In this document: one piece after another, positions 1 to 64,000 of the stretch
Layout: the number at the start of each line of letters is the position of its first letter
Numbering within the stretch: the first letter of the stretch is position 1
Source of the DNA: a virus
Taxonomy: Duplodnaviria > Caudoviricetes
IMG/VR virus record: IMGVR_UViG_3300021431_000012
Coordinates: 1 to 64,000 of that record
DNA length: 64,000 nucleotides
Direction: 5' to 3' (one strand)
Translations under genes and position numbers: made by a program
The notes under the pieces: model-generated
What the model saw: only the letters and a program-made list of their open reading frames with translations
What the model was told of the DNA's origin: nothing
The model's database searches: none

Positions 1-157
1 ATTTATTAGCATCCTTTCCCTCAAATTATCAATACGAATGTTAGAATACCTAACATCACGTTCTATTTCGTTAATCTTAAAAGATACAAGATAAATACCT
101 ATTGTAAGAACAAAAATTGCTGTTGTTAATAAAGCTGTCTCTACTGATGTCATAATG

Positions 158-454
158 CTATTTCTTTTTAAGTTCTTCAATAAGTGCATCTGCCTGCTCT
201 ACGGCAAGTTTTGCAATAGTTTCCCTATTATAGTCAAGAGAACCAAAGAAGTTCATTATGCCTTGCATAGCAGCGATGGCAGCTCTTTCACGGACATCTT
301 GCCAATGTTCATCCTCTGTTTGCTCTTGAATTAGTTCTACATCTTCTGGTCTAAGTTCGATTGGATTACCAAAAGAATCACATTGTTCAAGCGTTATCGT
401 TGCATAACTTGCAAGATTAAAAATTTCTCCTGTCTTTTTTATTTTTGCTTTCAT
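158..454 (-). CDS. Hypothetical phage protein (98 aa)
   Basis: ORF track; packed head-to-tail (ATGA overlap) with the upstream gene in the leftward operon. Confidence 0.75.
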   Translation of the reverse strand: MKAKIKKTGEIFNLASYATITLEQCDSFGNPIELRPEDVELIQEQTEDEHWQDVRERAAIAAMQGIMNFFGSLDYNRETIAKLAVEQADALIEELKKK

Positions 455-822
455 AATGTTATTTCTTTTTCAATTCCACATAGTCTTAGGGCGTGCTGGA
501 GTTGGTGAACGTATTTGATATTTACGGGGTCTTGAAACCATATAGAAAAAGGCTCGCCATCACAAAACACTTCAAATGGTATATCATCTCGTACATAATG
601 TGTGGCTATTGTAACTCCATACATACTTTTTTCTCCCTCTTTAAGTATAAACCCATTCTTTTCGAGAATCTCTGGAGTAAGGGGAATTGGTTCTATTTCA
701 TTGTACTCATACCCATTATCTTCAACATAAACACAACTTTGTTTTATTTCCTTAACCTTTATTACATTTTTGGAAAATTTTGTACGAAGATAATCCCCAA
801 TCATAAGTTCTTTTGCTTCCAT
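451..822 (-). CDS. Hypothetical phage protein (123 aa)
   Basis: ORF track; operon packing; MEAKELMIGD...IPLTPEILEKNGF pattern of small phage proteins. Confidence 0.75.
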   Translation of the reverse strand: MEAKELMIGDYLRTKFSKNVIKVKEIKQSCVYVEDNGYEYNEIEPIPLTPEILEKNGFILKEGEKSMYGVTIATHYVRDDIPFEVFCDGEPFSIWFQDPVNIKYVHQLQHALRLCGIEKEITL

Positions 823-832
823 AACTTGCTCT

Positions 833-1036
833 TTAAATTTTTAAATCTGTCGTTTTTATACCTGTTGTATAATACCTTTCAATGGTATCTATATTCACGT
901 AGTATTTCCCGTTATTATCTTGTGATAAGTAAATATCTGTAATACAAGTAGTATTATTGATATAAATGGGAATGTCAGCAGAAGATATTTGCCCACCTAT
1001 GAGTGTAGCTTTGTCAACGAGTTGGCTTAGCGTCAT
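833..1036 (-). CDS. Hypothetical protein (67 aa)
   Basis: ORF track; operon packing. Confidence 0.6.
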   Translation of the reverse strand: MTLSQLVDKATLIGGQISSADIPIYINNTTCITDIYLSQDNNGKYYVNIDTIERYYTTGIKTTDLKI

Positions 1037-1146
1037 AGATTATTCCTCCATACGCATATTGAGCAGTTTTTATGGTCAGGGGTGCAATAGTAACACTCGT
1101 TGACAGTGTTTGCCCTTATGTCTTCTAAGTTTCTATTAAGTCTCAT
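1033..1146 (-). CDS. Small Cys-containing protein (37 aa)
   Basis: Manual translation MRLNRNLEDIRANTVNECYYCTPDHKNCSICVWRNNL; fills the gap exactly with an ATGA overlap; two CxxC pairs. Confidence 0.55.
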   Translation of the reverse strand: MRLNRNLEDIRANTVNECYYCTPDHKNCSICVWRNNL

Positions 1147-1148
1147 TG

Positions 1149-1358
1149 TCAAATAAAATCTATCGGTTCAAACATTTTTAATATATCAGTTAAAATATCT
1201 GCTTTACCAAGATACAGGGCATAGCGATAGTCAGGCTCTTTATTCTTTCGTGGTTTGAATTTGTCTGCCACTTTACAGAAATGGTCACGAGCCTCTTCTA
1301 ATTCTTGTTTTGTAATGGTTATAGAATCACCATTAATCTTGTAGTCTTGTAGTATCAT
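1149..1358 (-). CDS. Hypothetical protein (69 aa)
   Basis: ORF track; 2-nt spacing to neighbours. Confidence 0.65.
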   Translation of the reverse strand: MILQDYKINGDSITITKQELEEARDHFCKVADKFKPRKNKEPDYRYALYLGKADILTDILKMFEPIDFI

Positions 1359-1360
1359 AG

Positions 1361-1702
1361 TTATTCCTCCATTGCTTTGCGAAAATCTTCTGCTAATTTT
1401 ACGAAATCAATTTCATTTTCGCCAAATTCGGAAGTTAAATACCAGCCGCTACCACCTTTACGAAGCCACTCACAAGCCTTGTCAATCAACTTTTCCCTTG
1501 TATTTTCACTGCCTGCAAAGTAAGCGTGGTCTTCTGCTGTTTTGATTATTTCATTCACATCCTCTTTCGTTTCAAGAGCGTCGAGGAAAGAAAGAACTTT
1601 TGTAAACTCCTGTTCAGCATTATAATGACTATAATCATGGTGAATTTTTATTCTTCTTTCTATCTCCGCTATTACAGAGGATTTGTCTACGTATTGTGTC
1701 AT
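1361..1702 (-). CDS. Hypothetical protein (113 aa)
   Basis: ORF track; operon packing. Confidence 0.7.
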   Translation of the reverse strand: MTQYVDKSSVIAEIERRIKIHHDYSHYNAEQEFTKVLSFLDALETKEDVNEIIKTAEDHAYFAGSENTREKLIDKACEWLRKGGSGWYLTSEFGENEIDFVKLAEDFRKAMEE

Positions 1703-1722
1703 AACTTTATCATTTATAAGGA

Positions 1723-1974
1723 TTATTTTTCAATTAGTTTAGGTCTGACATTAAAATCATCACATTCTTGAGCTACTTTACTATAATTTCCAGTATAGCC
1801 CCCGTCTATGTCTTTGTCAAGTTTAAAACAGTGCCCAGTACAAGCATGAAGTCCATAACCTCTAAAATGTGTACAAAAATTACAGGCTTTGACTTTCTCC
1901 AAGTCTGCATATATGTCACCATTTGTACCGATTCCAACTTTAATTTTCATATCTTTCCATTTTCTTTTAACCAA
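1723..1974 (-). CDS. Small Cys-rich protein (83 aa)
   Basis: CNFC...CTGHC...C pattern; possible metal-binding protein. Confidence 0.6.
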   Translation of the reverse strand: MVKRKWKDMKIKVGIGTNGDIYADLEKVKACNFCTHFRGYGLHACTGHCFKLDKDIDGGYTGNYSKVAQECDDFNVRPKLIEK

Positions 1975-2021
1975 ACTACCATTTCAAATACGGCGTCAAT
2001 GGTAACCATTCTTCCATAATT

Positions 2022-2213
2022 TTAATCTTTTTGTTTTGTTAATCGTTCTAATGCGTCACGGGAATAAGCGACGGAATCGTATGCATCACGCAAAAGATTG
2101 AATTCGTTAACCGTAATGGTTGCCGAAGAATATAGAACGTCATCAAGGCGCGTGATGAGTTTTTCAAGTTCACCACGCACCTCGTTTAGAGTTTTGATTT
2201 CACTTTGCACCAT
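2022..2213 (-). CDS. Hypothetical coiled-coil protein (63 aa)
   Basis: ORF track; heptad-like helical sequence. Confidence 0.6.
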   Translation of the reverse strand: MVQSEIKTLNEVRGELEKLITRLDDVLYSSATITVNEFNLLRDAYDSVAYSRDALERLTKQKD

Positions 2214-2216
2214 AGC

Positions 2217-2474
2217 TTAATCTTCAAATTCTAGTTTCACGTTTGCAATACCTTCGCCGAACACCTTTGCTATTTCATTTCTATCATAGCCAATATCCTC
2301 TGATATGGCAACAAGAAACCTAATGCATGAAACGGCAAGAATCGGCATGGCGTCTTGTGGCGCGACATTCGCTTCGACAAGACCATCAATGATGTGCTTG
2401 ATAACGATTTGAGATTGTTCCGACAAGGCGTCGAATTCGTAGCTTGTAGTGCTACCTTTGTTTGTCTTTTTCAT
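2217..2474 (-). CDS. Hypothetical protein (85 aa)
   Basis: ORF track; operon packing. Confidence 0.65.
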   Translation of the reverse strand: MKKTNKGSTTSYEFDALSEQSQIVIKHIIDGLVEANVAPQDAMPILAVSCIRFLVAISEDIGYDRNEIAKVFGEGIANVKLEFED

Positions 2475-2505
2475 TGTTGTTGTTCGTTTAAGTTATACAA
2501 ATAGT

Positions 2506-2862
2506 TTATTCACTACCCCATTTGGAAATCCAATAGGCTTTTTCTTCCATGAATTTTGCATATTCATCATCCCACATTGCCTGCGTGTCTGTGTCGAATA
2601 CGGGCAAGTAAGACGCACTAAAGTATTCGTTTGGTCGAATGGTAACCAAGTGGTCACGATACTTTTCTGGAAGGCTTTTAAGCAGGTTGTTTGCGAGTTC
2701 TTCATTCACAAAGAACACCCGTTCAACATCTTCTGGAATATGTTTAAAACCTATAGTATTATTACTACTGATTCCGTTAGGCATGATTTCACCATTATAG
2801 CCTACGCGCCGTGGTGAATTGATAACCGACGTGATGTTTTGTTTAAGAATGTTGATGTCCAT
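2506..2862 (-). CDS. Hypothetical protein (118 aa)
   Basis: ORF track; AT-rich leader AACAACTACT before ATG. Confidence 0.7.
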   Translation of the reverse strand: MDINILKQNITSVINSPRRVGYNGEIMPNGISSNNTIGFKHIPEDVERVFFVNEELANNLLKSLPEKYRDHLVTIRPNEYFSASYLPVFDTDTQAMWDDEYAKFMEEKAYWISKWGSE

Positions 2863-2874
2863 AGTAGTTGTTGT

Positions 2875-3732
2875 TTAAAACTTTATATTAAAGTAATTTT
2901 CCAAAAGTTCTTTGTAGTTCGGGGGGGCGATGCAGTTTTGTTTCATATATTCCCATTCTTTGTTTGTTTTGCGCCAGTAAAAAACATCTCTTGCGATATG
3001 TTCGTATTCGTCTTTATATTCCAATGTGGAAACCGAATTTGGATGCGATGTTCTAAACTTTCGCAATGCATGTGCATAGGCTTTGATTAGGTTTGGGTAT
3101 CGCTTAAAATATTCTATGCGCTTTTTATCTAACATAGGACAAGCTAAACATCCAAGTCTACGTTCCGCGTGAAAATTTCCTTTTTCGTCATAGTACAAAT
3201 TATGGCATTTGATGTTTCGTTCTTTTACAAATTCTGAAATGTCTTGTGATGTCCATTCAAGTATAGGAAAATATTGTCGAACTTTTTGTTTCTTACCAGT
3301 TTTGTTATATATTCGGCATATTTCTGGTTCTACATAATTTTTTGCTCTTTTTGCGCTTTCTTCGCGTCTAACACCTACAATTGCATAATCAAGGATTTTA
3401 TATTCTTTTAAATATCCACAACAAAAACGCTTTAGTTTGTTAGGCAAACCACGTTTTCCAATTATTTCAAAGAAAGATTCTTTTGGGCGCATTATTTCAA
3501 CGCCCATATCTAAAACATGCTTTATAGTTCCTGGTGGGTCAATTGTAGTGTTTCTATAGATTGCTCTGTAAGGAACGTCTGCCATTTTGGTAAGTTCAAG
3601 AATCACATCACTATCTTTACCGCCACTATAACAAAGTTCAAGTTCTTGCCCATGTCCACACGCCATCTTGCTAGCACTTTGAATTAGTTTGATAGCTTGT
3701 TCTACTTTTTTATGCAACTGTTCTGTCATCAT
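2875..3732 (-). CDS. Phosphoadenosine phosphosulfate (PAPS/APS) reductase family protein
   Basis: PP-loop YSGGKDS, RFCC, GVRREES, PILEW and RLGCLACP motifs (CC + CxxC Fe-S ligand pattern). Confidence 0.85.
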   Translation of the reverse strand: MMTEQLHKKVEQAIKLIQSASKMACGHGQELELCYSGGKDSDVILELTKMADVPYRAIYRNTTIDPPGTIKHVLDMGVEIMRPKESFFEIIGKRGLPNKLKRFCCGYLKEYKILDYAIVGVRREESAKRAKNYVEPEICRIYNKTGKKQKVRQYFPILEWTSQDISEFVKERNIKCHNLYYDEKGNFHAERRLGCLACPMLDKKRIEYFKRYPNLIKAYAHALRKFRTSHPNSVSTLEYKDEYEHIARDVFYWRKTNKEWEYMKQNCIAPPNYKELLENYFNIKF

Positions 3733-3908
3733 AAGTTGGCTATTTCAAAATCAATTTCGTTAATGCTTTTCTTTGCCAGTTCAACCGCGGCATCAAGCAA
3801 GATTCCATTTGTCACGAATATGGTAAAGTCACTAACGTAGATAAAGTTCACAAGTTGTTCTTTACGTTTTGTTAGCGCATTGTATCTTGCTATTTGATGT
3901 GGTGTCAT
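3729..3908 (-). CDS. Hypothetical protein (59 aa)
   Basis: Manual translation MTPHQIARYNALTKRKEQLVNF...EIANL; fills the gap between the methyltransferase and PAPS-reductase-like genes. Confidence 0.55.
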   Translation of the reverse strand: MTPHQIARYNALTKRKEQLVNFIYVSDFTIFVTNGILLDAAVELAKKSINEIDFEIANL

Positions 3909-3909
3909 G

Positions 3910-4659
3910 TTAGAATAGCGTTAGTTGTGATTGTTCATTTTTTATGCGCTTCATGGCCTTGTCGAAATACTCCTTTGAGAGTTCAAAGCCGATGAAGTGT
4001 CGACGCTCCTTGATGCAAGCGATGGCAGTCGTGCCGCTGCCAATGAACATATCCAAAACGACGGCATTCTTGTAAGTCAGCATACGGAGCAATCGTGTAG
4101 GCAATTCGATAGGAAATGCCGCTGGATGTCCGACCTGACTTAGTTTCTCTGTGCTGAAAGTCCACATGCCATTCGACCATTTGATGAAATCGTCTTTTGA
4201 TATGGTGCTTTCGCCTTTTGATAGCAATTTCTTGCTTTTCGAGAATATAAGGATGTACTCAAAGTTGCGAGGGAATGACGGTGACGATGCCGACATGAAG
4301 CTACCCCATGCGGTTCGTCTGCTTGTAGTGTTTTTGTTCCATATGATGATGGTCATTACGTTAAAACCGATGCCTTTGCATATCTGAATGAAGTCAGAGT
4401 GCGTAGGTATCGAGCCGTTCTTTCCGTCACCGATATTGATACACATTCTTCCGTCAGCGGTCAGAACACGATAGCATTCATTGAAAATGTCTGTCATCCA
4501 AGCGAGATAGTCTGAGTATTCCTTGCCATCGTCATACTCATTGTAAGACAATCCAACGTTGTAAGGCGGTGAAGTGATTATGCAATCCACGCTCCCGTCG
4601 GAAATGCGTTTCATCCCTTCTATGCAGTCCATGTTGTAGATTTTGTCAAGTTCCATCAT
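3910..4659 (-). CDS. Orphan amino-DNA methyltransferase, beta class (SPPY, probably N4-cytosine)
   Basis: Motif IV TSPPYN precedes motif I DMFIGSGTT; HPAAFP motif; no adjacent restriction endonuclease. Confidence 0.9.
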   Translation of the reverse strand: MMELDKIYNMDCIEGMKRISDGSVDCIITSPPYNVGLSYNEYDDGKEYSDYLAWMTDIFNECYRVLTADGRMCINIGDGKNGSIPTHSDFIQICKGIGFNVMTIIIWNKNTTSRRTAWGSFMSASSPSFPRNFEYILIFSKSKKLLSKGESTISKDDFIKWSNGMWTFSTEKLSQVGHPAAFPIELPTRLLRMLTYKNAVVLDMFIGSGTTAIACIKERRHFIGFELSKEYFDKAMKRIKNEQSQLTLF

Positions 4660-5069
4660 GTTAAAATTGTTTTTGCTCCCTTATAAGTTAGATATGATGC
4701 AATGATAATATTTGCAATACAAATTATGTAAATGTATGTCGGTTCAAGTTCGAAGTCTAGGAAGTGCTTTTCCCAAAGATTAACGCCTAAATAACCACAC
4801 GATAGCCTGTTGTAGATACAAGTTTCTATTGCTATGCTTATGATTACTAGAACAACAAGTGATTGTAGGTTGTATTCAATATAGTCGCCTATAAGCCACG
4901 AAAAACGCTTATTGGGTATAAGATACCCATCCCACACCACAAAGTCGCTTGTAGCCATAGAAAATGCCGTTTCCGCATATGAAATCGCAATTAGTCCACA
5001 CACAATGAATGGCAGAACCTTGCCGATTTGGATAAGTAAGATTCTAAACCTATGTGTAAGATTGGGCAT
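4656..5069 (-). CDS. Multi-pass membrane protein (137 aa)
   Basis: Three to four hydrophobic segments. Confidence 0.65.
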   Translation of the reverse strand: MPNLTHRFRILLIQIGKVLPFIVCGLIAISYAETAFSMATSDFVVWDGYLIPNKRFSWLIGDYIEYNLQSLVVLVIISIAIETCIYNRLSCGYLGVNLWEKHFLDFELEPTYIYIICIANIIIASYLTYKGAKTILT

Positions 5070-5266
5070 TACTTTCTTTTGATTTTAATCCTAAAAGTTG
5101 GTGCAATATCGGCTGGCGGCCTACCAGTAATTCGTTTGTACTTTGTAGTGTCGTTTTTTTGTATTCTAGTCGCATCATTCTTTTCAACAATGCGCATTCG
5201 TTGCTGCAAAGTAATCTTTCCTTTGTTGGATAGCCTTTTTCGCCGTTTCTTTCTTTGCTTTGCCAT
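5069..5266 (-). CDS. Small basic protein (65 aa)
   Basis: K/R-rich; operon packing. Confidence 0.55.
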   Translation of the reverse strand: MAKQRKKRRKRLSNKGKITLQQRMRIVEKNDATRIQKNDTTKYKRITGRPPADIAPTFRIKIKRK

Positions 5267-5270
5267 TTGC

Positions 5271-5669
5271 CTAAAACGAATTGTTGTAGTTTTCCCTTGC
5301 TTCTTCGATAAGTTCGTCTAACAACTTTCTTGTTTCGATAATCCTATCTTGTTCCTCTTTTTTCATTCGTGGGCATCCCATGTGCCAGCTCTTGAAATTG
5401 GGAACAGACATGCCGCATTCGTGTGCAAACAATGTGTAGTCATACCAACCAATTAACTCGTCATAATCGTTAAGGTCATTGTCCACACAATATTTGATAA
5501 CATCGCAAAAGTCAAAGAAATAGTCACTAGCACATGCAATTGTGCCGACATTGCCACCCACCCAACTATCGGGTTCATATTGAAAACCATAGTTCTTGCA
5601 AAATACCTGCAAGTATTTCTCGCAGGTATCTGCAAAAACTTTCTTTAGCTTAATTGTATCTTTTTCCAT
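5271..5669 (-). CDS. Hypothetical protein (132 aa)
   Basis: ORF track; operon packing. Confidence 0.7.
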   Translation of the reverse strand: MEKDTIKLKKVFADTCEKYLQVFCKNYGFQYEPDSWVGGNVGTIACASDYFFDFCDVIKYCVDNDLNDYDELIGWYDYTLFAHECGMSVPNFKSWHMGCPRMKKEEQDRIIETRKLLDELIEEARENYNNSF

Positions 5670-5841
5670 TGCACTTCATGAGTTTTTCTTTCGGGTACTT
5701 GACGAGTATTCCACGCATCTTTCCGCGATTGAAATTCACGGTTTCATAAATTCCTTCTTTAATCCTATAATAGATTTGTTGGCTTGTGACCTTTTCAAGT
5801 TTTGCCACTTCACTAACTCCCAATAATTCGTATTCTCCCAT
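5650..5841 (-). CDS. Small HTH (excisionase-like) DNA-binding protein
   Basis: LLGVSEVAKLEKVTSQQIYYRIKEG fits a MerR/Xis-type HTH; start moved to the ATG at 5841. Confidence 0.55.
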   Translation of the reverse strand: MGEYELLGVSEVAKLEKVTSQQIYYRIKEGIYETVNFNRGKMRGILVKYPKEKLMKCNGKRYN

Positions 5842-5842
5842 G

Positions 5843-6205
5843 TTATCTATTATCTCCATTTCCTGCAATTACGTTTCTATCTTTTCTATCCGAAAGTTTG
5901 GCAAGATTTTCTTGCGCAACATCTTCAAGTTTCCACCCCATAACCGTGCAAAGGCCGCTTAACTGCCAAAGGATGTCACCAGCCTCTTTCTTGAGGTCAT
6001 CAAGTTCATCTTCCGTCATGGCAACCTCGTCCTCGGTAATAAGGTGATTCCATTCAACTAGGGCTTTTCTTTTCCTAATCGCTTTTGCAACCTTGCTAGA
6101 AAACTCACCAACCTCACCTACAAGATTAAGCATCATGTAGCAGAAATTGTTGCTACTTTCCATGCATGTTGTCATCGCTTTTCTTTGATATTCTTCAAGA
6201 CTCAT
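5843..6205 (-). CDS. mazG: MazG-like nucleoside triphosphate pyrophosphohydrolase
   Basis: LVGEVGEF and KKEAGDILWQ acidic helices and ENLAKLSDR tail, typical of the all-alpha NTP-PPase fold. Confidence 0.85.
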   Translation of the reverse strand: MSLEEYQRKAMTTCMESSNNFCYMMLNLVGEVGEFSSKVAKAIRKRKALVEWNHLITEDEVAMTEDELDDLKKEAGDILWQLSGLCTVMGWKLEDVAQENLAKLSDRKDRNVIAGNGDNR

Positions 6206-6869
6206 TTTCGCTTTGCTCTTTTATAATGTTTTCGGTTTCATGTTCCTGCAATGCCTTGATGTTCTCCTCAATAAGTTGTTCATCCGACATTGCTTTAAAG
6301 ATTTCGCGTTCATCAATGCCACTAGTAAATTCTTCAAGCTTCTTAATTGTTTCCGCAATAAACTGCTTGTTTGTAAGCCCATCTTTGTGTTCGTCAAGAA
6401 GAACCGCATTTCTAGCGATAAAGTACAAGTAATCTTGGTACACCATAAATGCTTCCGCCTCGGTTTCGCCAATTGAATACAATGGCGCAAAGCAATTGAA
6501 GCACCACCAATCAAAGTATGTGGCAATGTTGTATTCCGTTTTGTCCTCAAACGAATTTAGCACGTCAAACAATTTCTTGTAATAGAACATTGAATTTTCC
6601 GTGACGGCACGTTTGTGTGACAAAGTGATTTCAACAAAACGCTTGGTGTAAAGATACGGTCTACTTACGCCGTTTGATGTGATGCTACTAAAGACGTGTC
6701 GGTGAAAGCCAGTTTCGATGATGGCAAAATCCTCGGTAACAATAAGGCGCAAGCCTTTGTCTTCGAAATAGATTTCTTGCGTTTCTTTTGTTTTGTCAAT
6801 ATGGATAATTGCTTTGTCAATTCTCCTTTGTAGTTGACCGTTCGTCTGTTTTTTCTTTTCCATTTTCAC
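6195..6869 (-). CDS. Hypothetical protein (224 aa)
   Basis: ORF track; operon packing. Confidence 0.75.
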   Translation of the reverse strand: MKMEKKKQTNGQLQRRIDKAIIHIDKTKETQEIYFEDKGLRLIVTEDFAIIETGFHRHVFSSITSNGVSRPYLYTKRFVEITLSHKRAVTENSMFYYKKLFDVLNSFEDKTEYNIATYFDWWCFNCFAPLYSIGETEAEAFMVYQDYLYFIARNAVLLDEHKDGLTNKQFIAETIKKLEEFTSGIDEREIFKAMSDEQLIEENIKALQEHETENIIKEQSENES

Positions 6870-6983
6870 TATTGTTTTTTATTTGCTTGTGTAATTCCTC
6901 CTCTGTGACGCTTTCGGCTATAGCCTTAAAAAACATGCATACACAAAGGAGTAAAAGTAATAAAACAATTGCCAATAATGTTT

Positions 6984-7181
6984 TCATTTGCTTGCTAAGA
7001 ATTTTTCCCTTGATTCTAGTTGTTGGATAACATTTTCAATTGTATGGTACGAATATTCCTTTTCGATTTGGCGCAAAATTGAAAGTTGGCAACGGAGTTT
7101 TATAAGACTCCAAGAGCATTTTTCAGAACTCATTGTGTTAGACGTGTTTCTTTTTCTTTTGTTCATCTGCCCACATGACAC
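6984..7181 (-). CDS. Hypothetical protein (about 60 aa)
   Basis: ORF track; start uncertain. Confidence 0.5.
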   Translation of the reverse strand: MSCGQMNKRKRNTSNTMSSEKCSWSLIKLRCQLSILRQIEKEYSYHTIENVIQQLESREKFLASK

Positions 7182-7671
7182 ACAATTTCATCACGATGCT
7201 TTCGTGGTCTTGCGGAAGCTTTGAACGTTTTCTTTTTCCTTGTTGTGTGCTACGGATGAATGCAAGTGCTTCCTCGTCATTGTGGATGTGCGGAAAGAAA
7301 TACGGATTTTCGTTGTATGCGATTTCGGTTTTCGTCTTTTCCTCTGATTCTAATTCGTGTGCTTCGTCAATGAGAACTTGCGCGGCACGCTTGCTATCAT
7401 CATCCAAGTCCATGTTTTCGACATCCTCATCCATGTATGACGGAACAACATAGATTTCATCAACGGAATTGAAAGTTTCCGCAGAAAATACTTTTTTGAT
7501 GGTAGGTTCTTTGTCCATGTCCGCATCAAAGCTAGCGATTGCATACGCTTTCGTGTTGTCGAATAAATTGATGACCGCAACACCATTCTTGAAAGATTTC
7601 TTGCCATCCCACTTTTTCTTCGGGATATTAGGAATGTTCAAGAATTCAATTACTTCTTTTTCGTACTTCAT
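7138..7671 (-). CDS. Hypothetical acidic protein (177 aa)
   Basis: Start moved to MKYEKEV (7671) because the longer ORF runs through a promoter. Confidence 0.7.
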   Translation of the reverse strand: MKYEKEVIEFLNIPNIPKKKWDGKKSFKNGVAVINLFDNTKAYAIASFDADMDKEPTIKKVFSAETFNSVDEIYVVPSYMDEDVENMDLDDDSKRAAQVLIDEAHELESEEKTKTEIAYNENPYFFPHIHNDEEALAFIRSTQQGKRKRSKLPQDHESIVMKLCVMWADEQKKKKHV

Positions 7672-7706
7672 TGCTTTGTTCTTTTGGTTTAAAAAATAAA
7701 TCGTTG

Positions 7707-7738
7707 CAAAGATACAAAAGAATTTGAAATATTCCAAC
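7707..7738 (-). promoter_or_regulatory. Bacteroidota sigma-A type promoter (leftward)
   Basis: TATCTTTG (-7) at 7714-7707; GTTG at -33 with a 20-nt spacer. Confidence 0.7.
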
Positions 7739-8508
7739 TATTTCAATATTTTTTTGTGTTTGCCGACTGTTTTATTCCCACGGAAAACCCTAAACGGAAT
7801 TGCCTCGGATTTGGTTTCGGTGTATTCCCTAATAGTTGTTGCTGTATAGAAATTTTTTTCATCCTCGGCAGAAAGACGTTTGGCGACCATGATTGCGCTT
7901 GCTTTGTCCATGTCCGTGTTTACCGTTGTTTGGGAGTGGTCATGAACATCATATTTGGTCACGCACCATGATTCTTTGATTTCACCAACAAGTTCTCTTT
8001 TTAGTTCGCACTTGTTGAAAACTAGCGTTATATCGTCCGCTTGTACTTTGATGATTTCATCATTCGCATTTCTTGTTCTTTGCTCGTCGCCAAGCTGCCA
8101 ATTTTCTGGCAATTGACTCCATTCCATGATTTTGTGGTATAGGTTTTCAACATCATTGGCAACTTCTATATTTCTATCCCATTCACTTTCGCCATCATCA
8201 ATATAGTAGTTTTTGAAAAACCTAAAGAATTTGTCAAAAGCGATTTCAAAGTCGTTGCAAGCCTTTTTGATTTCATGCTTTTTAGCACCTACCTCGGACA
8301 ACAAGTAGTCAACGCCAGAAAAGATTTTATACGCTGCACATACCGTTGTGTGCATAGAACAAAGCAAAAGGGAAATATGTTGGAACACGCCTAGTTCTTT
8401 TGCCTTATGAATATCTAATCCACGCACACCTACTGTTTTCACAAGACCTTCGACGTTGTTTTCAAGTTTCACACCACCATTAAGTTCTATTACTTCATTG
8501 TTTTTCAT
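7738..8508 (-). CDS. Hypothetical protein (256 aa)
   Basis: ORF track. Confidence 0.75.
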   Translation of the reverse strand: MKNNEVIELNGGVKLENNVEGLVKTVGVRGLDIHKAKELGVFQHISLLLCSMHTTVCAAYKIFSGVDYLLSEVGAKKHEIKKACNDFEIAFDKFFRFFKNYYIDDGESEWDRNIEVANDVENLYHKIMEWSQLPENWQLGDEQRTRNANDEIIKVQADDITLVFNKCELKRELVGEIKESWCVTKYDVHDHSQTTVNTDMDKASAIMVAKRLSAEDEKNFYTATTIREYTETKSEAIPFRVFRGNKTVGKHKKILK

Positions 8509-8521
8509 ACCTACAAAAGCA

Positions 8522-8752
8522 TTAAAGGTTCATTGTGTGCCGTTTTACATAGTTATCCCTTATTTCTTGTAATGCTGCAATGCTATCATCACCAGCGAGC
8601 ATTTCACATGAGCAAATAAGTGCGCCGCCAAAGGTTAGCCACAACTCCCCGTCGTATTCTCGAATTTGATATAGTTCTTTTGACTGTCTTTCTATTCGTT
8701 TACACTTGCGATAATGTGAGCGTTCTTTCCATTTTTCTATAAATTCAAACAT
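8522..8752 (-). CDS. Hypothetical protein (76 aa)
   Basis: ORF track. Confidence 0.65.
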   Translation of the reverse strand: MFEFIEKWKERSHYRKCKRIERQSKELYQIREYDGELWLTFGGALICSCEMLAGDDSIAALQEIRDNYVKRHTMNL

Positions 8753-8770
8753 AGCTTTATTGTTTTTGGG

Positions 8771-8983
8771 TTATTTATAAAAGTTTTTAAACACGCCGTT
8801 TTTGGCAACAAACAATGCAATTGGAATGCGATAGTATTTAACGCCGTTGTATTTACATGGTGTGCATGCACTAGGGTCAAACAAGTTTCCAAATTCCGTG
8901 TCTATAAGCACCAACCATTTTGGCATTTTAAGTTCACGTTCAAGCGCGGAGTGTGAGTGAAGTATTTGCGAATTATCTATCAT
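8771..8983 (-). CDS. Hypothetical protein (70 aa)
   Basis: ORF track. Confidence 0.55.
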   Translation of the reverse strand: MIDNSQILHSHSALERELKMPKWLVLIDTEFGNLFDPSACTPCKYNGVKYYRIPIALFVAKNGVFKNFYK

Positions 8984-9002
8984 AACGTGTGGAATTTAAA
9001 TC

Positions 9003-9028
9003 GGGTGGGGAATGTTTCGCCCCCACCC
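9003..9028 (-). terminator. Hairpin downstream of recT (terminator or mRNA-stabilising stem)
   Basis: GGGTGGGG / CCCCACCC 8-bp inverted repeat just after the stop codon. Confidence 0.55.
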
Positions 9029-9038
9029 ACAAAACAAC

Positions 9039-9881
9039 TTACTTGGATTCATTATCATTAAAATCTGCAAACATGTTGGCAACCTCTTGCGCTTTTTGCG
9101 CATCAACAAATTGCTGTTCCGTGTTGTCAATGTATTCGTACTTGTCTTGCTCGTACATTACGGATTGGTCGGCATTGATGGCATCTTGCATTTCCACGGA
9201 AAGAGGGGCGTTTCTAGAAAGGTTTAGTTTGATGACGGTTTTCTTTGCCATGTCATCAAAGTCTGTTGTCCACTTGCTAGATTTCTTTACGTGGTCAAGT
9301 TTTGACTTGAATGTTTGCGAATAGCGCAAAGCGTGGGCGGTCACCTCCTCTACCGACATGTATAGCGTTGATTCTGCGCCATTCAAAAGGCGGAAATAGC
9401 TTGCATAACCAATGGTCTTTTTGCTTGCACGTTCCTCGTCATCTTCGATGAATTCAAAGACACATTCGCCCGTTAAGCGATTGCGGCTTTTCAATTCGCC
9501 TTCCTTGATTTCCGTTGCATTGGGGATAACTGCAAACTGACCACTACGAAGCGCAAGCTGCTTGAAACCCTTGTAGCCCAATTGGAACTGAGCCACCGTG
9601 ATGTTGCGCTTGTTGTCTTTGTACGGGATGCAATATGCCATGCCAAGAGAATTTTCCAATGGCAAGTTAAGCGATGTTGCTTTCAATGCAGCAAACATCA
9701 ATGTGAATGGTTCGCATTCTTGCAAGTTGGCATTGTTTGCCACCAATGCTGTAAGATTGTTTACGAATGCACCTTTGCGTTCATGCAACAAGTCCGTAAG
9801 ATACTTTTGTGTTGCAGGACTAGTGATTGTTTGATTGAATGTTTTAAGACTATAAGTAGTCTTTTGTACTTCATTTGCCAT
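9039..9881 (-). CDS. recT: RecT/Red-beta family single-strand annealing protein
   Basis: ALKATSLNLPL, AYCIPY, AQFQLGYKGFKQLALRSGQ and MAKKTVIK motifs; adjacent to an exonuclease. Confidence 0.9.
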   Translation of the reverse strand: MANEVQKTTYSLKTFNQTITSPATQKYLTDLLHERKGAFVNNLTALVANNANLQECEPFTLMFAALKATSLNLPLENSLGMAYCIPYKDNKRNITVAQFQLGYKGFKQLALRSGQFAVIPNATEIKEGELKSRNRLTGECVFEFIEDDEERASKKTIGYASYFRLLNGAESTLYMSVEEVTAHALRYSQTFKSKLDHVKKSSKWTTDFDDMAKKTVIKLNLSRNAPLSVEMQDAINADQSVMYEQDKYEYIDNTEQQFVDAQKAQEVANMFADFNDNESK

Positions 9882-9907
9882 GATGTGTTAGTTTTTAAAG
9901 ATTAATA

Positions 9908-10906
9908 TTATTTGTCCAAGTTCTTTGTCCTTATTTGTACCGAACCTTTCCGTTTAACTACCTTTTTGTAGTCGCTAAAAAGTTTTTTCGCCTTGCGTGG
10001 GTATTTCTTTGCATAGTCATCTAAATACCGCTTGTAGTCAAAAGAAACGCTTTCACACGGGTCTATCCTAGTAATACCAAATCGTTCATTCTTGATTGAC
10101 TTAATGCCCTTTTCCGACATGAACTCGAATAGCTTTGCCTTGAATGTGTCAACACCTTCCGTAAGACGTTTGATTTCGTCAAGTGCGGTACACATTTCAT
10201 CAAACTGCTTGTAGATGTTTGCTGGCAACAAATTAGCGTCCACGTTTTCTTCTGGGTAGTAAGATTCAAACTTTTCCAAGAATTCATTCACGATGTTCAT
10301 GGCATTAACCATGTTGAAAGGAGGAATAGAGAACCGCATCTTTTTCATTTCAATGCGCGACGGGTCGAACTCTTGCGTTTCGGAAAGGTCGAGCCCGTCC
10401 GTGTTGTAGTGAACAAGATACACGTTTACCTTCCATTTACAACCATAAGACACCGCTTTTTCTTTTCCCAACAAGAAATGATGATACAACTGCGCTTTGT
10501 ATTCATGCGCAAGTTCCTCGGTGCTATGTTTGCTTGTCTTTACCTCGTAGATTTTAAGAACCATTGCATCGTCATCCTTTAGAACAATGTCTGGGTGCGA
10601 TATGCATGAAACATTGTTTCGCGAATACCTTTCGCTAACCCAACACGGATTGCTAACGTATCGTTCATCCGTGCTATGCAGGTGGTTAAAGATTCGGATT
10701 TCGGTTTCATCGCCGAACTTAACGGCATCCGTTTGTGGGATTTCCTCGTTTGGAATGAATCCTTTAAGAACTGCCATTCGTTGATAAAACGATGGTGGTA
10801 CAACGCCTAGCGAATCAATCATGCGAAGCATTGCCGCGTCGCTAGAACCAAGACAGCCAACCCTAGTGTTTTGAATGTCAATTTTGTAGTTTTTGTAATC
10901 TTCCAT
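9908..10906 (-). CDS. YqaJ/lambda-exonuclease family nuclease
   Basis: LGSSDAA, FGDETE, SHPD, YEVKT and YKAQL motifs; paired with RecT. Confidence 0.8.
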   Translation of the reverse strand: MEDYKNYKIDIQNTRVGCLGSSDAAMLRMIDSLGVVPPSFYQRMAVLKGFIPNEEIPQTDAVKFGDETEIRIFNHLHSTDERYVSNPCWVSERYSRNNVSCISHPDIVLKDDDAMVLKIYEVKTSKHSTEELAHEYKAQLYHHFLLGKEKAVSYGCKWKVNVYLVHYNTDGLDLSETQEFDPSRIEMKKMRFSIPPFNMVNAMNIVNEFLEKFESYYPEENVDANLLPANIYKQFDEMCTALDEIKRLTEGVDTFKAKLFEFMSEKGIKSIKNERFGITRIDPCESVSFDYKRYLDDYAKKYPRKAKKLFSDYKKVVKRKGSVQIRTKNLDK

Positions 10907-10921
10907 TTTGTTGTTGTTTTA

Positions 10922-11188
10922 TTAATCACAAATTTTGTACAAAGTATTGTTCTCACTCTCCCATGAATCAAGGAGCGCGGGTAGCTCCTCCTCTATGATG
11001 TTTGATAATGCTTCTACTTGTGCAATTGTCATGTTACCAAAGCATTCGCTGTCACGAAATATTGCACCCTTAACAACCCATGCAAATTCGTGACCTAAGT
11101 CCTTCTTTTCTATTTCATTTGTTTCCATAATCCCCAAGCGCATCATCAACCATGGCGCTAATTTCTTTAAAGGTTTTTTCAAACTCAA
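10922..11188 (-). CDS. Hypothetical protein (true start probably later, at METNEIEKK)
   Basis: ORF track; 5' part overlaps the upstream gene. Confidence 0.55.
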   Translation of the reverse strand: MSLKKPLKKLAPWLMMRLGIMETNEIEKKDLGHEFAWVVKGAIFRDSECFGNMTIAQVEALSNIIEEELPALLDSWESENNTLYKICD

Positions 11189-11579
11189 TTGTGTCTTTTA
11201 TTTTTGCCAATATTTCTTCGTCGGTATCATTTGGCTTGATGTTTACGGCGTTTGCATTAAACGCCAATAATACTACGTCATTATTTAGTTCTGTGTCATT
11301 ACCAAACGTATTGTAGTCATCAATACAAAAGATTCTTGTTGATGTGTCCACCAACACAATGTCCGCCCATGTAAAGCGATACTTTGACATAAGGATGCTC
11401 TGTGGAAAAAAGAATTTCATCTTATACCCATTTTCCTTTAGCAACTCTGTAACGCGAATAACAAATGCGCTTGCCGATTTGATGTAAAAATCTTGCCGCT
11501 CTTTTAGTCCTGCGATTCTAAGTTGCTTTTGTTCTGCATTGCTAGCCGTCGCAAATTCAATAAATTCCGTTCTTGTCAT
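11115..11579 (-). CDS. Hypothetical protein (154 aa)
   Basis: Start moved to MTRTEF (11579), giving an ATGA overlap with the ssb stop. Confidence 0.65.
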   Translation of the reverse strand: MTRTEFIEFATASNAEQKQLRIAGLKERQDFYIKSASAFVIRVTELLKENGYKMKFFFPQSILMSKYRFTWADIVLVDTSTRIFCIDDYNTFGNDTELNNDVVLLAFNANAVNIKPNDTDEEILAKIKDTIEFEKTFKEISAMVDDALGDYGNK

Positions 11580-11926
11580 TGTTGTTGTTCTTTTTGTTTT
11601 ATAATTCCAATATCGCGCACAACAACATTGTTCTGCACGATTGATGTTCCTTTTATTTCCGTTCCACAAGAGTTTAGCTTTCCAAACACCGTGGCGCGGC
11701 ATCCAGAGTGCGCACCGACCTTCCGCAAGTAAGACACCTGCTTTTGCCCATACACAAAGATTCTAACATAAGTCACTGGCTTTTGCCCTTCGGTTTCGCT
11801 TTGCGTTTCCCTAAAATAAGATTGAATGCACAACGTGAATGTGGCATAGTTCTGCCCATTGCTTGCCGTGCCGTACTTGAAGTCACTACCGATAGTTCCT
11901 TCAAGGTGAACAAAGTTTTTATCCAT
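11576..11926 (-). CDS. ssb: Single-stranded DNA-binding protein (no acidic tail)
   Basis: NFVHLEGTIGSD...ATFTL...TYVRIFVYG...GCRATVFGKL OB-fold pattern; next to the exonuclease and RecT genes. Confidence 0.8.
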   Translation of the reverse strand: MDKNFVHLEGTIGSDFKYGTASNGQNYATFTLCIQSYFRETQSETEGQKPVTYVRIFVYGQKQVSYLRKVGAHSGCRATVFGKLNSCGTEIKGTSIVQNNVVVRDIGIIKQKEQQQ

Positions 11927-11950
11927 TGTTGTCTTGAAATAAAGTTGTTG

Positions 11951-12200
11951 TGGAGCGAGGGGGAATCGAACCCGTTGTAAGAATCACTATAAAAAACAAA
12001 TTATATGCTACACTCTATCATATACAATATGAGTAAACTAATATAATATTATAACCACTAAAATAAAAAATTATGTTTAACTAAAAAATCTGAAATTTGA
12101 GATGTATTTGAATAAATTCGGATATACAACAAGCCATTTCGCAACGGCCACACATTCTCACTTGAATGTGGCGTGTTCCATAACACGCAAACCTCGCCCC
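11951..12200 (-). ncRNA. Candidate tRNA-Ala/tmRNA-like structured RNA (about 250 nt)
   Basis: 5' GGGGCGA pairs with 3' TCGCTCC-A (G3-U70, A73); GGGTTCGATTCCC T-loop; three abutting 7-bp hairpins; promoter about 80 nt upstream. Confidence 0.5.
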
Positions 12201-12281
12201 GTGTAAAAGGAAAGCTATTTTCACAAACCGCCTCCCCGCGTATTATTCTAACTTAAAACAATAAAAAGTTTTAATCAACCA

Positions 12282-12315
12282 CAAAGATACGAAAAATCGT
12301 GATTAGATTTGCAAT
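12282..12315 (-). promoter_or_regulatory. Bacteroidota-type promoter driving the ncRNA candidate and ssb-exo-recT
   Basis: TATCTTTG at 12289-12282; ATTG about 22 nt upstream. Confidence 0.65.
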
Positions 12316-12337
12316 AAAACAAATATTTAACACGAAA

Positions 12338-12748
12338 TTAACATTCTAGTGATGATAAATCTTGCGCTACACATTCTTGTTGCTTGATATATGAGTTTAG
12401 CGATTTTTCAAGTGTGTCTAATCTAGTCTGAAAAAGACGATGCCGCGAGACAAGTGACCGTATATGTTTTACACGTTCCTCGTCAATAGGTTCGCTAACT
12501 AGTTTATACCCCTCATTTAGCCAATAGTCTACGTTGTATTTTGCTACGCGGCCTTGCCACACCTTAAATGCAGCTATGGCTTTGTCGCGGTTTTCAAGCT
12601 CGTTTTTTAGGTAGTCAATTTCGGATTTAAGTTGTCCATTTTCTATTAACACCTGCTTTAAAACCGCCTCAACAGGAACGTCTTTATTCGATAGTTTCAT
12701 ATTCTTCATAACACAAAAATTTTTGTGAGGTCGAACCACATATAGCAT
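12338..12748 (-). CDS. Coiled-coil hypothetical protein
   Basis: ORF track; heptad pattern; true start probably MKNMK. Confidence 0.65.
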   Translation of the reverse strand: MLYVVRPHKNFCVMKNMKLSNKDVPVEAVLKQVLIENGQLKSEIDYLKNELENRDKAIAAFKVWQGRVAKYNVDYWLNEGYKLVSEPIDEERVKHIRSLVSRHRLFQTRLDTLEKSLNSYIKQQECVAQDLSSLEC

Positions 12749-12786
12749 GATGCAACGCCATTTGCGATTCGACCTTTGTTGTCCTA

Positions 12787-13068
12787 CTAGTTTATATCCT
12801 CGTCGCTAACATCGCCGCCACCTTCTCGTTCAGTAATAAGATTAACCGCGTGCATAATGCCCATCGCGAATGCCACAAGCACGGCTCGTTTGGTTTTCTT
12901 GTCAATGCTCATGAAATCAAGCCACTGGTTGAGATACGTTACGACACCCGTGACGAGAACCGTTTGGTGTTCCGCTTCATCTTTCGGTGACGAAAGTTCC
13001 ATTGATTTTGCAATGGCAAGAACTAGGTCTTTTACCATCTGCAAGTGTTTTTTCTCTTCGTTGTTCAT
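12787..13068 (-). CDS. Hypothetical helical protein (paralog of 13090-13362)
   Basis: LVLAIAKSM...P.DE.E..TVLVTGVVTYLNQW aligns by eye with its neighbour. Confidence 0.7.
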   Translation of the reverse strand: MNNEEKKHLQMVKDLVLAIAKSMELSSPKDEAEHQTVLVTGVVTYLNQWLDFMSIDKKTKRAVLVAFAMGIMHAVNLITEREGGGDVSDEDIN

Positions 13069-13089
13069 GATTGTTTGTTTGTTTAATTG

Positions 13090-13362
13090 TTATTTGTCAT
13101 CAAAATCATAAAATTCCGACAAGTTATTAGAACACTGCGCAATCGTGCGCCCTAGATACCACAATGACATTTCGATGTCATCTTTTTCGAACTTTTGGAA
13201 TTTCATCCATTCGACAAGATAGCTTGTTACACCAGCGGTAAGGATAACTTCTAACTCCACTTGGTTTTCTGGCTTAATTTCAGCCATCGCCTCTGCAATT
13301 GCGAGGGATAATCTTTGCACGTCTTTACACTTTTCCGAATCGTTTTTCTTAATTGTTTCCAT
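13090..13362 (-). CDS. Hypothetical helical protein (paralog of 12787-13068)
   Basis: LSLAIAEAM...PENQVELEVILTAGVTSYLVEW. Confidence 0.7.
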   Translation of the reverse strand: METIKKNDSEKCKDVQRLSLAIAEAMAEIKPENQVELEVILTAGVTSYLVEWMKFQKFEKDDIEMSLWYLGRTIAQCSNNLSEFYDFDDK

Positions 13363-13406
13363 AATAATGTTGTTTTGTTTAAATTGGTGTTGTTGTACTA
13401 TTTTGT

Positions 13407-13541
13407 TTAATATTCCTCCTCCTCATACTCATCAAGCCCTAACTCTCTGCGCTGGTATCGGGCAAATAATTCACACCTCATGCAGTTGCATCCACAGTCG
13501 GGATTGCGCTCGCACATCTTGTCAAGTTCATACTCTGTCAT
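13407..13541 (-). CDS. Small Cys-rich protein with acidic tail (44 aa)
   Basis: Manual translation MTEYELDKMCERNPDCGCNCMRCELFARYQRRELGLDEYEEEEY. Confidence 0.55.
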   Translation of the reverse strand: MTEYELDKMCERNPDCGCNCMRCELFARYQRRELGLDEYEEEEY

Positions 13542-13749
13542 ATCTTTTCTTTGCTATTTGTTTGTCAATCCACCTTTCGGCCTCGGCAAAGGTGTTGCAT
13601 TCATATACTATATCAAAATCTGACAAGTGATAACCTTCTTGGCCGCTATACCCGAAAAGATACCCGTCACTTTCGAAATCCCAATAAGAGAAAACATTGT
13701 AAAGTCCATCGCCTTCGTCCGCGACAAAATAATTTTTCTTATGTTTCAT
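13528..13749 (-). CDS. Hypothetical protein (73 aa)
   Basis: ORF track. Confidence 0.65.
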   Translation of the reverse strand: MKHKKNYFVADEGDGLYNVFSYWDFESDGYLFGYSGQEGYHLSDFDIVYECNTFAEAERWIDKQIAKKRYDRV

Positions 13750-13761
13750 TGTTCTAAAATT

Positions 13762-13980
13762 TTAGTAATCTTTATAAAGTTCGTTGGCTCTATCCACAAT
13801 CTTCTGGCGGCATTCTACGTCAAGGCTCATGTAAAAGAAAAGCCTGTCGCAATTCCCCTGCAGGTATTGCGTGTACTTGCCCCAAACATGCTTGCCTAGC
13901 CATTCGCCAAAAACTCGCATGCATTCTTCTTGATTCCACTTGTTGAACATGTAGAAACCAAAATTCGTTACTTCATTCAT
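13762..13980 (-). CDS. Hypothetical protein (72 aa)
   Basis: ORF track. Confidence 0.7.
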   Translation of the reverse strand: MNEVTNFGFYMFNKWNQEECMRVFGEWLGKHVWGKYTQYLQGNCDRLFFYMSLDVECRQKIVDRANELYKDY

Positions 13981-13992
13981 AGTTTTTTGTTT

Positions 13993-14205
13993 TTAATCGG
14001 TTATGTCTTTGTTTGTAATATCTATTGCTCTGCCGTCGGTAATGTCTTTCAACTTATACCATTCTACCTCAGGTTGTTCTAGTCCCCAAAAGCCGATTAA
14101 AAACTTTCTATTGGCACAACTAGAATGCCCCGAATACATAGGTCTAAGAATGTGGTCATTGCCACGCTCTTTGATTTCGGCAACTATCGTTCTATACTCT
14201 TTCAT
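13993..14205 (-). CDS. Hypothetical protein (70 aa)
   Basis: ORF track. Confidence 0.65.
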   Translation of the reverse strand: MKEYRTIVAEIKERGNDHILRPMYSGHSSCANRKFLIGFWGLEQPEVEWYKLKDITDGRAIDITNKDITD

Positions 14206-14229
14206 GTTGTTTTGTTATTTGGTTGATTA

Positions 14230-14493
14230 TTATTTGATAATTTCGTGTTCACTTACAATGTAATAAACTTTTGTGTTTGTAAAATATAGCGCAACAAAAA
14301 ATACGTCATCGGAACATTTTGCCGAGGCGTCAAGCAAGCCGCCATGCACGGATTGCGTTTGCAATGCACTATTGTTCGCTGCGTTTATTGCTTTTTCTTT
14401 GTCGGCATACACGCCAAGAATGTTTTGTGCTATCATTTCTGGAGCATAACTATCTCTTGTGTATGATTCTGTTCTAAAAATATACGCTTTCAT
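14230..14493 (-). CDS. Hypothetical protein (87 aa)
   Basis: ORF track. Confidence 0.65.
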   Translation of the reverse strand: MKAYIFRTESYTRDSYAPEMIAQNILGVYADKEKAINAANNSALQTQSVHGGLLDASAKCSDDVFFVALYFTNTKVYYIVSEHEIIK

Positions 14494-14740
14494 AATTATT
14501 ACTTTTTAAAAGTTATTTGCCACTATCGGCTAGCCACTTGTCGAAATGCTTGTCTATAGCTTCTTGCAAAGACACACACGAATGACCCATTCTTGTATGC
14601 ATTTATAAAAAAGTTGTAAACGCACCAAGCATAATTAGACGTTAATTTGTCCATGTTGCCACTTTATTTGCTTTCTAGCGCGTTTTCTTTTGTCGGGTGG
14701 GTAGTTATCCCACAATGACAAAAAGCGCGTCACGCGTCGC

Positions 14741-15016
14741 TTATTCAACCTCGTCGCCGTAACACACCAAAACGTCACCAACAACGAAGTCGCCAGAGTA
14801 AGGATGGGATTCTTCAAGCACCGCGGTAGCTGCATCGTTGAAATCGAGCCCGTTCACTTTTCCTTCCTCGTTCACAATCATAATTCGACTATCTTTGAGA
14901 TACACAATCTCAATAAAGCCACCTACTATGTTCTGCATTTCTTTCAACGAATAATGCTTTCCGTTCTTCGGTTCAACATTAATCTTTTCACCGTTTGTTT
15001 TTATAATTGTTCCCAT
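14741..15016 (-). CDS. DUF3846-like protein
   Basis: YSLKEMQNIVGGFIE...MIVNEEGKVNGL...VVGDVLV pattern. Confidence 0.7.
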   Translation of the reverse strand: MGTIIKTNGEKINVEPKNGKHYSLKEMQNIVGGFIEIVYLKDSRIMIVNEEGKVNGLDFNDAATAVLEESHPYSGDFVVGDVLVCYGDEVE

Positions 15017-15023
15017 AGTCGTA

Positions 15024-15260
15024 TTAATTTTTGATAGTGTACTCGGTTACCCACTTGCCAGTGTTGGTCTTAATCTTGCAGGTGTTGATGTTGTAGCCAC
15101 GCTCGCGAAGGTCATGAATGCGGCTTGCCAAGCGCATGCACCCGAAAAGGTTCAATGCTTCAAGACTCGTAATCGAATAGCCTTTCTGCATCCATTTAAG
15201 AATCATGTTGCACTGCGTCTGTGATGACGCGGCATTGTCGTTAATATTTGCCATGGTCAT
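15024..15260 (-). CDS. Winged helix-turn-helix DNA-binding protein
   Basis: SQCNMIL..MQKG.SITSLEALNLFGCMRLASRIHDLRERG pattern of phage wHTH proteins. Confidence 0.75.
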   Translation of the reverse strand: MTMANINDNAASSQTQCNMILKWMQKGYSITSLEALNLFGCMRLASRIHDLRERGYNINTCKIKTNTGKWVTEYTIKN

Positions 15261-15266
15261 ACTTGT

Positions 15267-15557
15267 TTAAAAGTTGTTGATGTCAATTTCTTCTACACGC
15301 GTATAAGTCAGCTTACCTTCGTAGCCACGACGGGCAAGTTCCGCCATGAGCTCACGCGGCGTAAATTCAGTAAGCCGTGTATTCCTGGCCGCCTCAAGTT
15401 CTTTGTCTAGCGATGCGAGTTTTTTCTTGTTTTCCTTGCCCCGCGCAATTAGTTTTGCACGGCATTCCGTACATGTGTGTGATACACCAAAATGAGTTTT
15501 GGCAAACTTTTCGATGGGCAACTCCCTGTCGCATACCTTACAAACTTTTGTTTCCAT
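15267..15557 (-). CDS. Zinc-finger protein (96 aa)
   Basis: CKVC...CTEC at the N-terminus. Confidence 0.65.
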   Translation of the reverse strand: METKVCKVCDRELPIEKFAKTHFGVSHTCTECRAKLIARGKENKKKLASLDKELEAARNTRLTEFTPRELMAELARRGYEGKLTYTRVEEIDINNF

Positions 15558-15570
15558 GTCGTTTTGATTT

Positions 15571-15744
15571 TTATTTAGTTGTTGATGATAAAAGAAGTCT
15601 TGCTATACGAGCTGGCAATACACGCGATGCGTTGCATGCGTCACAGCACTTGCCTTCTTCCTTAATCGGCCACGGGTTGTTGCCCCAGCCCCAAAATACA
15701 TTGCCGCAGATGCAGCACCTTTGTTTGTTGTTGTCAGTGTTCAT
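15571..15744 (-). CDS. Small zinc-binding protein (57 aa)
   Basis: Manual translation ...CCICGNVFWGWGNNPWPIKEEGKCCDACNASRVLPAR... Confidence 0.7.
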   Translation of the reverse strand: MNTDNNKQRCCICGNVFWGWGNNPWPIKEEGKCCDACNASRVLPARIARLLLSSTTK

Positions 15745-15761
15745 GATGTTTGTTTTTTGAA

Positions 15762-15926
15762 TTAATAAGTGTTGAGATATTCCATGTAGCTACACACGGC
15801 GAACTCGTCATGGTGTCGCGTGCCTTTCGGCATCTTGAAAACCTTAAAGTAGTTGCAGTTGCTACGCTCGTTTCGTTGAGCACACACCTGCAATGCTTCC
15901 TTTCTTGTCTTGAAATACTTTTTCAT
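15762..15926 (-). CDS. Hypothetical protein (54 aa)
   Basis: Manual translation MKKYFKTRKEAL...CSYMEYLNTY. Confidence 0.6.
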   Translation of the reverse strand: MKKYFKTRKEALQVCAQRNERSNCNYFKVFKMPKGTRHHDEFAVCSYMEYLNTY

Positions 15927-15991
15927 AATGCTATTTTAAATCGGAAATCCCCATGCGCTTGGCGATGTCTAGAATCTCCGTTGTAAGTCTT

Positions 15992-16804
15992 TTAACTGCA
16001 CACTTGCCCGTAACTAAATGAATTTTTCAAGCCACGAATGTAGCCAGCTAGTTTTATTTGTAGCTTTCTATCATCACCGCTAAACTCCCAACCGCTAAAT
16101 AGCGACGAGTCAACGTCGTTGTAATCACGCATAAGCTGAAGAATCTTTGCACGATTTTCTTTGTGCGTGTTAATACGCCACCACCCGCGCCATGTGGTCG
16201 GGTCATCATTCTTGCATACGTCGGGAAACACATTGCGAAGCACTTTGATAAAAGCCTGCGTGTCGCGGCTATTCTTCTTGCGCTCGTTTTGTGTTTTTGC
16301 ACGCCGTGCTATGATGTCCATTTTCTCTGCTTCGCTTTTTGCTTTCATTGCGGCAACATATTTCTCGTTGCTTGCCCCCAGCTTTTCACCTTTTGCCTTC
16401 AATGCCGATAGTGCTGCGGTCGTGCGTTGTGAACAAAGTTCGCGCTCGTACTGTGCAACACTAGCGAACACACCCAGCAAAAGAGTGTTTATCGTCGGCA
16501 TGTCGCAAAAATGAATTTCGATTCCCGTGTTCACCACCTTAAAGCAAAACTCAACATCACGGGCGAGGCGGTCTAGCTTTGCAATAACAAGCGCACACGC
16601 ATTGCTCCTGCAATATTCTATCGCCGCAGCTAACCCTTTTCTATCGCGGTGCGTACCACTTTCCACGTCGCTAAATTCGGCGGCACACACGCCGCCAGAA
16701 CGCTTGATAAAGTCCTCGCACATGGCTCTTTGTGCCGCCATACCTAAACCACCAGCGCCCTGCTTGCGTGTAGACACGCGAAGGTATATTGCAAATTTTT
16801 TCAT
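15992..16804 (-). CDS. Small serine recombinase (resolvase/invertase family), 270 aa
   Basis: YLRVST catalytic Ser, ESG...R, KLDRLARD and AQYERELCSQRT motifs; start moved to MKKFAI. Confidence 0.9.
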   Translation of the reverse strand: MKKFAIYLRVSTRKQGAGGLGMAAQRAMCEDFIKRSGGVCAAEFSDVESGTHRDRKGLAAAIEYCRSNACALVIAKLDRLARDVEFCFKVVNTGIEIHFCDMPTINTLLLGVFASVAQYERELCSQRTTAALSALKAKGEKLGASNEKYVAAMKAKSEAEKMDIIARRAKTQNERKKNSRDTQAFIKVLRNVFPDVCKNDDPTTWRGWWRINTHKENRAKILQLMRDYNDVDSSLFSGWEFSGDDRKLQIKLAGYIRGLKNSFSYGQVCS

Positions 16805-17037
16805 AATTCTCCTCCGTAAAAACTTCCGTACAATATCACTTTTGTATCTTTGTGACGAAGCCTGCCGCATTTGTTTATGCGTATATTACTCACTCCACAA
16901 AGGCTATAGACATCTGCCGCAGCTTCACGAGCATTTTCCAAATTGTCGCACTTGATTGCATAGTGTTTAGTTTGATAGCCCATTAACCTAAAATAGTTGT
17001 TAGGTCTTATCTGAAATGTTACATATATTTTTTTCAT
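16801..17037 (-). CDS. Hypothetical protein (78 aa)
   Basis: ORF track; ATGA overlap with the recombinase gene. Confidence 0.65.
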   Translation of the reverse strand: MKKIYVTFQIRPNNYFRLMGYQTKHYAIKCDNLENAREAAADVYSLCGVSNIRINKCGRLRHKDTKVILYGSFYGGEL

Positions 17038-17063
17038 TTTTAACTCCCTTTCTATAGCTTTAA

Positions 17064-17240
17064 TTAGATGATTCCGTTTTCCTTAAACTCCCTAACTAGT
17101 CCGTAACGCTTTGCATCTTTTTCTAGACGTGACGTAACATCTGCAATAAACGCCCACGACATTTCGGTGTTCGCTATGTCATACTGCCACACCATTGCAT
17201 GCGAACGAAGCTCTGATTTTCTTTGCTGGTACGTTTTCAT
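17064..17240 (-). CDS. Hypothetical protein (58 aa)
   Basis: Manual translation MKTYQQRKSELRSHAMVWQ...RYGLVREFKENGII. Confidence 0.65.
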   Translation of the reverse strand: MKTYQQRKSELRSHAMVWQYDIANTEMSWAFIADVTSRLEKDAKRYGLVREFKENGII

Positions 17241-17366
17241 AATTCAAAGATTTTAATTTCGCAGGACTATTCCTGCTTGTGGGCGCGGGTGGCGTTGCTC
17301 TAATCTACCCATGTAGACACCCCGACCGCTTCGAACGGATGCGCCCTCACTTTCTAACTTAAAAAC

Positions 17367-17435
17367 TTATTTATTCTTCAAGATACCTCCCGAAAGAATG
17401 TACCCGATAAATCCGATAAATACGATAAACGTCAT
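17367..17435 (-). CDS. Putative 22-aa single-TM peptide
   Basis: MTFIVFIGFIGYILSGGILKNK; hydrophobic core with a basic tail. Confidence 0.45.
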   Translation of the reverse strand: MTFIVFIGFIGYILSGGILKNK

Positions 17436-17457
17436 ATAAACCTCGCTTTCTTTTACC

Positions 17458-17619
17458 TTACACGTACCCAAGACGATTCAAAACACTCAGCTTTTCCTCG
17501 TCGGTCATGTTGTTGTTAATAAACTGCGCAAGCACATCAAGAGCTCTGTCGCTGCCGATTTGCTCTGCCACTTGCATAACACACTCTATGAAATTTTCCC
17601 CGTTAAAATCTGAATACAT
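17458..17619 (-). CDS. Hypothetical protein (53 aa)
   Basis: Manual translation MYSDFNGENFIECV...LNRLGYV. Confidence 0.55.
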   Translation of the reverse strand: MYSDFNGENFIECVMQVAEQIGSDRALDVLAQFINNNMTDEEKLSVLNRLGYV

Positions 17620-17641
17620 GGTTCACTCGTTTTTTGGGTTG

Positions 17642-17911
17642 TTATTTACACTTCACATAAAAGTGGGCATAACGCCCGCGCTCGCTATCACAGTTAAAAT
17701 ATTCGTAGTTATTGCAAAGTTGGTCGAATGTAAAGCCGAGTGACTCGCCGACTTCTTTGCTAATTACTATCGGCGTCTGCCACGCGCTATCGAAATGCAT
17801 GTTGCACGGGCAAAGATAAATCATTTCGCCTTTATGAAACATATTTCTTGCTGTACGTTTTTGCACCTGCTGCATCATCGTGCCCATGGTGCTGGAATAA
17901 AATTTCTCCAT
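17642..17911 (-). CDS. Hypothetical protein (89 aa)
   Basis: ORF track. Confidence 0.7.
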   Translation of the reverse strand: MEKFYSSTMGTMMQQVQKRTARNMFHKGEMIYLCPCNMHFDSAWQTPIVISKEVGESLGFTFDQLCNNYEYFNCDSERGRYAHFYVKCK

Positions 17912-17925
17912 GATGTTGTATTGCC

Positions 17926-18183
17926 TTAAATTGATAACCCTTTTGCTTTCATAAATTCCGATGCACTTTCAAACCTGCAAAGCGAAACAAGGTGCAACCT
18001 AAATCCGCCTTCGAATATTATAGTGTCTTCATCTTGATATATACGCCCGACGTTAAACGTGTCGGCATACTCTTTCATCGCTTCTACTGCGTCATCGTAA
18101 TGTGCAAATTCTGCAACATATTCAACAACGCTTTCGCAACCGCAAACCTTTTCGGTTGCTACAATAATATGAGCTAGTTCCAT
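17926..18183 (-). CDS. Hypothetical protein (85 aa)
   Basis: ORF track. Confidence 0.65.
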   Translation of the reverse strand: MELAHIIVATEKVCGCESVVEYVAEFAHYDDAVEAMKEYADTFNVGRIYQDEDTIIFEGGFRLHLVSLCRFESASEFMKAKGLSI

Positions 18184-18218
18184 GATGATAAATATTTATT
18201 TATTTTGGTTGTTTGTTG

Positions 18219-18494
18219 TTAGTCGCAAAAGTAACCATCTACAATGGCAAACGTGAGTGTAGATTTGCCTTCGCTGTATTCCTTTTCAAGCGTAGCTTCG
18301 TACTCGTAGAAGCCTTTTTCGACGTTCATTCTGTCGAGTTTCCTAACTAGAGTAAAACCTCTTTTATTTGTGTATTCCTGCACCTCTTCGTTCATGACTT
18401 TCTTCGCATTGTCCCACGAACGAAAATATCTGTCCCATGCATTTCTTCCATATTTGTCGGAATACGCAGCCCTCGTTAAAATACTAAATCCCAT
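18219..18494 (-). CDS. Hypothetical protein (91 aa)
   Basis: ORF track. Confidence 0.7.
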   Translation of the reverse strand: MGFSILTRAAYSDKYGRNAWDRYFRSWDNAKKVMNEEVQEYTNKRGFTLVRKLDRMNVEKGFYEYEATLEKEYSEGKSTLTFAIVDGYFCD

Positions 18495-18574
18495 ATTTGA
18501 CTCGTTTTTTATTCGTTGATATTACTAAAAATCTGTTCCCACTCTTCGGGAGAAAATCGCCTAAACGCCGTTGA

Positions 18575-18853
18575 TTATTCTTCGTAGTAATAGTTAATTT
18601 TTTGGATGTATTTTTTTGCATCCTCAAAAGGCCATACCATTTCGCCGAGTCTAAATTCCTTATATTTAAAGGACACTTTTACTTCTTTATGGTTGAATTC
18701 TTCTATCCATCCACGAATCACTACGGCGTCACCTTTATATGGGCAAAATTCAAAGTAAGCGGTTTCCCCAGATGTTAACCTTATAGTGCAATGCATTGGA
18801 AGTTCGAAGTATTCGAAAAATTCTTCAAATGTGGAAAAATTTCTGTGTGCCAT
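18575..18853 (-). CDS. Hypothetical protein (92 aa)
   Basis: ORF track. Confidence 0.65.
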   Translation of the reverse strand: MAHRNFSTFEEFFEYFELPMHCTIRLTSGETAYFEFCPYKGDAVVIRGWIEEFNHKEVKVSFKYKEFRLGEMVWPFEDAKKYIQKINYYYEE

Positions 18854-18868
18854 AATTTAAGCCCTTTC

Positions 18869-18967
18869 TTATTCTTTTACGTTGTTAAAAATGTTTCTCC
18901 ACTCTTCAGGCGTGTGGGCGGTGATGATTAACACCGCCACACTAATCACGATAAATGCTCCAAACAT
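18869..18967 (-). CDS. Putative 32-aa single-TM peptide
   Basis: MFGAFIVISVAVLIITAHTPEEWRNIFNNVKE; N-terminal TM plus amphipathic tail. Confidence 0.55.
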   Translation of the reverse strand: MFGAFIVISVAVLIITAHTPEEWRNIFNNVKE

Positions 18968-18994
18968 AATGTAATAAGTTTTAAGTGTCGTTTT

Positions 18995-19561
18995 TTAGCA
19001 GTCACTAAACACGCAGCCCGATTCTTCGTCAAAAGAATAATCAAACCGCATATCGCGCTCAAACGCTTCATAATCAAAATAGCGAGTAAAAAATTCTGGC
19101 ACGCCACTAGATAAGCATTCGATTTGCTCGTTAGCACATTCGTCCGTGAAGTCGCGAAAGCTGTCATACTTCCCCATGAATCTATCCCGCGCCTTTTCAA
19201 GAATATCTTCAAAATCTTTCAGCTCGCAGCCATGAATGCGAACGTACGCCTCAACCATCTCGCGCTCGTCTTCGTCTAGTTCCAGCCAGTCAATAATACG
19301 CTGCACGTCATCCGTACACATGGACTCGCTATAAAACTCTTCGGGAAATCCCTGAAAGTCCTGCATCATAAACTCTGGGTCTGCTTCGTCTTCGTGAAGA
19401 CGGCGACACACCTCAAAAAATTCTTCAGCATCATTGCAGCTTTCGAGGTCTATCCACGCGCCTTCAATGCTGCCCTCGGCATACTTTTTGTACGTCCCAA
19501 CATACAAACCGACGCCATCTGCATCTTGCATCAGGTAGTCGTTTACGTTTTCTTTTTTCAT
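18995..19561 (-). CDS. ardA: ArdA antirestriction protein (DNA mimic, type I R-M inhibitor)
   Basis: LYVGTYKKYAEGSIEGAWIDL, DPEFMMQDFQGFP and YFDYEAFERD motifs; very acidic; start moved to MKKENV (188 aa). Confidence 0.9.
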   Translation of the reverse strand: MKKENVNDYLMQDADGVGLYVGTYKKYAEGSIEGAWIDLESCNDAEEFFEVCRRLHEDEADPEFMMQDFQGFPEEFYSESMCTDDVQRIIDWLELDEDEREMVEAYVRIHGCELKDFEDILEKARDRFMGKYDSFRDFTDECANEQIECLSSGVPEFFTRYFDYEAFERDMRFDYSFDEESGCVFSDC

Positions 19562-19677
19562 AACATAAACCTGTTTAAATTGTTTCGCGGAAATATCTCC
19601 GTTTGTGGGCTGGGCGGCGTTCCTCAACGCCCTGGCTGGTTTTAACAGACGAGCCCTCCTTTGTGTCGCGGCGCGGC

Positions 19678-20160
19678 CTACTTTGCGCTGTTGGCTTCGT
19701 CGCTTTCGTTTGTGTCTTCTTTTGTGTTTTGTGTTAGCATTTCTAGCCACGTGTCACACTCGGCTAGCATGTCGGCCAGCTTTTGTTCGTCATCAATTTC
19801 GTAACGCCGTGCGATACGGGCGCGAATATATTCCGCCTCGTTTTCATAATAACGTACGGCGGACTCGCGTGCTATTTCTATTTCGTCCGCGTCGGTGCAT
19901 TGTGCAATGTCATCAGCCCAAATAATCTCCGAAGTCCACTCCGCACCGTTTGCGGCACAATGTACGAAGCCGACACGCAGACCGTCGATAAAAATGCTAT
20001 CAACCATGCCGAACACGGGCGAGCCCTTTTTGTCGGTGTACTTTGCAAACGTGCCGACGCACCCGCTAAAATACACGGGGGTTTTGTTTGCTTTGGCGTT
20101 GTTTATTGTGTTAATGTTTTCGGCGCAAATTGCGCTTTCATTGTTGCTGTTCGTTTTCAT
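19678..20160 (-). CDS. Hypothetical acidic protein (160 aa)
   Basis: ORF track. Confidence 0.65.
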   Translation of the reverse strand: MKTNSNNESAICAENINTINNAKANKTPVYFSGCVGTFAKYTDKKGSPVFGMVDSIFIDGLRVGFVHCAANGAEWTSEIIWADDIAQCTDADEIEIARESAVRYYENEAEYIRARIARRYEIDDEQKLADMLAECDTWLEMLTQNTKEDTNESDEANSAK

Positions 20161-20287
20161 ATATTAAAGCGTTTCGTTTTGTTCAAAAATAAGCGTGTTT
20201 ATTTGTCGCGTGTTGCGTTGTTTTGGCGAGCACGGGCAACAATGCACCTGCGCCCGTGTCCGCCCGTCTAAACCCAAATAATGCGGG

Positions 20288-21097
20288 TTATTTGCGCCCG
20301 CATTGGTTTAGAATATATTTGCACACCTCCTCGGGCGTGCGGCTTCCGACTCGGCTGATATTCATGATAACGTCGGGCTTCACCTGAAGCTCATTTAGAA
20401 GTTTTCTTTCGACGTCTTCGCTATGAATAGCGTAACCGTAACCGCAAGCAAACGAAACTGGAAGACCTTCGAAAACCTCCATATAACGGAATAGGTGTCT
20501 GCGAAGCATAGACGGGTGAGCCATAGTGTACGCGCATTTTAGAGTATCTAAATGCTGCCTGCTATCTTTAATTAGTACAGCGATTGCTTCTTCTTCGTCG
20601 TTGTGAGATTCGCTCATTTCGCACAACACCACGTTACACCGCACTCCACTAGCTTCTAGTATTAAAACTGCGCCCAAAAATGACGCAGAGGCGTTTACTA
20701 TTCTGTCTGTAGAAACATCTCCGTTTACAGAACAGTTCCAGGCTAGCGTCAAAACTTTAGCGGGCACGCGCTTTTTTCGCGCGTCTATCATGGCGCACGG
20801 AAGGCCAGCGATATAATTTGGCACATGTGCTGCCGCGCCAACGACGTTTGTAAAGATTTTTCTTTGTGGGGCAGTCTTTTTAATTTGCGCCCGCACGCGG
20901 CTCACGCCTGCGGCCTCTATTCGCTTTTGAATATCGGCTGCGCCGTACATTAAAAGCTGTTCGGCCTCCTCGTACGAGCGCGTCTTCGTAAAATCATATG
21001 AGCCAATTATGCTTTTTTCACGAAAACCTGGCTGCGTTGTGCCGTTGTTTAGAAATGCACTAAACTCCGTTATTGATTTAAAATATTTTCCGTACAT
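20288..21097 (-). CDS. vWA-like partner of the AAA ATPase (269 aa)
   Basis: Directly downstream of the MoxR-like ATPase; beta-strand ending in a degenerate MIDAS (NCSVN); AHPSMLRR and GYG motifs; start MYGKYF. Confidence 0.6.
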   Translation of the reverse strand: MYGKYFKSITEFSAFLNNGTTQPGFREKSIIGSYDFTKTRSYEEAEQLLMYGAADIQKRIEAAGVSRVRAQIKKTAPQRKIFTNVVGAAAHVPNYIAGLPCAMIDARKKRVPAKVLTLAWNCSVNGDVSTDRIVNASASFLGAVLILEASGVRCNVVLCEMSESHNDEEEAIAVLIKDSRQHLDTLKCAYTMAHPSMLRRHLFRYMEVFEGLPVSFACGYGYAIHSEDVERKLLNELQVKPDVIMNISRVGSRTPEEVCKYILNQCGRK

Positions 21098-21196
21098 AAT
21101 GCCGTTTATTTTGTTTGTGTTGCGTTGTTTTGTTGTGGTAAATACAACGGGCAAAGCATTATAACTTCGCCCGTTGTGCGTGTTGTGTTGCGTCGC

Positions 21197-22585
21197 TTAC
21201 TTTATCATGCTAGCAACGGCCTCTGCCCACTCATTCTCTTTGTGTTCGAGTGCGCCGTAAATCATGCGTACTTCGTCAGTGTCCAGACCCTTAAACAACC
21301 CGCGACGGAGGGCTGCCTGTTTGTTTTCTTTGCGGGCTTCAAGATAACGCGTGGTACGATAGCTTGCCAGCATTGATACCTTCGTTTTATCAATGGCGCG
21401 GCGGACGTCCTCCATGAAGTCCACGAGCTCGGCGTCGTTGTTTGCCATAACGGGTAACTCCACGCGCCTGTCGTATTGCATGCGATAGAACACGAATCTG
21501 TCGCGGCTTGATGCGTCCACGACGTTTGCTGCCGTGTACTCTAAATCTGCGCCAGTCATGGCCGTGTTGCCCGCTGCAATTACGCGGAAGTTAGGGTGAG
21601 CCTTTTTGTTGCCAACGACGGGAAAATCGAAGGAGCCAGTTGCCATGGCGGTATTTAAAACCGTCGTACATTGTACCTCCGTTCTGTCCCACTCGTCCAA
21701 AAATAGAATGCCGCCCTTCGTGAAGGCGTTGTAGAACGGAGTCGGGACAAAGTTACCTGCGGCGTCCCCGTACCCCTTTACCTCGTGCGCAAATTGCAAC
21801 TGCGAACACTCATAAAAGTCGAGCCCGAGGGCGTCGGCTACCTGTCGCGCTGTGTGCGATTTTCCGCAACCTGCCGCGCCGAACATGTAGGGCGCGAAGC
21901 CTTCGTTGACGTCCTGCACAATATCGGCGAAGTCTGAACACGTCACACCTTCGACGTTATGCTCCTGTCCGTCGGCCGTTGTTACAACAACACGCTGGGC
22001 ATGTGTTGCGGCCGTTGCTTTTAGCTCATCAATAACGGGCTGCAACTTTGCGAACACGGCAGCAACGACGTTCTTCTCCACACCTGCGAACAACGGCGTG
22101 AGTGCGCTGAACGCGTCCACAACGGCCGACTCTGTGGGCGTTGCGGCGGGCACGGGTGCAGCGTCGGCGGGTGTTGTGTCCGTCGTGGGCTGAACGTCTG
22201 CGGCTGGCTTCGTTGCACGCTTGCCACGACGCGGCTTCCGTGCTGGTTTCTCCTCCGTCGGTTTTTCGTCCGTCGGCACGGGCACAACATCGGGCTGTGC
22301 TGGCGTTGCTTCCGTCGGCGTTGCTTCGCTATCGGGCTCGGGCTTCGTTGCTGGCTTCGACGTGCGCGGCTTCCCTCCGCGGCGCGTCGTTAATTCGTAC
22401 CCGTCCATGATACGGAAGGCCTGACAGCCTTCTTCGTCCGTTGTTAACTCAAGAACGTGCGCCCAGTTTTTGATAAAGCGGGCAGTCATATCTTTGCCAG
22501 TGTTTGACTTCACCAGGCCGTTCTTCACTGTTACGTTTGACACATTGAAAACCTCACTCGTCTGAATGTTCTTTAAAGTAATCAT
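21197..22585 (-). CDS. MoxR/CbbQ-type AAA+ ATPase with N-terminal Pro/Ala/Thr-rich linker
   Basis: Walker A GAAGCGKS, Walker B LFLDEWD, FRVIAAGN and DASSRDRF motifs. Confidence 0.85.
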   Translation of the reverse strand: MITLKNIQTSEVFNVSNVTVKNGLVKSNTGKDMTARFIKNWAHVLELTTDEEGCQAFRIMDGYELTTRRGGKPRTSKPATKPEPDSEATPTEATPAQPDVVPVPTDEKPTEEKPARKPRRGKRATKPAADVQPTTDTTPADAAPVPAATPTESAVVDAFSALTPLFAGVEKNVVAAVFAKLQPVIDELKATAATHAQRVVVTTADGQEHNVEGVTCSDFADIVQDVNEGFAPYMFGAAGCGKSHTARQVADALGLDFYECSQLQFAHEVKGYGDAAGNFVPTPFYNAFTKGGILFLDEWDRTEVQCTTVLNTAMATGSFDFPVVGNKKAHPNFRVIAAGNTAMTGADLEYTAANVVDASSRDRFVFYRMQYDRRVELPVMANNDAELVDFMEDVRRAIDKTKVSMLASYRTTRYLEARKENKQAALRRGLFKGLDTDEVRMIYGALEHKENEWAEAVASMIK

Positions 22586-22646
22586 AATTTTTTATTGTTT
22601 TTAAAGTTAGAAAATGTTGTTATTTATTGATTGTTGTTTTGTTTGT

Positions 22647-22958
22647 TCACCATAGCTCGGAATTTATAACTTCTTCCTGAACTGCGATTGATTCCTGATT
22701 GAACAGCTTTTTAAGCGTGTCGCAAAGATTTTTAACTTGCATTTTTTCGGCAAATAACAACTCAATGCGCAGCGTTGTTTCGGTTACAATTTGCCCGTTT
22801 TCGTGCTTGTAAATACCTTTTGCCTCAAAAATTGTGCCTCCGTCAAAATCGGCAGAGATTAAGTTACTAACAATTTTGTAGGCTTCTACTGTCGCAATTT
22901 GTTGCGTTTTTGTATCTTTGTCGTTGAGACCGAGATACAAAGTAAATTTTTTAATCAT
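22647..22958 (-). CDS. DUF3574-like (PII-like fold) protein; first gene of the early operon
   Basis: TLYLG...GGTIFEAKGIYK...ETTLRIE...LKKLFNQESI pattern. Confidence 0.55.
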   Translation of the reverse strand: MIKKFTLYLGLNDKDTKTQQIATVEAYKIVSNLISADFDGGTIFEAKGIYKHENGQIVTETTLRIELLFAEKMQVKNLCDTLKKLFNQESIAVQEEVINSELW

Positions 22959-23075
22959 AATAAAATACGTTTTAAGTTAGAATAAGTTAGAATAAATTTG
23001 CACCATATTCGCGGACTCGCACCGCTTCTGCCCGTCTAAAAATTTACGGGAAAGGGTAGTAAAAACTCCTTCGTT

Positions 23076-23091
23076 TGTTTCACGTGAAACA
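23076..23091. promoter_or_regulatory. parS: parS site 1 (ParB/Spo0J consensus)
   Basis: Perfect palindrome TGTTTCACGTGAAACA. Confidence 0.85.
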
Positions 23092-23199
23092 TAAGAGTTT
23101 TAAATTATTTGGTACGTCTGCCCGCGGCCGTCGGCGTGTCGCGCTTTTCGGTTGACTATCGCCCGCCTGGTGAGTGTGCCATGTACGTGCTGAACTTCG

Positions 23200-23215
23200 T
23201 GTTTCACGTGAAACA
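23200..23215. promoter_or_regulatory. parS: parS site 2
   Basis: Perfect palindrome TGTTTCACGTGAAACA. Confidence 0.85.
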
Positions 23216-23299
23216 AACAAAGAAATTTTCATATAATAAAATAATATGTTTCTTTCGTCGTTTTCCTTTGTGCATTTTGCTACATTCAACACTCTCCAA

Positions 23300-23885
23300 A
23301 ATAACTTTTTTAATCGCTAGAAAATTAAAACGCTTTGTTTCGTTTTAGGTTTTTCGTCTTCGCGAAAAAGCTATTTTTCGCGGCTCTATTTTACTAGAGC
23401 CGAATTTTTCGCTCGCGGCATGCACTCGCCGCCGTTGTTTTTATTCGCGTCTATTAAGCACTCTCGCTGCCGTCTGGCTTCGTCCCGCCGTCGGGCTTCG
23501 GGTGATTTTACAACGAATTCCGCGCCATGTTCACCCCGTACTATCAAACGCCAAACCGTTCTCCCGTTTGGGATACCTCCGCCTGCTGCTATGCCTACTC
23601 TATTACGCTAGTGAGCCTGCTCGGGTCTGCGTCGCGTTGTCTGTGGTCGTTAAATTATCATGTTTTAACCGCCGCCCGTTGGGCGTGCGTTGCGCGTTGT
23701 GTCAATAGGTTACAAAAAGCGGTGAGCCCGTATCAACTCACAAAAACAAATCACTCGCGCCGTGTTCGTTGCCTGGTGTCCTCGTTGCGACGCGTTGCAC
23801 GTCGTTTTAGTCTAAACCCTCGAGGGTGCCTGTCTCGGCGATGCGTCGGGTGTCCCCGTTGCGCTTTGTTGTAACCACTATTTCA
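23300..23885 (-). ncRNA. Candidate long structured leader or ncRNA
   Basis: GC-rich, no credible ORF, directly downstream of a consensus promoter; several hairpins (GGCTCTA/TAGAGCC, GCGAAAAA/TTTTTCGC, GTGAG/CTCAC, CCAAAC/GTTTGG, GGGTGA/TCACCC). Confidence 0.35.
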
Positions 23886-23897
23886 AAGAACACGATG

Positions 23898-23929
23898 CAA
23901 AGGTACGCATTATTTTTTAATCCACCAAA
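23898..23929 (-). promoter_or_regulatory. Consensus Bacteroidota promoter for the early operon
   Basis: TTTG (23929-23926) - N20 - TACCTTTG (23905-23898). Confidence 0.85.
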
Positions 23930-23971
23930 TTTTTTTGCAATTATTTTTTAAATATTTAAAGTACTTTTTTA

Positions 23972-24532
23972 TAACTCGTTGTAAATCAATGAGTTACGAA
24001 TATTATTTATAATTAATCTAAATAAGCGTGTTTAGTGCGTAAAATACACGCTATTATTGCCCGTTGTTTGCATGTTCTTTTATATATACATTATTATATA
24101 TAATATATAGATATAATCTATCATGATATAATATTAATTAAATGTATCTTTTACACTATAAAACAAACGTATAACAAAGAAATATAAATAATAAATATTA
24201 TGATAAATAAAACACGTACATGGCAAACGTCCTATTTATCATAATACCTATTTAATCATGCAAAAAGCGGTTTTCACTGTGTGCGCACACAAAACGGCGA
24301 TTTTTTCGGGTGTAGATATGTTCCCCACAAAACACCCGAAAACGCAACACGGGCAAAACAACGCGTTTTTCGTTTTTCTTGACACTGATAGAATCAAAAC
24401 GCATAACTAATTGAAAATCAATGAGTTATAATGTGCAAAAATAAAAAGGTACGTTAACTCGTTGACTATCAAGTAGTTACAAAAAATCACGCTTTAATAG
24501 ATGTTTATAACTAATTGAAAATCAATAACTTA
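23972..24532. repeat. Four 25-bp imperfect palindromes TAACT..TTG...ATCAA..A(G/C)TTA
   Basis: Copies at 23972-23996, 24404-24428, 24455-24479 and 24508-24532. Confidence 0.8.
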
Positions 24533-24539
24533 AACCCAA

Positions 24540-24785
24540 ATTTATGAAATGTAAATGTTTTTCATATAGCATTATTTAGTGTATATATTACAATATATTA
24601 TAGTAATATTATAGTAATAATATAGAAATACTATTATAGTACTTTTATAGTATATCACAACATATTACTACAGTATATTATATAGTATTACGATAGTAAA
24701 TAACAATCAAATAATAATATTATAATATTATAATCATGATAAAATAATAATAATATAATAGTAATAATATTATATATAATATATA
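24540..24785. other. Very AT-rich low-complexity tract (candidate unwinding or origin element)
   Basis: Almost only A/T with TATTATAGTA-like reiterations; non-coding. Confidence 0.5.
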
Positions 24786-24822
24786 GTGCCTTTACTACTT
24801 TTTGCGAGTTTTGTGTTGTCAT

Positions 24823-24838
24823 TGTTTCACGTGAAACA
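24823..24838. promoter_or_regulatory. parS: parS site 3
   Basis: Perfect palindrome TGTTTCACGTGAAACA. Confidence 0.85.
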
Positions 24839-25213
24839 TTTGTCGATTTTTTGCCCGTCCGCTTTCGTGCGTTGTGTGTTTTCCCGTTGTTGTTTTTGTT
24901 ATATGTTCGTTTGTCAAAATCAAAACCGCGTATTTTGGCCGCGTGTCGGCGTTGTTGGCGGGCGTTGTGTGTGTGGACGCTCGCGACGTTTTAACGCAAC
25001 ACGCGCAAAGAAAACGCCCAAATTTGCGACGTTTTGCCGTGCGGCAGAATCGCGTGAGGAGGTGTCGCTTTTTCGTGCGCTTTATTCAAGAAGGGGGGGC
25101 GGGGGTACGCGCCGCCGCAATGATGTGGTGCAAATCGTCCAATTTTTTCTGAAAAAATTTTTTTGAAAAATTTACGAATTACAAAAATATATTAAATTTC
25201 TAGTAATAATATT

Positions 25214-25242
25214 GCAATTGCTTATTAAATTTATTATATTTG
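25214..25242 (+). promoter_or_regulatory. Rightward Bacteroidota promoter
   Basis: TATATTTG at 25235-25242, 55 nt before the ATG at 25297. Confidence 0.6.
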
Positions 25243-25296
25243 CAAGCTAGTATTTCTTTACTATGCTAGTATAGTGTTAATATATATAGATAATAG

Positions 25297-25752
25297 ATGG
25301 CTGATTTTCAAGTTACAGGTCATATAAGTCGCATTCGTAGGAAGAACGGTGTTATTTGTGTGTACGTTGATGAGTACATGCGTGGTTTTCGTCGTTCTGA
25401 TGGTGAGGTTGTTCAAGAGAAGCATTTGACGTGGTGTTGTGTGTTTAAGAATGCGTTTAGTAATTTTTTGGATAGGATTGGTATTGGTAGTTTAGTGACG
25501 ATAAAGGGCGAGATACTACCTTATGGTCGTAGTATAGATGAAAAGGTTGAAGGATATACGTTATTTGGTCAAGTGATAAATGTTGCTTCTTATCCGAAAT
25601 TTCTTCGTGTTGAGGAAAAGATGGTTCGTGATTCGTCAAAGGTTGTGGATGTGCAATCGTCTGATTCTGTTGTTAGTGATGAGGGTAGTGATAGTGTTAG
25701 TCGCAATATTGTTGTTCCTGACATATATGGGTTTAATGAGCCAGATTTTTAG
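25297..25752 (+). CDS. SSB-like OB-fold protein with acidic C-terminal tail
   Basis: FQVTGHI...TWCCVFK...GSLVTIKGEI pattern; ends GFNEPDF, like the SSB acidic/Phe tip. Confidence 0.55.
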   Translation: MADFQVTGHISRIRRKNGVICVYVDEYMRGFRRSDGEVVQEKHLTWCCVFKNAFSNFLDRIGIGSLVTIKGEILPYGRSIDEKVEGYTLFGQVINVASYPKFLRVEEKMVRDSSKVVDVQSSDSVVSDEGSDSVSRNIVVPDIYGFNEPDF

Positions 25753-25783
25753 TATTTAATTTAAATAGTGATTACTTTGTGTT

Positions 25784-26107
25784 ATGGTAAAATTAGTTGA
25801 TAGCGAATTGGATATTGTTCCCGTTGTGGGGTCTAACAATGATTTATCCAAAGAATTAACGAAGTTGCGTCGTTCAAATACTGCGTTACGCAATGTGAAC
25901 AAGGAGCGTGGCAATCGCATTAGTCTTTTGGAGTCAAAGATTGCCGAGTTGCATGATGAAAAGCGTGCAACGGAGTCATACATTGACACGCTTGTTGATA
26001 GGGCGAAGCATTTTGAGGAGTTGTACGAAAATGTTCTTTGTGAGCTTGAGGATGAGCGTAGTAAGACGTTATGGGCGCGTTTTCGTGAGCGTTTTCTTCC
26101 GTACTAG
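25784..26107 (+). CDS. Coiled-coil protein (107 aa)
   Basis: Long heptad region ending KTLWARFRERF. Confidence 0.7.
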   Translation: MVKLVDSELDIVPVVGSNNDLSKELTKLRRSNTALRNVNKERGNRISLLESKIAELHDEKRATESYIDTLVDRAKHFEELYENVLCELEDERSKTLWARFRERFLPY

Positions 26108-26202
26108 TATGTGCGGACTTTAGTTTTGTGTTATTTTGATTAATATTTGTCTGTTGTCTGAATAGATTTTTCATGTAAATGTAAGATGTTTAGAAATGAT
26201 GA

Positions 26203-26238
26203 GCCCACCCTATTGGTTGTGAAACCGTTGGGGTGGGC
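26203..26238. terminator. Bidirectional terminator between convergent units
   Basis: GCCCACCC...GGGTGGGC stem followed by a T-run. Confidence 0.7.
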
Positions 26239-26267
26239 GTTTTTAATTAAGGAAAGGGATATATAAA

Positions 26268-26456
26268 CTAAGAAAACACAATCGTATCGCCTTCGACTTC
26301 TACTTTTGCGCCTTGCTGTTGTATTGCCTCGTTGAACGTAGCGTTTAGTTCTTGCTGTGTTTTGTTGAGGTTTGCATCTTTTATTTGTGCTGCGCGTGCT
26401 ACAATGCCGTCGCCCGTTTGTGCGTGCAATGTGCCATAAACTTTGATGTCTGCCAT
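26268..26456 (-). CDS. Small structural/tail-associated protein (62 aa)
   Basis: Last gene of the tail operon. Confidence 0.6.
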   Translation of the reverse strand: MADIKVYGTLHAQTGDGIVARAAQIKDANLNKTQQELNATFNEAIQQQGAKVEVEGDTIVFS

Positions 26457-26482
26457 AATTCTTTCTTTGTTTTTGTTGTTTA

Positions 26483-27298
26483 TTATTCGATATAGAACAC
26501 CATGCTGCCGCTTGCGATGGAGTTAGACGAGCGATAGCACTTGTACTTGCCGATAGTGATTGGCGTTTGCATGGGTACTTCGAAGCCAGATGATGTGACT
26601 TTCATGATAGTAGCATCCGTGCATAGCCAAAGGTATGCCGTTGATGGTGTCGTTGTGGTGTACTTGCTAAATATTGCCGTTCCCGTCTTATGCTGCACGT
26701 TTGTAAGCGATTCTATGTCCGTGGTCGTAGAAATCGTGCTTCCGCCAAATCCTGCATAGATTTCGTTTGTGTCCTCTGGTGTTGGTGTCGGTGGTGTTGG
26801 TACGGGTGGCGTTGGTGCTTCGTGTGCAATCATTTCCTCTAGCACATGTAGCTTGATAGTGCCCATGATATACGAATTACCTTGCCGTTGTAGCTTTTCC
26901 GTTGTCGGTTTGTACGATTCTAGGCATACACAATGTGCTTCTTTTAGTGTGTAGGTAGAGAAAACGTACACGTCGGAATCGGTAAGGAAAGACACGAACT
27001 CGTCATGTTGTTCGCGAACGTCAATACCGCCCTCTGCGTATCTATTACCAACGATGAAAGTGATTTCGATGTCGGGGTTTTCGCGTATCACCACGGGGTT
27101 GTTATGCTCGTCTAGTGTGGCAATCTGAAAATCCTCCGTCTGGTTGTCTATCCAGTGTGCCGTATAGATGTTCACTGGCTTGCCTCGTTCCTCAAAACCG
27201 TCAATTTTCAAGATTCTCACGCCGTCAAAGAGAGTTGTGATGTCTTGATAGTCGTTTATTTCGGAATTTTTGATAAAATACTTGTTTTTAAGTTCCAT
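26483..27298 (-). CDS. Putative distal-tail protein with Pro/Thr linker and C-terminal extra domain
   Basis: Second gene after the tape measure; PTPPVPTPPTPTP linker; start MELKNKYF. Confidence 0.5.
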   Translation of the reverse strand: MELKNKYFIKNSEINDYQDITTLFDGVRILKIDGFEERGKPVNIYTAHWIDNQTEDFQIATLDEHNNPVVIRENPDIEITFIVGNRYAEGGIDVREQHDEFVSFLTDSDVYVFSTYTLKEAHCVCLESYKPTTEKLQRQGNSYIMGTIKLHVLEEMIAHEAPTPPVPTPPTPTPEDTNEIYAGFGGSTISTTTDIESLTNVQHKTGTAIFSKYTTTTPSTAYLWLCTDATIMKVTSSGFEVPMQTPITIGKYKCYRSSNSIASGSMVFYIE

Positions 27299-27317
27299 AA
27301 TGTGTATAGATTTTGTT

Positions 27318-27905
27318 TTATAGTCGTAGTTCTTTGTCAAACACCTTTATATCGTTGGATAGGCAGTATTTTTCTTGAATCACATTCGCCTTTTCGCTAT
27401 ATCTGAACACGCGAATAGTGCTTTCATCATCCACGTCATCTAGATGTATGGTGCTATCGTCGAAGAGCATGATGCGGATGTTGTTATAGCCGCCACAAAC
27501 AAGATGTATGTTTGATGTGTTGCTAACGTAGATAGTCGGGCATTTGGTTTCTTCCACCTCTATAGTGATTCCCTCGCACCATATAAAGTGCGAAATATCC
27601 ACTTTTAGCGGCATCACATTCGCATGATAGTCAACGAACAAGCCATAGGTGTAGCCATGTACGCCGTCGCAGTCGTATAGTTCTCGTCCATTGACGTAAT
27701 CGGCGAACTCTTTTAGAATATACTCCTTGCTTAGTCCTTTGTGCCAATAGCAGTATGATGCAAAGAATGGAATTGATTGCTGTGCGAGGCACAAGGAAAC
27801 CAATTTCTCCTTGTCCTCGCCAGCGGATTTCCAATAGCCTTTATACTCATCGCATAGGTTGTTAAGCAATGCTTCTTTGTAGAATGAAAACATTTCCTTG
27901 TCCAT
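27318..27905 (-). CDS. Hypothetical tail-region protein (195 aa)
   Basis: Immediately after the tape measure gene. Confidence 0.7.
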   Translation of the reverse strand: MDKEMFSFYKEALLNNLCDEYKGYWKSAGEDKEKLVSLCLAQQSIPFFASYCYWHKGLSKEYILKEFADYVNGRELYDCDGVHGYTYGLFVDYHANVMPLKVDISHFIWCEGITIEVEETKCPTIYVSNTSNIHLVCGGYNNIRIMLFDDSTIHLDDVDDESTIRVFRYSEKANVIQEKYCLSNDIKVFDKELRL

Positions 27906-27919
27906 GTTGTATTTCGCTT

Positions 27920-30900
27920 TTAAACCATTTCACATCGTACTGCCAAGCCATTAGCACTGCTCCATCCAATCAAGATGTTCTGTATTGCCGTTTGCACTTG
28001 ATAGCTATATTGTAGCTGCAAAAGTATTTGTGCTTGCGTGCCAAGTTGTGCGTCATTGTCTGCGGCAACCACTGCATCGCGAATCTGCGTCAACAAGTCC
28101 GTATGAACATATTGTTGTTGTGTGTTTGCATTCCAATATGCTTCTAGTGCGCCAGCCTGGTCTTCGGTGATTCCTTGTATGCCTTGTTGTAGTGCCGATA
28201 GGTTGCTTTGTGTCGTGCTACTACTACCATAGGCAACACCAAGTGCGTTATAAAGGTTTCGCAAATCCTCGTTGATGGCTTCGCTAATGCTCTTGTCGCC
28301 AATAAGCTGCCGTATGCGCATGAGTTCGCTTTCCGTGATGTCAGTGCCACCTGCACTATCTTCGCCCGTGATTTGCTCCACCAAGTCCCAAATCGGTTGA
28401 AGTCGTTTAGCGACAAGTCGTGATGCTACCGATTTCATAATCATTTGGTCAATCATGTCATCAAACTTGCTACTTAGTGCATCCATGGTGTCCTCACCAC
28501 TTCGCCATGCGCCTACCCATGTGCTTACAAAGTCCTCTGCGGCCGATTTGATGTCGCTACCGAGCAATGTAGTGGTAATGCTTTCCGTCAAGTCCTCAAT
28601 TTCGTTCTTTAGGCTTTGCATCGTTTCCTCGTTTTGCTTGATAGTTTCATCGTCGCGGTCTTTTGAGCGTTTAGAGCGTTCAAGTCGTGTCTGACGTTCA
28701 ATCTCCGCAAGTTCTGCTTGCTTATTCGCAATGGCAAGCTTCCTTGCGCGTAATTCCTCATTGCCCATGGCTTTATCAACACTCCTTTCAAGGTCGTTGT
28801 ATGCCATTTGCAACCGCCTTACTTCCTCTTGGCTCTTGGTGATTTCCTTGTTGATGCGCTTTGTTCTTGCTGCGCCGTCACCAAATGCACTTGCAATGGC
28901 ATCGCCAAGCCCGCCGACGGTCTTTAGGACGCCCGTTACCGCGCCAACCACATTGCCACTTTGCAATGATGATACCGTTTGGTTCAAGCCTTCGCCCATT
29001 GTGCCCAAGTCATCAATGACTGCGTTTAGCTCATTGCCAAGGTCTACGCCGAACATATCATGCAATGTGTCACGCAACTCGCCAAGTGACTGTAGGTTCG
29101 CGGCTACGATTTGCACAACTTTTGCGATTCCACTTGCCTGGTCATCGAATATCTTGCGCATGAGGTCGTATTGTTCATTAAGTTCCTCTGCTGCGGCAAG
29201 TTCTTCCTTTAGCTTTTGGAGCTTTTCTTCCTCCATGGAAAGCTGGCCCTCCAAAGCCGTGCGAATAACCACGTTCCACGGTTGTTGTGCCTTTAGCTGT
29301 TCAAGTTGTACTTTCTTTGCTTCAACAATCTTTTCTTGTTCATCATAGTTTATTTGTGCTTGAACAAAGTCTTTTTGCGCCTGCTTGCCTTGTTTTCCTA
29401 CCGCCCTAGCATAGTCCCGCACGTTCTTTATAAGCCCCTTGAACGGGTTTCTATCTATCAATTCGGCGTTGATTTTCTCAAATTGTTGTGTGACCTGCTT
29501 GAGTTGTTCGGGCGAGAGCGTTCCCATTTCGTCTTTCAGTTCGATAAGACGTTGGCGAATCGCCATTAGTGTGGATTGTGAAAGCGTGTCAAGATTTTCA
29601 AACATTGCGATATACAATCTGCTTTGCTTGAATTCGTCAAACTTTGCCGCACCCTTTTCCCTTTGCGCACCACTTTCAATGGCATTTAGCTTTGCTATGT
29701 ATTCGGGTCGCTTGCGCATTTCCTCGGTATAGTATGCTTCGTTGAGCTTTTTAACCTTTTCAAGTCTATCTGCTTCAATTTCGGCTATCTTATCCGTGTA
29801 GTCACCGTATTTCTTTACATAGTCATCAAGCATCTTTTCCGTGTCTTCAATGTTTTTCTTGAACATGTCACGGAATGATTTTTGCCATTGTATTAGCTTT
29901 TGCATGGGTTCGCTTTGCGTGTCTATACCCATCCATGTATCGCCGCTTAAATCGGTTCGCATTAGGTCAAACGGGGTGTTTACACCTAGCTTTGCAAGTT
30001 CCTTTTTGGCAATTTCATTTGCGCGGTGCAATGCTTCGCCAAAGGTGTGTGGCAACGCCTCTAAATCAATGTCGAATAGGTTGGCAAACACATCACCAAG
30101 TTCGGGATTTGCATCCAATTCTACGGCAAGCTCATATTCATCCTTTAGCTTTGAAAGTTCGTTGTTTAGACCCTCGGTGATTTTCTTGTGGTCATAGGAG
30201 ATGGCGTCAATCTTGATTTCCTTGATTTTCACCTCCAAGTCCTTGATTTCTGCAGGCTTTGCTTTTCCCGATGCAACAAGTGAATCAAGTTGCGTTTGCA
30301 ACATGTTCATGATTTCACGAGGATTGGCTACGCCTGCAAACTTTTTCAATTGCAATTCACCAAGACCAAACTTTTGGAAAGTCTTGTTGATAGATGTTAC
30401 CGACTTATCGTAGCCATCAATAGACTCTTGTATTGCGGTTTCCGAATCAACGCCCTCCTTGACAAGTTTCTTGTATGTAGAACGAACCTTGTCAATAAGT
30501 GAAAGTTCCTCGCGCAAGGCTTTTTGTAACTCGCTTTCCTCTTGCCGTTGCTGCTTTGCCGCATCACGGCGCGATTTGGCTTCGTCTTTCCTATCTTTTG
30601 CTTCTTGTTTCTTGTCATGGCCACCTTGGGCTTCTGCTCTAGCAAGGTCTTTTTCGTTGTCTTCTATTTCTTTAATGACTTGCGCGTATTCCTTTGCTGT
30701 TTTATAGTCACCTTTTAGACCACCAGCCTTTGCAAGTTCATCCCTACGTCGCTTTAGACGTTCAATATTTGATGTTGCCTTTTGTACTTGTGAATCAGCC
30801 TCGTTAAGAATATCTATAACACGTTTTTCTTCGCCAGTTCCAATAGTCAATGGGATAAATATGCTCCATTGGTTTGCGTTCAAGATGTAGTTTCTTAATT

Positions 30901-33900
30901 GGTTGAACACATTTTCGTATGATTCGCCATTTTGCTTTGCATACTGACGTGCAAGGTCACTAACCCACTTGTAGTATTCGCCTTTTTGGAAATCAAGTGA
31001 TTTGATTTGTTTTGCATCCATTCCTCGGAACATTTCCGTCATTTCTGACATGTGCTGTTCCTTCATCCACTTGGTAAAACTTGCCCAATGCACACGGCTT
31101 TCGGCGGTGTTGCTATTGAAGAACTTTTGTTCCTCTACTAAAGCATCTATTCTTGCTTGAATATCCGCACGGGCATTTTCATCTCTAGCATGTGCAAGCG
31201 CGGCTTTTTCATCGGCAATACGAATCTTGTATGCTTCTTGCATCGCCTTCGTCTTTTGCTCTTCGACGAGCATTTGCAATGTAAAAGCATGCTGCGGGTC
31301 AAGTTGGTTTTCGGCAACAAGTTTGCTTGTGATTTGCGAGAACACCTCTGTAATCCTATCAGTATTACCTCCCCAACCTTTCATGTTGATAAAATCAATA
31401 ATTGATTGGGTGGTTTCTGCCACATCTTCCCTTACCTTGTAGAATGCTTCCGACAAGCCTCGTACATCATTCTTATAGCTATTTGCAACATTCGCCGCAA
31501 GCGTCCTTGTGCCGTCTTTTTGTAGTACCGTAGACTTTTCTAACAAAGCATTAACACTACCATACTGCTTAATAACCTTGTTGAGTTCGCCTTGGTAGTC
31601 TTTAAGGTTGCCAATCAAACCGTCTGGCGCAGCCCATAGATTCCACCATTTAGACCAATCCTGTGTTACCTTAATAGTTTCGTCATCAATTTCTTTTAAA
31701 GCTGCACTTACAACGCTAATTTCATTGATTATCTTAAAGCCTTGGCGTAATCTTTCGCTTACATTTTCAATTTGCATTAAGCGACTAATATGTTCATCGG
31801 CAGCTTTAGATGTAAGTTCGATTTGTTCGCGCATGGCTTCCCATGCCTTGTTAGCCTCATCCTCATTGATGTCTTGAGGAATCAATGTGTCGGTGTAAAC
31901 TGGCTTTCCATTTTTTGTGCCATACTGCCTTTTTTCTGTCCTATATAGACTATTGGCAACATCTTGGTATCGCTCGCCAAACTTTGCAAGGTCATCATAG
32001 TTGCTTTTTGCACCTTCTCGTATGGATTGGTTTAGCTGCTTGGTTGCTTCATCACAATTTGATATTGCTTGAACAACATCAACAATGGCAAGGGCAAGCA
32101 AAGACCACCATGTTAATGGCGTTCTTACAAGTGCGCCAATAGACTTGCCAACCATGGATATTCTTTTTGAAGCCCATGAACCAGCAATTCCAGCGGTTGT
32201 CATTTCCTTGCTAAGAATACGCCATTGCAGACCACTTTTAACAAGTATGACGTTTAATGCTCTAAAGGCGACAACGATTCCTGCAGCCCATGCGACATTT
32301 TTAAGTGCCCTGTCGAATTCGCGCCAATGCAAAAATAATGTTTTTAATGCATTAATGCCAGTAGTGAGCATTCCTTGGCTTTCCTTACCGATTTCATTAA
32401 GCATGTTGTTCCATGCAAGCGTAAGGTTTGCCAATCGCACCTTTAGCGTGTCGGCCATCTTTGCTTGGAAGTTGAAATACTTACCACCCTCATCGGTTAG
32501 GCGTGTTACAACGGTCATTACATCATTGTAGCTAATTGCCTTTTTCTTGATTCTATCGTAGACATCGGCAACGCTAACCACTTTTCCTTCAAGTTCCGAA
32601 TAGGTGTTTGCAAGTTCACGAACGAGAGGGATACCTGCGTTGGCAAACATACGAGCATCACGTGCATTGAGATAGCCGTAAGCCTTTACCTGTCCCAATG
32701 CGTATGTAAGACGGTCAATAGGTACACCAACTGCCGACGCCATATCTGCCAAACGACGCGTGGTATCAACAACATCCTTTGCCGCAACATCATAAGCCGT
32801 AAGCTGCTTTGCTGCTTGCGAAAGTTCAATTAGTGTGTACGGCGAGATAAGTGCCATTTGCGATAGTTCTTGGAATATCTCAGAACCACGCTCTGCGCTA
32901 TCAACAAGAATGCCCAATGCGCGTTCGGTCATTTCATATTGACCTCGAATCTCAATAAGACCCTTTACAAATTGCGTGCTAGCACCAATGGTAAGGTAGA
33001 ATGCCATACGATTTTTCATGTAGTTCCATGAACGTGTAAGGGCATTTGTGACCTCGTTGGCTTGTTTGGTCGATGCTGTGAACCTATCCATGTCCCTAGT
33101 CAACTTGACAATGGCATCATCAACCTTTTTTATTTCGCCCGCCTGCTTTGGGTCTGTGACATTGATTCCTCGTTTGTATGCTTGCAATTGCTTTAGCTTG
33201 TAAGCCATTTCGTCAAGAGTTCTAACGGGTAGGCTTTCGATAAAGCTCATGTTTATAGGGCGCGACATTTCAGATTTAGTCATGTGAATGGCTTGCTGTA
33301 AATATTGCATCCTATCAATTGTGTGCTTACCTAAAGGGGATTGCCTTTCGGTAGCCGTCATTTTTTTGTAGGCACTTTCAAGCTGCTTGTACTCACTAGT
33401 GATTTTTTCCAAAGAATCGGAATACATTCTAGAATTAATTACCTCTTCTCTGCTAATTCCTAGTTTATTTGCGAGCATGTTGTTAAATGCGCCTTGATTA
33501 CCTATTTCGGCATTTGGAGAAATGTATTTATTGCGCTTTTGCTGCTCTTGTGTTATTTGTTGTTCAATAACAAGCCTTTGTTGTGCTGCACTAACTTCTG
33601 CTTGCGCATTTTGTTGTTCAATTTGTGACGCACGTTCACGCTTTTGTCTTTCGGCGGCAAGTTGCTGTTCAATTTTAAGGATTTGTTCCTCAACGGATAA
33701 TGTTGATTTCGCATATATTGGCATAGAAGCCAACTTGCGTACATCATCTTCGGTGACCCATGTCGAATAGTAGCCTACGCCTTTTTCTTTCCAAGATGTG
33801 CTTTCACGAATGGCTTGTGCTTGCCGCCTAATTTCTTCGGTCTTTCTTTGTTCTTGTGACGTTTGCGCCGCTGACGCCTCGGTTGCGCTTCGTTGTTCAA

Positions 33901-34588
33901 CCGTAAGTTCGCGCAATGCTTGGCGTTGCTTGTCATATTCGGCTTGCTTTGCGGCAAGTGCTGCCTTTTCTTCTTGTGCAATCCTACTAGTGCTTTGTAG
34001 TTGTTCCGATGTTAATTGCTTGATTTTTTGTTGCAAAAGGTCAATTTCATCGGTAATAGCTTTAACCTCCATTCTTGACCTGTCAGGATTTGAATACAAT
34101 GTATTGAGTTGCGCTCGTAGTTCTTGAATTCTATTTTGCACCTCAATTATTTGTCTTTCAAACCTTTGGTATTCCGAAAATTGCCTATCAAGGCTAATAC
34201 CAGGCATTGATGTAATCTCTGCTTTTAGCTTTGAAAGATTATCCCTATAGCTTTGAACAAAGACATAGAAACTATCTTGTGCGCTTTTCGGGCGCATGGC
34301 ATTTTGTTGCGCATTGGCAAGTGCATCAAATGTTTGGGTAGTGGTTTTAACGGCTTGTGTAAGGCGTTCTTGTTGCACTATTTGTTGCGTGTTTGCATTA
34401 GCACTACCTGCATCAATCTTGACATTGTTCAATTGACGAACTTTTTGCAACATTCCGTCAATCGTTGTGTCAAAATTATGTTTCATCTTTTGCGTGCCGT
34501 CAGCAACCGCTTGCACAAGTTCTTGGATAGACTTTTTTATCTGGCTATCGTCCAAACTTCCAACAATGATTGTCGCTTCGTTTTGCAT
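27920..34588 (-). CDS. Tape measure protein (2222 aa)
   Basis: Very long and helical; tape_meas-like core (FQELSQMALISPYTLIELSQAAKQLTAY...LGQVKAYG); follows the tail chaperones. Confidence 0.92.
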   Translation of the reverse strand: MQNEATIIVGSLDDSQIKKSIQELVQAVADGTQKMKHNFDTTIDGMLQKVRQLNNVKIDAGSANANTQQIVQQERLTQAVKTTTQTFDALANAQQNAMRPKSAQDSFYVFVQSYRDNLSKLKAEITSMPGISLDRQFSEYQRFERQIIEVQNRIQELRAQLNTLYSNPDRSRMEVKAITDEIDLLQQKIKQLTSEQLQSTSRIAQEEKAALAAKQAEYDKQRQALRELTVEQRSATEASAAQTSQEQRKTEEIRRQAQAIRESTSWKEKGVGYYSTWVTEDDVRKLASMPIYAKSTLSVEEQILKIEQQLAAERQKRERASQIEQQNAQAEVSAAQQRLVIEQQITQEQQKRNKYISPNAEIGNQGAFNNMLANKLGISREEVINSRMYSDSLEKITSEYKQLESAYKKMTATERQSPLGKHTIDRMQYLQQAIHMTKSEMSRPINMSFIESLPVRTLDEMAYKLKQLQAYKRGINVTDPKQAGEIKKVDDAIVKLTRDMDRFTASTKQANEVTNALTRSWNYMKNRMAFYLTIGASTQFVKGLIEIRGQYEMTERALGILVDSAERGSEIFQELSQMALISPYTLIELSQAAKQLTAYDVAAKDVVDTTRRLADMASAVGVPIDRLTYALGQVKAYGYLNARDARMFANAGIPLVRELANTYSELEGKVVSVADVYDRIKKKAISYNDVMTVVTRLTDEGGKYFNFQAKMADTLKVRLANLTLAWNNMLNEIGKESQGMLTTGINALKTLFLHWREFDRALKNVAWAAGIVVAFRALNVILVKSGLQWRILSKEMTTAGIAGSWASKRISMVGKSIGALVRTPLTWWSLLALAIVDVVQAISNCDEATKQLNQSIREGAKSNYDDLAKFGERYQDVANSLYRTEKRQYGTKNGKPVYTDTLIPQDINEDEANKAWEAMREQIELTSKAADEHISRLMQIENVSERLRQGFKIINEISVVSAALKEIDDETIKVTQDWSKWWNLWAAPDGLIGNLKDYQGELNKVIKQYGSVNALLEKSTVLQKDGTRTLAANVANSYKNDVRGLSEAFYKVREDVAETTQSIIDFINMKGWGGNTDRITEVFSQITSKLVAENQLDPQHAFTLQMLVEEQKTKAMQEAYKIRIADEKAALAHARDENARADIQARIDALVEEQKFFNSNTAESRVHWASFTKWMKEQHMSEMTEMFRGMDAKQIKSLDFQKGEYYKWVSDLARQYAKQNGESYENVFNQLRNYILNANQWSIFIPLTIGTGEEKRVIDILNEADSQVQKATSNIERLKRRRDELAKAGGLKGDYKTAKEYAQVIKEIEDNEKDLARAEAQGGHDKKQEAKDRKDEAKSRRDAAKQQRQEESELQKALREELSLIDKVRSTYKKLVKEGVDSETAIQESIDGYDKSVTSINKTFQKFGLGELQLKKFAGVANPREIMNMLQTQLDSLVASGKAKPAEIKDLEVKIKEIKIDAISYDHKKITEGLNNELSKLKDEYELAVELDANPELGDVFANLFDIDLEALPHTFGEALHRANEIAKKELAKLGVNTPFDLMRTDLSGDTWMGIDTQSEPMQKLIQWQKSFRDMFKKNIEDTEKMLDDYVKKYGDYTDKIAEIEADRLEKVKKLNEAYYTEEMRKRPEYIAKLNAIESGAQREKGAAKFDEFKQSRLYIAMFENLDTLSQSTLMAIRQRLIELKDEMGTLSPEQLKQVTQQFEKINAELIDRNPFKGLIKNVRDYARAVGKQGKQAQKDFVQAQINYDEQEKIVEAKKVQLEQLKAQQPWNVVIRTALEGQLSMEEEKLQKLKEELAAAEELNEQYDLMRKIFDDQASGIAKVVQIVAANLQSLGELRDTLHDMFGVDLGNELNAVIDDLGTMGEGLNQTVSSLQSGNVVGAVTGVLKTVGGLGDAIASAFGDGAARTKRINKEITKSQEEVRRLQMAYNDLERSVDKAMGNEELRARKLAIANKQAELAEIERQTRLERSKRSKDRDDETIKQNEETMQSLKNEIEDLTESITTTLLGSDIKSAAEDFVSTWVGAWRSGEDTMDALSSKFDDMIDQMIMKSVASRLVAKRLQPIWDLVEQITGEDSAGGTDITESELMRIRQLIGDKSISEAINEDLRNLYNALGVAYGSSSTTQSNLSALQQGIQGITEDQAGALEAYWNANTQQQYVHTDLLTQIRDAVVAADNDAQLGTQAQILLQLQYSYQVQTAIQNILIGWSSANGLAVRCEMV

Positions 34589-34593
34589 ATCTT

Positions 34594-34956
34594 TTACTTT
34601 TTAATCGGAACATCGAATTCTTCGCCATCTTCAAGTTCGGGTGCATTAAGACCGTTAAAGAACTTGTCCAACTGCTTTTGTGAATCAAGTGCCTCCTTGT
34701 AGTTTTTCCACGTCTTTTTGTCCGCGCCTTTCAAATACTTTGTGTGCGTGTTATCAATTGCCATAAATTGAATCCTTGCACAACTTAGCCGATATAGATA
34801 GTCATCAAGCGTGTATTGCGTGAACACCTTTAGGAAGTCGGCTGCATCCGCAATGATTGTGCTTCCGTAAACAGTGAGGCTGTCTCCATTGACTTCTTCT
34901 TCCTCGTCAGAAGAGAATCCGTAAGCATACTCACCGATTTTTTGAGTAAAAAAAAA
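34594..34956 (-). CDS. Tail assembly chaperone -1 frameshift extension (gpT-like)
   Basis: The -1 frame is open from the T9 slippery run (34948-34956) through ORF 34594-34827. Confidence 0.75.
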   Translation of the reverse strand, partial: FFFTQKIGEYAYGFSSDEEEEVNGDSLTVYGSTIIADAADFLKVFTQYTLDDYLYRLSCARIQFMAIDNTHTKYLKGADKKTWKNYKEALDSQKQLDKFFNGLNAPELEDGEEFDVPIKK

Positions 34957-35417
34957 CCAGACAAGTCAATGCTTTTAATGGCGGCAAGCACAATTCCTGC
35001 CCATTGGTTCACCTCAAATGTGCTATTCATCACTTTCATCTTCATCACGGAAACATAATGGTCATTGCGCGATTTCCCCTCCTCGTTGGTCATGTTACCT
35101 TCTGGCGTGAACAAATGGTTACAAAGAATAATGGCAACAATCTCACACATGGCATCAAGGTCGGTGCATAATGCCGTGAGAATTTTGTTGTCATCGTCTA
35201 AATTTTCGTCGGCTTGGCGCATATCCAATGCTAGCCTACAAATGCGATACAGCGAATAATAACGCATATTTTGGATGCGAAATTCGCCATCACCTAACTT
35301 GACAATGGTAGGAGTATCATTTAGGATGTCAATAATGTCCCTTTTGATGTCAATGGGAAAGTCTTGAAGTTCCGTTATTGGTTCGCTTGTTTTTATTTCC
35401 TTTTCCTTTTTTTTCAT
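34830..35417 (-). CDS. Tail assembly chaperone (gpG-like, 195 aa)
   Basis: Between tail tube and tape measure genes; contains the slippery GGT TTT TTT TTA; start MKKKEKE. Confidence 0.8.
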   Translation of the reverse strand: MKKKEKEIKTSEPITELQDFPIDIKRDIIDILNDTPTIVKLGDGEFRIQNMRYYSLYRICRLALDMRQADENLDDDNKILTALCTDLDAMCEIVAIILCNHLFTPEGNMTNEEGKSRNDHYVSVMKMKVMNSTFEVNQWAGIVLAAIKSIDLSGFFLLKKSVSMLTDSLLTRKKKSMETASLFTEAQSLRMQPTS

Positions 35418-35461
35418 ATTCGTAAACGTGTTTAAATTTTTATACAACATCTTCGTGAAAA

Positions 35462-35503
35462 CAAAAGGGAGCGTCACTGGGGTGTCCCCAATAAACGCTC
35501 CCC
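35462..35503 (-). terminator. Terminator/attenuator after the major tail protein gene
   Basis: GGGAGCGT...ACGCTCCC stem with inner TGGGG/CCCCA, followed by TTTTGTTTT on the minus strand. Confidence 0.7.
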
Positions 35504-35526
35504 ACGTTCACGAAAACGAAAAGTTT

Positions 35527-36036
35527 TTAAGCACTTGTTTTCTTACCGATAATCTTGTAGAGGTGGTCTGTCTCGTTGCTATCTGTGTAGACAAGCGAGC
35601 TAATGGTAACTGAATAGTTCAGTGCGCCATCCTCGTCCTTCTTGATAGTACCGATGGTAAGACCACGATAGATGACAAGCGATGCATTACCACGGCTAAA
35701 GTCAAGTTTCCACTCGAACTCGTTAGTGGTGGCGGCAACGGCTGCCTCATACTCGTCGGCTGCGCTAGATGTAGCGGCGGTAGCAGAACCACCGAATACT
35801 GCTGGAAGCTCCGCGAGGTCGTAGTTTGCAAGTTCAAACGTCATGGTGACGGGATTACCCTGATAGAAGATGTCGAAGGGTGAATCGTAGAACTCGGCTT
35901 CAATCTCGGTGCTATCTGGTTCGTCCTGACCAATGGTAAGACCCTTCAGAACGCCCATAAACTTGGTGTAATCATCACTAGAACCTACTGCGCGATAGCC
36001 CAACTCAATAGGCTTCAAAGTTGTTCTCTTTGCCAT
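35527..36036 (-). CDS. Major tail (tube) protein
   Basis: Position; beta-rich 169 aa; followed by a terminator; codon usage like the capsid gene. Confidence 0.75.
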   Translation of the reverse strand: MAKRTTLKPIELGYRAVGSSDDYTKFMGVLKGLTIGQDEPDSTEIEAEFYDSPFDIFYQGNPVTMTFELANYDLAELPAVFGGSATAATSSAADEYEAAVAATTNEFEWKLDFSRGNASLVIYRGLTIGTIKKDEDGALNYSVTISSLVYTDSNETDHLYKIIGKKTSA

Positions 36037-36064
36037 AATTGCTAAATTTTGTTTGGTTTATTTG

Positions 36065-36499
36065 TTATTTGTTTATTACTACAATGAAAGATTTCACAAA
36101 CAAGAAAAATTGGTTGTCTGCGTTAGAATTTTCATTCGTGTCCATAGACAACACGCTTTGTTCTTGTATGCTAAATTCACCATCATCATTGCCAATCGCA
36201 TTTGCAATCACAAGATTTATAGCATCCTCGTATTCCTGATACTTGGTGTAATCAAGCCGTCCGCGACTAAGTGGCGGGACATAAGCCTCAACATAAACAC
36301 GCGCCCATCCGTAAGCAGAACAAGTGAACTCGCTTTCATCATACAAATCACCGACTCGGATAACAAGGAAGCCGTCGTTTGTGTCACTAGTCGTAAGTTC
36401 TTGTGGCTCAAACATTGAATACACATTCTTAGTTACAACATCGTAAAAGAGGTTGTAAACATAATCATATATATCAATTCTTGAATATCGTTCCGTCAT
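36065..36499 (-). CDS. Putative tail terminator protein
   Basis: Position before the tail tube; acidic; 144 aa. Confidence 0.55.
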   Translation of the reverse strand: MTERYSRIDIYDYVYNLFYDVVTKNVYSMFEPQELTTSDTNDGFLVIRVGDLYDESEFTCSAYGWARVYVEAYVPPLSRGRLDYTKYQEYEDAINLVIANAIGNDDGEFSIQEQSVLSMDTNENSNADNQFFLFVKSFIVVINK

Positions 36500-36504
36500 A
36501 TTAC

Positions 36505-37041
36505 TTATCTAGGCACATAGTTTTTAAATGTAACTTTGGCGGGGGATAGGTCTTTTTTCACCACATCATAATATTGCGTCATCACCGCAAAATGCTGGAA
36601 TCTGCCATTTCTAATGTTTCGGTGTCCTTTTTCCCAATATCCCCAATAAGGTGCAAGCACTGCAAAAAACACTTCCCATCCATGGCTTTGTGGGTTGTAG
36701 CTATTGATGAACTTTGCCGCTCTTAGGTGGCCGTCTATTTCCTCACCTTTTGGTGTTTGCCATTCGTGTAGGTGGGAATTTTCATAAGCCTCGCTACTGC
36801 GGTAATATCCAACCTTTTTCGCTTTGCCACCATAGTAAACACCCCAACATAGACTATCTAGTAATGTACCTGTCCTATCCATGTGGTTTGCACCATGATA
36901 GTTGTTTATGCTAGCACCAATAACACCAATTGTTCTTTCGGCATAGGCAATCAGTCTTCGTGTTTGTTCGGCAATGATAGGTGTAAGAATTGCTTTTTCC
37001 ACCTTTTTCTTTGCGAATATAACTCTTGTACCTCCTGACAT
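36505..37041 (-). CDS. Putative neck/tail-completion protein (HK97 gp10-like position)
   Basis: DRTGTLLDSL...YWGYWEKG pattern; synteny. Confidence 0.55.
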   Translation of the reverse strand: MSGGTRVIFAKKKVEKAILTPIIAEQTRRLIAYAERTIGVIGASINNYHGANHMDRTGTLLDSLCWGVYYGGKAKKVGYYRSSEAYENSHLHEWQTPKGEEIDGHLRAAKFINSYNPQSHGWEVFFAVLAPYWGYWEKGHRNIRNGRFQHFAVMTQYYDVVKKDLSPAKVTFKNYVPR

Positions 37042-37047
37042 AGCTTC

Positions 37048-37383
37048 CTACCAACTTGTTCTTGTCGCGAATACGCTAACACCACCCAATTGCGAAGGGT
37101 CTGCGTTATCTACTACCAACGTGAATGTTTCACCATAACGGGTAACGGAAACCTTGTCACCTTTCAATGGCACTATCCATTCTCCATTTTCCTTTTTGGT
37201 CAACGGAATGGAAATCACATAGGATGCCGTCTGCAATGTGCGTCCGTCCTTGTAGGTAACAAGATGTTCGTCCATAACACCTTGGTAAAGTAATTCCTCG
37301 GTGTCGGGATTGCGACCTGTCCCCGTGATAACCCTTGTGATTGTGCCAGTGTAGGGATATTCTAAGATTTCGCTCCTTTTCAT
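37048..37383 (-). CDS. Putative head-closure (stopper) protein
   Basis: Synteny; beta-rich; 111 aa. Confidence 0.55.
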   Translation of the reverse strand: MKRSEILEYPYTGTITRVITGTGRNPDTEELLYQGVMDEHLVTYKDGRTLQTASYVISIPLTKKENGEWIVPLKGDKVSVTRYGETFTLVVDNADPSQLGGVSVFATRTSW

Positions 37384-37760
37384 AGGCTTTCCACGTCAAC
37401 AATAGGTACAAACTTGATTCTTTTCTTCACACTATCAAGGATGTCGGCTCTATCATCTTGGTATTGATTGTAAATGCGAATCGCATACGTTATCTTGTCG
37501 TCTTGGTAATAGTCGGTTTCACTACCAATGGTCTTTTGATAACCATTGTGTGATTGTTGCAATGACGATGTACTTGAAGGGCTTAAAAGCACGGCAGTAA
37601 AAATGATGTCGGCAGTCATAAGTTCCCTTTGCTGCTTCGTCACACTACTACCATACACGTCGTCATCGGGATTGCAACCCCTATCGAGTGCTATCTTTGT
37701 AAACGTCTGTTCATCAAACGTATAACGTGTGGATGCTTCAAGCCATTCAAGTACGGTCAT
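37380..37760 (-). CDS. Putative head-tail adaptor protein
   Basis: First gene after the capsid; helical; 126 aa. Confidence 0.6.
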   Translation of the reverse strand: MTVLEWLEASTRYTFDEQTFTKIALDRGCNPDDDVYGSSVTKQQRELMTADIIFTAVLLSPSSTSSLQQSHNGYQKTIGSETDYYQDDKITYAIRIYNQYQDDRADILDSVKKRIKFVPIVDVESL

Positions 37761-37805
37761 ACAACACTTTACCTTAAATCATTTATTATGAACAACAACA
37801 AAATT

Positions 37806-39089
37806 TTAAGCGTCTGCGGTGGCAATGTCCACTACAACGTGGTACGGCGACTCGGTGAGGACGGGTGCATAGCGACCGATAACGTCGGTGTGATAGGACT
37901 TCAACATTCCATTCGGTGTGACCTTGTTAATCACATAGAGGAAATTCTGAACCTTTGCCAACGAGAACTGGATGCCGCTGTTGACCTCGCCCGACTGCAT
38001 GAGCTGAACGTCTGCGGTCTTTGCGTGAACAACAACACCTGCCATGCCAAGAGGACGGAGTACAACCGTGTTGGGCTTCCAACCACGAACCGTAGTAGTA
38101 GTGGTGATACCTTGGACGGTTTGCTGCTCGCGAACAATGCGAATCGGCGAAATCTTGGAAATCGGCGAACGGCTATATTCAACAAGTTGCTCCCATGTGA
38201 TAGAAGAAACCTGCGTCGAGGACTGACCATTCTGAACGATAACCACCTTGTCCGTGCCATAAAGGGCAATGTAGCGATTGACCTCGGCAATGAAAGCGGC
38301 GTTCTTCAGAAGAACATTCACTACGGTATCCCAAGGAATATCCCACTCGAACGGAGTGCCATCAGGGATGTAATTAGCGTTCTTAAAGTCTTCCTCAATC
38401 TTGCGCATCTGCTCGGGGATGTCGGCTGCGGCGGCTGTCCACACCGATGCGCCTGCGGTCTTGTAGTTGGCAAGGGGAATGTAGGCATTTTGGTTGGTGA
38501 TAACACCGCTAAAGCCTTGTGTGGTAGCCGTACCACCGCCAACTTGTGTAAGTGCGGTTGTGTTGCTATAAGCACCACCACGCGAAAGAACCATAGCTGC
38601 CATGTTCGACAGGCGGAGGTTGTGCGACTTGATAAGGTCGGCAACGCCACGAACAAAGCCTACAACAAGATTTTGGTCGCTTGCGTTGAGTTCGCGAAGA
38701 CGAGCCTGGAGTTCCAACTTGGACATAGACGTTTCGAAAAGACCCTTACCATACTGGTAGATAGAGCCCGTTTTCTCCGTCCAACCCTCGTTGTCAAGTT
38801 GCATCGTTTCGGACAGAGGAGCCATTGCGTCTGCCATAGGAATGGCGCGGTTGATGCGTTGGCGAACAGTCCATGCGGGATTCTTCTTGAGGTCGGCAAG
38901 TTCAACGTCATACTCGTTACCTTCTACGGCAAAATGCTCCTGCCAGAAGAAAGAATTCTCTTCGATTTCGATAGTGTTGTCAATAAGCGTCTGGAGGAAA
39001 CCTACGTTTGTTCCGTCCATAAAGCCACGCTGATAGAGCTTTTCAATAGCCTCATCGGGTGTCCATGCGTATTTATAAGCGTTAGGCAT
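37806..39089 (-). CDS. Major capsid protein (427 aa)
   Basis: Size, position after scaffold and decoration genes, strongly biased codons. Confidence 0.85.
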   Translation of the reverse strand: MPNAYKYAWTPDEAIEKLYQRGFMDGTNVGFLQTLIDNTIEIEENSFFWQEHFAVEGNEYDVELADLKKNPAWTVRQRINRAIPMADAMAPLSETMQLDNEGWTEKTGSIYQYGKGLFETSMSKLELQARLRELNASDQNLVVGFVRGVADLIKSHNLRLSNMAAMVLSRGGAYSNTTALTQVGGGTATTQGFSGVITNQNAYIPLANYKTAGASVWTAAAADIPEQMRKIEEDFKNANYIPDGTPFEWDIPWDTVVNVLLKNAAFIAEVNRYIALYGTDKVVIVQNGQSSTQVSSITWEQLVEYSRSPISKISPIRIVREQQTVQGITTTTTVRGWKPNTVVLRPLGMAGVVVHAKTADVQLMQSGEVNSGIQFSLAKVQNFLYVINKVTPNGMLKSYHTDVIGRYAPVLTESPYHVVVDIATADA

Positions 39090-39111
39090 ATTTTACTTCT
39101 CCTTTCTTTAA

Positions 39112-39774
39112 TTAAATCCAGAAAATGCCGTCAATGTAGGAACGGTTCTTGGCAAGAACGTACGAGGGGAGCGGCTGCATGCGAGCGACCCATGCTTCCT
39201 TGTCATGTACGGTGCTAATCGAGTAGTTGGCATTCTCGATACCATATCCCTCGGTGGGAAGGAGGTCGCGGTCTGCCTCAATGAAAGTGTTCGGGTTCTT
39301 AACGAGAACCTCGGCGGACTGGCTAGCGGCGGTTCCTGCTGCTTCAACAAGAATTGCACCAGCACTTGCGGTAAGAGCCGTGTCCGTGGTCACAACAAAC
39401 TTTGCGTTTGCTGCATCATAGCTTACTGCGGTCACCTTTGCCGACTGGCCAGTACCCGTAGCGGCGTTGGGTGCTACCATAAGGAGCATGCCAACCTCGG
39501 GTGCATCTGAATAACCGTCAGCCTTGATGTTGATTGTGGTGCTACTTGCGGAAATCACCTCGAACGAACGGAAGATGTAGCATCCTACGCCAGGCTTGTA
39601 TTCTACAAGCTGAGCAGCCCACAAGTGACCAAATCCCTTGTTCGGATTAAGAATAGTGCCGCCGAGAAGCACGTTCTTGCGCGACTCGCCATTGCTATCT
39701 TTAACCCAAACCCACTTACCACCACGCACCTTGCGCGATGTTTCAAAGAAATAGGCTAAATTTGTTACTTGCAT
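39112..39774 (-). CDS. Putative head decoration/cement protein (220 aa)
   Basis: Between scaffold and capsid genes; Ala/Thr-rich beta insert. Confidence 0.6.
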   Translation of the reverse strand: MQVTNLAYFFETSRKVRGGKWVWVKDSNGESRKNVLLGGTILNPNKGFGHLWAAQLVEYKPGVGCYIFRSFEVISASSTTINIKADGYSDAPEVGMLLMVAPNAATGTGQSAKVTAVSYDAANAKFVVTTDTALTASAGAILVEAAGTAASQSAEVLVKNPNTFIEADRDLLPTEGYGIENANYSISTVHDKEAWVARMQPLPSYVLAKNRSYIDGIFWI

Positions 39775-39796
39775 AAAATTAATAAATTGGTTTAAC

Positions 39797-40432
39797 TTAA
39801 ACTTTTACCTTGGGAATCTGTCCGAGGATTTCTTCATCACGCTTGTTTGTCTGTTTCGGTGCTAAAGGCTTGATGTCACCAATGCTATCTTTGAAAATCT
39901 CTTGAAAGCGAGTGGTTAGCTTCTTTGCTTGCTCCTCATCAGTTTCATCCAACGTGATTGCAAAGTCCGCTGCGTAGTTTTCAAGCGACTTGTGCAAATC
40001 CTGTCGAACACGTTTCTTTGCCATTTCCAAAACCGACTTGTACTTGTCTTGTTTGCGTTGTGCATCCTTGAACTTTTCCAACTCATCCAATTTCTCCTGC
40101 AATTCTTTCGGAATTTTCGGTTCATCATTGTCTTTTTTCGGTTCTTTACTGGCTTTTTTGCTTAACTCCTCAATCTGACGCTTAAAGTCATTCTCTTTTG
40201 ACTCAAAACTTGTTCGCTGTCTAGCAAGACCTTTGACTGCTGCGCTTCGTGCCGTGTCAAGATTAAATTTTAACTCGTCAACAATGCCATCGTCATCAAT
40301 TCCTGCGTCGGGATGCCTTTTTACAAAGAAATCCGCAAACTTGTCTTTAAAATCGTCCGTAAGGGTTTCGCTGTCGTAACTTCTCTCGTTACAATAGTCG
40401 TTTGCTCTCTGCAAAACTTCTTCTTTGGTCAT
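39797..40432 (-). CDS. Capsid scaffold protein (211 aa)
   Basis: Highly charged coiled-coil; first gene of the head operon. Confidence 0.7.
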   Translation of the reverse strand: MTKEEVLQRANDYCNERSYDSETLTDDFKDKFADFFVKRHPDAGIDDDGIVDELKFNLDTARSAAVKGLARQRTSFESKENDFKRQIEELSKKASKEPKKDNDEPKIPKELQEKLDELEKFKDAQRKQDKYKSVLEMAKKRVRQDLHKSLENYAADFAITLDETDEEQAKKLTTRFQEIFKDSIGDIKPLAPKQTNKRDEEILGQIPKVKV

Positions 40433-40469
40433 AGTTCTCTCCTATTAAAAATAAAACAAAAAGTTTGTG

Positions 40470-40496
40470 CAAATATAGCAACATGCGTGCATCAAA
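40470..40496 (-). promoter_or_regulatory. Leftward promoter for the head-tail operon
   Basis: TATATTTG at 40477-40470. Confidence 0.6.
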
Positions 40497-40585
40497 AAGA
40501 AATAATGTGTTTGTTTCTTGTTTGGAATTAGTCTAAATAGTAAAACAAACAAACCAAATTTCTATATATAGCATTGTGTGCAATT

Positions 40586-40593
40586 TAACTTTG
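40586..40593 (+). promoter_or_regulatory. Rightward promoter (-7 element) for terminase/portal
   Basis: TAACTTTG about 40 nt before the terL ATG; no clear -33. Confidence 0.5.
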
Positions 40594-40635
40594 CATTGGA
40601 ATAAAGTCACCATTGTAGTAAAAGAACATTTAGTT

Positions 40636-42402
40636 ATGGCTAGAAAGAAAAACGATATTGTATTAGCTCCCTTGGAGGATGGCAACCAAAAGTATGCCAT
40701 TCGCTCTAATGCAGACATCGTTTGCTTTACTGGCAACACTGGTGGCGGCAAATCGGTTGCGTTGTATTATGCGCCTGCTGGGTATCTAGCGCAAAACGAC
40801 AATGCAAAGATAGTTTGCTTTATGCGTAACATTAGTGACTTTTGGGGCGCAGGTAAGGTAAACGACACGCTAAAGAAAATGTACCCGTTGATTGATAGAA
40901 CTATCAAGAAACAACCGCATGACCCTATTGGAGAAATCATTCGTAACCAAACCGACATGGGTATGAAATGGTACAATGGTAGTGAAATCAAATTCCAACA
41001 ACTTGACAACGAAAACCCAGTAGTCATTGATAAGATTGCAAAAGGTTTACAGGCAAAGAAACTTATCTTTGACGAATGCAATAAGTTTGAATGGCGCACG
41101 GTAACATCATTCATGCCGCGTTTGCGTTCCGACGCTTCTGGCAAGGCGCAAATATATCTCGCCCAAAACCCTGAACGCGAATGCTTCTTGCGCACTCTAT
41201 GCGGAAAAGGCATTCATGGTGGCGGGTGGATTAATGATGATGGGTCTATTGATAAAAGCATGGACGGTGTTGTGATGTTCTTCAACATGCAAGATGGTGA
41301 CCCAAACAAGACGTACTTCGGTAGAACAAAGAAAGAAGTTTACGAAAAATGCAAGGAACACATTGATTCCTTGATAGCTCACGACCCCGATATGTCATAC
41401 GAGGACTTTATTCTTTCAATGGTCTTTTATTCCTTTGATGTTCGTGATAACAAGAAAATGTTGTCCAAGAACAAGGCATATCGTGGTCTTGCAGCAAATT
41501 CTGCTACAGCACAGTCATCTTTTTCCGCTAATTGGAACTATTCCCTTACGGATGACGAGTACGAAGAAGAATCGGTAAATACACAAGTAACAACAACCGA
41601 TATTGAACGAATGTTTGTCCCTAGTGAAATTCCACACAATTCGGAATTGCTAAAGCGATTCATGACGGTTGACATGGCAACCACTGGTTTTGACAATCTC
41701 GTTATGAAATATTGGGAACTATGGTCACATTACGGGTTCGTTTGTAAGGACATCAAATATTCGGTAAAGAATAGCAACCGCGAAGCCGTAATGATGATAA
41801 CCGATTTTAGAGATAGGCACGAACTACAAGAAAAGGAAATGATTCTTGATGTTCAAGGCTTTGGATTTCTTCGTGATTGCTATCCACGGGCAATGTGCTT
41901 TTCTGGCGCATCGCAACCAAGCAAACGTAGCAAGCAACAATACAAGACGTTGAAAGACGAGGCAGCACACATCGCAATGGAAATGATTCTTGGTGGTCTT
42001 GTTCATTACTCGCCAAATCTTGCCAACATGCGATACGTTCATCAAAACATGAAACGCGAGGGTGCTACATCTATTCTTCGTCACATGAAATTTGAAAGTG
42101 TTATATTCCAATTCGATAGGACACCAAACGGTCGCATCACGGTTCTTGAAAAAGAAAAGCAGAAAAAGCTATTAAAGGGAATGTCACCAGACCTTACCGA
42201 CAACTTGATAATGCTTTGTGGTGCTACTTGCTATGATTGCTATCGCATGTTAAGGGATGATGCTGGTGTGGCAAGAAAAGCCCTACAATCGCAAGATATG
42301 TTGTCAATGCTACATGTGGACACGGACATGGTAGATACGCGATTACAACGGAAAAGAATACGCAATGCAAGCGAAATATTAAATGTTTTAAGTAATATAT
42401 GA
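40636..42402 (+). CDS. terL: Terminase large subunit (588 aa)
   Basis: Walker A GNTGGGKS, Walker B LIFDEC, nuclease-domain TVDMA and SPDLTDN motifs; start MARKKND. Confidence 0.9.
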   Translation: MARKKNDIVLAPLEDGNQKYAIRSNADIVCFTGNTGGGKSVALYYAPAGYLAQNDNAKIVCFMRNISDFWGAGKVNDTLKKMYPLIDRTIKKQPHDPIGEIIRNQTDMGMKWYNGSEIKFQQLDNENPVVIDKIAKGLQAKKLIFDECNKFEWRTVTSFMPRLRSDASGKAQIYLAQNPERECFLRTLCGKGIHGGGWINDDGSIDKSMDGVVMFFNMQDGDPNKTYFGRTKKEVYEKCKEHIDSLIAHDPDMSYEDFILSMVFYSFDVRDNKKMLSKNKAYRGLAANSATAQSSFSANWNYSLTDDEYEEESVNTQVTTTDIERMFVPSEIPHNSELLKRFMTVDMATTGFDNLVMKYWELWSHYGFVCKDIKYSVKNSNREAVMMITDFRDRHELQEKEMILDVQGFGFLRDCYPRAMCFSGASQPSKRSKQQYKTLKDEAAHIAMEMILGGLVHYSPNLANMRYVHQNMKREGATSILRHMKFESVIFQFDRTPNGRITVLEKEKQKKLLKGMSPDLTDNLIMLCGATCYDCYRMLRDDAGVARKALQSQDMLSMLHVDTDMVDTRLQRKRIRNASEILNVLSNI

Positions 42403-43934
42403 TACGCGAACATGATATAAAATGGTTTTTGGAAAACCCCGAAAGGCTAATGGTAATGAAACCTTTCACCCGTGGCGGTAGCTTGAATAGTCACGGGTAC
42501 GAAGGTGGTGACATTAAAAACAATGCCTTAATTGAAACTGGTTTTGCCAACCTTACACTACACCCAATTTCGCAAGACACCTATATAACGGAATATAGAC
42601 CTGACTTGCACCACATCATTTTGAACAAGACAATTCCACACATCAAGGTCGTTCTTGATGGAATGGAAATGCCTGCAAACATGATGGAATTAACACAAAC
42701 GGCGGCATTCCAAAAGCTCATTCATTCGGCGCACACGCGAAACCTTACCGTCAACCCTCTTGAATTCAATCTTTGCAACATCAATCCCGATGATAGCGAA
42801 AAGCAAGTGTTTAGCGAAATTAAGCAAGAGTGGCTTTGGCGCGGTTGTGAGTGGAATCGCTACATGGCTATCAACACATGCAAGCAACTTGGTAATTGTG
42901 CCACATTGTTCTCTTATGACAAGCAGCAAGGTAGGTATGTTATTAGTGATTATTCATATGAAGATGGCTACCAAATCGTGCCAAACTATGACGAATACGG
43001 ACTTGAGGTTGCACGTTCATTGATTTATGAGGTGGACGGTCAACGCGTCATAGACACCTATGATGCAAAGTTCCATTATCGCACAAAAGAAAGCGCAAAT
43101 GGATGGGAAATCGAACGTGAGGTTCATGGTTTCTCGCGTTGCCCGTTGCTTTGCAAGCGCGGAAAGGTGGCATGGGAATATGCAGAAAGCACCATTGAAA
43201 TGTGGGAACTTATGGCAAACATTCAAGCTATTGCCCTAAAGCGTTTCGGTACGTTTGCTTTGGTTCTTATTGGTGACATGGACACCGAATCATTTAAGCG
43301 CGATTCAAGCACTTTGGTCATCAACCTTTCTAGTGATACCACAAACGGCAAACAAGACGCAAAGATTTTGGATTTCCCAGAGCCGCAGACAATGGACGGC
43401 TACTTAAAGACGTTGGAAGAAAAGATTTCTTTGTTTAGTTCTACGTCATTCATCACGCCAAAAGATATTACAACGAGTAATAGTGGTGGTAATGGTATTG
43501 CTTTGGCAATGTCTAACGACTATGCACTTGCCACACAAGGTGCGCTAGATTGGAAGAACTATGTGAACGAAATGGTTCGCCTGCACCAAGAGGGACTTGA
43601 CCTAGAAACAAATGGTGTAAGCAAGTATGCACAGTTGAAGATTGGTGCAAACATCATTCCTTGGTCGCTTGAAACCAACAACACCAAAATTACGAACCTA
43701 TCAATGGAAGGTGTTTACTTGTCAACGCAAACTATCATTGAAAGGTGTCCCGATGCAGCACCCGATGAAATTGATAGGGTCATGCGCGAACGTGGTGCTA
43801 TCGTTACTCGTGACAATGCACTTGCGCAACAAAACGCAGACAAGGCGCATAATATTGCCGTGAATAGAAATAATGAGATTGTTGACAATATGACAAAAGT
43901 TGTTGACATTGAACCTGTAACAATTAATTCTTAG
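42399..43934 (+). CDS. Portal protein (511 aa)
   Basis: Follows terL with an ATGA overlap; SPP1-like size and features (SNSGGNGIAL). Confidence 0.85.
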   Translation: MIREHDIKWFLENPERLMVMKPFTRGGSLNSHGYEGGDIKNNALIETGFANLTLHPISQDTYITEYRPDLHHIILNKTIPHIKVVLDGMEMPANMMELTQTAAFQKLIHSAHTRNLTVNPLEFNLCNINPDDSEKQVFSEIKQEWLWRGCEWNRYMAINTCKQLGNCATLFSYDKQQGRYVISDYSYEDGYQIVPNYDEYGLEVARSLIYEVDGQRVIDTYDAKFHYRTKESANGWEIEREVHGFSRCPLLCKRGKVAWEYAESTIEMWELMANIQAIALKRFGTFALVLIGDMDTESFKRDSSTLVINLSSDTTNGKQDAKILDFPEPQTMDGYLKTLEEKISLFSSTSFITPKDITTSNSGGNGIALAMSNDYALATQGALDWKNYVNEMVRLHQEGLDLETNGVSKYAQLKIGANIIPWSLETNNTKITNLSMEGVYLSTQTIIERCPDAAPDEIDRVMRERGAIVTRDNALAQQNADKAHNIAVNRNNEIVDNMTKVVDIEPVTINS

Positions 43935-43946
43935 GAGGGAACGCGT

Positions 43947-44306
43947 ATGGGATGGCTTGAATTTGGATTAAGTATTGCCACATTGGTTTTCGGAGGCGGT
44001 TGGTTTGTGTACTATCGAGCCAACAAAATGAAAGCCTATGGTGATGCTTGGGAATCACAACAACATGTGTACCAAAACACTATTTCCGACTTGGAGCGTT
44101 CTTGTGAGTTCATTCGTAATGATAGGGATTTGCTTCGTAGAGAAAATGAGGAACTTAGACGTGAAAATAGAGAATTGCGTGAAAAGATAAACCATCTTGA
44201 AACAGTGATTCTAGACATTCGCAAAGAAATGGCTAGGCAAGGAAGGCGCATCGAATCTCTCACAAATAAAACCAAGAAATCAAAGAAAAAAGAGGAGGAA
44301 GAATAA
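43947..44306 (+). CDS. Single-TM coiled-coil protein, putative holin-like lysis protein
   Basis: N-terminal TM, basic residues after it, long heptad tail; abuts the putative endolysin gene. Confidence 0.55.
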   Translation: MGWLEFGLSIATLVFGGGWFVYYRANKMKAYGDAWESQQHVYQNTISDLERSCEFIRNDRDLLRRENEELRRENRELREKINHLETVILDIRKEMARQGRRIESLTNKTKKSKKKEEEE

Positions 44307-44749
44307 TGGAATTACTATTAAAAAGGATAGCACGCAAACCTACCTATACCATTGGCAACCTATATGTCAATGGAAAGAAAGTTTGTGACACGCTAGAAGA
44401 CTATGATAGAATCCATTTTGGCGGCTCTAAAATCCCAGGAAAGACTGCAATCCCATGTGGGCGATACGAAGTGGTGTTGAACAACTATTCGCCCAAATTC
44501 GGCAGCAAAGAGCCTTATCGCTCAATATGTGGCGGATGTGTGCCATTGATTAGCAATGTGCCAAACTTTGTTGGCGTGCGCATTCACATTGGAAACAAGG
44601 AAAGTGACACAGACGGTTGCCCGTTGGTAGGCTACAACAAAAGAGTCGGCATGGTTCTAGATTCGCGACAGGCATTCGCAATGCTTATGAACAAGTATCT
44701 TACGCTAGCGCGTAATAGAAAAGAAAAGGTATATATAACAATAAAGTAG
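44306..44749 (+). CDS. DUF5675-family protein, putative endolysin
   Basis: MELLLKR...YTIGNLYVNG...CDTLED...IPCGRY...RIHIGN...TDGCPLVG. Confidence 0.7.
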   Translation: MELLLKRIARKPTYTIGNLYVNGKKVCDTLEDYDRIHFGGSKIPGKTAIPCGRYEVVLNNYSPKFGSKEPYRSICGGCVPLISNVPNFVGVRIHIGNKESDTDGCPLVGYNKRVGMVLDSRQAFAMLMNKYLTLARNRKEKVYITIK

Positions 44750-44750
44750 T

Positions 44751-44918
44751 ATGGCAAACGTAAGCAAAGCAAGGGTAAAAGGCACTACATACAATATTGT
44801 TGATAGTGGGCGTGGGCAAGCTAATGGCGTTGCCACACTAGATACAGATGGGAAAGTGCCAGTTGAACAATTACCAGATAGCGTTATACAGATGATGGAG
44901 GATATTTTTTATTACTAA
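44751..44918 (+). CDS. Small fibre-module protein (55 aa)
   Basis: Manual translation MANVSKARVKGTTYNIVDSGRGQANGVATLDTDGKVPVEQLP...IFYY; shares a module with 46081-46887. Confidence 0.65.
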   Translation: MANVSKARVKGTTYNIVDSGRGQANGVATLDTDGKVPVEQLPDSVIQMMEDIFYY

Positions 44919-44932
44919 CAAAGTGAAAAAAC

Positions 44933-45250
44933 ATGGATGAACTTGATAGATATTGGATTGGCACAGACCTAAAATTTGCTTTTAGGGTAAAAGCAAAAAG
45001 TACACAGGAATTGTTGGATAATTTCGACATTTGGCTTGTGTGTGGCACAAAGAAAGAGCAAGTTGGTTCCGAAAATATCATTTACGATGATGAAAACGAA
45101 CAACATGTTCTTCTTGTAGATTCCGAACGATTCCCTAGTGGCACACTTGTAATGGTCGTAAAAGCACGCGTCAATGATTCGGACTTTACGAGCGGAATAA
45201 GACGCGAAGTAGGACGTATAGAACTTTGTAAAATCAAACACCCATGGTAG
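44933..45250 (+). CDS. Beta-rich structural protein (105 aa)
   Basis: ORF track; located in the fibre cluster. Confidence 0.65.
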   Translation: MDELDRYWIGTDLKFAFRVKAKSTQELLDNFDIWLVCGTKKEQVGSENIIYDDENEQHVLLVDSERFPSGTLVMVVKARVNDSDFTSGIRREVGRIELCKIKHPW

Positions 45251-45549
45251 AAATAGCTGGATGCCTTGCACTAGAACTCACGCCAATAGATAACGGAATA
45301 TCTATTGAAACGGAAAACAAAAATGGAATCGTTGTTGATGCGGAAAACATTGACAATGGTCTTATTGTCGTTCTAACAAAGCAACCAGACTTTCTTGATA
45401 TTGATGTTGAACCATTAAATAGCGGAATCATCATTGAAGCTGGCTTAATATGCGCAACATCATTGGGTGGTGACATGGAAGTTCTTTGGGTAATAGACCA
45501 ACCATTGCTCACAATAGATGGTGGTTATCTTCTTGTTAATAGAAATTAA
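45244..45549 (+). CDS. Repetitive beta-strand protein (101 aa)
   Basis: Internal GI.IE/GIVVD/GLIVV repeats. Confidence 0.6.
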   Translation: MVEIAGCLALELTPIDNGISIETENKNGIVVDAENIDNGLIVVLTKQPDFLDIDVEPLNSGIIIEAGLICATSLGGDMEVLWVIDQPLLTIDGGYLLVNRN

Positions 45550-45559
45550 ATAAGCAGTT

Positions 45560-46057
45560 ATGGCAAAGGTAGGATATGAACTAGATAGAACGGGCGATGA
45601 TGTCAAACGATTGCTGGACAAGATTGACAACATGACCGATGATTTTGTACTCTTTCGTGGGTGCGGTGATAGGTGGATAGATAACAATCCGCAAAACGGG
45701 AAAGAAAGCTATTTCAACTTTTCCTATGACGAATTGCTTGCGCCTATACTAGAAAACAAGGTTGTGTGCTTGATGTGGGAGGATAAGGTTGACCATTTTA
45801 TGCCGTCATTAGCTTATGCGTTCTACAATTCCTTTGGCTATAGTGGCATTAGCCTCATGCACAACTTGGGTGTGTCGGCAAAATTACGAGTTCAATTCCT
45901 TGCGCAAAATGATAACGCTATTTATGTCGAAAATGAATATGAGTTGAATCTTTTGGAGGAGGAGGTTGACCCAATGTTTGAGGATTGGTTTACTAATCAC
46001 CCAGAAATCGCTGATAAAGAATTGACTATTTCGGAAATCAAAGATATATTTAATTAA
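45560..46057 (+). CDS. Hypothetical fibre-cluster protein (165 aa)
   Basis: ORF track. Confidence 0.7.
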   Translation: MAKVGYELDRTGDDVKRLLDKIDNMTDDFVLFRGCGDRWIDNNPQNGKESYFNFSYDELLAPILENKVVCLMWEDKVDHFMPSLAYAFYNSFGYSGISLMHNLGVSAKLRVQFLAQNDNAIYVENEYELNLLEEEVDPMFEDWFTNHPEIADKELTISEIKDIFN

Positions 46058-46080
46058 ACATAATCAAAAAAACAAAGAAA

Positions 46081-46887
46081 ATGGCAAAGTACATTGGAAA
46101 ATCGGGTTTAACCTATGCATGGACACAAATAAAGGCTTTTTTAGCCAATTTTGTGAAAATCACAGTTGTTAATGACGTGAAAACGCTTACAGTTGGCAAT
46201 GTGTCAGTGGTGATTGCTGGTAAAACATCACAATTAACCAACGATTCGGGTTTTATTACTATTGATGATGTGCCAGAAGGCGCATCTGCATCATCTACTA
46301 CGCCTAAAATGGATGGAACTGCTGCCGTTGGTACGGAAACTGCTTTCGCTCGCGGTGACCATAGACACCCAACGGACACCTCACGGCAAGCCGTCATTGA
46401 CGACCTTGACACCATTCGTAGTGGTGCTGCGGCGGGCGCTACTGCTTACCAATTGCCGTCAACGGGTATTCCAGAATCTGCACTTGCAGATGCGGTTCAA
46501 AACAAACTTACGGCGGCTAGCAATGCTATTCCGTCAAGTGCAAAAGGCGCGGCTAACGGTGTTGCATCGCTAAATGCAAGTGGCAAGATTCCTTCGGAGC
46601 AGCTTCCGTCTTATGTGGATGATGTCATTGAAGCCTATGCCCGTAGCGGTCAAACGGAATTGTCGTCAACATGGCTTGCAAGCGATTCGGCTGGTTCAAG
46701 CGTTATCACACCCGAGTCTGGAAAGATTTACGTTCTTATGGCGGACTATCCAAATGCCACAAATCCAACCTATACGGCAAACACACAATTCCGTTGGGGT
46801 GGGTCTACCTACATCAAGCTAAATGATGGTGGCATAAGTGAAATGTCTACCGACGAAATGGATGAGGCGACAAACAATTGGACATAA
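46081..46887 (+). CDS. Tail fibre-like modular protein (268 aa)
   Basis: Ala/Thr/Ser-rich; FARGDHRHPTD and ANGVASLNASGKIP modules. Confidence 0.7.
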   Translation: MAKYIGKSGLTYAWTQIKAFLANFVKITVVNDVKTLTVGNVSVVIAGKTSQLTNDSGFITIDDVPEGASASSTTPKMDGTAAVGTETAFARGDHRHPTDTSRQAVIDDLDTIRSGAAAGATAYQLPSTGIPESALADAVQNKLTAASNAIPSSAKGAANGVASLNASGKIPSEQLPSYVDDVIEAYARSGQTELSSTWLASDSAGSSVITPESGKIYVLMADYPNATNPTYTANTQFRWGGSTYIKLNDGGISEMSTDEMDEATNNWT

Positions 46888-46933
46888 CACCACGTCTTAT
46901 CCCGTGACTTAAAATTACAATAACAAAAAGTTT

Positions 46934-47812
46934 ATGGGAAATTTTATAGGACAAAATAGGCTCGCATACCTATGGGAGAAGACAAAGGGCACATTCGCCA
47001 AGAAGAGCGACCTGGAGGCCCATCCTACTGCAAGGGTCTACGTGGGTTCCTGCTCTACTACTGCTGCCACAAATCCGAAGATATGCAATGTTGAGGATTT
47101 CCCTCTTGATGCTGAAGGCAAGCCACTTGTGGGTACGCTTATCTCCGTGAAGTTCTCTGCTACGAATACTTCGACAAGTACTACTCCACAGCTGAACGTG
47201 AATGACACGGGAGCCATCAGGATTTGGTATAACAATGCTGTACTGGCTGCTGCGAAGAGTGCTTATGCTGGCTATGCCAACAGGTATATCAACTATATGT
47301 ATGACGGCACATACTGGGTGTTCCTGGGGCATAGCACGGATAACAACACTACCTACTCGGCACTCACTCAGGCGAAGATTGATGCTGGAACTGAAACAAC
47401 TGGAAGGCTTATCTCGGCAGACTTGCTGAGGGATAACTTCTATACGGAGAGTGAAGTGGATGGTCTGCTTGCTTCAAAGGCTAACTCTAACGACTTAGCA
47501 ACGGTGGCAACAAGTGGCAGCTATAAAGACTTGTATAATAAGCCAAAGCTTCTTGACTATTACCCAGAAACTGATGATGTTCCAAATGTAACATCTGTGG
47601 GTAGTGCTTCTACATGGAGCTTTGCAATGGGTACTGGTAATGATGAGCATACTCTTATTATTAGTGGTAGCAATGGTACTGCTCCAAGTTTAGGAGCAGC
47701 AAAAACAGTTGCTACAGGTAAACTTGGTAGGATAAGTGATGGGGCAATACCTGCTATGGTACGTATATATTCACCAAACGAAGTTCCTGCTTCTGGTGGT
47801 AGTAACGATTAA
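46934..47812 (+). CDS. Tail fibre-like modular protein (292 aa)
   Basis: N-terminus similar to the previous gene; LATVATSGSYKDLYNKP fibre repeat. Confidence 0.7.
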   Translation: MGNFIGQNRLAYLWEKTKGTFAKKSDLEAHPTARVYVGSCSTTAATNPKICNVEDFPLDAEGKPLVGTLISVKFSATNTSTSTTPQLNVNDTGAIRIWYNNAVLAAAKSAYAGYANRYINYMYDGTYWVFLGHSTDNNTTYSALTQAKIDAGTETTGRLISADLLRDNFYTESEVDGLLASKANSNDLATVATSGSYKDLYNKPKLLDYYPETDDVPNVTSVGSASTWSFAMGTGNDEHTLIISGSNGTAPSLGAAKTVATGKLGRISDGAIPAMVRIYSPNEVPASGGSND

Positions 47813-47823
47813 ACAAGACTATT

Positions 47824-48474
47824 ATGGCATACTTAGATAAAATAAAAGTAAACAATACGAATGTAGATGTCCATGACAGTCGCATTCCTAATGAGCCAGT
47901 AACAAGTGTTAATGGTAAGACGGGTGATGTTACTCTAACAATTCCAACAAAGGTTTCTAAGCTGGAGAATGACAGTGGTTTTACTACGAATACTGGTACC
48001 ATCACTGGCATCACGATGAACGGTGTTTCCAAAGGAACATCTGGAAACGTGAATCTTGGCACTGTGCTTACTGAGCACCAAAGCCTTGCAGGTAAGCAGG
48101 ATGTGATTAGTGACTTGGCAACTATCCGTAGTGGGGCAAGTGCTGGTGCAACGGCTTATCAGAAGCCTTCCACGGGGATTCCGAAGACGGACTTGGCAAG
48201 TGCCGTGCAGACGAGTCTTGGAAAGGCAGACACGGCGTTGCAGAGCCATCAGGACATCAGCGGTAAGGCTGACGTGGCTGCGCTGGCAGGCTATACGCCT
48301 ACGGCTAACTTTGCCACTATCAATGGTGCAAGCATCACTGGTGGTGGTGACATCATCATCACGGCAGGAAGCAGTAGTATCACTACTATTGATGCTGTGC
48401 CGACGAAGAACAGTACGAACCCCGTGCAGAGTGGAGGTGTCTACGATGCCATTGAGGGGGGATTTTATTATTGA
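47824..48474 (+). CDS. Tail fibre-like modular protein (216 aa)
   Basis: VTSVNGKTGDV, KVSKLENDSGF and EHQSLAGK fibre repeats. Confidence 0.7.
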   Translation: MAYLDKIKVNNTNVDVHDSRIPNEPVTSVNGKTGDVTLTIPTKVSKLENDSGFTTNTGTITGITMNGVSKGTSGNVNLGTVLTEHQSLAGKQDVISDLATIRSGASAGATAYQKPSTGIPKTDLASAVQTSLGKADTALQSHQDISGKADVAALAGYTPTANFATINGASITGGGDIIITAGSSSITTIDAVPTKNSTNPVQSGGVYDAIEGGFYY

Positions 48475-48520
48475 GTTAAGTGTTATTAGTTTGTGGTCTA
48501 CTAAAAGAATATATTAAGAT

Positions 48521-51064
48521 ATGGGACAAATAATTGGTTCAGCGGCGAAGCCGAAAAGATGCAATCTTTCCAAGTTATCACAACTCGGAACACCAGCGGC
48601 AGGGGAGCATATTCTTGTCAGCAGCGACAACTCCATGAATGCGGCAGGACAAGGGAACTTTGACTGCTACATCATGGGCAACGGAAGAACGGCTGCGACG
48701 GCGTTGCCGCTTCATTACCTTGCAGATGAAGAGCCAGTAGCGGGAAGTACGCAGGGCATTATGAGCGGATGGGCGCACAAGTACGTGAAGCCTATTACCG
48801 ACGAGATGGTTGAGGTGTCGCAAACGACCGAAGATGTGACACAAGTATATGATGACAGAATTACGGAAGCATACATTGCCTCAAATGGGCGAATTTATGG
48901 CGCAAGCAGAGGTTCTACGCTTGTAGTGAATCTTAAACAATTTGCCGTAGATACGACTCTTTCCTATTCAATAACAGGCGGCAGTATTGGCATCGTGTTA
49001 AGCGTAACCAAACCTGCAAAAAATGGAACGTACACAGTTGTTGCTACTTCGGGTAGTGGGCAGGTGACCGTGCCTGCTGGCTATTGGCTTGGATGGGGAC
49101 GAAACGAACCCGCAGGTGCTGCGCTGACCCAGCAGGTTGAAACGATAGTCGTGAAAACACCTCTCTTTCCTTCAGACGTTGAGGACGAAGTAACGGAGGA
49201 ATCCACCGCACCCGTCACAAGTGCTGCCATCTATTCGGCTATTCAAGCAGGCAAGGGTCAGAAGACTGAATATGCCAATATAGTGCCCGACGGCTCGCTT
49301 GTTGACTACTACATTGCTTCGAGCAATAGCAAAGTGTATGCTGGAAACAATTATACGATTAATTATAAATATCTAACGGAAGACACCACAATTCGGTATA
49401 ACGTAGGCGAGAGTACTGAAAGCGTCGCATACCATTCCTCGATTCCATCTGCAAACACGCAGGTTACGCTTGTGGCTACTTCTGGCAATTCGGGTGAAGC
49501 CGTTATCCCTGCTGGCAATTATCTGCTTTGGGTAGTATATAGGGAACAAATTAGTTGCTTTGTGGGCGAAAAGGCGGAAGTGCCTTTGCAATATATTAAC
49601 GCTGACACACTTGTTGTAGCGGAGAACATCAAGCAGAGAAAGGAAACACGGAGCGCAATCATCGTGGATGGCTCGATGCCTCTCGGATGGTGCAAGAATA
49701 GTTGCAAGGACATATTCGACGTTACCGCGGCAACGGCAGACACTATCAGTGTGTCATCGGCTGATGCCGCATCTTTCGATAGCACGGAAGGACTTGTAGC
49801 CGTGAAGCATAGCAACGGGAACTATACCTGCCACCTCTTCACGATTTCGGGCAACGTGCTGACCATTCTGCGAAAGAAAGGATATGACGATGATGTGAGC
49901 CTTGCGGATGTCGTGAAATGCCAAGGAGTGTATGATACGAATAATAGCGGTATGGGGCAGCACCTTTCTGCTTTCGGCTATCTCGCCTATGCAAACTATA
50001 TCGCGCAGGCAATCCACGCACGATGCAGCATCAAGCAAGACAACCTTGTATACGGCTTGCATTTCACGGAGCAGGGAGTCAACTCTTCTGCACCTTACTA
50101 CAAGTCGGGACTGCTCTATGATACGGACATGAATGTCATTGCCGTTCCGAGGTATCACCAAGCAAAATTTACGGGAACGCTCGCAAGTGGAATTTCAGCC
50201 CATGCTGGCGTACTGCAAAACAACCAATACGACAAGATACGCGCTTGCGCCCTAAAATATTTTGCGTTCGTTCAGAACACTCAAGGAACGTGGGTTGAAT
50301 TTGACCTACCGAGCGACGGGTGTCTTGGTAACGGCTATGTGGAAATCACGGGCGGTTGTTATATAGATGAAACAAGGACGGGGCACATTCGCGTGGATGT
50401 ACTCGCAAATGGTGTGTCAGTATATAACACAATGCTTGCCAATAGCAACGAGGGAAAGATTGCCTGCGACAACCTCGACTTGCAAAAGCATATATCTGTA
50501 AGGTTTACGCTGACCGATGCAGCACTAACCGTTATGTTGCTAACCGATATTCGCTTATATCAAGCAGCCGAAGGCAAGACTGCCGTTCCCACCATTAAGA
50601 CAACCGACAAGATTGCTATCATCGGTGATTCATGGACTCAATTCCCGACTACCAGCGGTGTGGTTGAAAGCGATAACACGTATAACACCATTGACACGCT
50701 TGCCAATGGTCAGCAGGCTGGAGGCTATTGCTATCTGCCAAAGGAGTTGTCGCGCCTGCTCGGTGTTGAGATTGACAACTACGGCAAAAGCAACATGACG
50801 GCAAGTTACGGCATTGAGCAGATGGCTGACATCATCAAGAGTGGCAAGCACTACGACTACATCATCCTCGAATACTATATCAATGACCGCACGGCAAGCG
50901 TGGATGCAAATATTTGGCTTTCGAAGATGGCGCAACTTGTGACAATGTGCAAGAGCATTAATGCGAAGCCTATCATCCTCGGACCGACTGCAACAAATAG
51001 TATCAACCAGTCCGTAGGCTTGATTTCGTGGTGGCATCAACTTGTAAAAGGGTTGAATCTATAA
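48521..51064 (+). CDS. Fibre/spike protein with SGNH(GDSL)-type esterase motifs (847 aa)
   Basis: IAIIGDSW (S704), NYGKSN and YYIND (N788) near the C-terminus; block-V-like HLSAFGY (H481) lies upstream. Confidence 0.7.
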   Translation: MGQIIGSAAKPKRCNLSKLSQLGTPAAGEHILVSSDNSMNAAGQGNFDCYIMGNGRTAATALPLHYLADEEPVAGSTQGIMSGWAHKYVKPITDEMVEVSQTTEDVTQVYDDRITEAYIASNGRIYGASRGSTLVVNLKQFAVDTTLSYSITGGSIGIVLSVTKPAKNGTYTVVATSGSGQVTVPAGYWLGWGRNEPAGAALTQQVETIVVKTPLFPSDVEDEVTEESTAPVTSAAIYSAIQAGKGQKTEYANIVPDGSLVDYYIASSNSKVYAGNNYTINYKYLTEDTTIRYNVGESTESVAYHSSIPSANTQVTLVATSGNSGEAVIPAGNYLLWVVYREQISCFVGEKAEVPLQYINADTLVVAENIKQRKETRSAIIVDGSMPLGWCKNSCKDIFDVTAATADTISVSSADAASFDSTEGLVAVKHSNGNYTCHLFTISGNVLTILRKKGYDDDVSLADVVKCQGVYDTNNSGMGQHLSAFGYLAYANYIAQAIHARCSIKQDNLVYGLHFTEQGVNSSAPYYKSGLLYDTDMNVIAVPRYHQAKFTGTLASGISAHAGVLQNNQYDKIRACALKYFAFVQNTQGTWVEFDLPSDGCLGNGYVEITGGCYIDETRTGHIRVDVLANGVSVYNTMLANSNEGKIACDNLDLQKHISVRFTLTDAALTVMLLTDIRLYQAAEGKTAVPTIKTTDKIAIIGDSWTQFPTTSGVVESDNTYNTIDTLANGQQAGGYCYLPKELSRLLGVEIDNYGKSNMTASYGIEQMADIIKSGKHYDYIILEYYINDRTASVDANIWLSKMAQLVTMCKSINAKPIILGPTATNSINQSVGLISWWHQLVKGLNL

Positions 51065-51117
51065 CGTGTTTCAGAGTAACTAATAATAGGTAAAAAGGCA
51101 TTAAAATGGTGTTGAAT

Positions 51118-51519
51118 ATGAAAAAAGCATTGGTATTTATAACAATAGCATTCATGGTGCTATCTTGTGCAACCAAAACCAAAATCGAATATGTAGATAG
51201 GGAGGTTGTTAAGGATAGAATGCATTATGTTCATGACACGTTAAGGGAAATCACCCGTGACACCATTGAACATAATGTGTTTATGCGTGGTGACACCGTG
51301 TTTGATGTCAAGTATGTCAAGAGCGTACAATGGAAAGACAAAATTGTTGAAAAAACCGACACGATTATCCGTGATTCTATCCAAGTGCAAGTGAAAAAAG
51401 AAATTGTAGAAAAGAAAGTAATTCCAAAATGGTGCTACATTTCTTTGCTTATTTGTGGATTATTTGCTATCTTTGCAATTATTAAGTTGATTTTATGGAA
51501 ACAAGTTCATTCGGTTTAA
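51118..51519 (+). CDS. Lipoprotein with C-terminal TM, putative unimolecular spanin
   Basis: Signal peptide ending VLSC (Cys17); beta-rich middle; C-terminal hydrophobic helix. Confidence 0.65.
   Translation: MKKALVFITIAFMVLSCATKTKIEYVDREVVKDRMHYVHDTLREITRDTIEHNVFMRGDTVFDVKYVKSVQWKDKIVEKTDTIIRDSIQVQVKKEIVEKKVIPKWCYISLLICGLFAIFAIIKLILWKQVHSV
51444..51475 (+). promoter_or_regulatory. Consensus promoter embedded in the spanin-like gene, upstream of the giant tail gene
   Basis: TTTG (51444-51447) - N20 - TATCTTTG (51468-51475), 20 nt before the ATG at 51495. Confidence 0.65.
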
Positions 51520-54500
51520 ACCAAAATTTCCAGATATACAAGGATGTGGACGGTGTGCAAACGCCGTTCCACAATCTTGTTTTAAGAAAGTCGGTAGTTG
51601 ATAGTGTAGTAATGTCATTGGGTGACAAAATCACTGGTGATGTCTATTACATTAACAACCACTTAGATGTATCAATGCAAGAATATGTCGTTTACAATGG
51701 CATTAAGTATTCATTGGTAAATCCACCTACAATTGTAAAGGAAGGCATTGTTAGCGACAATTCGGAGTTGCGTGGCATGACCAAATACTCGTTTGAATTC
51801 TACCACCCGATGTATATGCTATCAAGCATTCCTTTTACTGATGTTGCGGTTAGTAACGATGAAGCAAGGTATCTTTCCGAGAATCGCAACTTTAGTTGGA
51901 TGGGTTCACTTGTTGACTATGTTGCAAAGCTAAACAAGAATCTTGAAAACACGGAATGGGTAGTAGCCATTAGTGATGATAGTGGCGTGCAAGCCAAAAG
52001 ATTCGTTCTAAGCGACGTTCTTTCTTTCGACAATAACTTTATAAGCGACGCGTTAAAAACCGCTTACGACACGTGGGAAGTGCCTTTTGTGATAGATAAG
52101 ACCGATGCTTATGGTAACAACAAAAAGTTTTTGATTCTTTTTGGCTTGCCTAGCAATGAAATCTATGAAACAGATTCGCATGGTGACCCAACCGAAACGC
52201 CCTTTGTTTTCCACTACGGAAAAGGCGTCGGCTTAAAGAATAATTCTCGCACACCGAAGAACAACAAGATAGTTACACGCATTGTTGGCTATGGTAGTGA
52301 AAACAACATTCCCTATGGCTACCCACAAATTATTTGGCAAGGTGACCAATCATGGGAATACACATTGAACAACACGCCTGGTGTTCAAGAAATAAGCATT
52401 GGTGGCGAACTTGTTTCGGCAACATCATATCCTATCTATGACGGCATTGTTGGTGGTAGGCATGTAAGACTAATCAAGCACCCGTTCCAAAGAAACCACC
52501 TTATGCCTAGTGTCTACACGGATAGGGTGAACAAAAAGGTAAATCCTTTTGCCGCGAATTTCAATCCTAACATTGAACTTGTAGACTACTATGATGCGGA
52601 CGGCACTTATCCAAACGAGATTAATCCGCTAGCCCCGTCTTGCGAAATACACGAATTTGAAAAGATAAAGCCAGAACTTGGAACGGCAAAAATTATAAGT
52701 GTTGCGCCTTATGATGAAGCAGCAGAAAAATACATTTCATACTCCACATTTGAACAATACATCAATGCTATTATTGATGGCGACAACACGCCACAACGGG
52801 AGCATGATGTGCTAACAACACTTCTTGACGAAATTAACCATGGTACGGAAACTTACCACGACTCTTTCAATGGCGGCACATACGGCTACGAACTAGACAT
52901 GACTAGCGATGAAACATATTACTACATCAAGTATGTTTCTAGCAATAGCAACTTTGAATACATCGTTCTAAAAGATGCGCATGCAGTTCCGCCCGTTGTT
53001 TGGGATGACACAATGGATGATGACGGCAACTATAAGCAAAGCTATTTTAAGCTAACATTGCCGCGTCTTGACTTTGACATTTACGCTTGTGCATCTATCA
53101 CGGAAGAAATGTCTATTGCCATGCGTAGTGGTGCATGCATTGGCTGCACATTCCAAGTGCAAGTAGATTGGGAGGATTACAAGAAGAATTTCTTTAATGT
53201 CGATGGCGTTTTCGACCCGATTCCACATACAACCGACGATGACGGTCACGTTCGCGACATTAATAAGTACCCGAATAGCGAAAACGGTTCTATCACACTT
53301 ATTGTTCAAAAGGACAACAATACTTTTGGCATATTAATGCCTAACACATACCAATATCCGAAAGCGGACGATGACTTTGTGATTCTTGGTATATCATTGC
53401 CTACATCATACATCACAAACGCTGAGGAAAGACTAGATGAGGCTATGCGTGAATACATGTTGGAAAACAATGTGTATTACTACGACTACCCTTTGAAATT
53501 TGACGAGCATTTCCTTGCCACACACCTTGGCATTCTTCGCCAAATGCGAAACAACACTATTGTGCGATTCCAATTTGGCAACGAACCACCGATGGCACTA
53601 TATATCAAGCAGCTTACGGTTAAGTTCGGTGAAAGTGTATTGCCGCAATATGACATCACGCTCACCGATGATGTTGAAATTGTTCTCAATCAAATTGGAC
53701 AAGTAACGGAAGATGTCAGTCGCCTTCGTGTGCAATTAGCAGAAATCCAAAAATATTATCTTGGTGACTATGTTGATGCCATGAATGGCAAGCTATCACG
53801 CATTGTTGATGACGTTGCTCTTGGTCGTATCACATTCCAACAAGGATTGAATTCTATTGGCAACATAATCTTGCATAGCGAAATCAAATCCAACGGCTTT
53901 GTTTCTGGCATGGATGGTACTGGCCGTGGATGGCGAATAGACCAACTTGGTAATGGCGAATTAGAAAGTCTTCGCGTCCGTTCCTACTTGGAGGTTGTGG
54001 AATTGCTTATCAATCGTCTTCAAGCACAAGAGGGTGATACATTGTTCACAGACAATGACCAAATTGAATACGTCAAAGAGAAAGTAGTCAATGATGTAAC
54101 GTACTACATTCTAACACTAAAGGAAAAGTGGGAAGGTTACTTTACGTCGCAACAAGAAGGAAATATTGTCAAAGGAATTATCAACACGTTGGCAGCAAAC
54201 TATGGTAATGTAAGTGATATTACCGAAGCGCAATGTGTTGAAGCAGATGGACAAAACAAATACTACACATCATGGATGCGTGTTGTCAACCCGTCACTTG
54301 CCGAAGAAACCGTTGGTAGAAACCAAATTGTTGTAGTCCTTTATGGTGATTCAGATGTTCCAGCACAAAGGAATTTCCCGCCATGCGAATTGATGACTAT
54401 TGCTAGGTTTGGTTGCGAGGATGCGCCCGATGGCGCTACCGATGCTCAAAAGGCTAGCGTGGAACGTAGACAAAGACTTTTTTCTATTTCCGTTTCTGAC

Positions 54501-57500
54501 GGTCGTATTTCAAAGCTAACGGGTGTCAACAAGCCGATTCTTGAAGAATGGAACTATGGAACAACGCTTGGCGTTATTCCTGATTTTATCAACAATTGGG
54601 CTATCAAGGAGCGTCTTATTGAGGGACGTGATTACTTGTATGCACAAGGTGTTATTGTCGGCGATTTTATCAAGGTAGACATCAATGGAGCGCCGCTTGT
54701 CAACTATGTTGATGTTGGCGAATGGGTAGACGGGCAAGAATATCTTCACAACGAGTACAATCCCGTAAACCTACAATGGGAAACGCATGATGTATGGCAC
54801 AATCAAGCCAAATGGCGTTGCGAACAACACCAACCCGTTAAAAGTGGCTCTACATTGAGGTATTACGAGCCGCAAGACAATTCGCCCTATTGGACAAAGC
54901 TACTTAGTAGTGGCGAAGGTTCACCAGTGCCATACTACCATGACCAATTCTATAGCTGGTCGGCTTATGCTTCAACTAATTCGCAAACAACGCCTCCGTC
55001 CGATGCCGTTTGGTCACGTTCCATTCCAACCGCAACATCGGGCAAGCCGTACCTTTGGTTAAAAGACCAATTAATGACATGGAATGATAGCACAAAGGAA
55101 TACGACGCAGGTGCTATCTACTACACAAGAATCACTGGTGAGGATGGAACGGGTATTGCCGTTAAAGGCTCTGTTGTTGCCGTTGTAGGTAATGTTTCAA
55201 GCCTTCCGTCAACCGCAAACAACGGCGACCTTGCTATCGTCACGTCAAGTCCATACATCTACATCTATCAAAATGGGCAATGGCAAGAGCGTGGCGATAT
55301 TGCCGACGTGGGCGATTGCTATGTTTATGATGGTGATGGTCACTTGTGGGTATGGAATGGTTCATCATGGCAAGATGTCGGTGTGTTTAGGGGAGAACCA
55401 GGCGTGTCAAGTTACATCCACATTGCTTGGGCTAACGAACTTGATTTAACCGACCAACAAACTGGCAAAAAATACCCGTCAACATTCGTTGTAACAAAAG
55501 AGCCTAATGAAGAATTTCGTTACATGGGTGTTTATGTTGATGACAATGCTGGGGCTGACTCATCTGATGGTACGAAATATGATTGGTCTGAAGTAAAAGG
55601 TAGCGACGCTCCTTATGTGACTAGTTCGCAATCCATATTGCTTTTTGACACAAACAACGATGGGGTTGCGACCTCGACATCTTCGCAGCAATGCACCATA
55701 AAATTATTCGTAGGTGGCAGTCAAGTTGATGTGACAAATGTTACAATACAAAAGCCTATTTATAGCACAGCAACATATGTTATCGACAATGGGGCTGTTG
55801 TGTTAACGATTTCTGTAAATATTAGCACGCCAGAATCGGCATTTGGAGGTCTTTATGGCATTACGGTTAAAGGCACTAAAGATGGCAAAGAATACACGGC
55901 ATACGCATCTATTACGGTTGCGGCAAATAAGGCTGGTGCAGGTGCCATTTTCCTTGACCTTGACAATGAAAACGATTCCATGTTGTATGGTTCTAGTGAT
56001 GACGAAACACCCGTTAGCGGCAATGTTATTTCACAAGGCTACATGTATGACAATGGCAATGATGTCACAAGCCAAGTGTCGCAATGGTCAATTGTTGAAT
56101 CATATGGCTGTACCTATAGCACATCTATTCAGAATGGAAAGATGACCATTACTGGCATGACGGCAACATCTGGATATGCCGTTCTTGAAGCAACTTATTT
56201 AGGGGTTAAATATCGTGCAAAGCTAACCCTCAAAAAGCTCGTTGGTGTAGATAAATACGAAATCATTGTCAACCCTAACGCATTAGGATATTCTACCGAC
56301 ACAATATCTACACCACAGCAAATCCAAATACAAGTTTATAAGACTACGATAACAGGTGAAAGACAAAGAATAACGGCTGCAATACCAGCCGATTATGGTC
56401 TGTATTACTATCAAGGAAATTCAACGTCTGGCACACGAATCACAAGCTATAGTTCTAGTGGCGATTATTGGTATTTTGTGGCAACCGACGTGTCTTCATT
56501 GACGCAATATCGTGTGGCATTGCTTGATGAAAACAATGAAATTCTTGATTCGGAAACAATTCCCATTACAAAGGTTTCAAAGGGCGCGGATGGTGATGCT
56601 GCGGTGGCTTACCAACTTCTACCCACAGCAACCGCATTGAACTTTTCTCGTGGCAATGATGGTGAAACGTTTGTGCCAAGTTCATTGAACATTTCTTGCG
56701 GCTACATGAAAATTGTTGGCGAAGAAATCAAAGACAAGGATGACGGCACAAACGTGCAAGGCACTGGGCTTACCATTGATGGCTACAACTTGTATTTCCG
56801 TAGGCTTAACCAAAATGGAGTGCCGATTGCTTCATCATACACAACGGAAGGTTGGGATTGGACTGGCGGCACTGGAACTACCGCATATTTTATAAAGCAT
56901 AATGGTGTTATTGAGGTTGATGCATATAGTAGTCAAAGTGCTATTGAATTTTGTCTTAGTAGCAACACTCCAAATGCCACAACTAGTGATGACATTATTG
57001 CTATACTAACCGTTCCAATTACGCGAAGTGGCGAAAAAGGTAGCATCGGCAAAATGGGAAAAAATTTCTATTATGCTGGTGAGTGGAATGAAAGTGATGG
57101 TGGTTCGTTTGAGGTAACCGACTATGAAACCCCGTATTTCATGTATAACAACAAGTATTGGGTGTGGGTAGGTGACAATGGCACATACTCTATTAATTCC
57201 ACTAACCGCCCATCTAGTAGTAATTCCGATTGGGAACTTATGGTTACCGATTTCAAATACCTTATTACCGAGGCTATGTTCACAAAATTCGCCAAACTTG
57301 GTGCTGGTATTTTTAACGAAGATTGGATGTTTTCTAGTCATGGAAATGCCTTAGTGACTATCGCCCTTACAGCTAGTACATCATCTAGCGAATCATGGGC
57401 ACGAATAAGTGGGCAAACGGCAATTCAAGTCAAGCAGGGGGCTACTTATTCATTTGTCATTAATTGCAAGACTACGGCATCTGGAAATACATATTCTATT

Positions 57501-58607
57501 CGTCCGTATATTGACGATGGTTCTGGCTATGAACAATCACAAGCACGAATTTGGATAACGTCAACGACGGCGCAAAATTACACATTCAATTTTGTTGCTG
57601 AAAGAACTGGTACATTACTATTCTATCATTATGGCAATGGCACAACATATTCCATAAGAACATATAATAGTTCGGAATACAACAAGGTTACTCCGTCATT
57701 TATGAATGCCGATGAAAGAATATTGCTTGATGCACCAAGAGAAATTAACACAACAACACACACAAGGATTGTTGAAACATCCGTGACTGTTGTTAGTGGT
57801 CTCACGTATAGAATTACGGTAAAAGGATATGCAAATAGTGGAACTTTGCGCGTTAGACCATATTTTAAAAATAGTGGTTCTGCCGCATCTTCTAGTTACT
57901 TGTCAATATCATATAGAACATCAACCACAATCACATACACGTTTACACCAACGTCAAGTGGTGATATAACAATAGATGGCTATATGGCTACATCTGGAAC
58001 GTCGGGGTATGTGGAATATATGTCAATAAAAGCAACCAATCCTTTCATTCCTCGTGTCGCTATTGATTGGCGTAGTGGTTATGCCCACTTCGGCGGTGAC
58101 AATATTCGCTTTAACCCAGACGGCAGCGGTTTCCTTGCAAACAAGAATATTACTTGGGACGAAAACGGCAATTGTATCTTTAGCGGACTGCAAATGAAAC
58201 GAAAGACGGTTGTTAATTCAAGTAATTATCTAAATTATTTAAAGCCAGATGATACATGGGGTTATTCGGAATATGTTTTTGACTTTGAAAAAGCATCAAC
58301 TTGGATGGAAATAGAGTCTTTGCCAAGCAACTTTTCTGGCATTTTAATGCCTATTAGCGGTGATTTTGTCCGTTCACTAGTTGGACAGTCTATATTATTA
58401 TACAACAAGTCTAGCGTTACGATTCCAATCACTGGGAGAACATTTTGGGAAAATGGGAAAACAACAATCCCCGTAACAAACCCTAGCTTTAATAGCACGA
58501 CAATAGCGCCTAATTGCTTTGTGAGATTTGAATGTAAAATTACTATTGACGGGAATGACAATGAATTACTTTATTGGAGTTGTGTAAAAGGAAACATATC
58601 TTCGTAA
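51495..58607 (+). CDS. Giant tail tip / central fibre protein (2370 aa)
   Basis: N-terminal baseplate-hub-like region, coiled coil, many Ig-like beta repeats, C-terminal carbohydrate-binding-like repeats. Confidence 0.8.
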   Translation: METSSFGLNQNFQIYKDVDGVQTPFHNLVLRKSVVDSVVMSLGDKITGDVYYINNHLDVSMQEYVVYNGIKYSLVNPPTIVKEGIVSDNSELRGMTKYSFEFYHPMYMLSSIPFTDVAVSNDEARYLSENRNFSWMGSLVDYVAKLNKNLENTEWVVAISDDSGVQAKRFVLSDVLSFDNNFISDALKTAYDTWEVPFVIDKTDAYGNNKKFLILFGLPSNEIYETDSHGDPTETPFVFHYGKGVGLKNNSRTPKNNKIVTRIVGYGSENNIPYGYPQIIWQGDQSWEYTLNNTPGVQEISIGGELVSATSYPIYDGIVGGRHVRLIKHPFQRNHLMPSVYTDRVNKKVNPFAANFNPNIELVDYYDADGTYPNEINPLAPSCEIHEFEKIKPELGTAKIISVAPYDEAAEKYISYSTFEQYINAIIDGDNTPQREHDVLTTLLDEINHGTETYHDSFNGGTYGYELDMTSDETYYYIKYVSSNSNFEYIVLKDAHAVPPVVWDDTMDDDGNYKQSYFKLTLPRLDFDIYACASITEEMSIAMRSGACIGCTFQVQVDWEDYKKNFFNVDGVFDPIPHTTDDDGHVRDINKYPNSENGSITLIVQKDNNTFGILMPNTYQYPKADDDFVILGISLPTSYITNAEERLDEAMREYMLENNVYYYDYPLKFDEHFLATHLGILRQMRNNTIVRFQFGNEPPMALYIKQLTVKFGESVLPQYDITLTDDVEIVLNQIGQVTEDVSRLRVQLAEIQKYYLGDYVDAMNGKLSRIVDDVALGRITFQQGLNSIGNIILHSEIKSNGFVSGMDGTGRGWRIDQLGNGELESLRVRSYLEVVELLINRLQAQEGDTLFTDNDQIEYVKEKVVNDVTYYILTLKEKWEGYFTSQQEGNIVKGIINTLAANYGNVSDITEAQCVEADGQNKYYTSWMRVVNPSLAEETVGRNQIVVVLYGDSDVPAQRNFPPCELMTIARFGCEDAPDGATDAQKASVERRQRLFSISVSDGRISKLTGVNKPILEEWNYGTTLGVIPDFINNWAIKERLIEGRDYLYAQGVIVGDFIKVDINGAPLVNYVDVGEWVDGQEYLHNEYNPVNLQWETHDVWHNQAKWRCEQHQPVKSGSTLRYYEPQDNSPYWTKLLSSGEGSPVPYYHDQFYSWSAYASTNSQTTPPSDAVWSRSIPTATSGKPYLWLKDQLMTWNDSTKEYDAGAIYYTRITGEDGTGIAVKGSVVAVVGNVSSLPSTANNGDLAIVTSSPYIYIYQNGQWQERGDIADVGDCYVYDGDGHLWVWNGSSWQDVGVFRGEPGVSSYIHIAWANELDLTDQQTGKKYPSTFVVTKEPNEEFRYMGVYVDDNAGADSSDGTKYDWSEVKGSDAPYVTSSQSILLFDTNNDGVATSTSSQQCTIKLFVGGSQVDVTNVTIQKPIYSTATYVIDNGAVVLTISVNISTPESAFGGLYGITVKGTKDGKEYTAYASITVAANKAGAGAIFLDLDNENDSMLYGSSDDETPVSGNVISQGYMYDNGNDVTSQVSQWSIVESYGCTYSTSIQNGKMTITGMTATSGYAVLEATYLGVKYRAKLTLKKLVGVDKYEIIVNPNALGYSTDTISTPQQIQIQVYKTTITGERQRITAAIPADYGLYYYQGNSTSGTRITSYSSSGDYWYFVATDVSSLTQYRVALLDENNEILDSETIPITKVSKGADGDAAVAYQLLPTATALNFSRGNDGETFVPSSLNISCGYMKIVGEEIKDKDDGTNVQGTGLTIDGYNLYFRRLNQNGVPIASSYTTEGWDWTGGTGTTAYFIKHNGVIEVDAYSSQSAIEFCLSSNTPNATTSDDIIAILTVPITRSGEKGSIGKMGKNFYYAGEWNESDGGSFEVTDYETPYFMYNNKYWVWVGDNGTYSINSTNRPSSSNSDWELMVTDFKYLITEAMFTKFAKLGAGIFNEDWMFSSHGNALVTIALTASTSSSESWARISGQTAIQVKQGATYSFVINCKTTASGNTYSIRPYIDDGSGYEQSQARIWITSTTAQNYTFNFVAERTGTLLFYHYGNGTTYSIRTYNSSEYNKVTPSFMNADERILLDAPREINTTTHTRIVETSVTVVSGLTYRITVKGYANSGTLRVRPYFKNSGSAASSSYLSISYRTSTTITYTFTPTSSGDITIDGYMATSGTSGYVEYMSIKATNPFIPRVAIDWRSGYAHFGGDNIRFNPDGSGFLANKNITWDENGNCIFSGLQMKRKTVVNSSNYLNYLKPDDTWGYSEYVFDFEKASTWMEIESLPSNFSGILMPISGDFVRSLVGQSILLYNKSSVTIPITGRTFWENGKTTIPVTNPSFNSTTIAPNCFVRFECKITIDGNDNELLYWSCVKGNISS

Positions 58608-58745
58608 TAGCGCACAAAGAAAACTTTCTGTTCTTGTACTATATCTATATTGTTGAAGGTGTTAGATTTTGGTCTAGCACCTTTTTTGCTTTTTGACACT
58701 TATGGACACAAAGTAGTCCAAGCATGCTATAATGTGTTTTTGGCT

Positions 58746-58753
58746 TACATTTG
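58746..58753 (+). promoter_or_regulatory. -7 promoter element for the Gly-rich/CCC operon
   Basis: TACATTTG, 55 nt before the ATG at 58808. Confidence 0.5.
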
Positions 58754-58807
58754 CAAAAGTAACGCGTTATGTAGTCAAAATTTAAATCATTTAAAACAAA
58801 AAACATT

Positions 58808-59776
58808 ATGGCAGAAATTTATCAACTTCCCGAAAATGGGAACAATGGTAATGCAACCATTCCTTTCTCTATTCCTATTGGCTTTGGTGGCTATGGAAAT
58901 GGTGGCATGTTTGGCAATGGTAATGGCTTTAACTCCATCGCCGACCTCTTTGGTCTTGCAATCATCGCATCCATGTTTGGATGGGGTGGTAATGGCTTTG
59001 GTGGTCTTGGCGGTGGATGGGGCGGCAATGGCGGCGCAGGTTTCATCAGTAATCAGCTCAACAACGATTCTGGCCGCGAGTTGCTCATGAATGCTATCAC
59101 CAACCAAGGCGAAGCATCGCGCACGGCAATTCAAACTCTTTCCACAATGCTTGGTCAGGACTTTAACCTTGTGAACGCAGGTATTCAGTCGGCTCAGAAC
59201 ACGCTCAACCAAATTGCGAACACACAGGGCATGTCAACCTTGCAACTGATTAACGCCGTCCAGGCTGGCGATGCCAACCTTGCTAGCACCATTCAAAAGT
59301 GTTGCTGTGAGCAACAGCTTGCCACATGTCAGCAGACAAATGCTTTGCAAAATAGCATCAATGGCGTAGGTCAGCAAGTTGCCGCAAAAGCAGCAGCAGA
59401 CCAGCTTTCGATGTGCCAGCAGACGTATGCGCTTACCGACACCATGAACCGTAACTATCTTGCTCTTGACAACAAGATTGATGCTCTTGAGTCTAGTCGC
59501 AAAGACCGTGAAATCACTAGCCTTACGGCGCAGGTTGCCAAACTTGAATCGCAGAATTTTACTGCAGGCATCGTTCAGCAAGCCGTTGCTCCACTCAACG
59601 CATCACTTAACTCGCTTGCCCGCGAGGTTGATGACATTAAGTGCAAGCTCCCCGAAACCGTAAACGTGCAATACCCCAATCTTGTTGCCATAAACGCCAC
59701 TCCGTATGTTAGTGGTGGTTTCTACCCCAATGGGTATTACGGCAACGGCTTCGGTGGCAATAACTTTGTGTTCTAA
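58808..59776 (+). CDS. Gly-rich membrane-anchored coiled-coil protein with CCCE motif (322 aa)
   Basis: G/F/N-rich termini, hydrophobic segment IADLFGLAIIASMFGW, heptads, C165-C167. Confidence 0.8.
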   Translation: MAEIYQLPENGNNGNATIPFSIPIGFGGYGNGGMFGNGNGFNSIADLFGLAIIASMFGWGGNGFGGLGGGWGGNGGAGFISNQLNNDSGRELLMNAITNQGEASRTAIQTLSTMLGQDFNLVNAGIQSAQNTLNQIANTQGMSTLQLINAVQAGDANLASTIQKCCCEQQLATCQQTNALQNSINGVGQQVAAKAAADQLSMCQQTYALTDTMNRNYLALDNKIDALESSRKDREITSLTAQVAKLESQNFTAGIVQQAVAPLNASLNSLAREVDDIKCKLPETVNVQYPNLVAINATPYVSGGFYPNGYYGNGFGGNNFVF

Positions 59777-59800
59777 ATTTATGGCATAGGAGGTAAAAGC

Positions 59801-60145
59801 ATGAGTTGTAATTGTAATAACTGCAATATAACAATTAACGCAGGTGGTGAGCCGTATATTGCGAATACACAAGTTGTCGTAGGAACTGACACCGTGAACA
59901 TTGCACTTGGTTGGAGGCGTATTCAGCCGATAGGCAAATTCATTGTACGCATGGAGAATCCTATTCCGTCTGATGCAACAACTACATCTCCAATAACACT
60001 TACATTGAATGGTGTTACACGTCCACTAACCCTTCCAAACGGTACGGCAGTGACTGTGGCGGATATTCTAAACGTGAGTGTTTTCGAGGTTCTGAATGAC
60101 AAGTTCAACGGAATCTTGGCTCTTATGTCAAGAACTATTGTGTAA
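59801..60145 (+). CDS. Beta-rich protein with N-terminal CNCNNC (114 aa)
   Basis: ORF track; second gene of the operon. Confidence 0.75.
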   Translation: MSCNCNNCNITINAGGEPYIANTQVVVGTDTVNIALGWRRIQPIGKFIVRMENPIPSDATTTSPITLTLNGVTRPLTLPNGTAVTVADILNVSVFEVLNDKFNGILALMSRTIV

Positions 60146-60177
60146 AACTAGTGATTAACAATTAAAACAAAACAAAA

Positions 60178-60690
60178 ATGGACTTTCAAAGTTTAGGTAA
60201 CGGCAATCCGTTTTATGTTCTCAAAAAAGGAGAAAAGCCAATCCTTGAGGTTGGTGTGGTGAAATCAAAGTCGCAACCACGCGCGAAGTTTCCGACGCAA
60301 ACGCCAAACATCATGGCTGGCGTTCAAATGCAGCAGGTTGTTGACGTAGTAGTAACAATCAATGGTCGCGATGAAACATTTAGCGAAATACCTATCAATG
60401 TAGAAATCGCAGCCCGTGGAAATGACACGTTTAGCGGTAGTCGTGAAGCTATGTTGCAAGCCGTAGATGCTATGTTACAAACATCTAAAAAAGCACTTGA
60501 CCAAATCCCTTACCACAAGGCGGTAATCTCCGAAAGCGAGAAAATGCTTGAAGTGCTTAATCCACGTTATGCCGAGGAAAAGAAACAAGCAAGGACTATC
60601 AAAGCATTAGAGGAAAGGCAAACCGCTACCGATGCAAAGTTGGATAGCATTCTTTCTATCTTGCAAAAACTTGATTCACCGTCTGCTTAG
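60178..60690 (+). CDS. Hypothetical protein with C-terminal coiled coil (170 aa)
   Basis: ORF track. Confidence 0.8.
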   Translation: MDFQSLGNGNPFYVLKKGEKPILEVGVVKSKSQPRAKFPTQTPNIMAGVQMQQVVDVVVTINGRDETFSEIPINVEIAARGNDTFSGSREAMLQAVDAMLQTSKKALDQIPYHKAVISESEKMLEVLNPRYAEEKKQARTIKALEERQTATDAKLDSILSILQKLDSPSA

Positions 60691-60727
60691 TCTTTTGAAA
60701 GTCCAATCTAAAAAAACATCAAGAACT

Positions 60728-60970
60728 ATGGCATGGATTTTTGTTGACAAGGAAGATGGTGGCTCACAGGAGAAGATGCGCCAGCAGATGCGTCGTTCAA
60801 TGCGTAGCGGTGGTTATCGCTCTTATGGCGGAACTAGTGGCGGTAGTGGAAGCTATCGTGATGGTTATCGCCAAGGCTATAAGCACGGATGGGATGACAA
60901 GGAGATGGAAATGGAAGATGATGACATGGAATATCGCCGTCAGCGTGATAGCCGTGGTCGTTATATGTAA
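60728..60970 (+). CDS. Low-complexity R/G/Y/S-rich protein (80 aa)
   Basis: Start MAWIFVD; RSGGYRSYGG..., GYRQGYKHGW and terminal RQRDSRGRYM. Confidence 0.75.
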   Translation: MAWIFVDKEDGGSQEKMRQQMRRSMRSGGYRSYGGTSGGSGSYRDGYRQGYKHGWDDKEMEMEDDDMEYRRQRDSRGRYM

Positions 60971-60987
60971 TCTATCTTATTCAAATG

Positions 60988-61015
60988 GGGTGGGGTTCTT
61001 GCCCTACCCTTTTTT
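60988..61015 (+). terminator. Intrinsic terminator inside the operon
   Basis: GGGTGGGGT-TCTT-GCCCTACCC followed by a T-run. Confidence 0.75.
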
Positions 61016-61042
61016 ATTTATCAATTAACAAAAAAAAAGAAA

Positions 61043-61459
61043 ATGGGAAATACATTATCTAACTATTGCATACCAGAGGACATGGAGCAATATTTATCTT
61101 TCTATGGTTGGCATTTCAACAAGAACTTGTGTAAGTTTGCAACCGATATGATGAAAAGGGAAGATAATGCGTCTGGAATGCTCAAGAAAATTACTCCAAT
61201 GAAAATGGAGGAATTGAAAGAATTGCTAGAAAAGCATAAAATAGAACTAGAACCGAATGATTGGTATGATGCACTTTATCTAGCAAACATGGTAAAGGCT
61301 GACTATTGGGGAAGTAGCATTGAAGACGAGGAACACATGGCGCGTTACATTGAAGATGTTATTTGCGATGTAGACGGCTATGAGGGAATCGTGTTTTCGC
61401 GCTTTCTTGCCGATTGTACTTGTAAAGGCGTTGTAATATTTTGGGACATGATGATTTAG
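61043..61459 (+). CDS. Helical hypothetical protein (138 aa)
   Basis: YLSFYGWHFNK...YDALYLANMVKADYWGSSI...FSRFLADC. Confidence 0.8.
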   Translation: MGNTLSNYCIPEDMEQYLSFYGWHFNKNLCKFATDMMKREDNASGMLKKITPMKMEELKELLEKHKIELEPNDWYDALYLANMVKADYWGSSIEDEEHMARYIEDVICDVDGYEGIVFSRFLADCTCKGVVIFWDMMI

Positions 61460-61463
61460 GCTT

Positions 61464-61850
61464 ATGATTACAAAGTATTTAGAGGTCGGTGACGGTGATT
61501 GGGGAATCTTGTTGAACTACAATTTCGACGAAACGGATTACGAAGACATTTATGCCGCATTATATTCTTTTGGCATGAATGACAAGAATATTCGCAAGTC
61601 CCTTAACATTCTTTCCGCGCCGAACACTGGTATGACGATTTCCAATGATGCTTTGCGCATGACAAACATATATATTGGAAAGCAAACGTCGGTAGGTGAA
61701 TTTTGGAGCACCATAAACCACGAACTATATCATGCCACAACCGCGATTATTGATTACTATGGTGAACCATACGACCAAGAGCCAGCGGCATACCTACAAG
61801 GCGAATTAATGCGGCTAGTGGTAGAGGAAATTGGCGAGCCATGCTATTAA
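61464..61850 (+). CDS. Minimal zincin-type (HExxH) metalloprotein
   Basis: HELYH (residues 86-90) plus a downstream Glu in DQEPAAYLQG (E106). Confidence 0.65.
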   Translation: MITKYLEVGDGDWGILLNYNFDETDYEDIYAALYSFGMNDKNIRKSLNILSAPNTGMTISNDALRMTNIYIGKQTSVGEFWSTINHELYHATTAIIDYYGEPYDQEPAAYLQGELMRLVVEEIGEPCY

Positions 61851-61903
61851 ATTCCTTTCTAAGCGACTTTTATAATCAAAGGTGGGTGGTTATAGGGAAA
61901 GGC

Positions 61904-61952
61904 AAAGGAAAGCCGTTAGACGCAAAATAAACGCGGTCTACGGCTTTCCTTT
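61904..61952. terminator. Bidirectional terminator
   Basis: AAAGGAAAGCCG...CGGCTTTCCTTT long stem between convergent units. Confidence 0.75.
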
Positions 61953-61961
61953 TATGTGTTA

Positions 61962-62183
61962 TTATAATTTTAAAGGCTTGTGACTATACACAAATCGCCA
62001 TAATGCTCTCATTTCACTCATCAAATGTGGCGTGCCAAAAGTCGAACATGGCATCGGGTAGTTAATCTTTTTGCCATTTTTTGCCATAATAAACAAAGCC
62101 ATAATAAATGCTTCATATGTATCTATCTTGCTTTGCATGTGCGCAATTTCTCTAACAATGTTGTTGTCTAAATCTTTTTCCAT
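61962..62183 (-). CDS. Hypothetical protein (73 aa)
   Basis: ORF track. Confidence 0.6.
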   Translation of the reverse strand: MEKDLDNNIVREIAHMQSKIDTYEAFIMALFIMAKNGKKINYPMPCSTFGTPHLMSEMRALWRFVYSHKPLKL

Positions 62184-62188
62184 AATTG

Positions 62189-62809
62189 TTATAGTTTAAC
62201 TGGTTGTGGGTAAAATCTTTCTTGTACTTCATCCCAAATAAACTTACAACCGCAGAATGGGCAAATACTACTAACTCCCCTTGCGACATCTATTTCATGA
62301 TTACAAGATGGACACATTGCCGTAAATGGTGGATAAACATTGATAAAATGCTTTTGAAAACCGTCACCGCCCTCTAATGCGCCTTGTGATGCAAGTTCAC
62401 GAATAAGCGCAGTAATATCACGCACGCTTGCTTCTTCAAGGTTTTCACTTCTTGATGCAAGCAAGTTGGAAAGCATCTGAACAATTTCTTCTGCAGAAAA
62501 CTTGTAGTTTTTAAGGTTTGTTGCCCGCTTTTGGATTTCTGCGCGAAATTGTTCCTCGATAAGTTCTTTGAGTTGTTGGCATTCTTGTGATTGAATGGCA
62601 AGTTCCGCATCTTTCTTTATTTTTGATAGATATGCTGCCTCATCCTCCGTTCCAATAACTCTTTTGAATTCTTTCGTGTCAAAAATCATTGCGTAGGCAA
62701 CTTCTATATCCTCGCCTAATGCCGTTTGTAACACGAAAAGGTATTGTTTTTCCGTGAACGTGATACTTCTTGTGTGTAGTCTTTCTACATTGTCAATATA
62801 ACTAAGCAT
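62189..62809 (-). CDS. Putative terminase small subunit with C-terminal Zn ribbon
   Basis: FTEKQYLF...AYAMIF HTH-like N-terminus; EEIVQMLSNL...DITALIREL oligomerisation-like helices; CPSC...CPFCG. Confidence 0.5.
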   Translation of the reverse strand: MLSYIDNVERLHTRSITFTEKQYLFVLQTALGEDIEVAYAMIFDTKEFKRVIGTEDEAAYLSKIKKDAELAIQSQECQQLKELIEEQFRAEIQKRATNLKNYKFSAEEIVQMLSNLLASRSENLEEASVRDITALIRELASQGALEGGDGFQKHFINVYPPFTAMCPSCNHEIDVARGVSSICPFCGCKFIWDEVQERFYPQPVKL

Positions 62810-62814
62810 AAATC

Positions 62815-63216
62815 TTAAAATAATTCTGGTTGTTTACTATTTTTTGTTTCCACACCGCCAACTTCGACCAACGTGAATTCAATGCGAGGATTATTCTTGT
62901 CAATAAATTTATTGGCAACAATCTTTACGCAGTTTCGGTCATTCTTTATTGCGTTGCACGTTTGTAGACAGTCAAGCAAGCATTTTAATGAGTTGTCAAG
63001 GTCTGGTTGGTTGGAATGAAAATACACGTCAACATAAAGTTCAAAAAAGCCATTAATATTCTTGTTGCGATACGCTCCGCATTGAAGATAGAACTTTTCT
63101 TCGTATTCTTTTAATGCTTTCGTTTTCGCCAAGCTACCGTGCCCCTTAATAGTGATAATTTTATATTGGTTGGCTTTAGACGGCGCGTTACCCAAAATAA
63201 CTTGTTCGTGTTTCAT
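62815..63216 (-). CDS. rusA: RusA-family Holliday junction resolvase
   Basis: PSKAN, PDLDNSLKCLLDCL, IKNDRNC and NPRIE motifs. Confidence 0.85.
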   Translation of the reverse strand: MKHEQVILGNAPSKANQYKIITIKGHGSLAKTKALKEYEEKFYLQCGAYRNKNINGFFELYVDVYFHSNQPDLDNSLKCLLDCLQTCNAIKNDRNCVKIVANKFIDKNNPRIEFTLVEVGGVETKNSKQPELF

Positions 63217-63249
63217 ATCTACTTAACTACATAATAATTACTCTGAGAG

Positions 63250-63897
63250 TTATAGGGTGAAGAGTGAAGAGTGAAGAGTTTGCTGCCGCACCAGTTTGAA
63301 GGTGTAGGCGAACACCCACGGGTTGCTCTTCCATGTACCTGTGCCGCTCACCTTGTCGATGAGATAGGCAAACGCATATCGGGCAGAGCAGCGGTATATC
63401 AGATTATCGCTATCCCATTTGTATGGTTTAACGTATGGCGGCCACGGTGCAAACATATCCATCTCGTGATGAAGTGGTGGCTTGTCGTACTTGAACACAC
63501 CTTCGCGCATAGCATCCTCTTCGCTGATGTCTTGCAATCGTTCCAACTTGATGTTGGTGATGCGGATGCGGTAGGGCATGTATTCAGCCTTAACGAACAT
63601 CTTATTGCTCCATCCCTTCGAGTGGGTTATCGCTTTCCAGTCGATGCCTGGAAGTGCAGGCCACCGAAGTGTTTGGTATGCTTGTGCGATTGCTACGATT
63701 TCACCTTCTTCGTAGCCAGGTTTCACTTCCACGGAATCCCCGTCGCTTGTGTCAGCAATGAAATGCCAACCACCATTTGCATGATACGCCTTGATGTCTT
63801 CAAAATTCCCTTTGATGATGCGCCGCGTCGTCTTCTTCTTTTCCTCTAATACGGCTTGCATCAGCCCGTAGCGGTCGTTAAACATTATCTTCTTCAT
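63250..63897 (-). CDS. ASCH/PUA-like phage protein (215 aa)
   Basis: IMFN...AVLE.KK.TTRR, WSNKMFV, ERLQDISEEDAMREG and WKSNPWVFAYTF pattern. Confidence 0.6.
   Translation of the reverse strand: MKKIMFNDRYGLMQAVLEEKKKTTRRIIKGNFEDIKAYHANGGWHFIADTSDGDSVEVKPGYEEGEIVAIAQAYQTLRWPALPGIDWKAITHSKGWSNKMFVKAEYMPYRIRITNIKLERLQDISEEDAMREGVFKYDKPPLHHEMDMFAPWPPYVKPYKWDSDNLIYRCSARYAFAYLIDKVSGTGTWKSNPWVFAYTFKLVRQQTLHSSLFTL
63257..63277. repeat. Tandem 3 x GTGAAGA
   Basis: Read directly from the sequence. Confidence 0.9.
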
Positions 63898-63909
63898 AGT
63901 TCCTTGATA

Positions 63910-63942
63910 AATTCGTGTATAATTCGTGTATAATTCGTGTAT
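63910..63942. repeat. Tandem 3 x AATTCGTGTAT
   Basis: Read directly from the sequence. Confidence 0.9.
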
Positions 63943-64000
63943 AAAATAAATGCAGAGCTGTAGCCTATTATTAGTTACTTTTTTAAAATTTCCACCTCAA

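Follow-up and report, generated by a model that had tools for sequence, protein, structure and literature searches.

When an RNA with the marks of a tRNA stands at the front of an mRNA, two questions arise: what kind of RNA is it, and what becomes of it once the operon is transcribed? The window, i.e. the whole 64,000-nucleotide stretch analysed here (IMG/VR record IMGVR_UViG_3300021431_000012), raises both with a 253-nt element on its minus strand (12200-11948), which lies in the leader of the ssb-exo-recT operon. A first-pass annotation had described a tRNA-mimicking RNA with an alanine-type acceptor end and without a tag, a description that the sequence and the comparative fold support, and had offered for it either a tmRNA-like role or that of an RNase P/Z punctuation signal. 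Here we argue, at odds that we would put at roughly even, that the element is a non-decoding tRNA mimic which forms the first part of the ssb-exo-recT transcript and would be cut out of it by the enzymes of tRNA maturation.

The ssb leader and its fold

A Bacteroidota-type promoter is predicted from the sequence at 12314-12282 on the minus strand, with a -33-like TTGC (12314-12311), a 21-nt spacer and the -7 box TATCTTTG (12289-12282). This box, the sole copy of TAnnTTTG on the minus strand between the upstream gene and ssb, is kept in all variants, and a motif scan found no internal promoter inside the element or its AU-rich arm. Folding places a leader hairpin at 12237-12208 (an 8-bp outer stem, a 1x1 internal loop, an inner GUUU/AAAU stem and a GUGA tetraloop of the GNRA type). 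The spacer and ssb fall in 11950-11576, the 24-nt A/C-rich spacer spanning 11950-11927 and the ssb ATG lying at 11926. As the first gene of the operon, ssb is followed by two small ORFs, the gene of a RecE-like exonuclease and recT, as judged from Pfam (SSB, 35.2 bits; RecT, 121.5 bits), PHROG (RecE-like exonuclease) and gene calls on sister contigs. A serine recombinase gene is located 4 kb from the element.

The acceptor stem, P1, joins GGGGCGAGG (12200-12192) to CCUCGCUCC (11960-11952) over 9 bp in the minimum free energy (MFE) fold, the alignment and RNAalifold; a C5-to-U change in the variant L148 retains the pair as U-G, and the ninth pair is lost in L144. G8 and G9 pair with two C's past the T stem, so that the acceptor and T stems together amount to 9 + 3 = 12 bp. 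Read as a tRNA, the acceptor end is of the alanine type (G1-C72, G2-C71, G3-U70, G4-C69, A73), the discriminator A at 11951 being followed by CAA (together 11951-11948), with CCA not encoded. The P1 5' strand is followed by hp1 (12188-12171), the analogue of the D arm, with a 7-bp stem and an AUGG tetraloop; hp2 (12170-12151), the analogue of the anticodon arm, with a 7-bp stem and the 6-nt loop AAGUGA; and hp3 (12149-12132), a long variable arm with a 7-bp stem and a GCGA (GNRA) loop. In L125, a divergent variant, hp2 has 6 bp and an 8-nt loop, and neither there nor in the window sequence does the hp2 loop show the 7-nt size, U33 or an anticodon. A terminator-like call at hp3 is not kept in L125 and was rejected.

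The T arm (11973-11961, GGG-UUCGAUU-CCC, with a UUCGAAU loop in L125) is an exact match, at 10.9 bits, to the T-arm consensus in the tmRNA model of Rfam. Its stem has 3 bp because the bases 5' of GGG covary with the P2 strand 12130-12125. In P2, GUUGUA (12130-12125) pairs with UACAAC (11979-11974), which abuts the T stem, as seen in the alignment and by RNAalifold. The AU-rich interior of P2 (12124-11980; ~145 nt, ~20% G+C) is variable and non-coding: close variants differ by indels of 2, 3 and 4 nt, and the window and L125 types show no blastn similarity to each other. The segment from hp3 to the T arm, P2 included, is 148-158 nt long in the four variants measured. That the AU-rich arm is a repeat or mobile insert was considered and dismissed, as no second copy was present in the sequences compared. 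With regard to the first-pass annotation, all its coordinates are correct, including those of the -7 box, as are the pairing of GGGGCGA (12200-12194) with TCGCTCC (11958-11952), G3-U70 and the A at 11951, the GGG-TTCGATT-CCC arm (11973-11961) with its 3-bp stem, the CAA 3' end, and the three abutting 7-bp hairpins followed by an AT-rich stretch; every helix named there stands, with the acceptor lengthened from 7 to 9 bp and P2 added.

How far can such a fold be trusted? A loose scan for a T hairpin with a 7-nt complement yields ~45 matches in this genome, so that a match of this kind is, by itself, weak evidence; for a 9-nt complement inside 400 nt, the chance expectation is ~0.06 by our own estimate. 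The MFE fold, which holds every helix, has z = -3.5, and none of 200 shuffled sequences folds as well. The alignment comprised nine distinct natural variants, namely, the window and eight sequences from contigs that encode an identical SSB. Across these nine, 99.1% of the paired cells retain pairing, as compared to 41-60% in controls with slid partners, and RNAalifold independently finds the same six helices. Double compensatory changes are seen at six pairs, all stemming from the one divergent sequence, L125, as against 0-1 in the slid-partner controls: one in hp1 (U-A to C-G, besides one change of G-C to G-U), two in hp2 (with U-A to U-G in two variants), one in hp3 (plus changes of G-U to A-U) and two in P2 (G-C to A-U and U-A to C-G). 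The P1 and T stems are nearly invariant and are backed by conservation, not covariation. Between the window and L125, the stems differ by 16 substitutions, of which 12 belong to paired compensations and a further 2 are compatible with wobble pairing, and the identity of ~75% in the element is similar to that in the adjacent genes. Since the stem changes are mostly compensatory at a divergence like that of the neighbouring genes, the structure is under selection. Thus, it is confirmed that the leader encodes a real, structure-conserved RNA of 253 nt.

These counts bear on two explanations that would make the fold incidental. The first is that the element is a decaying tRNA pseudogene with an insertion, or an attP remnant of the 3' end of a host tRNA or ssrA gene with a chance 5' complementarity; the real suppressor tRNA at this site in one relative and the serine recombinase gene 4 kb off would fit such an origin. 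The predominance of paired compensations at gene-like identity speaks for selection on structure instead, the pairing of the 5' and 3' strands is kept across the nine variants, and the covariation of P2, which joins the two halves, refutes the chance complementarity that the first-pass annotation had itself named as a possible undoing. Furthermore, the 3' half was found in no rumen-type host genome in a genome scan, where its 15 exact matches were tRNA-Ala or 8/4 tRNA-likes from unrelated phyla, and a host ssrA or tRNA origin of this half was rejected on these grounds. A relic of this kind is, in our estimate, extremely unlikely. The second explanation places the function in the DNA: an AT-rich unwinding region or origin would be transcribed through from the adjacent promoter, the GC-rich hairpins being incidental, as could befit a ~20% G+C core between GC-richer flanks beside recombination genes. 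However, the compensatory changes include G-U pairs, which are workable on one strand only, the AT-rich part is without repeats or iterons, there is no inflection of the cumulative GC skew here, and an O-like initiator, a DnaB-like helicase and a sliding clamp are encoded elsewhere in the genome, all of which makes a DNA-level element very improbable.

Comparison with allo-tRNAs and with tmRNA

Upon deletion in silico of P2 with its AU-rich insert, the remaining 96 nt fold as a perfect cloverleaf with a 9-bp acceptor, a 7-bp D stem, a 7-bp anticodon-like stem (6-8-nt loop), a V arm and a 3-bp T stem. Judged from its sequence, the element is a non-decoding tRNA look-alike of the rare 9/3 design, which is allo-tRNA-like and resembles tRNA-Sec. 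The canonical geometry (7/5 stems, 7-nt anticodon loop) is absent, and no canonical tRNA (RF00005) was matched in the window by Rfam at the gathering score or at E up to 10, or called there by ARAGORN. Run in tRNA and tmRNA modes with relaxed thresholds and introns allowed, ARAGORN made no call in the window, the genome or P2-deleted constructs, save for one spurious intron-containing 'tRNA-Gly' in an L125 construct; Rfam, at either cut-off, returned the T loop alone. There was no match by blastn among the INPHARED phages, and exact and degenerate pattern scans of IMG/VR with the 3' half, the 5' half and the hp1-hp3 loops gave nothing or chance matches in coding regions.

Allo-tRNAs with 8/4 and 9/3 branches fold, mature and work in E. 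coli, where those with G3:U70 insert alanine (PMC5389517, Mukai et al. 2017, NAR), and the D arm of tRNA-Sec and allo-tRNAs is a long stem with a tetraloop (PMC5389517). The 8/4 forms have been reported from phage and rumen, and some allo-tRNAs are unused in translation, possess five-stem junctions and are thought to be regulatory (PMC5389517; reviewed in PMC7609411). The element shares with allo-tRNAs the 12-bp branch of a 9-bp acceptor and a 3-bp T stem, the long tetraloop-closed D stem, the lengthened anticodon stem and the long variable arm (each of these arms with a compensatory change), and G3:U70 with A73. Unlike them, it has no 7-nt anticodon loop or anticodon (the loop is of 6-8 nt), carries a sixth helix with ~145 nt of AU-rich RNA, is 253 rather than ~90 nt long, resides in the leader of an mRNA, with a start codon 24 nt downstream, and does not encode CCA. 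Its acceptor/T branch (GGGGCGAG ... GGTTCGATTCCCCCTCGCTCCA) is letter-identical to that of 8/4 tRNA-likes in Patescibacteria, Peregrinibacteria, Dehalococcoidia and a Prolixibacteraceae genome; short bacterial tRNA-likes with the same branch score 19-22 bits on the Rfam tmRNA model.

The last observation leads to tmRNA, with which the first-pass annotation had compared the element: a reduced rescue RNA, alanylated and bound by SmpB, could enter stalled ribosomes without a tag or act as a decoy of host trans-translation. The resemblance extends to the G3-U70/A73 acceptor end with a T arm, the canonical T loop, the size of ~250 nt, the identity of the acceptor/T branch to sequences that score on the tmRNA model, and a helix that leaves the junction beside the T arm, the P2 3' strand abutting the T arm as P2a does in tmRNA. 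However, ARAGORN -m finds no tmRNA, whether run on the window, on the complete genome or on the shortened form, and the Rfam model RF00023 aligns with no more than 13 nt (T-arm positions 349-361), scoring 10.9 bits where the gathering score is 47; the two checks that had been proposed for this comparison thus gave neither a tmRNA nor a tRNA call. An mRNA-like domain is lacking, in that there is no conserved frame or resume/stop pair, indels break every frame, and no peptide is common to the window and L125; the RNAalifold consensus contains no conserved pseudoknots (PK1-PK4 of tmRNA) or interior structure. The T stem has 3 bp, and CCA is not encoded. The three hairpins are no tmRNA parts but form, within a 9/3 cloverleaf, its D, anticodon-like and variable arms, at a place that tmRNA gives to an unpaired analogue of the D loop. 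Finally, ordinary tRNA-like genes hold the same site in relatives, and G3-U70 is not kept in the wider set of leader tRNA-likes. The proposal of a tmRNA-like function is left unsupported, and we hold it to be highly doubtful.

The same site in relatives and the proposed maturation of the transcript

In five related phages, the same spot before ssb is occupied by a tRNA or non-decoding tRNA-like gene of 72-75 nt or by a bare acceptor/T minihelix. Specifically, G016 has a tRNA(CUA), an amber suppressor, G010 and G023 have tRNA-likes of 74-75 nt with 10-nt anticodon loops, which score 34.4-37.5 bits on the Rfam tRNA model (cut-off 29), G005 has a tRNA-like with a 6-nt loop, and G017 has a 42-nt acceptor/T minihelix. 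The acceptor stems of the same-site elements differ in sequence, yet the pairing stays, the acceptor/T minihelix being the one part common to all versions at the site. The occupants in different phages may be independent acquisitions, not one lineage. G006 and G007 have similar non-decoding tRNA-likes in leaders that belong to other genes, and outside the window's own lineage the leader tRNA-likes are without G3-U70. The hairpin core GUUUGYGAAAAU, present in a single copy in the genome of the window phage, adjoins the tRNA-likes of L125, G005 (L104) and G017 (in two copies), with outer stems that differ in sequence yet remain complementary. Stop-codon recoding was considered as a job for the suppressor tRNA of the relatives and was rejected: in five genomes, ORFs of the standard code reach a coverage of 80-89%, and what look like in-frame stops are artefacts of shadow frames, TAG showing no excess.

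It is by its acceptor/T half that RNase P, RNase Z and the CCA-adding enzyme recognise a tRNA, and an acceptor/T minihelix with T loop and discriminator is what stands in this transcript beside the coding region. Accordingly worded as a mechanism, maturation could proceed as follows. The promoter at 12314-12282 would transcribe the element ahead of ssb, and the host tRNA-maturation enzymes would recognise the 12-bp acceptor/T stack and the elbow. RNase P would cut before G1 (12200) and an RNase Z-type enzyme after A73 (11951), whereupon CCA would be added. The cleavage would yield two products, an ssb mRNA that retains 24 A/C-rich nt as its leader and a stable tRNA-like RNA of ~250 nt. AlaRS could charge the latter by virtue of its alanine identity set, with no codon reading; on the strength of this set, the released RNA is probably chargeable with alanine. 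The tRNA-Gln of the phage itself and most tRNA genes of the family have, like the element, an A/CAA or A/CTA context with CCA not encoded. The punctuation alternative of the first-pass annotation, with its cleavage a prediction, therefore fits the comparative data better than the tmRNA-like one, given the tRNAs and minihelix at the same site and the CCA-less tRNA genes of the family. The base before G1, which is C, counts against cleavage by RNase P, as the bacterial enzyme is usually said to prefer U at this position.

Plant mitochondrial t-elements, the MALAT1 mascRNA and the tufB operon of E. coli are known cases of tRNA-like processing signals or tRNA-mRNA co-transcripts, and the element resembles them in that a tRNA-shaped acceptor/T module lies beside an mRNA in a longer transcript. 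Unlike in those systems, the module opens the operon instead of separating two of its cistrons, its body greatly exceeds what processing requires, and its cleavage is predicted.

Might the element instead stay on the message? As an uncleaved leader, a tRNA-shaped 5' block could stabilise the mRNA or gate the translation of ssb, with the single-stranded AU-rich arm offering a binding site to ribosomal protein S1 or to SSB, the latter in autoregulation of the kind for which the gene 32 leader of T4 is a precedent. The element lies 24 nt from the ssb AUG within the sole transcription unit, its hairpins have the GNRA caps typical of structured leaders, and the ~145 nt of unstructured AU-rich RNA are kept in length and composition, not in sequence. 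On the other hand, the equally placed tRNA-likes of the relatives are without the AU-rich arm, and a stabiliser would need no tRNA shape, canonical T loop, A73 or CCA-less trailer. In G010, moreover, the ssb AUG begins 2 nt past the discriminator and abuts the acceptor stem, which would block initiation, so that translation there seems to require that the tRNA-like is removed or unfolded. Retention on the mRNA appears, on balance, rather improbable.

Excision by the tRNA-maturation enzymes, our preferred explanation, leaves something over. A pure processing signal needs the minihelix only, as in G017, yet hp1-hp3 and P2 are each kept by compensation; hence, the body of the RNA matters for something beyond processing. 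Nor does processing account for the purpose of the AU-rich arm.

Possible roles of the released RNA and their significance

The surplus of structure could mean that the RNA serves chiefly in trans, as a decoy of tRNA or a donor of aminoacyl groups, the formation of the mRNA 5' end being a by-product. Such an RNA could soak up a host factor that acts on the acceptor end or elbow (tRNA-targeting defence nucleases, nucleotidyltransferase toxins), could tie up the CCA-adding enzyme, EF-Tu or AlaRS, or could give alanine to a non-ribosomal, aminoacyl-tRNA-dependent transferase. This possibility overlaps with the processing explanation and does not exclude it. It would account for the maintenance, by compensatory change, of the whole L-shaped body beyond the minihelix and for the combination of a full alanine identity set with a non-decoding loop. 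The T4 stable RNAs C and D and the phage RNAs processed by RNase P are non-decoding and tRNA-like, and the element is akin to them in being tRNA-derived and non-decoding. The pseudo-tRNA tRNA-Other of B. cereus is a further case (PMC3399842). These RNAs are processed and sometimes charged; the element differs from them in its 9/3 build with an extra arm and in its genomic setting.

A candidate recipient of the alanine, encoded at 72.3-73.3 kb of the same genome alongside a PLP enzyme and a DNA-methylase-like protein of the same cassette, is a tandem-GNAT protein. It is present here alone among 24 family records, and its model (pLDDT 93) has as best matches the Ala-tRNA-dependent FemX and MprF/A-PGS (E = 2e-8, TM ~0.5). 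However, this link rests on a single lineage, since none of 23 relatives has the gene, and a co-occurrence of the element with the Fem-like transferase was rejected for the same reason. Other phage contigs also carry this Fem-like/PLP/methylase cassette, with no tRNA or tRNA-like detected on the one contig scanned (L209), and the other leader tRNA-likes are without G3-U70. We consider a trans-acting main product unlikely. A more specific form of it, somewhat less probable again, is a dedicated non-ribosomal alanyl carrier or decoy that would be matured and charged by the host, barred from decoding, and would feed the Fem/MprF-like transferase or absorb a defence factor that attacks acceptor ends, while its AU-rich arm would bind a protein or keep EF-Tu or the ribosome away.

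Taken together, these data reveal a selected RNA fold where ARAGORN and Rfam annotate no gene, and extend the 9/3 allo-tRNA-like RNAs, a small class of which little is understood, to phages, to a member that does not decode and bears a large additional arm, and to the setting of an mRNA leader. They also point to a recurring design in one family of ~80-kb phages, in which a promoter, a GNRA-capped hairpin and a tRNA or tRNA mimic precede the opening gene of an early operon. Should the RNA be excised and charged, we would have a natural viral look-alike of an aminoacyl-tRNA made for a non-decoding purpose, and with it a handle on why inactive allo-tRNAs exist. If it is a signal for processing or stability only, phages would be recycling tRNA genes as makers of mRNA 5' ends in hosts without Shine-Dalgarno-led initiation.

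Fold and conservation of the leader RNA

The virus record is complete (75.7 kb, with direct terminal repeats), the window being its initial 64 kb, and its minus strand carries, in this order, small ORFs, a non-coding gap of 390 nt, ssb (Pfam SSB), two small ORFs, the gene of a RecE-like exonuclease, and recT. The Bacteroidota pattern TTTG...TAnnTTTG fits the promoters of this genome and its relatives, and the -7 box TATCTTTG (12289-12282, minus strand) is the sole such box from the upstream gene to ssb. For the 253-nt RNA encoded in this leader (12200-11948, minus strand), the first-pass annotation had proposed a mimic of tRNA-Ala and tmRNA; all its coordinates proved correct on re-reading of the sequence. 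G8 and G9 pair with two C's 3' of the T stem, so that the acceptor helix (P1) comprises 9 bp and, together with the 3-bp T stem, forms a 12-bp stack as in tRNA. A further helix, P2 (GUUGUA, 12130-12125, with UACAAC, 11979-11974, minus strand), encloses the AT-rich part and lies directly against the T stem. That stem is truly 3 bp long, because the two bases 5' of its GGG covary with P2. With P2 removed in silico, the remaining 96 nt yield a clean cloverleaf, in which three arms of 7 bp each stand between the 9-bp acceptor stem and the 3-bp T arm: a D arm (hp1, AUGG tetraloop), an anticodon-like arm (hp2, 6-nt loop; 6 bp and 8 nt in L125, a divergent metagenome contig) and a variable arm (hp3, GCGA loop). 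All six helices are present in the minimum-energy fold (z = -3.5; 0 of 200 shuffles as good). The single-sequence fold alone does not go beyond chance; a loose scan finds a T hairpin with a 7-nt complement at about 45 places in this genome.

A close copy of the element was not found in IMG/VR. Variants come from L125 and ten Logan/JGI contigs, all encoding an identical SSB protein, and nine distinct versions, the window included, were compared. On the six-helix structure, standard pairs make up 99.1% of cells, versus 41–60% for slid partners, and six pairs are changed on both sides, versus 0–1 in slid controls, with all double changes stemming from L125; the same helices were recovered unaided by RNAalifold. 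The observation made in the first-pass annotation is confirmed. P1 and the T stem hardly vary: a single C-to-U change leaves a U-G pair in place, and the ninth pair is missing from one variant. Of the 16 stem substitutions that separate the window and L125, 12 compensate each other in pairs and 2 more leave a wobble pair. The element is a real, unannotated RNA with conserved structure. It is not a repeat; nor is it a pseudogene in decay or the scar of an attP site, since compensation maintains the stems.

L125 is a mosaic that shows 95–98% identity to the window from the ssb start (window ~11926) onwards and only 46–86% in the element and the upstream genes. This sharp boundary suggests that recombination took place close to, or exactly at, the 3' end of the tRNA-like RNA.

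Rejected identities and the likeness to allo-tRNAs

ARAGORN and the Rfam tmRNA model both fail on the element. Its interior differs among close variants by frame-breaking indels of 2, 3 and 4 nt, encodes no peptide common to the variants, cannot be aligned between the window and L125, and contains no conserved pseudoknot or helix; on these grounds the tmRNA-like reading is rejected. With 6 or 8 nt and no U33 in its hp2 loop, the element is neither a canonical tRNA nor an allo-tRNA that decodes. Overall, tmRNA-like, DNA-level and pseudogene readings are each very improbable.

Some allo-tRNAs contain G3:U70, and for these alanine insertion has been shown in E. coli; others are translation-inactive, have five-stem junctions and are found near toxin-antitoxin loci (PMC5389517; PMC7609411). 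When the 22-nt T-arm/acceptor string was scanned against one genome per prokaryotic species, it occurred at 15 places, three of which are genes, or fragments, of tRNA-Ala. Among the others, most are RNAs of 68–72 nt with G3-U70 that begin with GGGGCG(A/G)G and end with CTCGCTCCA(CCA). ARAGORN makes no call on these RNAs, and with the Rfam models for tmRNA and tRNA-Sec their scores are sub-threshold. Their tRNA-like folds are of the 8/4 type; the D stem mostly has 4–6 bp and a closing tetraloop, and several possess a 6-bp anticodon stem with an 8-nt loop. They belong to Patescibacteria and one 'Gammaproteobacteria' MAG (L131, L132, L135, L139), Peregrinibacteria/Peribacteria (L128/L133, L138), Dehalococcoidia (L141), and Prolixibacteraceae (L142:5784-5855). 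About 100 nt upstream of the patescibacterial copies lies a promoter-driven piece that ends in a terminator and is antisense-complementary to the D/anticodon region. From the string scan and the 8/4 folds, it follows that the acceptor branch in the window matches, letter for letter, that of allo-tRNA-like RNAs of unrelated bacteria; no plausible host is found among the bacteria with the matching branch. The element is an allo-tRNA-like, non-decoding RNA, expanded and leader-borne.

Occupants of the site 5' of ssb across the phage family

Terminase identifies a large phage family with genomes of roughly 80 kb; ssb was found in 21 of its 23 longer records, and in five phages a tRNA-shaped feature lies directly 5' of ssb. 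In G016 this is a tRNA with the anticodon CUA, an amber suppressor with C at position 37 (L113 / L206; G016:54709-54780, minus strand); no sign was found of a genome-wide reassignment of TAG that would explain it. G010 and G023 have cloverleaves of 74–75 nt with 10-nt anticodon loops, which score 34–37.5 bits on the Rfam tRNA model versus 42–70 bits for genuine tRNAs of the family; in G010, the AUG of ssb starts 2 nt past the discriminator. G005 has a cloverleaf with a 6-nt loop, and G017 a 42-nt acceptor/T minihelix without D or anticodon arm (L124; G017:9881-9922, minus strand). The acceptor stems of these relatives diverge (GGUCUUG, GGACGGG, GGCGCAA, GGUCAAA), being paired except for one A-A mismatch in G017, and G3-U70 is present in none of the five. 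More non-decoding tRNA-likes occupy leaders of other genes: in G006, a cloverleaf whose anticodon loop has 6 nt, located 19 nt 5' of the gene of a small basic protein (L205; G006:29208-29277, minus strand), and in G007, a tRNA-Ser-like RNA whose anticodon arm has a 13-bp stem and a 19-nt AU-rich loop (L199; G007:75512-75622, plus strand).

Most genuine tRNA genes of the family (L178-L207), and among them the phage's own tRNA-Gln gene, encode no CCA and continue with CAA or CTA, as in the element; in most, the trailer is C and then A/T-rich. The most widely kept tRNA of the family is tRNA-Gln(UUG) (genome 73358-73429).

In both sub-groups, a GNRA-capped hairpin precedes the tRNA-like RNA. In the window's sub-group (window 12208-12237, minus strand; also in L104, in L125, and in two copies in L124 of G017), its core GUUUGYGAAAAU, with the GNRA tetraloop, is conserved and the outer stem covaries; such a hairpin might stabilise the 5' end or bind a protein or antiterminator. 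This hairpin always adjoins the leader tRNA-like RNA, with one occurrence per genome reported, though G017 has two. G010 and G016 carry ~200 nt more of conserved non-coding leader 5' of the tRNA-like RNA (L109:1950-2160 and L113:1940-2140, both minus strand), with conserved blocks TCCCCAGC, GCATGGCATTG, GATAAT, TGACAC and GCAAGGGT. This stretch has no Rfam match and may be a larger structured RNA.

Proposed excision from the operon transcript and possible roles

Every version has A73, a trailer of the tRNA type and the acceptor/T half of a tRNA, the last being what RNase P, RNase Z and the CCA-adding enzyme recognise. Because the common part is the half that tRNA-maturation enzymes read, the best supported reading, raised as an alternative at the outset, is that a tRNA-derived module is excised from the operon transcript by these host enzymes; we put its chances at about even. 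The module would be transcribed first in the ssb operon and cut out by the host enzymes, whereupon the ssb mRNA would keep a short A/C-rich leader and a stable RNA of ~250 nt would be freed. With the full alanine identity set of this lineage, the freed RNA could be charged but would be unable to decode.

Past the window end, 3' of tRNA-Gln(UUG), lies a three-gene cassette (L208:6610-9350, minus strand; genome 70610-73350) that encodes, in this order, a tandem-GNAT protein of 350 aa, a PLP-dependent enzyme (PALP), and an N6/N4 DNA-methylase-like protein. The tandem-GNAT protein has no match by Pfam, PHROGs or PDB sequence search. Its model, built from 22 homologues (pLDDT 93), best matches Weissella FemX, MprF and A-PGS/L-PGS (E = 2e-8, TM about 0.5), which are aminoacyl-tRNA-dependent transferases, and an Atlas feature search leads in the same direction. 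Since none of the 23 relatives has this gene, the genome is unusual in combining an alanine-type tRNA mimic with a Fem-like enzyme. The cassette recurs in other phage contigs (L209-L213), beside replication genes, and the single cassette contig scanned for tRNAs yielded none. A functional link between the mimic and the Fem-like enzyme would have a low probability; the cassette may encode a pathway of DNA modification based on amino acids.

Selection also preserves hp1–hp3 and P2, which a mere processing signal could do without. That the RNA is primarily a trans-acting decoy or donor is unlikely, and that the leader stays uncleaved and regulates in cis is rather improbable. The maintenance of these helices suggests that the freed RNA would have a job of its own, or that the leader may act in cis.

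What the first reader, a model, noticed from the sequence alone, without database searches (positions are those of the whole stretch)
23076..24838. Three perfect host-type parS centromere sites in a phage with no visible parA/parB
Seen: the identical 16-bp palindrome TGTTTCACGTGAAACA at 23076, 23200 and 24823, all in the non-coding control region and flanking an AT-rich, repeat-bearing tract; I noticed no other copy in the window. Established: this matches the chromosomal ParB/Spo0J parS consensus TGTTNCACGTGAAACA, where ParB loads, spreads and recruits ParA/SMC. Inference: the phage recruits the host ParABS-SMC machinery in cis, either to segregate as an extrachromosomal or carrier-state replicon, to position its DNA, or to titrate ParB from the host origin. 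Two of the sites lie in the transcribed early leader, so ParB spreading could also damp early transcription and act as a lysis/carrier switch.
Basis: partly seen in the sequence, partly recalled or inferred. Interest (0 to 1): 0.82.

Follow-up and report, generated by a model that had tools for sequence, protein, structure and literature searches.

The report
Host centromere sites on gut phage
A complete 75.7-kb phage of gut or rumen Bacteroidales carries three perfect copies of the bacterial chromosome "centromere" (parS) around its control region but no partition genes, so it most likely borrows the host's ParB protein, a trick already shown for Bacillus phage phi29.

Summary
TGTTTCACGTGAAACA occurs exactly three times (23076, 23200, 24823). 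These are the only copies in the complete 75,698-bp genome, and all lie in a 2.3-kb ORF-free divergent control region.

- **No phage partition genes.** Six-frame HMM and phmmer searches of the whole genome find no ParB_N, HTH_ParB, ParA/CbiA/AAA_31, ParM-type or tyrosine-integrase gene.
- **Host-type site.** The candidate hosts are Bacteroidales/Prevotellaceae. Relatives of the phage are binned with two such MAGs, and both MAGs encode canonical ParA-ParB. In that family, 88 of 121 genomes carry only 1-3 such sites; in the one locus I inspected, the sites lie just after gidA.
- **Conserved position in relatives.** parS or the same natural variants sit at the same place (the leader of the first early gene) in 4 further diverged lineages out of about 25 relatives, although the flanking DNA is unalignable. 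Close relatives keep the sites exactly.

Best reading: these are orphan loading sites for host ParB that tie the unintegrated phage genome to the host partition system. Binding and function are untested.

The principle is known. phi29 has five Spo0J-bound parS sites, and SGI1 mimics IncC parS. This scan has also noted orphan parS on several other phages. I class this as a new variant: a non-sporulating host, with sites clustered around an ori-like, early-promoter region.

The parts
23076..23091 (.). parS1: exact 16-bp chromosomal-type parS, 118 nt upstream of the start codon of the first leftward early gene
23200..23215 (.). parS2: exact parS, 124 bp (start to start) from parS1
24823..24838 (.). 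parS3: exact parS at the right edge of the AT-rich repeat tract, about 400 nt upstream of the rightward -7 promoter box
   Evidence: kept exactly in relative L244 (86% identical region)
23062..23229 (.). 168-bp module: two 30-nt inverted arms (27/30 complementary), each ending in a parS, around a 108-nt G+C-rich spacer. It looks like an inverted duplication of a parS plus its flank. It is not a host repeat.
23898..23929 (-). Bacteroidetes-type promoter (-33 TTTG, -7 TAnnTTTG) reading leftward. It places parS1 and parS2 in a ~930-nt leader.
   Evidence: motif match only; one of 12 full motifs in the genome
23930..24800 (.). AT-rich, repeat-dense tract (28% G+C over 24001-25000). It holds four ~25-bp imperfect palindromes of the form TAACTnnTTG-n5-CAAnnAGTTA (23968-23996, 24400-24428, 24451-24479, 24504-24532). 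This is the putative replication origin or operator region, and parS2 and parS3 bracket it.
   Evidence: the origin function is inferred
24278..24291 (.). Second palindrome, TGTGTGCGCACACA. Relatives G004 (x3) and G008 (x2) share it in the same intergenic region. It is a separate, phage-specific operator candidate.
22647..22958 (-). First leftward early gene (103 aa, DUF3574, weakly SAM-lyase-like). An AAA ATPase and ArdA follow it.
25235..25752 (+). -7 box TATATTTG (25235-25242) and the rightward 151-aa gene (25297-25752) that bounds the control region

Best explanation
The three palindromes are real chromosomal-type parS sites, that is, loading sites for the ParB (Spo0J-family CTP-dependent clamp) of the phage's Bacteroidales host. 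The phage encodes no ParA or ParB, so the sites act in cis as orphan centromeres.

Proposed mechanism. Host ParB dimers nucleate at the three sites. The sites bracket the early leftward promoter and the AT-rich, iteron-bearing, origin-like tract, so ParB would spread over this ~2-kb control region. The ParB-coated phage DNA is then handled by the host ParA-driven partition machinery. An unintegrated phage genome would therefore be positioned and inherited by daughter cells when lytic growth is delayed (a carrier or pseudolysogenic, plasmid-like state). The model is phi29, which uses host Spo0J and its own parS sites to get its genome into the spore.

Likely side effects are damping of early leftward transcription and competition with the host's own 1-3 parS sites.

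Shown here: the sites, their host-type identity, the lack of phage par genes, and their retention at one position while the flanks diverge. Inferred: ParB binding, spreading, partition, and any effect on transcription.
For: (1) Each of the three sites matches the parS consensus at 16 of 16 positions, and they are the only copies in the genome.
(2) The complete genome has no ParB_N, HTH_ParB, AAA_31, CbiA or StbA hit at E<=1 in six frames. phmmer --max with two host ParA/ParB pairs finds nothing significant (ParA/ParB queries E>=0.1).
(3) Host link. The closest cultured relative infects Bacteroides uniformis. Relatives are binned in a Bacteroidales MAG and a Prevotellaceae MAG. Both MAGs have parA-parB with ParB_N+HTH_ParB+ParB_C.
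(4) In that host family, 88 of 121 genomes have 1-3 sites at up to 1 mismatch, against 11 genomes (1-2 hits each) for the reversed control. In the one locus I inspected (G135), the two sites lie right after gidA/mnmG.
(5) The variants seen in phage relatives are TGTTCCACGTGAAACA, C/AGTTTCACGTGAAACA and TGTTTCATGTGAAACA. The same variants occur in host chromosomes.
(6) Selection. The relative at 95-97% identity keeps all three sites, and the one at 86% keeps parS3 exactly. Four further lineages (G013 x3, G005 x2, G010 x1, G163 x2) have sites in the same intergenic region; in G013, G010 and G163 these lie 100-400 nt upstream of the first early gene. Nothing else in that region aligns. All five sites at up to 1 mismatch in the 21 relatives lie in this region; I calculate about 0.02 expected by chance.
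(7) Plasmid-like replication kit: O-like initiator, DnaB-like helicase/primase, beta-clamp, a resolvase-type serine recombinase and no tyrosine integrase.
(8) Precedents: phi29 (PMC2731898; sites re-found) and SGI1 (PMC10954446).
Against: - No binding or segregation data exist.
- The host is inferred from relatives and MAG binning, not shown.
- parS is absent from about 20 of about 25 relatives with the same genome plan, including the cultured Bacteroides phage C3_41T2LP. It is therefore dispensable for this phage type.
- No carrier state or episomal form is documented for this phage.
If it modifies bases within parS, ParB recognition could be altered.
- In a lytic burst with many genome copies, active partition has no obvious use.
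Confidence: 0.5

Rival explanations
1. ParB decoy or titration. During lytic replication, hundreds of phage genomes with three perfect parS each soak up host ParB. This strips it from the host's 1-3 chromosomal sites, disturbs origin segregation and ParA (Soj)-linked control of initiation, and so works as host takeover, not as phage inheritance.
For: The phage has as many perfect sites as, or more than, a whole host chromosome. SGI1 uses amplified parS copies to destabilise its helper plasmid (PMC10954446). The sites lie in the early region near the putative origin, so their copy number rises early.
Against: Nothing shows that ParB loss benefits a phage. parAB is dispensable in many bacteria. 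Clustering of the sites at one conserved position in the early leader is not needed for a pure sink; phi29's sites are dispersed.
Confidence: 0.15
2. Regulatory use only. Host ParB loaded at parS1 and parS2 in the early leader, and at parS3 beyond the origin-like tract, acts as a silencer or roadblock. This makes early anti-restriction gene expression and origin firing depend on host ParB/CTP state, giving a repressor-free lysis/dormancy switch.
For: parS1 and parS2 lie between a Bacteroidetes-type promoter (23929->23898) and the first early gene. In G013, G010 and G163 the sites also lie 100-400 nt upstream of the first early gene. ParB-dependent repression near parS is known for P. aeruginosa ParB (title and abstract listed).
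Against: The promoter is only a motif match. Silencing by chromosomal ParB is usually weak. parS3 lies outside the leader.
Confidence: 0.12
3. ParB is recruited to load a condensin-like or other ParB-dependent factor that organises, individualises or protects replicating phage DNA, for example for packaging or against nucleases.
For: ParB-parS is the loading site for Smc-ScpAB in many bacteria (summarised in PMC10197239). Co-occurrence with a RusA resolvase in all five parS+ lineages hints at a link to processing of replication or recombination intermediates.
Against: No homologues of known condensins were found in the two Bacteroidetes species studied (PMC10197239). The RusA link may be shared ancestry only: its nucleotide identity is about 72%, like the rest of the genome.
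Confidence: 0.08
4. The palindrome is the operator of an unrecognised phage-encoded DNA-binding protein and only coincides with parS.
For: The region holds other phage-specific palindromes (TGTGTGCGCACACA and the four iteron-like repeats). Many phage proteins here have no known family.
Against: A 16/16 match of a palindromic operator to parS has a chance of about 4^-8. The variants in relatives are the natural host variants. Among G000 ORFs of at least 50 aa compared with 10 relatives, the only gene whose presence tracks parS is a RusA resolvase, which is not a sequence-specific regulator. parS is at least 60-fold enriched over a reversed control in viral contigs of many G+C classes.
Confidence: 0.06
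5. Neutral passenger: host DNA or a small host repeat element that was captured and duplicated, with no function.
For: parS1 and parS2 look like an inverted duplication of a 30-bp unit. Distribution among relatives is patchy.
Against: The 211-bp module matches host-family genomes only over the parS core, in 4 of 121 genomes. The sites persist exactly while the flanks diverge beyond alignment. They recur at the same position in several lineages.
Confidence: 0.04

Closest known systems
Host-type parS sites of virulent Bacillus phages phi29 and Nf (Meijer et al. 2005, as summarised in PMC2731898)
   Same: A phage without parA/parB carries several copies of the host chromosome's parS. Host Spo0J/ParB is implicated in segregating the phage genome, and the phage has no integrase. 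I re-found four one-mismatch sites and one three-mismatch site in phi29, which fits the five sites the paper reports.
   Different: phi29's sites are one-mismatch variants dispersed along a 19-kb linear protein-primed genome, mostly at gene ends or inside genes. Their shown role is entrapment in the Bacillus spore. Here the three sites are perfect and cluster in one 1.8-kb stretch of a non-coding control/origin-like region of a 75.7-kb phage with long tape-measure- and tail-like genes (by synteny with C3_41T2LP). Bacteroidales are not known to form spores (my knowledge), so the pay-off must differ.
SGI1 parS mimicry of IncC plasmids (PMC10954446)
   Same: A mobile element with no partition genes carries copies of another replicon's parS. 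The sites bind that replicon's ParB, which stabilises the element and competes with the owner.
   Different: SGI1 parasitises a helper plasmid's ParABS, not the chromosome's. It is an integrative mobilisable element, not a phage.
Chromosomal parS stabilising an unstable plasmid through host Soj/Spo0J (summarised in PMC7022226)
   Same: With chromosomal Par proteins supplied, one parS in cis is enough to give an otherwise unstable replicon active partition.
   Different: Those were engineered test plasmids. Here the arrangement is natural and on a virus.
Phage-plasmid partition cassettes (P1 parABS, N15 sopABC, mycobacteriophage parABS)
   Same: Centromere sites serve extrachromosomal inheritance of a phage genome (my knowledge; context in PMC11652158 and PMC7157519, listed).
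   Different: Those phages encode their own ParA and ParB with private centromeres. This phage encodes neither.

Membership tests
Chromosomal-type parS (ParB/Spo0J loading site) | 16-bp palindrome matching TGTTNCACGTGAAACA | tested here: met
   Three 16/16 matches. The consensus is as used in PMC10197239.
Chromosomal-type parS (ParB/Spo0J loading site) | A ParB with ParB_N + HTH_ParB domains is present in the same cell and uses this sequence | tested here: inconclusive
   Candidate host MAGs encode canonical ParA-ParB. Their family carries 1-3 such sites per genome; in the one locus inspected they lie after gidA. The actual host of this phage is inferred only.
Chromosomal-type parS (ParB/Spo0J loading site) | Specific binding and CTP-dependent loading of ParB | not testable with these tools
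   Needs EMSA or ChIP-seq.
phi29-type orphan host parS on a phage | Host-type parS on a phage genome that has no parA/parB | tested here: met
   The genome is 100% complete with direct terminal repeats (a 127-bp repeat).
phi29-type orphan host parS on a phage | Host ParB-dependent segregation of the phage genome (into the spore, for phi29) | not testable with these tools
   Bacteroidales are not known to sporulate (my knowledge), so any segregation would be into ordinary daughter cells.
Phage-plasmid ParABS cassette (P1/N15/mycobacteriophage type) | Phage-encoded ParA-type (or ParM/TubZ-type) NTPase and ParB-type centromere binder | tested here: not met
   No AAA_31, CbiA, StbA, ParB_N or HTH_ParB hit at E<=1. 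phmmer with host ParA/ParB was negative. TubZ was not searched. A weak PHROG 'ParB-like partition nuclease' hit in a DNA methyltransferase covers profile positions 161-213 only, and Pfam shows only N6_N4_Mtase.

The most novel reading that the evidence does not exclude
Host ParB serves this phage, and many unrelated phages, as a borrowed partition system and surrogate repressor at once. ParB loads at parS sites that bracket the origin and the early promoter, and so both silences and segregates an unintegrated genome. That would give a repressor-free and integrase-free 'episomal lysogeny' in non-sporulating gut anaerobes. Exact parS is at least 60-fold enriched over a reversed control palindrome across IMG/VR, mostly without any ParB gene nearby, which would make this a general and overlooked persistence strategy.
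Probability: 0.2. Interest if true: 0.8.

Novelty: new variant of a known kind. Interest (0 to 1): 0.55.

Why it matters
Many gut Bacteroidales phages persist with their hosts for long periods without classical lysogeny, and the mechanisms are only partly known. A cis-acting site that plugs a phage genome into the host's own chromosome-partition system would be a simple, testable route to such persistence. It would extend the phi29 paradigm from spore entrapment in Firmicutes to ordinary cell division in another phylum.

The survey results point the same way. At least 119 viral contigs carry exact parS, against 2 for the control palindrome. Only 1 of 119 loci has a ParB-like gene, and 16 of 19 larger records have no ParB_N. 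This suggests the habit is widespread, and that HMM-based phage-plasmid screens, which look only for par genes, miss it.

Tried and rejected
- **Close DNA relatives in GenBank phages:** none.
- **Single-protein relative searches** with the flanking ATPase and the 151-aa gene found nothing or only near-identical contigs. Profile-based searches were needed.
- **Rfam on 22000-26000:** nothing credible.
- **Closest cultured relative, Bacteroides phage C3_41T2LP:** it has an analogous AT-rich divergent gap but no parS-like site better than 3 mismatches, and none in the gap.
- **A phage-encoded cognate binder, sought through gene presence/absence against parS status:** only a RusA resolvase tracks parS. 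I rejected it as the binder. No RusA lies near parS in unrelated parS-bearing viral contigs.
- **ParB-like PHROG hit in the 296-aa methyltransferase:** rejected as a ParB domain.
- **The parS1-spacer-parS2 module as a host MITE-like repeat:** rejected.
- **Host parS next to parB:** not so in this family; the sites lie 0.27-1.3 Mb from parB, and beside gidA in the one locus checked.
- **Livny et al. 2007 (PMC2168934)** is not held, so I could not check it for phage mentions.
- One search was a mistyped query.
- Literature searches for phage-borne host parS by keywords found nothing directly. The phi29 precedent came from earlier notes of this scan, and I then verified it.

Full report
**Observation**

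The pattern TGTTTCACGTGAAACA occurs at 23076, 23200 and 24823 with no mismatches. No other match exists at up to 3 mismatches in the window, and none at up to 1 mismatch in the whole genome. The window is the first 64 kb of a 75,698-bp IMG/VR virus record that is flagged as having direct terminal repeats and as 100% complete; I found a 127-bp terminal repeat. By my calculation, an exact 16-mer is expected about 1.5e-5 times in 64 kb.

**Anatomy of the region**

- All three sites lie in 22959-25296, a 2.3-kb stretch without credible ORFs.
- To the left, genes run leftward from 22958. They include a 103-aa DUF3574/SAM-lyase-like protein, an AAA ATPase, a phrog_1909 protein and ArdA.
- To the right, a 151-aa gene starts at 25297.
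- A full Bacteroidetes-type promoter motif (-33 TTTG, -7 TAnnTTTG) lies on the minus strand at 23929->23898. That places parS1 and parS2 in the distal part of a ~930-nt leader. A -7 box at 25235 precedes the rightward gene. These are motif matches only.
- Between parS2 and parS3 lie:
  - that promoter;
  - a 28% G+C tract;
  - four ~25-bp imperfect palindromes, TAACTnnTTG-n5-CAAnnAGTTA;
  - a separate palindrome, TGTGTGCGCACACA, which relatives G004 and G008 share.
- I read this tract as the origin/operator region. That is an inference.
- parS1 and parS2 are the cores of a 30-nt inverted repeat around a 108-nt spacer.

**What the phage is**

- TerL and portal are recognisable.
- The closest GenBank phage is Bacteroides phage C3_41T2LP (host B. 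uniformis; TerL 54% identical). LoVEphage-type Bacteroides and Phocaeicola phages follow at 22%.
- Hundreds of metagenomic relatives have TerL at 70-81% identity and genomes of 75-87 kb.
- Two relatives are binned in a Bacteroidales MAG and a Prevotellaceae rumen MAG.
- The genome encodes an O-like initiator, a DnaB-like helicase/primase, a beta-clamp, RecT/RecE, RusA, two DNA methyltransferases and a 292-aa resolvase-type serine recombinase. It has no tyrosine integrase.

**No partition genes**

- Six-frame searches of the complete genome with ParB_N, HTH_ParB, AAA_31, CbiA and StbA_N gave no hit at E<=1, while positive controls responded.
- phmmer --max with ParA and ParB from both MAGs against all stop-to-stop frames of at least 30 aa gave only noise.
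- A weak PHROG 'ParB-like partition nuclease' hit sits in a 296-aa methyltransferase. It covers a non-N-terminal part of the profile, and Pfam sees only N6_N4_Mtase there.

**The site is the host's centromere**

- Both MAGs carry parA-parB operons whose ParB has ParB_N + HTH_ParB + ParB_C.
- In 121 genomes of that family, 88 have 1-3 sites at up to 1 mismatch. The reversed control pattern hits only 11 genomes, with 1-2 hits each.
- In the one complete genome I inspected (G135), the two sites lie directly after the stop codon of gidA/mnmG, a classic origin-proximal gene. Across five genomes the sites lie 0.27-1.3 Mb from parB.
- The phage therefore carries as many perfect sites as, or more than, a whole host chromosome.
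- The 211-bp parS1-parS2 module matches host genomes only over the parS core, so it is not a host repeat.

**Conservation**

- A contig 95-97% identical keeps all three sites. One that is 86% identical over the region keeps parS3 exactly.
- Among 21 long relatives found through TerL, G013 has three sites (one exact and two abutting TGTTTCACGTGGAACA), G005 has two degenerate sites and G010 has one.
- A further relative, G163, has two sites 115 bp apart.
- All of these sites lie in the homologous divergent intergenic region. In G013, G010 and G163 they sit 100-400 nt upstream of the first leftward gene; in G005 they lie further out.
- The flanks and spacers do not align. None of 22959-25296 aligns by blastn to any of ten fully fetched relatives.
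- Every site at up to 1 mismatch in the 21 relatives is in this region.
- The variants are the same ones seen in host chromosomes.
- On a TerL tree the parS+ phages are scattered. However, all five parS+ lineages share a RusA resolvase (62815-63216, PF05866), and 19 of 20 parS- relatives lack it.
- RusA is about 72% identical at the nucleotide level, like the rest of the genome. I therefore read it as a marker of shared ancestry in a mosaic genome, not as a partner of parS.
- Either way, the sites have been kept for a long time while their surroundings diverged. That is the signature of selection on the 16-mer itself.
- About 20 relatives with the same genome plan lack parS, including C3_41T2LP. 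The sites are therefore an accessory, not a core, feature.

**Generality**

The reversed palindrome of identical composition hit 2.
- Thirty-one of the 119 loci have two or more sites at up to 1 mismatch. Several unrelated families hold 4-6 sites, and overall G+C ranges from 0.32 to 0.72.
- Only one locus has a ParB-like gene. Of 19 larger records, 16 have no ParB_N hit at E<=0.01.
- Earlier notes of this scan report orphan parS on several other phages, so this is a repeat finding on new DNA.

**What is known**

- phi29 'contains five parS sites' and exploits the host segregation machinery, through Spo0J, for spore entrapment (PMC2731898).
- I re-found four one-mismatch sites and one three-mismatch site dispersed along phi29.
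- SGI1 carries mimics of IncC parS. They bind the plasmid's ParB, stabilise SGI1 and displace the plasmid (PMC10954446).
- Chromosomal par loci plus a single parS stabilise unstable plasmids (PMC7022226).
- Keyword searches found no paper on host-type parS in Bacteroidales phages.
No known condensin homologues were found in the two Bacteroidetes species studied by Hi-C (PMC10197239).
- Episomal or carrier persistence is reported for crAss-like Bacteroides phages (summarised in bioRxiv 10.1101/2024.12.31.630880). This makes a partition role plausible.

**Verdict**

I put the chance that these are selected, host-type ParB loading sites on a phage with no par genes at about 0.8.
- What they are for is open: inheritance or positioning of an unintegrated genome (my best guess), ParB titration, early-gene silencing, or a mix of these.
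- Because phi29 and SGI1 establish the principle, I class this as a new variant of a known kind. It involves a different phylum and a non-sporulating host, with perfect sites clustered around an origin-like and early-promoter region. Interest is moderate.

Noticed in passing
window 62815-63216 (-): A 133-aa RusA Holliday-junction resolvase (PF05866, E 4.9e-10) is present in all five parS+ lineages (G000, G013, G005, G010, G163; 75-92% aa identity). It is present in only 1 of 20 parS- relatives (G164). Nucleotide identity is about 72%, so it is old, not recently exchanged. It is probably a lineage marker, but a functional link is not excluded.
   Followed up: partly
IMG/VR loci L004-L122 (for example L009/L023/L108, L024/L063, L016, L049): Exact parS occurs on at least 119 viral contigs, against 2 for the reversed control palindrome. 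Several unrelated contig families carry clusters of 4-6 sites. Only 1 of 119 loci has a ParB-like gene, and 16 of 19 larger records have no ParB_N.
   Followed up: partly
window 24278-24291; G004 16044, 16204, 16242; L222 (G008) 3182, 3388: A second palindrome, TGTGTGCGCACACA, sits in the same intergenic region of G000 and two relatives. It is a candidate operator for a phage protein shared by these three.
   Followed up: no
window 23968-23996, 24400-24428, 24451-24479, 24504-24532: Four ~25-bp imperfect palindromes (TAACTnnTTG-n5-CAAnnAGTTA) lie in the AT-rich tract. They are specific to this phage among ten relatives and are candidate iterons for the O-like initiator (genome 69349-70428).
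   Followed up: partly
window 15992-16870 (-): A 292-aa serine recombinase with a Resolvase N-terminal domain (PF00239, E 1.6e-23) is conserved in most relatives. Its size and type fit a resolvase or invertase, not a large serine integrase, so it may resolve genome multimers.
   Followed up: no
window 18995-22958 (-): The early leftward operon opens with likely anti-restriction functions: a DUF3574/SAM-lyase-like 103-aa protein, a 462-aa AAA_5 ATPase also found in Staphylococcus Twort-like phages (32% identity), and ArdA (PF07275, E 8.8e-27).
   Followed up: no
L237 1501-1548 (host-family genome G135, 1686906-1686953): In this host-family genome the two chromosomal parS sites lie directly after the gidA/mnmG stop codon. 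Across five genomes of the family, parS lies 0.27-1.3 Mb from parB, unlike the parB-proximal sites of Firmicutes.
   Followed up: partly
genome 70610-71500 (-), L284 8611-9501: A 296-aa N6_N4 DNA methyltransferase gives a weak PHROG hit to a 'ParB-like partition nuclease' family (residues 15-67). The hit covers a non-ParB part of that profile, so it is not a ParB.
   Followed up: yes

Follow-up and report, generated by a model that had tools for sequence, protein, structure and literature searches.

What does a compact group of six genes, hereafter g1 to g6, bring to the phages carrying it, and would its products act in the virion, in the lysis machinery or elsewhere in the infected cell? The window considered here, i.e., the whole stretch of 64,000 nucleotides that was analysed (positions 1 to 64,000 of IMG/VR record IMGVR_UViG_3300021431_000012), belongs to a 75.7-kb phage (Duplodnaviria; Caudoviricetes) whose capsid protein matches only that of Bacteroides phage C3_41T2LP. 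All six ORFs are present on the plus strand, spanning 58808-61850, in agreement with an earlier, sequence-only reading that had described the locus as a self-contained six-gene operon.

The cassette lies directly 3' of a gene for a 2370-aa fibre, behind which a hairpin followed by a T-run (58655..58684, plus strand; 13-bp stem, -16.8 kcal/mol, z -5.4) marks the predicted end of the upstream tail-fibre transcript. The -7 promoter box TACATTTG (58746..58753, plus strand) fits the Bacteroidetes TAnnTTTG pattern and keeps its position in 9 of 10 relatives, and a box of the same type is also found upstream of g1 in the Segatella prophage; no TTTG -33 partner was found for it. Placed 26 nt upstream of this box, the palindrome GGAC-N8-GTCC (58704..58719, plus strand) is a candidate operator or activator site, which occurs as a single copy within the window, is kept in most close relatives while being clade-specific and, when the pattern is joined with the -7 box, would be expected 0.09 times by chance. 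Directly downstream of the box, a second palindrome, TAACGCGTTA (58760..58769), is akin to GTAAC..GTTAC palindromes seen in relatives; it gave no RNA fold in the folding computation and thus, if functional, is more likely a DNA site. Between g4 and g5, an internal hairpin with a T-run (60987..61010, plus strand; z -4.4) has a stem that is kept in relatives while both of its arms change, as judged by eye, and is likely an attenuator lowering the expression of g5 and g6. A terminal hairpin (about 61902..61951; -27 kcal/mol, z -5.7) separates the cassette from convergent minus-strand genes. From these predicted signals, the six genes form one transcription unit with its own host-type -7 box, where the internal hairpin splits g1-g4 from g5-g6.

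The distribution of the cassette is far wider than this single phage. An iterated search seeded on g5 yielded 107 loci, 73 of them with the full gene order and most others with partial orders; the order g1-g2-g3-(g4)-g5-g6 recurs in more than 100 loci and is held across 25-35% protein identity, a co-occurrence far above chance expectation. As such, the description as a self-contained operon holds, the ORFs, the -7 box and the internal and terminal hairpins being recovered and the gene order recurrent, and the mention in the sequence-only reading of comparable clusters carried by further gut phages is borne out. At the level of single proteins, the g5 profile retrieved 939 clusters at 50% identity and the g6 profile 1357 proteins. 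Carriers comprise (i) Crassvirales of three families, namely Suoliviridae, Intestiviridae and Steigviridae, (ii) the non-crAss C3_41T2LP lineage, including the present phage, (iii) an integrase-bearing prophage in the chromosome of Segatella copri N016-9, and (iv) a phage region in a contig of Parabacteroides segnis. Their hosts belong to the genera Bacteroides, Parabacteroides, Segatella and probably Alistipes; prophage carriers occur in sequenced isolates (S. copri N016-9, P. segnis BX2 and P. leei GYB001), and C3_41T2LP is a cultured lytic carrier on B. uniformis. The capsid proteins of carrier phages are unrelated at BLAST level. The cassette was not found by tblastn in crAss001 or p-crAssphage, although cr116_1 of the Steigviridae, the family of crAss001, carries it. 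It is thus patchy and appears horizontally mobile among Bacteroidales phages.

Searches for known functions gave little to name the products by. Against PADLOC-DB, all six proteins were without a match at E <= 1, none matches characterised lysis, exclusion or defence families, and none has a characterised relative, DUF7841 for g5 being a domain match. Five of the six are without signal peptide or membrane segment, and the cassette encodes no nucleic-acid-binding domain or NTPase.

The remaining protein, g1 (phrog_16490; 58808..59776, plus strand; 322 aa), comprises an acidic Gly-rich N-tail, a hydrophobic segment, a Gly/aromatic stretch and an NNDxGRxLL motif, followed by a coiled coil. The coiled coil is rich in Q/N/A/T, extends over some 200 aa with three consecutive cysteines at residues 165-167, and is followed by a Gly/Tyr/Asn tail terminated by Phe. 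Across 34 sequences of 35% mean identity, L111 and CCC are invariant, which points to a real, constrained protein; the hydrophobic segment is W/F-rich in all homologues and followed by an Arg in most. As judged by eye, the acidic N-tail together with this Arg favours an N-out/C-in orientation. The architecture first read from the sequence, i.e., a hydrophobic segment, a heptad region and CCC at 165-167, stands: a membrane segment is plausible, the coiled coil is of predicted trimer type and the CCC is conserved. Profile searches against the PDB returned only sub-threshold matches to trimeric coiled coils, repeatedly including coronavirus HR1 and influenza HA2 (E 0.03-0.3). Class I viral fusion proteins and spanins, in which a hydrophobic Gly-rich peptide, a heptad repeat, a Cys cluster and a second heptad repeat follow one another, have a layout similar to that of g1. 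The matches, however, are below significance and typical of Q/N-rich coiled coils, g1 has neither a second membrane anchor nor a signal peptide, and tailed phages have no envelope to fuse.

A putative membrane protein of this kind raises the possibility of a core lysis function, which the genomic neighbourhood brings to mind. The S. copri prophage exhibits a holin-like gene, a GH108 endolysin and a lipoprotein/TM spanin-like gene ahead of g1, the cassette being flanked by the lysis genes on one side and by the integrase end on the other. The P. segnis locus similarly runs from Phage_holin_4_1 (7e-07, adjoining the M15 endolysin) through Peptidase_M15_3, a spanin-like gene and an HTH gene to g1, and in both loci the upstream spanin-like gene combines a lipoprotein signal with a C-terminal TM. 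The cassette also adjoins lysis genes in cr109_1, cr116_1 and cr272_1, and in BF503P2 a g5 homologue stands immediately upstream of holin, endolysin and spanin-like genes. In C3_41T2LP, the cassette lies among replication genes, and in the present genome the lysis genes, encoding a 119-aa protein with TM and coiled coil (43947-44306) and a DUF5675 protein (44306-44749), are 14 kb from it. Adjacency to lysis genes elsewhere may mean no more than that both sit where the late region ends. As predicted for g1, T4 holin T and the i-spanins are single-pass membrane proteins with a large helical domain and cysteines. With its single hydrophobic segment preceding a long cysteine-containing coiled coil, its frequent lysis-gene neighbours and its sub-threshold HR1- and HA2-like matches, g1 could be imagined as a holin of the T4 T kind, though large, or as a unimolecular spanin or fusion protein of a new type that spans the periplasm. 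Such a role is nonetheless very improbable, as the carriers encode, by annotation, holin, endolysin and spanin genes apart from the cassette, the present genome likewise having lysis genes of its own, as no lipoprotein partner accompanies g1, as its charge pattern, judged by eye, favours a coiled coil in the cytoplasm, i.e., a topology opposite to that of i-spanins, and as many related phages lack the cassette. As a holin, g1 was rejected in view of its 322 aa and the separate holin genes of the S. copri and P. segnis loci, and PHROG and Pfam searches gave no holin match; as a spanin, it was rejected since no lipobox or signal peptide was seen by eye in the six proteins and separate spanin-like genes exist. 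With respect to lysis cassettes as a whole (holin/endolysin/spanin; T4 t/rI/rIII; P2 lysA/B/C), the likeness is one of position, often directly 3' of the holin, endolysin and spanin genes where the late region closes; the differences are the want of any sequence or profile match, the separate lysis genes of carriers, and a set of six genes, five of them without membrane or export signals and one encoding a dedicated zincin-like protein.

Next to g1, g2 (phrog_31654; 59801..60145, plus strand) encodes a small protein of 114 aa starting MSCNCNNC, which had been taken as beta-rich and is all-beta in the AlphaFold2 model (pLDDT 86). After its own family, this model retrieved from BFVD more than 25 long phage tail-fibre, receptor-binding, collagen-like and hyaluronidase fibre proteins, weakly (E 3e-4 to 1e-2, TMq about 0.5). 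Against the PDB, the best match was the C-terminal domain of the Pa193 fibre/baseplate chain 9b45_2 (Z 5.4), along with tailspike C-terminal domains; Foldseek returned nothing from the PDB at E <= 0.001, and no similarity was found to the C-terminus of the present phage's own fibre. Hence, the predicted fold of g2 weakly resembles distal tail-fibre domains, and the statement that no gene of the cassette resembles virion genes has to be qualified slightly for g2. Comparing two genomes, g2 forms a sharply bounded divergent block of 57-80% nucleotide identity, whereas the rest of the cassette is 93-100% identical, and sequence comparison thus makes g2 the allelic hot spot of the cassette. Further downstream, g3 (phrog_28898; 60178..60690, plus strand; 170 aa) is modelled (pLDDT 85) as an SH3/EF-P-like small beta-barrel (residues 1-86) followed by three helices (89-165), the C-terminal one being long, in agreement with the C-terminal coiled coil first noticed. 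Its profile gave only sub-threshold matches, to trimeric coiled coils, and those of the C-terminal helix were to paramyxovirus F proteins (residues about 440-520).

These features suit an accessory virion fibre or an ejection or needle protein, where g1 would be the trimeric shaft, anchored in the particle or entering the target membrane through its hydrophobic N-terminus, and g2 the distal binding tip, with g3, g4 and g5 as adaptors or chaperones and g6 as maturation protease. Besides the fibre-like model of g2 and its confined divergence, such a role agrees with the range of sub-threshold matches of g1 and g3, i.e., coronavirus HR1, HA2, a short tail fibre, the P22-type needle gp26, fibrinogen and paramyxovirus F, and with the location directly after the fibre gene. 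Head fibres are patchy among crassviruses, in which uncharacterised proteins may serve that role, and crAss001 virions contain disulfide bonds (PMC10172136). With accessory fibres such as phi29 gp8.5, crAss001 gp21/gp29 (PMC10172136) or those of the reovirus sigma-1 type, the cassette shares a predicted trimer-type coiled coil with a small beta domain as putative tip, a patchy, dispensable distribution among relatives and cysteines able to cross-link chains; it differs by the membrane-like hydrophobic segment of g1 and by crossing unrelated virion lineages under its own promoter, and the searches run gave no homology to gp21, gp29 or gp8.5. A search for proteomes of carrier phages found none. 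A part docking on one virion is hard to reconcile with carriers whose capsid proteins are unrelated at BLAST level, including a prophage; the lack of the cassette in crAss001 when a member of the same family has it, the dedicated promoter and terminators, the position among replication genes in C3_41T2LP and the weakness of the fold matches, with nothing from Foldseek and no likeness to the phage's own fibre, further count against it. A virion role is as such rather unlikely, though to be kept in mind.

As for g4 (60728..60970, plus strand), 80 aa long from the start codon common to relatives, it combines a helix with acidic and basic low-complexity stretches. Nearly every locus has a g4-type ORF of 60-112 aa between g3 and g5, which in cr109_1 is joined to g5 in one protein, and the family is conserved in position and in a C-terminal GRY / RYSY / RRMR motif. 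The ending RQRDSRGRYM was correctly noted earlier; the label RG-rich does not extend to the homologues, which are mostly acidic-basic with a short C-terminal motif. It was largely from this protein and from the Gly/aromatic-rich ends of g1 that a prion-like and RG-rich condensate or compartment, for instance around phage DNA and regulated by proteolysis, had been proposed. Composition is all that speaks for it and cannot by itself count as evidence. The stretches of low complexity are short, with well-conserved folded or coiled-coil parts beside them, g4 homologues are mostly not RG-rich, and nucleic-acid-binding domains and NTPases are missing from the cassette. Condensation, prion-like behaviour and a DNA compartment thus find no support and are extremely unlikely.

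Past the internal hairpin, g5 (phrog_38431; 61043..61459, plus strand; 138 aa) is the most widespread member of the cassette. It belongs to DUF7841 (PF25223; E 3e-25, 89.1 bits for a cut-off of 25.2, profile positions 1-112 of 114), and its 939 clusters are almost all stand-alone proteins of 120-145 aa. Starting 4 nt past the g5 stop, g6 (61464..61850, plus strand; 128 aa) is a zincin-like orphan of minimal size, in which HELYH occupies residues 86-90, with E106 downstream. The zincin pattern recognised in the first reading proved robust, W13, H86, E87, H90 and E106 being invariant among 32 diverse homologues (mean identity 34%) and E106, 15 residues beyond H90, standing at motif level where a third zinc ligand is expected. 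With the PDB, only a weak alignment to myroilysin over a strand and a helix was obtained (E 0.4), and the Pfam scan of g6 and its homologues reached no curated peptidase family. For Peptidase_M78 (ImmA/IrrE, PF06114), none of the 39 homologues scanned attained the cut-off of 22 bits, the best two scoring 14.2 bits (E 0.039) and 12.2 bits (E 0.16), and the Atlas lead had a score of just 0.87; a distant M78 kinship may exist. Among the homologues, one from UniRef bears the automatic name "IrrE N-terminal-like," and that of C3_41T2LP carries the name "PolyVal metallopeptidase," a label for which PolyVal peptidase models gave no match at E <= 0.05 among 32 homologues and none at E <= 1 for the window protein. 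Like the small zincins ImmA/IrrE, g6 combines HExxH with a Glu 15 residues on, about 130 aa and a tightly coupled small helical partner encoded upstream; unlike them, it falls below the M78 cut-off and its partner is a DUF7841 protein rather than an Xre-type HTH.

The mobility of the cassette also invites comparison with morons. In a module for superinfection exclusion or inter-phage competition, a membrane complex would block rival phages, with specificity given by g2 and incoming proteins cleaved by g6. The self-contained unit, with promoter, candidate operator palindromes and terminators, its patchy distribution and apparent horizontal movement, the typical moron position in the S. copri prophage, the small HTH genes often found just upstream and the arms-race-like allelic replacement of g2 are all in line with this role. 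Conversely, the cassette is also found in Crassvirales and other phages without integrase in the stretches examined, PADLOC-DB gave no match, and six genes are large for a known exclusion system. Characterised exclusion proteins (HK97 gp15, T4 Imm/Sp, Cor, Llp) are likewise self-contained units near tail-fibre or lysis genes, patchy, mobile and, as predicted for g1, membrane-anchored, but are one- or two-gene products without coiled coil, CCC or peptidase partner. Exclusion is on the whole an improbable role.

The reading favoured here, tentatively, takes the cassette for a portable accessory operon of Bacteroidales phages, used late, the products of which would act on the envelope of the infected cell, outside both the virion and the core lysis machinery. 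In this scheme, g1 would cross the cytoplasmic membrane once, N-out/C-in, and display its trimer-type coiled coil of some 200 residues, the Cys-Cys-Cys serving in holding or metal-loading; g2 (variable beta-sandwich), g3 (beta-barrel plus trimer-like helix) and g4 (acidic-basic peptide with GRY tail), made in similar amounts, would dock on g1, while g5 and the putative HExxH+E peptidase g6, made at a lower level past the hairpin, would process or regulate the complex. The most likely role would be an accessory one at the envelope, tied to lysis or release and played late in infection. This envelope-directed role is favoured because of the conserved gene order, the different virions and lifestyles of carriers, the lysis-gene adjacency in independent lineages, the hydrophobic segment of g1, the invariant residues of g1 and g6, and the conserved internal hairpin. 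It is weakened by the 14 kb between the cassette and the lysis genes in the present genome and by the five proteins without membrane or export signals, as well as by the lack of matches to characterised lysis, exclusion or defence families; for the fold of g2, with its resemblance to fibre tips, and for its specificity-like variation, a virion fibre would account equally well or better.

A bolder proposal, which is conceivable if doubtful, is that the cassette specifies an undescribed phage machine, namely a split class-I-fusion-like or fibre-like trimer anchored in the host membrane via the Gly/aromatic-rich hydrophobic peptide. There, g1 would provide a coiled coil of HR1 type stapled by Cys3, g3 a helix similar to a stalk of paramyxovirus F and g2 a tip that can be exchanged; maturation or switching of the assembly would fall to the minimal zincin together with its DUF7841 partner. 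Usable by Bacteroidales phages of any morphology, such a machine would serve to reshape the envelope, to break through it or to keep out rivals, and would work differently from holins, spanins and known exclusion proteins.

No viruses of the human gut are more abundant than Crassvirales and their relatives, most of whose accessory genes are unexplained. The six-gene module is among the most widely shared accessory modules of this group, and it offers experimental handles in its cultured and prophage carriers, in C165-167 of g1, in H86, E87, H90 and E106 of g6 and in the g2 hot spot. Whichever of the candidate roles holds, learning the function of the cassette would explain a common and portable function in the interaction of gut phages with their hosts.

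The cassette comprises six co-oriented ORFs within 58746-61952, located downstream of the 2370-aa tail-fibre gene (51495-58607) and convergent with minus-strand genes, a RusA-like resolvase among them. These ORFs are (i) g1 (58808-59776, 322 aa), (ii) g2 (59801-60145, 114 aa), (iii) g3 (60178-60690, 170 aa), (iv) g4 (60728-60970, 80 aa when counted from the start common to relatives), (v) g5 (61043-61459, 138 aa), and (vi) g6 (61464-61850, 128 aa). The six-gene operon proposed in the sequence-only reading was recovered in full, i.e., six same-strand ORFs, a -7 box, and internal and closing hairpins. The phage genome itself is complete, with a size of 75.7 kb and direct terminal repeats. Its 427-aa capsid protein (37806-39089, minus strand) shares 54% identity with the annotated major capsid protein of the Bacteroides phage C3_41T2LP and matched no other record among 50,697 phage records, which places the phage in a small lineage outside Crassvirales.

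Regarding transcription, the fibre transcript is terminated by a T-run hairpin of 13 bp (58655-84). Downstream lies a -7 box, TACATTTG (58746-53), which fits the Bacteroidetes TAnnTTTG pattern without a -33 TTTG partner and keeps its position among close relatives, in line with the dedicated promoter element claimed earlier. About 26 nt upstream of this box lies a GGAC-N8-GTCC palindrome, GGACACAAAGTAGTCC (58704-58719), the conservation of which in close relatives, together with its single occurrence in the window, suggests a dedicated regulator for the cassette. Another palindrome, TAACGCGTTA (58760-58769), is found downstream of the -7 box and gave no fold as RNA. The internal hairpin anticipated near 60988 is present between g4 and g5 (60987-61010), where a 10-bp G+C-rich stem precedes a T-run, and the operon finishes with a long hairpin (about 61902-61951). 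Relative to shuffled sequence, folding is far more stable for each of the three hairpins (z -4.4 to -5.7). Since relatives retain the g4-g5 hairpin while both of its arms vary, as judged by eye, it is probably an attenuator, by which output of g1-g4 would exceed that of g5-g6.

In other carriers, small HTH genes, either DnaA_C-like or excisionase-like, immediately precede the cassette. In the phage itself, a sub-threshold DnaA_C-like HTH match (5.8e-6; G000:C1:64194-64337, minus strand, just past the window end) occurs in a 164-aa ORF on the opposite strand, some 2.3 kb downstream of the cassette, and in C3_41T2LP a gene at a comparable position bears the annotation "chromosomal replication initiator protein." In the C3_41T2LP record, g1 and a small DnaA_C-like gene are also separated by an annotated I-HmuI-type homing endonuclease gene (5006-5626), an organisation unseen in the other carriers examined.

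A nucleotide search with the cassette against phage records returned no match. With tblastn, g1 and g5 appear at a constant distance of 1.5-2 kb in crAss-like genomes, and a like gene run is found in the annotated records of cr272_1 (Suoliviridae), cr271_1 (Intestiviridae), cr116_1 (Steigviridae) and C3_41T2LP (locus tags C341T2LP_00036 to 00031), and partially in that of cr109_1. When 107 fetched loci were searched iteratively with profiles, the order g1-g2-g3-(g4)-g5-g6 was present in 73, most others showing partial orders. The sequence-only reading had mentioned like clusters in other gut phages and called for a check of neighbourhood conservation; both are answered by this gene order, which recurs across crAss-like, C3_41T2LP and bacterial-assembly loci. 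The g5 profile reached 939 clusters among 1.84 billion representatives, while the g6 profile matched 1357 proteins. Bacterial assemblies carry the cassette as well. In the chromosome of Segatella copri N016-9 it is flanked on one side by a lysis cassette and on the other by a tyrosine integrase, which adjoins host genes; Parabacteroides segnis BX2 and P. leei GYB001 have it on contigs. Searches of crAss001 and p-crAssphage did not find it. From this wide and patchy occurrence, the cassette appears to be an accessory module that is mobile across phage lineages. Five separate g1 homologues, each with 2-11 in-frame TAG codons, were seen on contigs C2, C17, C30, C32, and C93 of an assembly that is labelled as Alistipes finegoldii, and these contigs are probably TAG-recoded crAss-like phage DNA binned with a bacterial genome.

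In several independent lineages, lysis genes stand immediately upstream of the cassette. Adjoining genes encode a holin-like protein, a GH108 endolysin and a lipoprotein/TM spanin-like protein in the S. copri prophage, and Phage_holin_4_1, Peptidase_M15_3, spanin-like and DnaA_C-like HTH proteins in P. segnis; lysis genes likewise adjoin it in cr109_1, cr116_1, and cr272_1, and in BF503P2 a g5 homologue alone is found ahead of holin, endolysin and spanin-like genes. Such adjacency could in part come from a common location at the late region's end. The likely lysis pair of the phage under study is located at 43947-44749, directly after the portal gene, and consists of a 119-aa protein that has a TM segment at its N-terminus and a charged coiled coil (weak matches to Rz-like spanin and "hol-like" PHROGs) and of a 147-aa DUF5675 protein (1.6e-28); no M15_3, Amidase_2 or GH108 domain was found in its own genome. 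Considering this separate pair and the full lysis cassettes of other carriers, the cassette was rejected as the phage's own lysis module and is not core lysis machinery. By eye, the DUF5675 protein is similar to the genes that crAss-like records label as L,D-carboxypeptidase/transpeptidase.

All g1 homologues share one layout, namely an acidic N-tail, a hydrophobic segment (W- and F-rich in most), Gly/aromatic stretches, an NNDxGRxLL motif, a Q/N/A/T-rich helical region of about 200 aa, and a Gly/Tyr/Asn- or Cys-rich tail. Across 34 sequences of 35% mean identity, no variation is seen at L111 or C165-C167. The acidic N-tail and the Arg directly following the hydrophobic segment in about 60% of homologues favour, by the positive-inside rule applied by eye, an N-out/C-in orientation. 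The PDB profile matches of g1 are sub-threshold only and all to trimeric coiled coils (coronavirus HR1, HA2, short tail fibre, VP4), a resemblance that accounts for the naming of such proteins as "spike glycoprotein" or "viral fiber" in crAss records. Borderline matches of the same kind (fibrinogen, needle gp26, paramyxovirus F) were obtained with the profile of g3, whose model shows an SH3/EF-P-like barrel followed by three helices and retrieved only generic SH3/EF-P-like barrels in a VIA-wide structure search (Z 6.5).

The g2 model is all-beta and confident (pLDDT 86), as expected from its beta-rich sequence. For neither g2 nor g3 did Foldseek find a PDB match at E <= 0.001; VIA-align related g2 to the C-terminal domain of the Pa193 fibre/baseplate chain (Z 5.4) and to tailspike C-terminal domains, and against BFVD its own family ranked first, followed by over 25 long proteins of fibre or receptor-binding type (E 3e-4 to 1e-2). 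Against a relative whose cassette is otherwise 93-100% identical, identity falls to 57-80% in a block (59704-60108) spanning nearly all of g2, the protein identity of which is 71%. Replacement of the g1 tail and g2 as one unit was discarded, the g1-tail differences being mainly low-complexity indels and clear replacement being confined to g2. Protein searches with g2 retrieved close relatives almost exclusively, a search for longer homologues found no fused forms of at least 337 aa (weak evidence), and profile comparison revealed no similarity to the last 400 residues of the phage's own fibre. No component has a characterised homologue. The earlier statement that no gene resembles virion genes has to be tempered for g2, the model of which is weakly fibre-like.

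An accessory fibre or ejection protein is a serious rival explanation, albeit an unlikely one, to which weight is lent by the trimer-like coiled coils and by g2, hypervariable and similar to a fibre tip; according to the crAss001 structure paper, crassvirus head fibres and cargo proteins vary, and such roles may be taken by proteins as yet uncharacterised (PMC10172136). On the other side, portability across unrelated capsids and lifestyles, the cassette's own regulation and one predicted membrane protein favour action on the host over a virion part, the likeliest of the readings though itself less likely than not.

As for the remaining proteins, g1, g2, g3, g5, and g6 all fall in PHROG families of unknown function, and the sole Pfam placement in the cassette is g5 (DUF7841). 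Between g3 and g5, nearly all loci have a small acidic-then-basic ORF of the g4 type ending GRY, RYSY, or RRMR. In g6, W13, H86, E87, H90, and E106 are invariant, so that the zincin pattern read from HExxH plus E106 stands at the motif level. None of 39 g6 homologues reached a Pfam family, sub-threshold matches around the motif being to Reprolysin_3, M78, DUF6782, and eCIS_core; the names borne by homologues, i.e., "PolyVal metallopeptidase" and "IrrE-like," were unconfirmed at curated thresholds, and g6 carries a generic zincin motif only. PDB profile searches with g2, g5, and g6 gave nothing meaningful, Atlas look-ups for g1 and g6 returned unnamed viral clusters only, and PADLOC matched none of the six proteins and NCBIfam nothing relevant, the sole row being a far-sub-threshold FliH match for g4. 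Literature searches on DUF7841, MPTase-PolyVal, and C3_41T2LP, and for crAss virion proteomes containing cassette proteins, found nothing.

Natural fusions were observed in cr109_1 (5129-5734, upstream of g1), joining a g5 domain to a g4-like acidic/Arg-rich tail, and in BFVD entry A0A8S5LXP6 (CrAss-like virus, g2 family, 294 aa), joining a g2-like domain to DUF7841. Three other proteins combine part of g5 with the g1 N-terminus (P0185, P0206) or with g3 (P0233); because P0206 and P0233 contain an identical g5 fragment, all three are probably products of deletion or of chimeric assembly and were set aside as fusion evidence.

Among the roles proposed from the sequence, nothing supports condensates or DNA compartmentalisation. 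Superinfection exclusion, with which the moron-like layout agrees, is quite improbable. The closest analogies are functional, namely lysis accessory genes, accessory fibres, exclusion morons, ImmA/IrrE-type small zincins, and a class-I-fusion or spanin layout. The cassette is a phage accessory module, and there is a modest chance that it represents a new kind of membrane-anchored machine.
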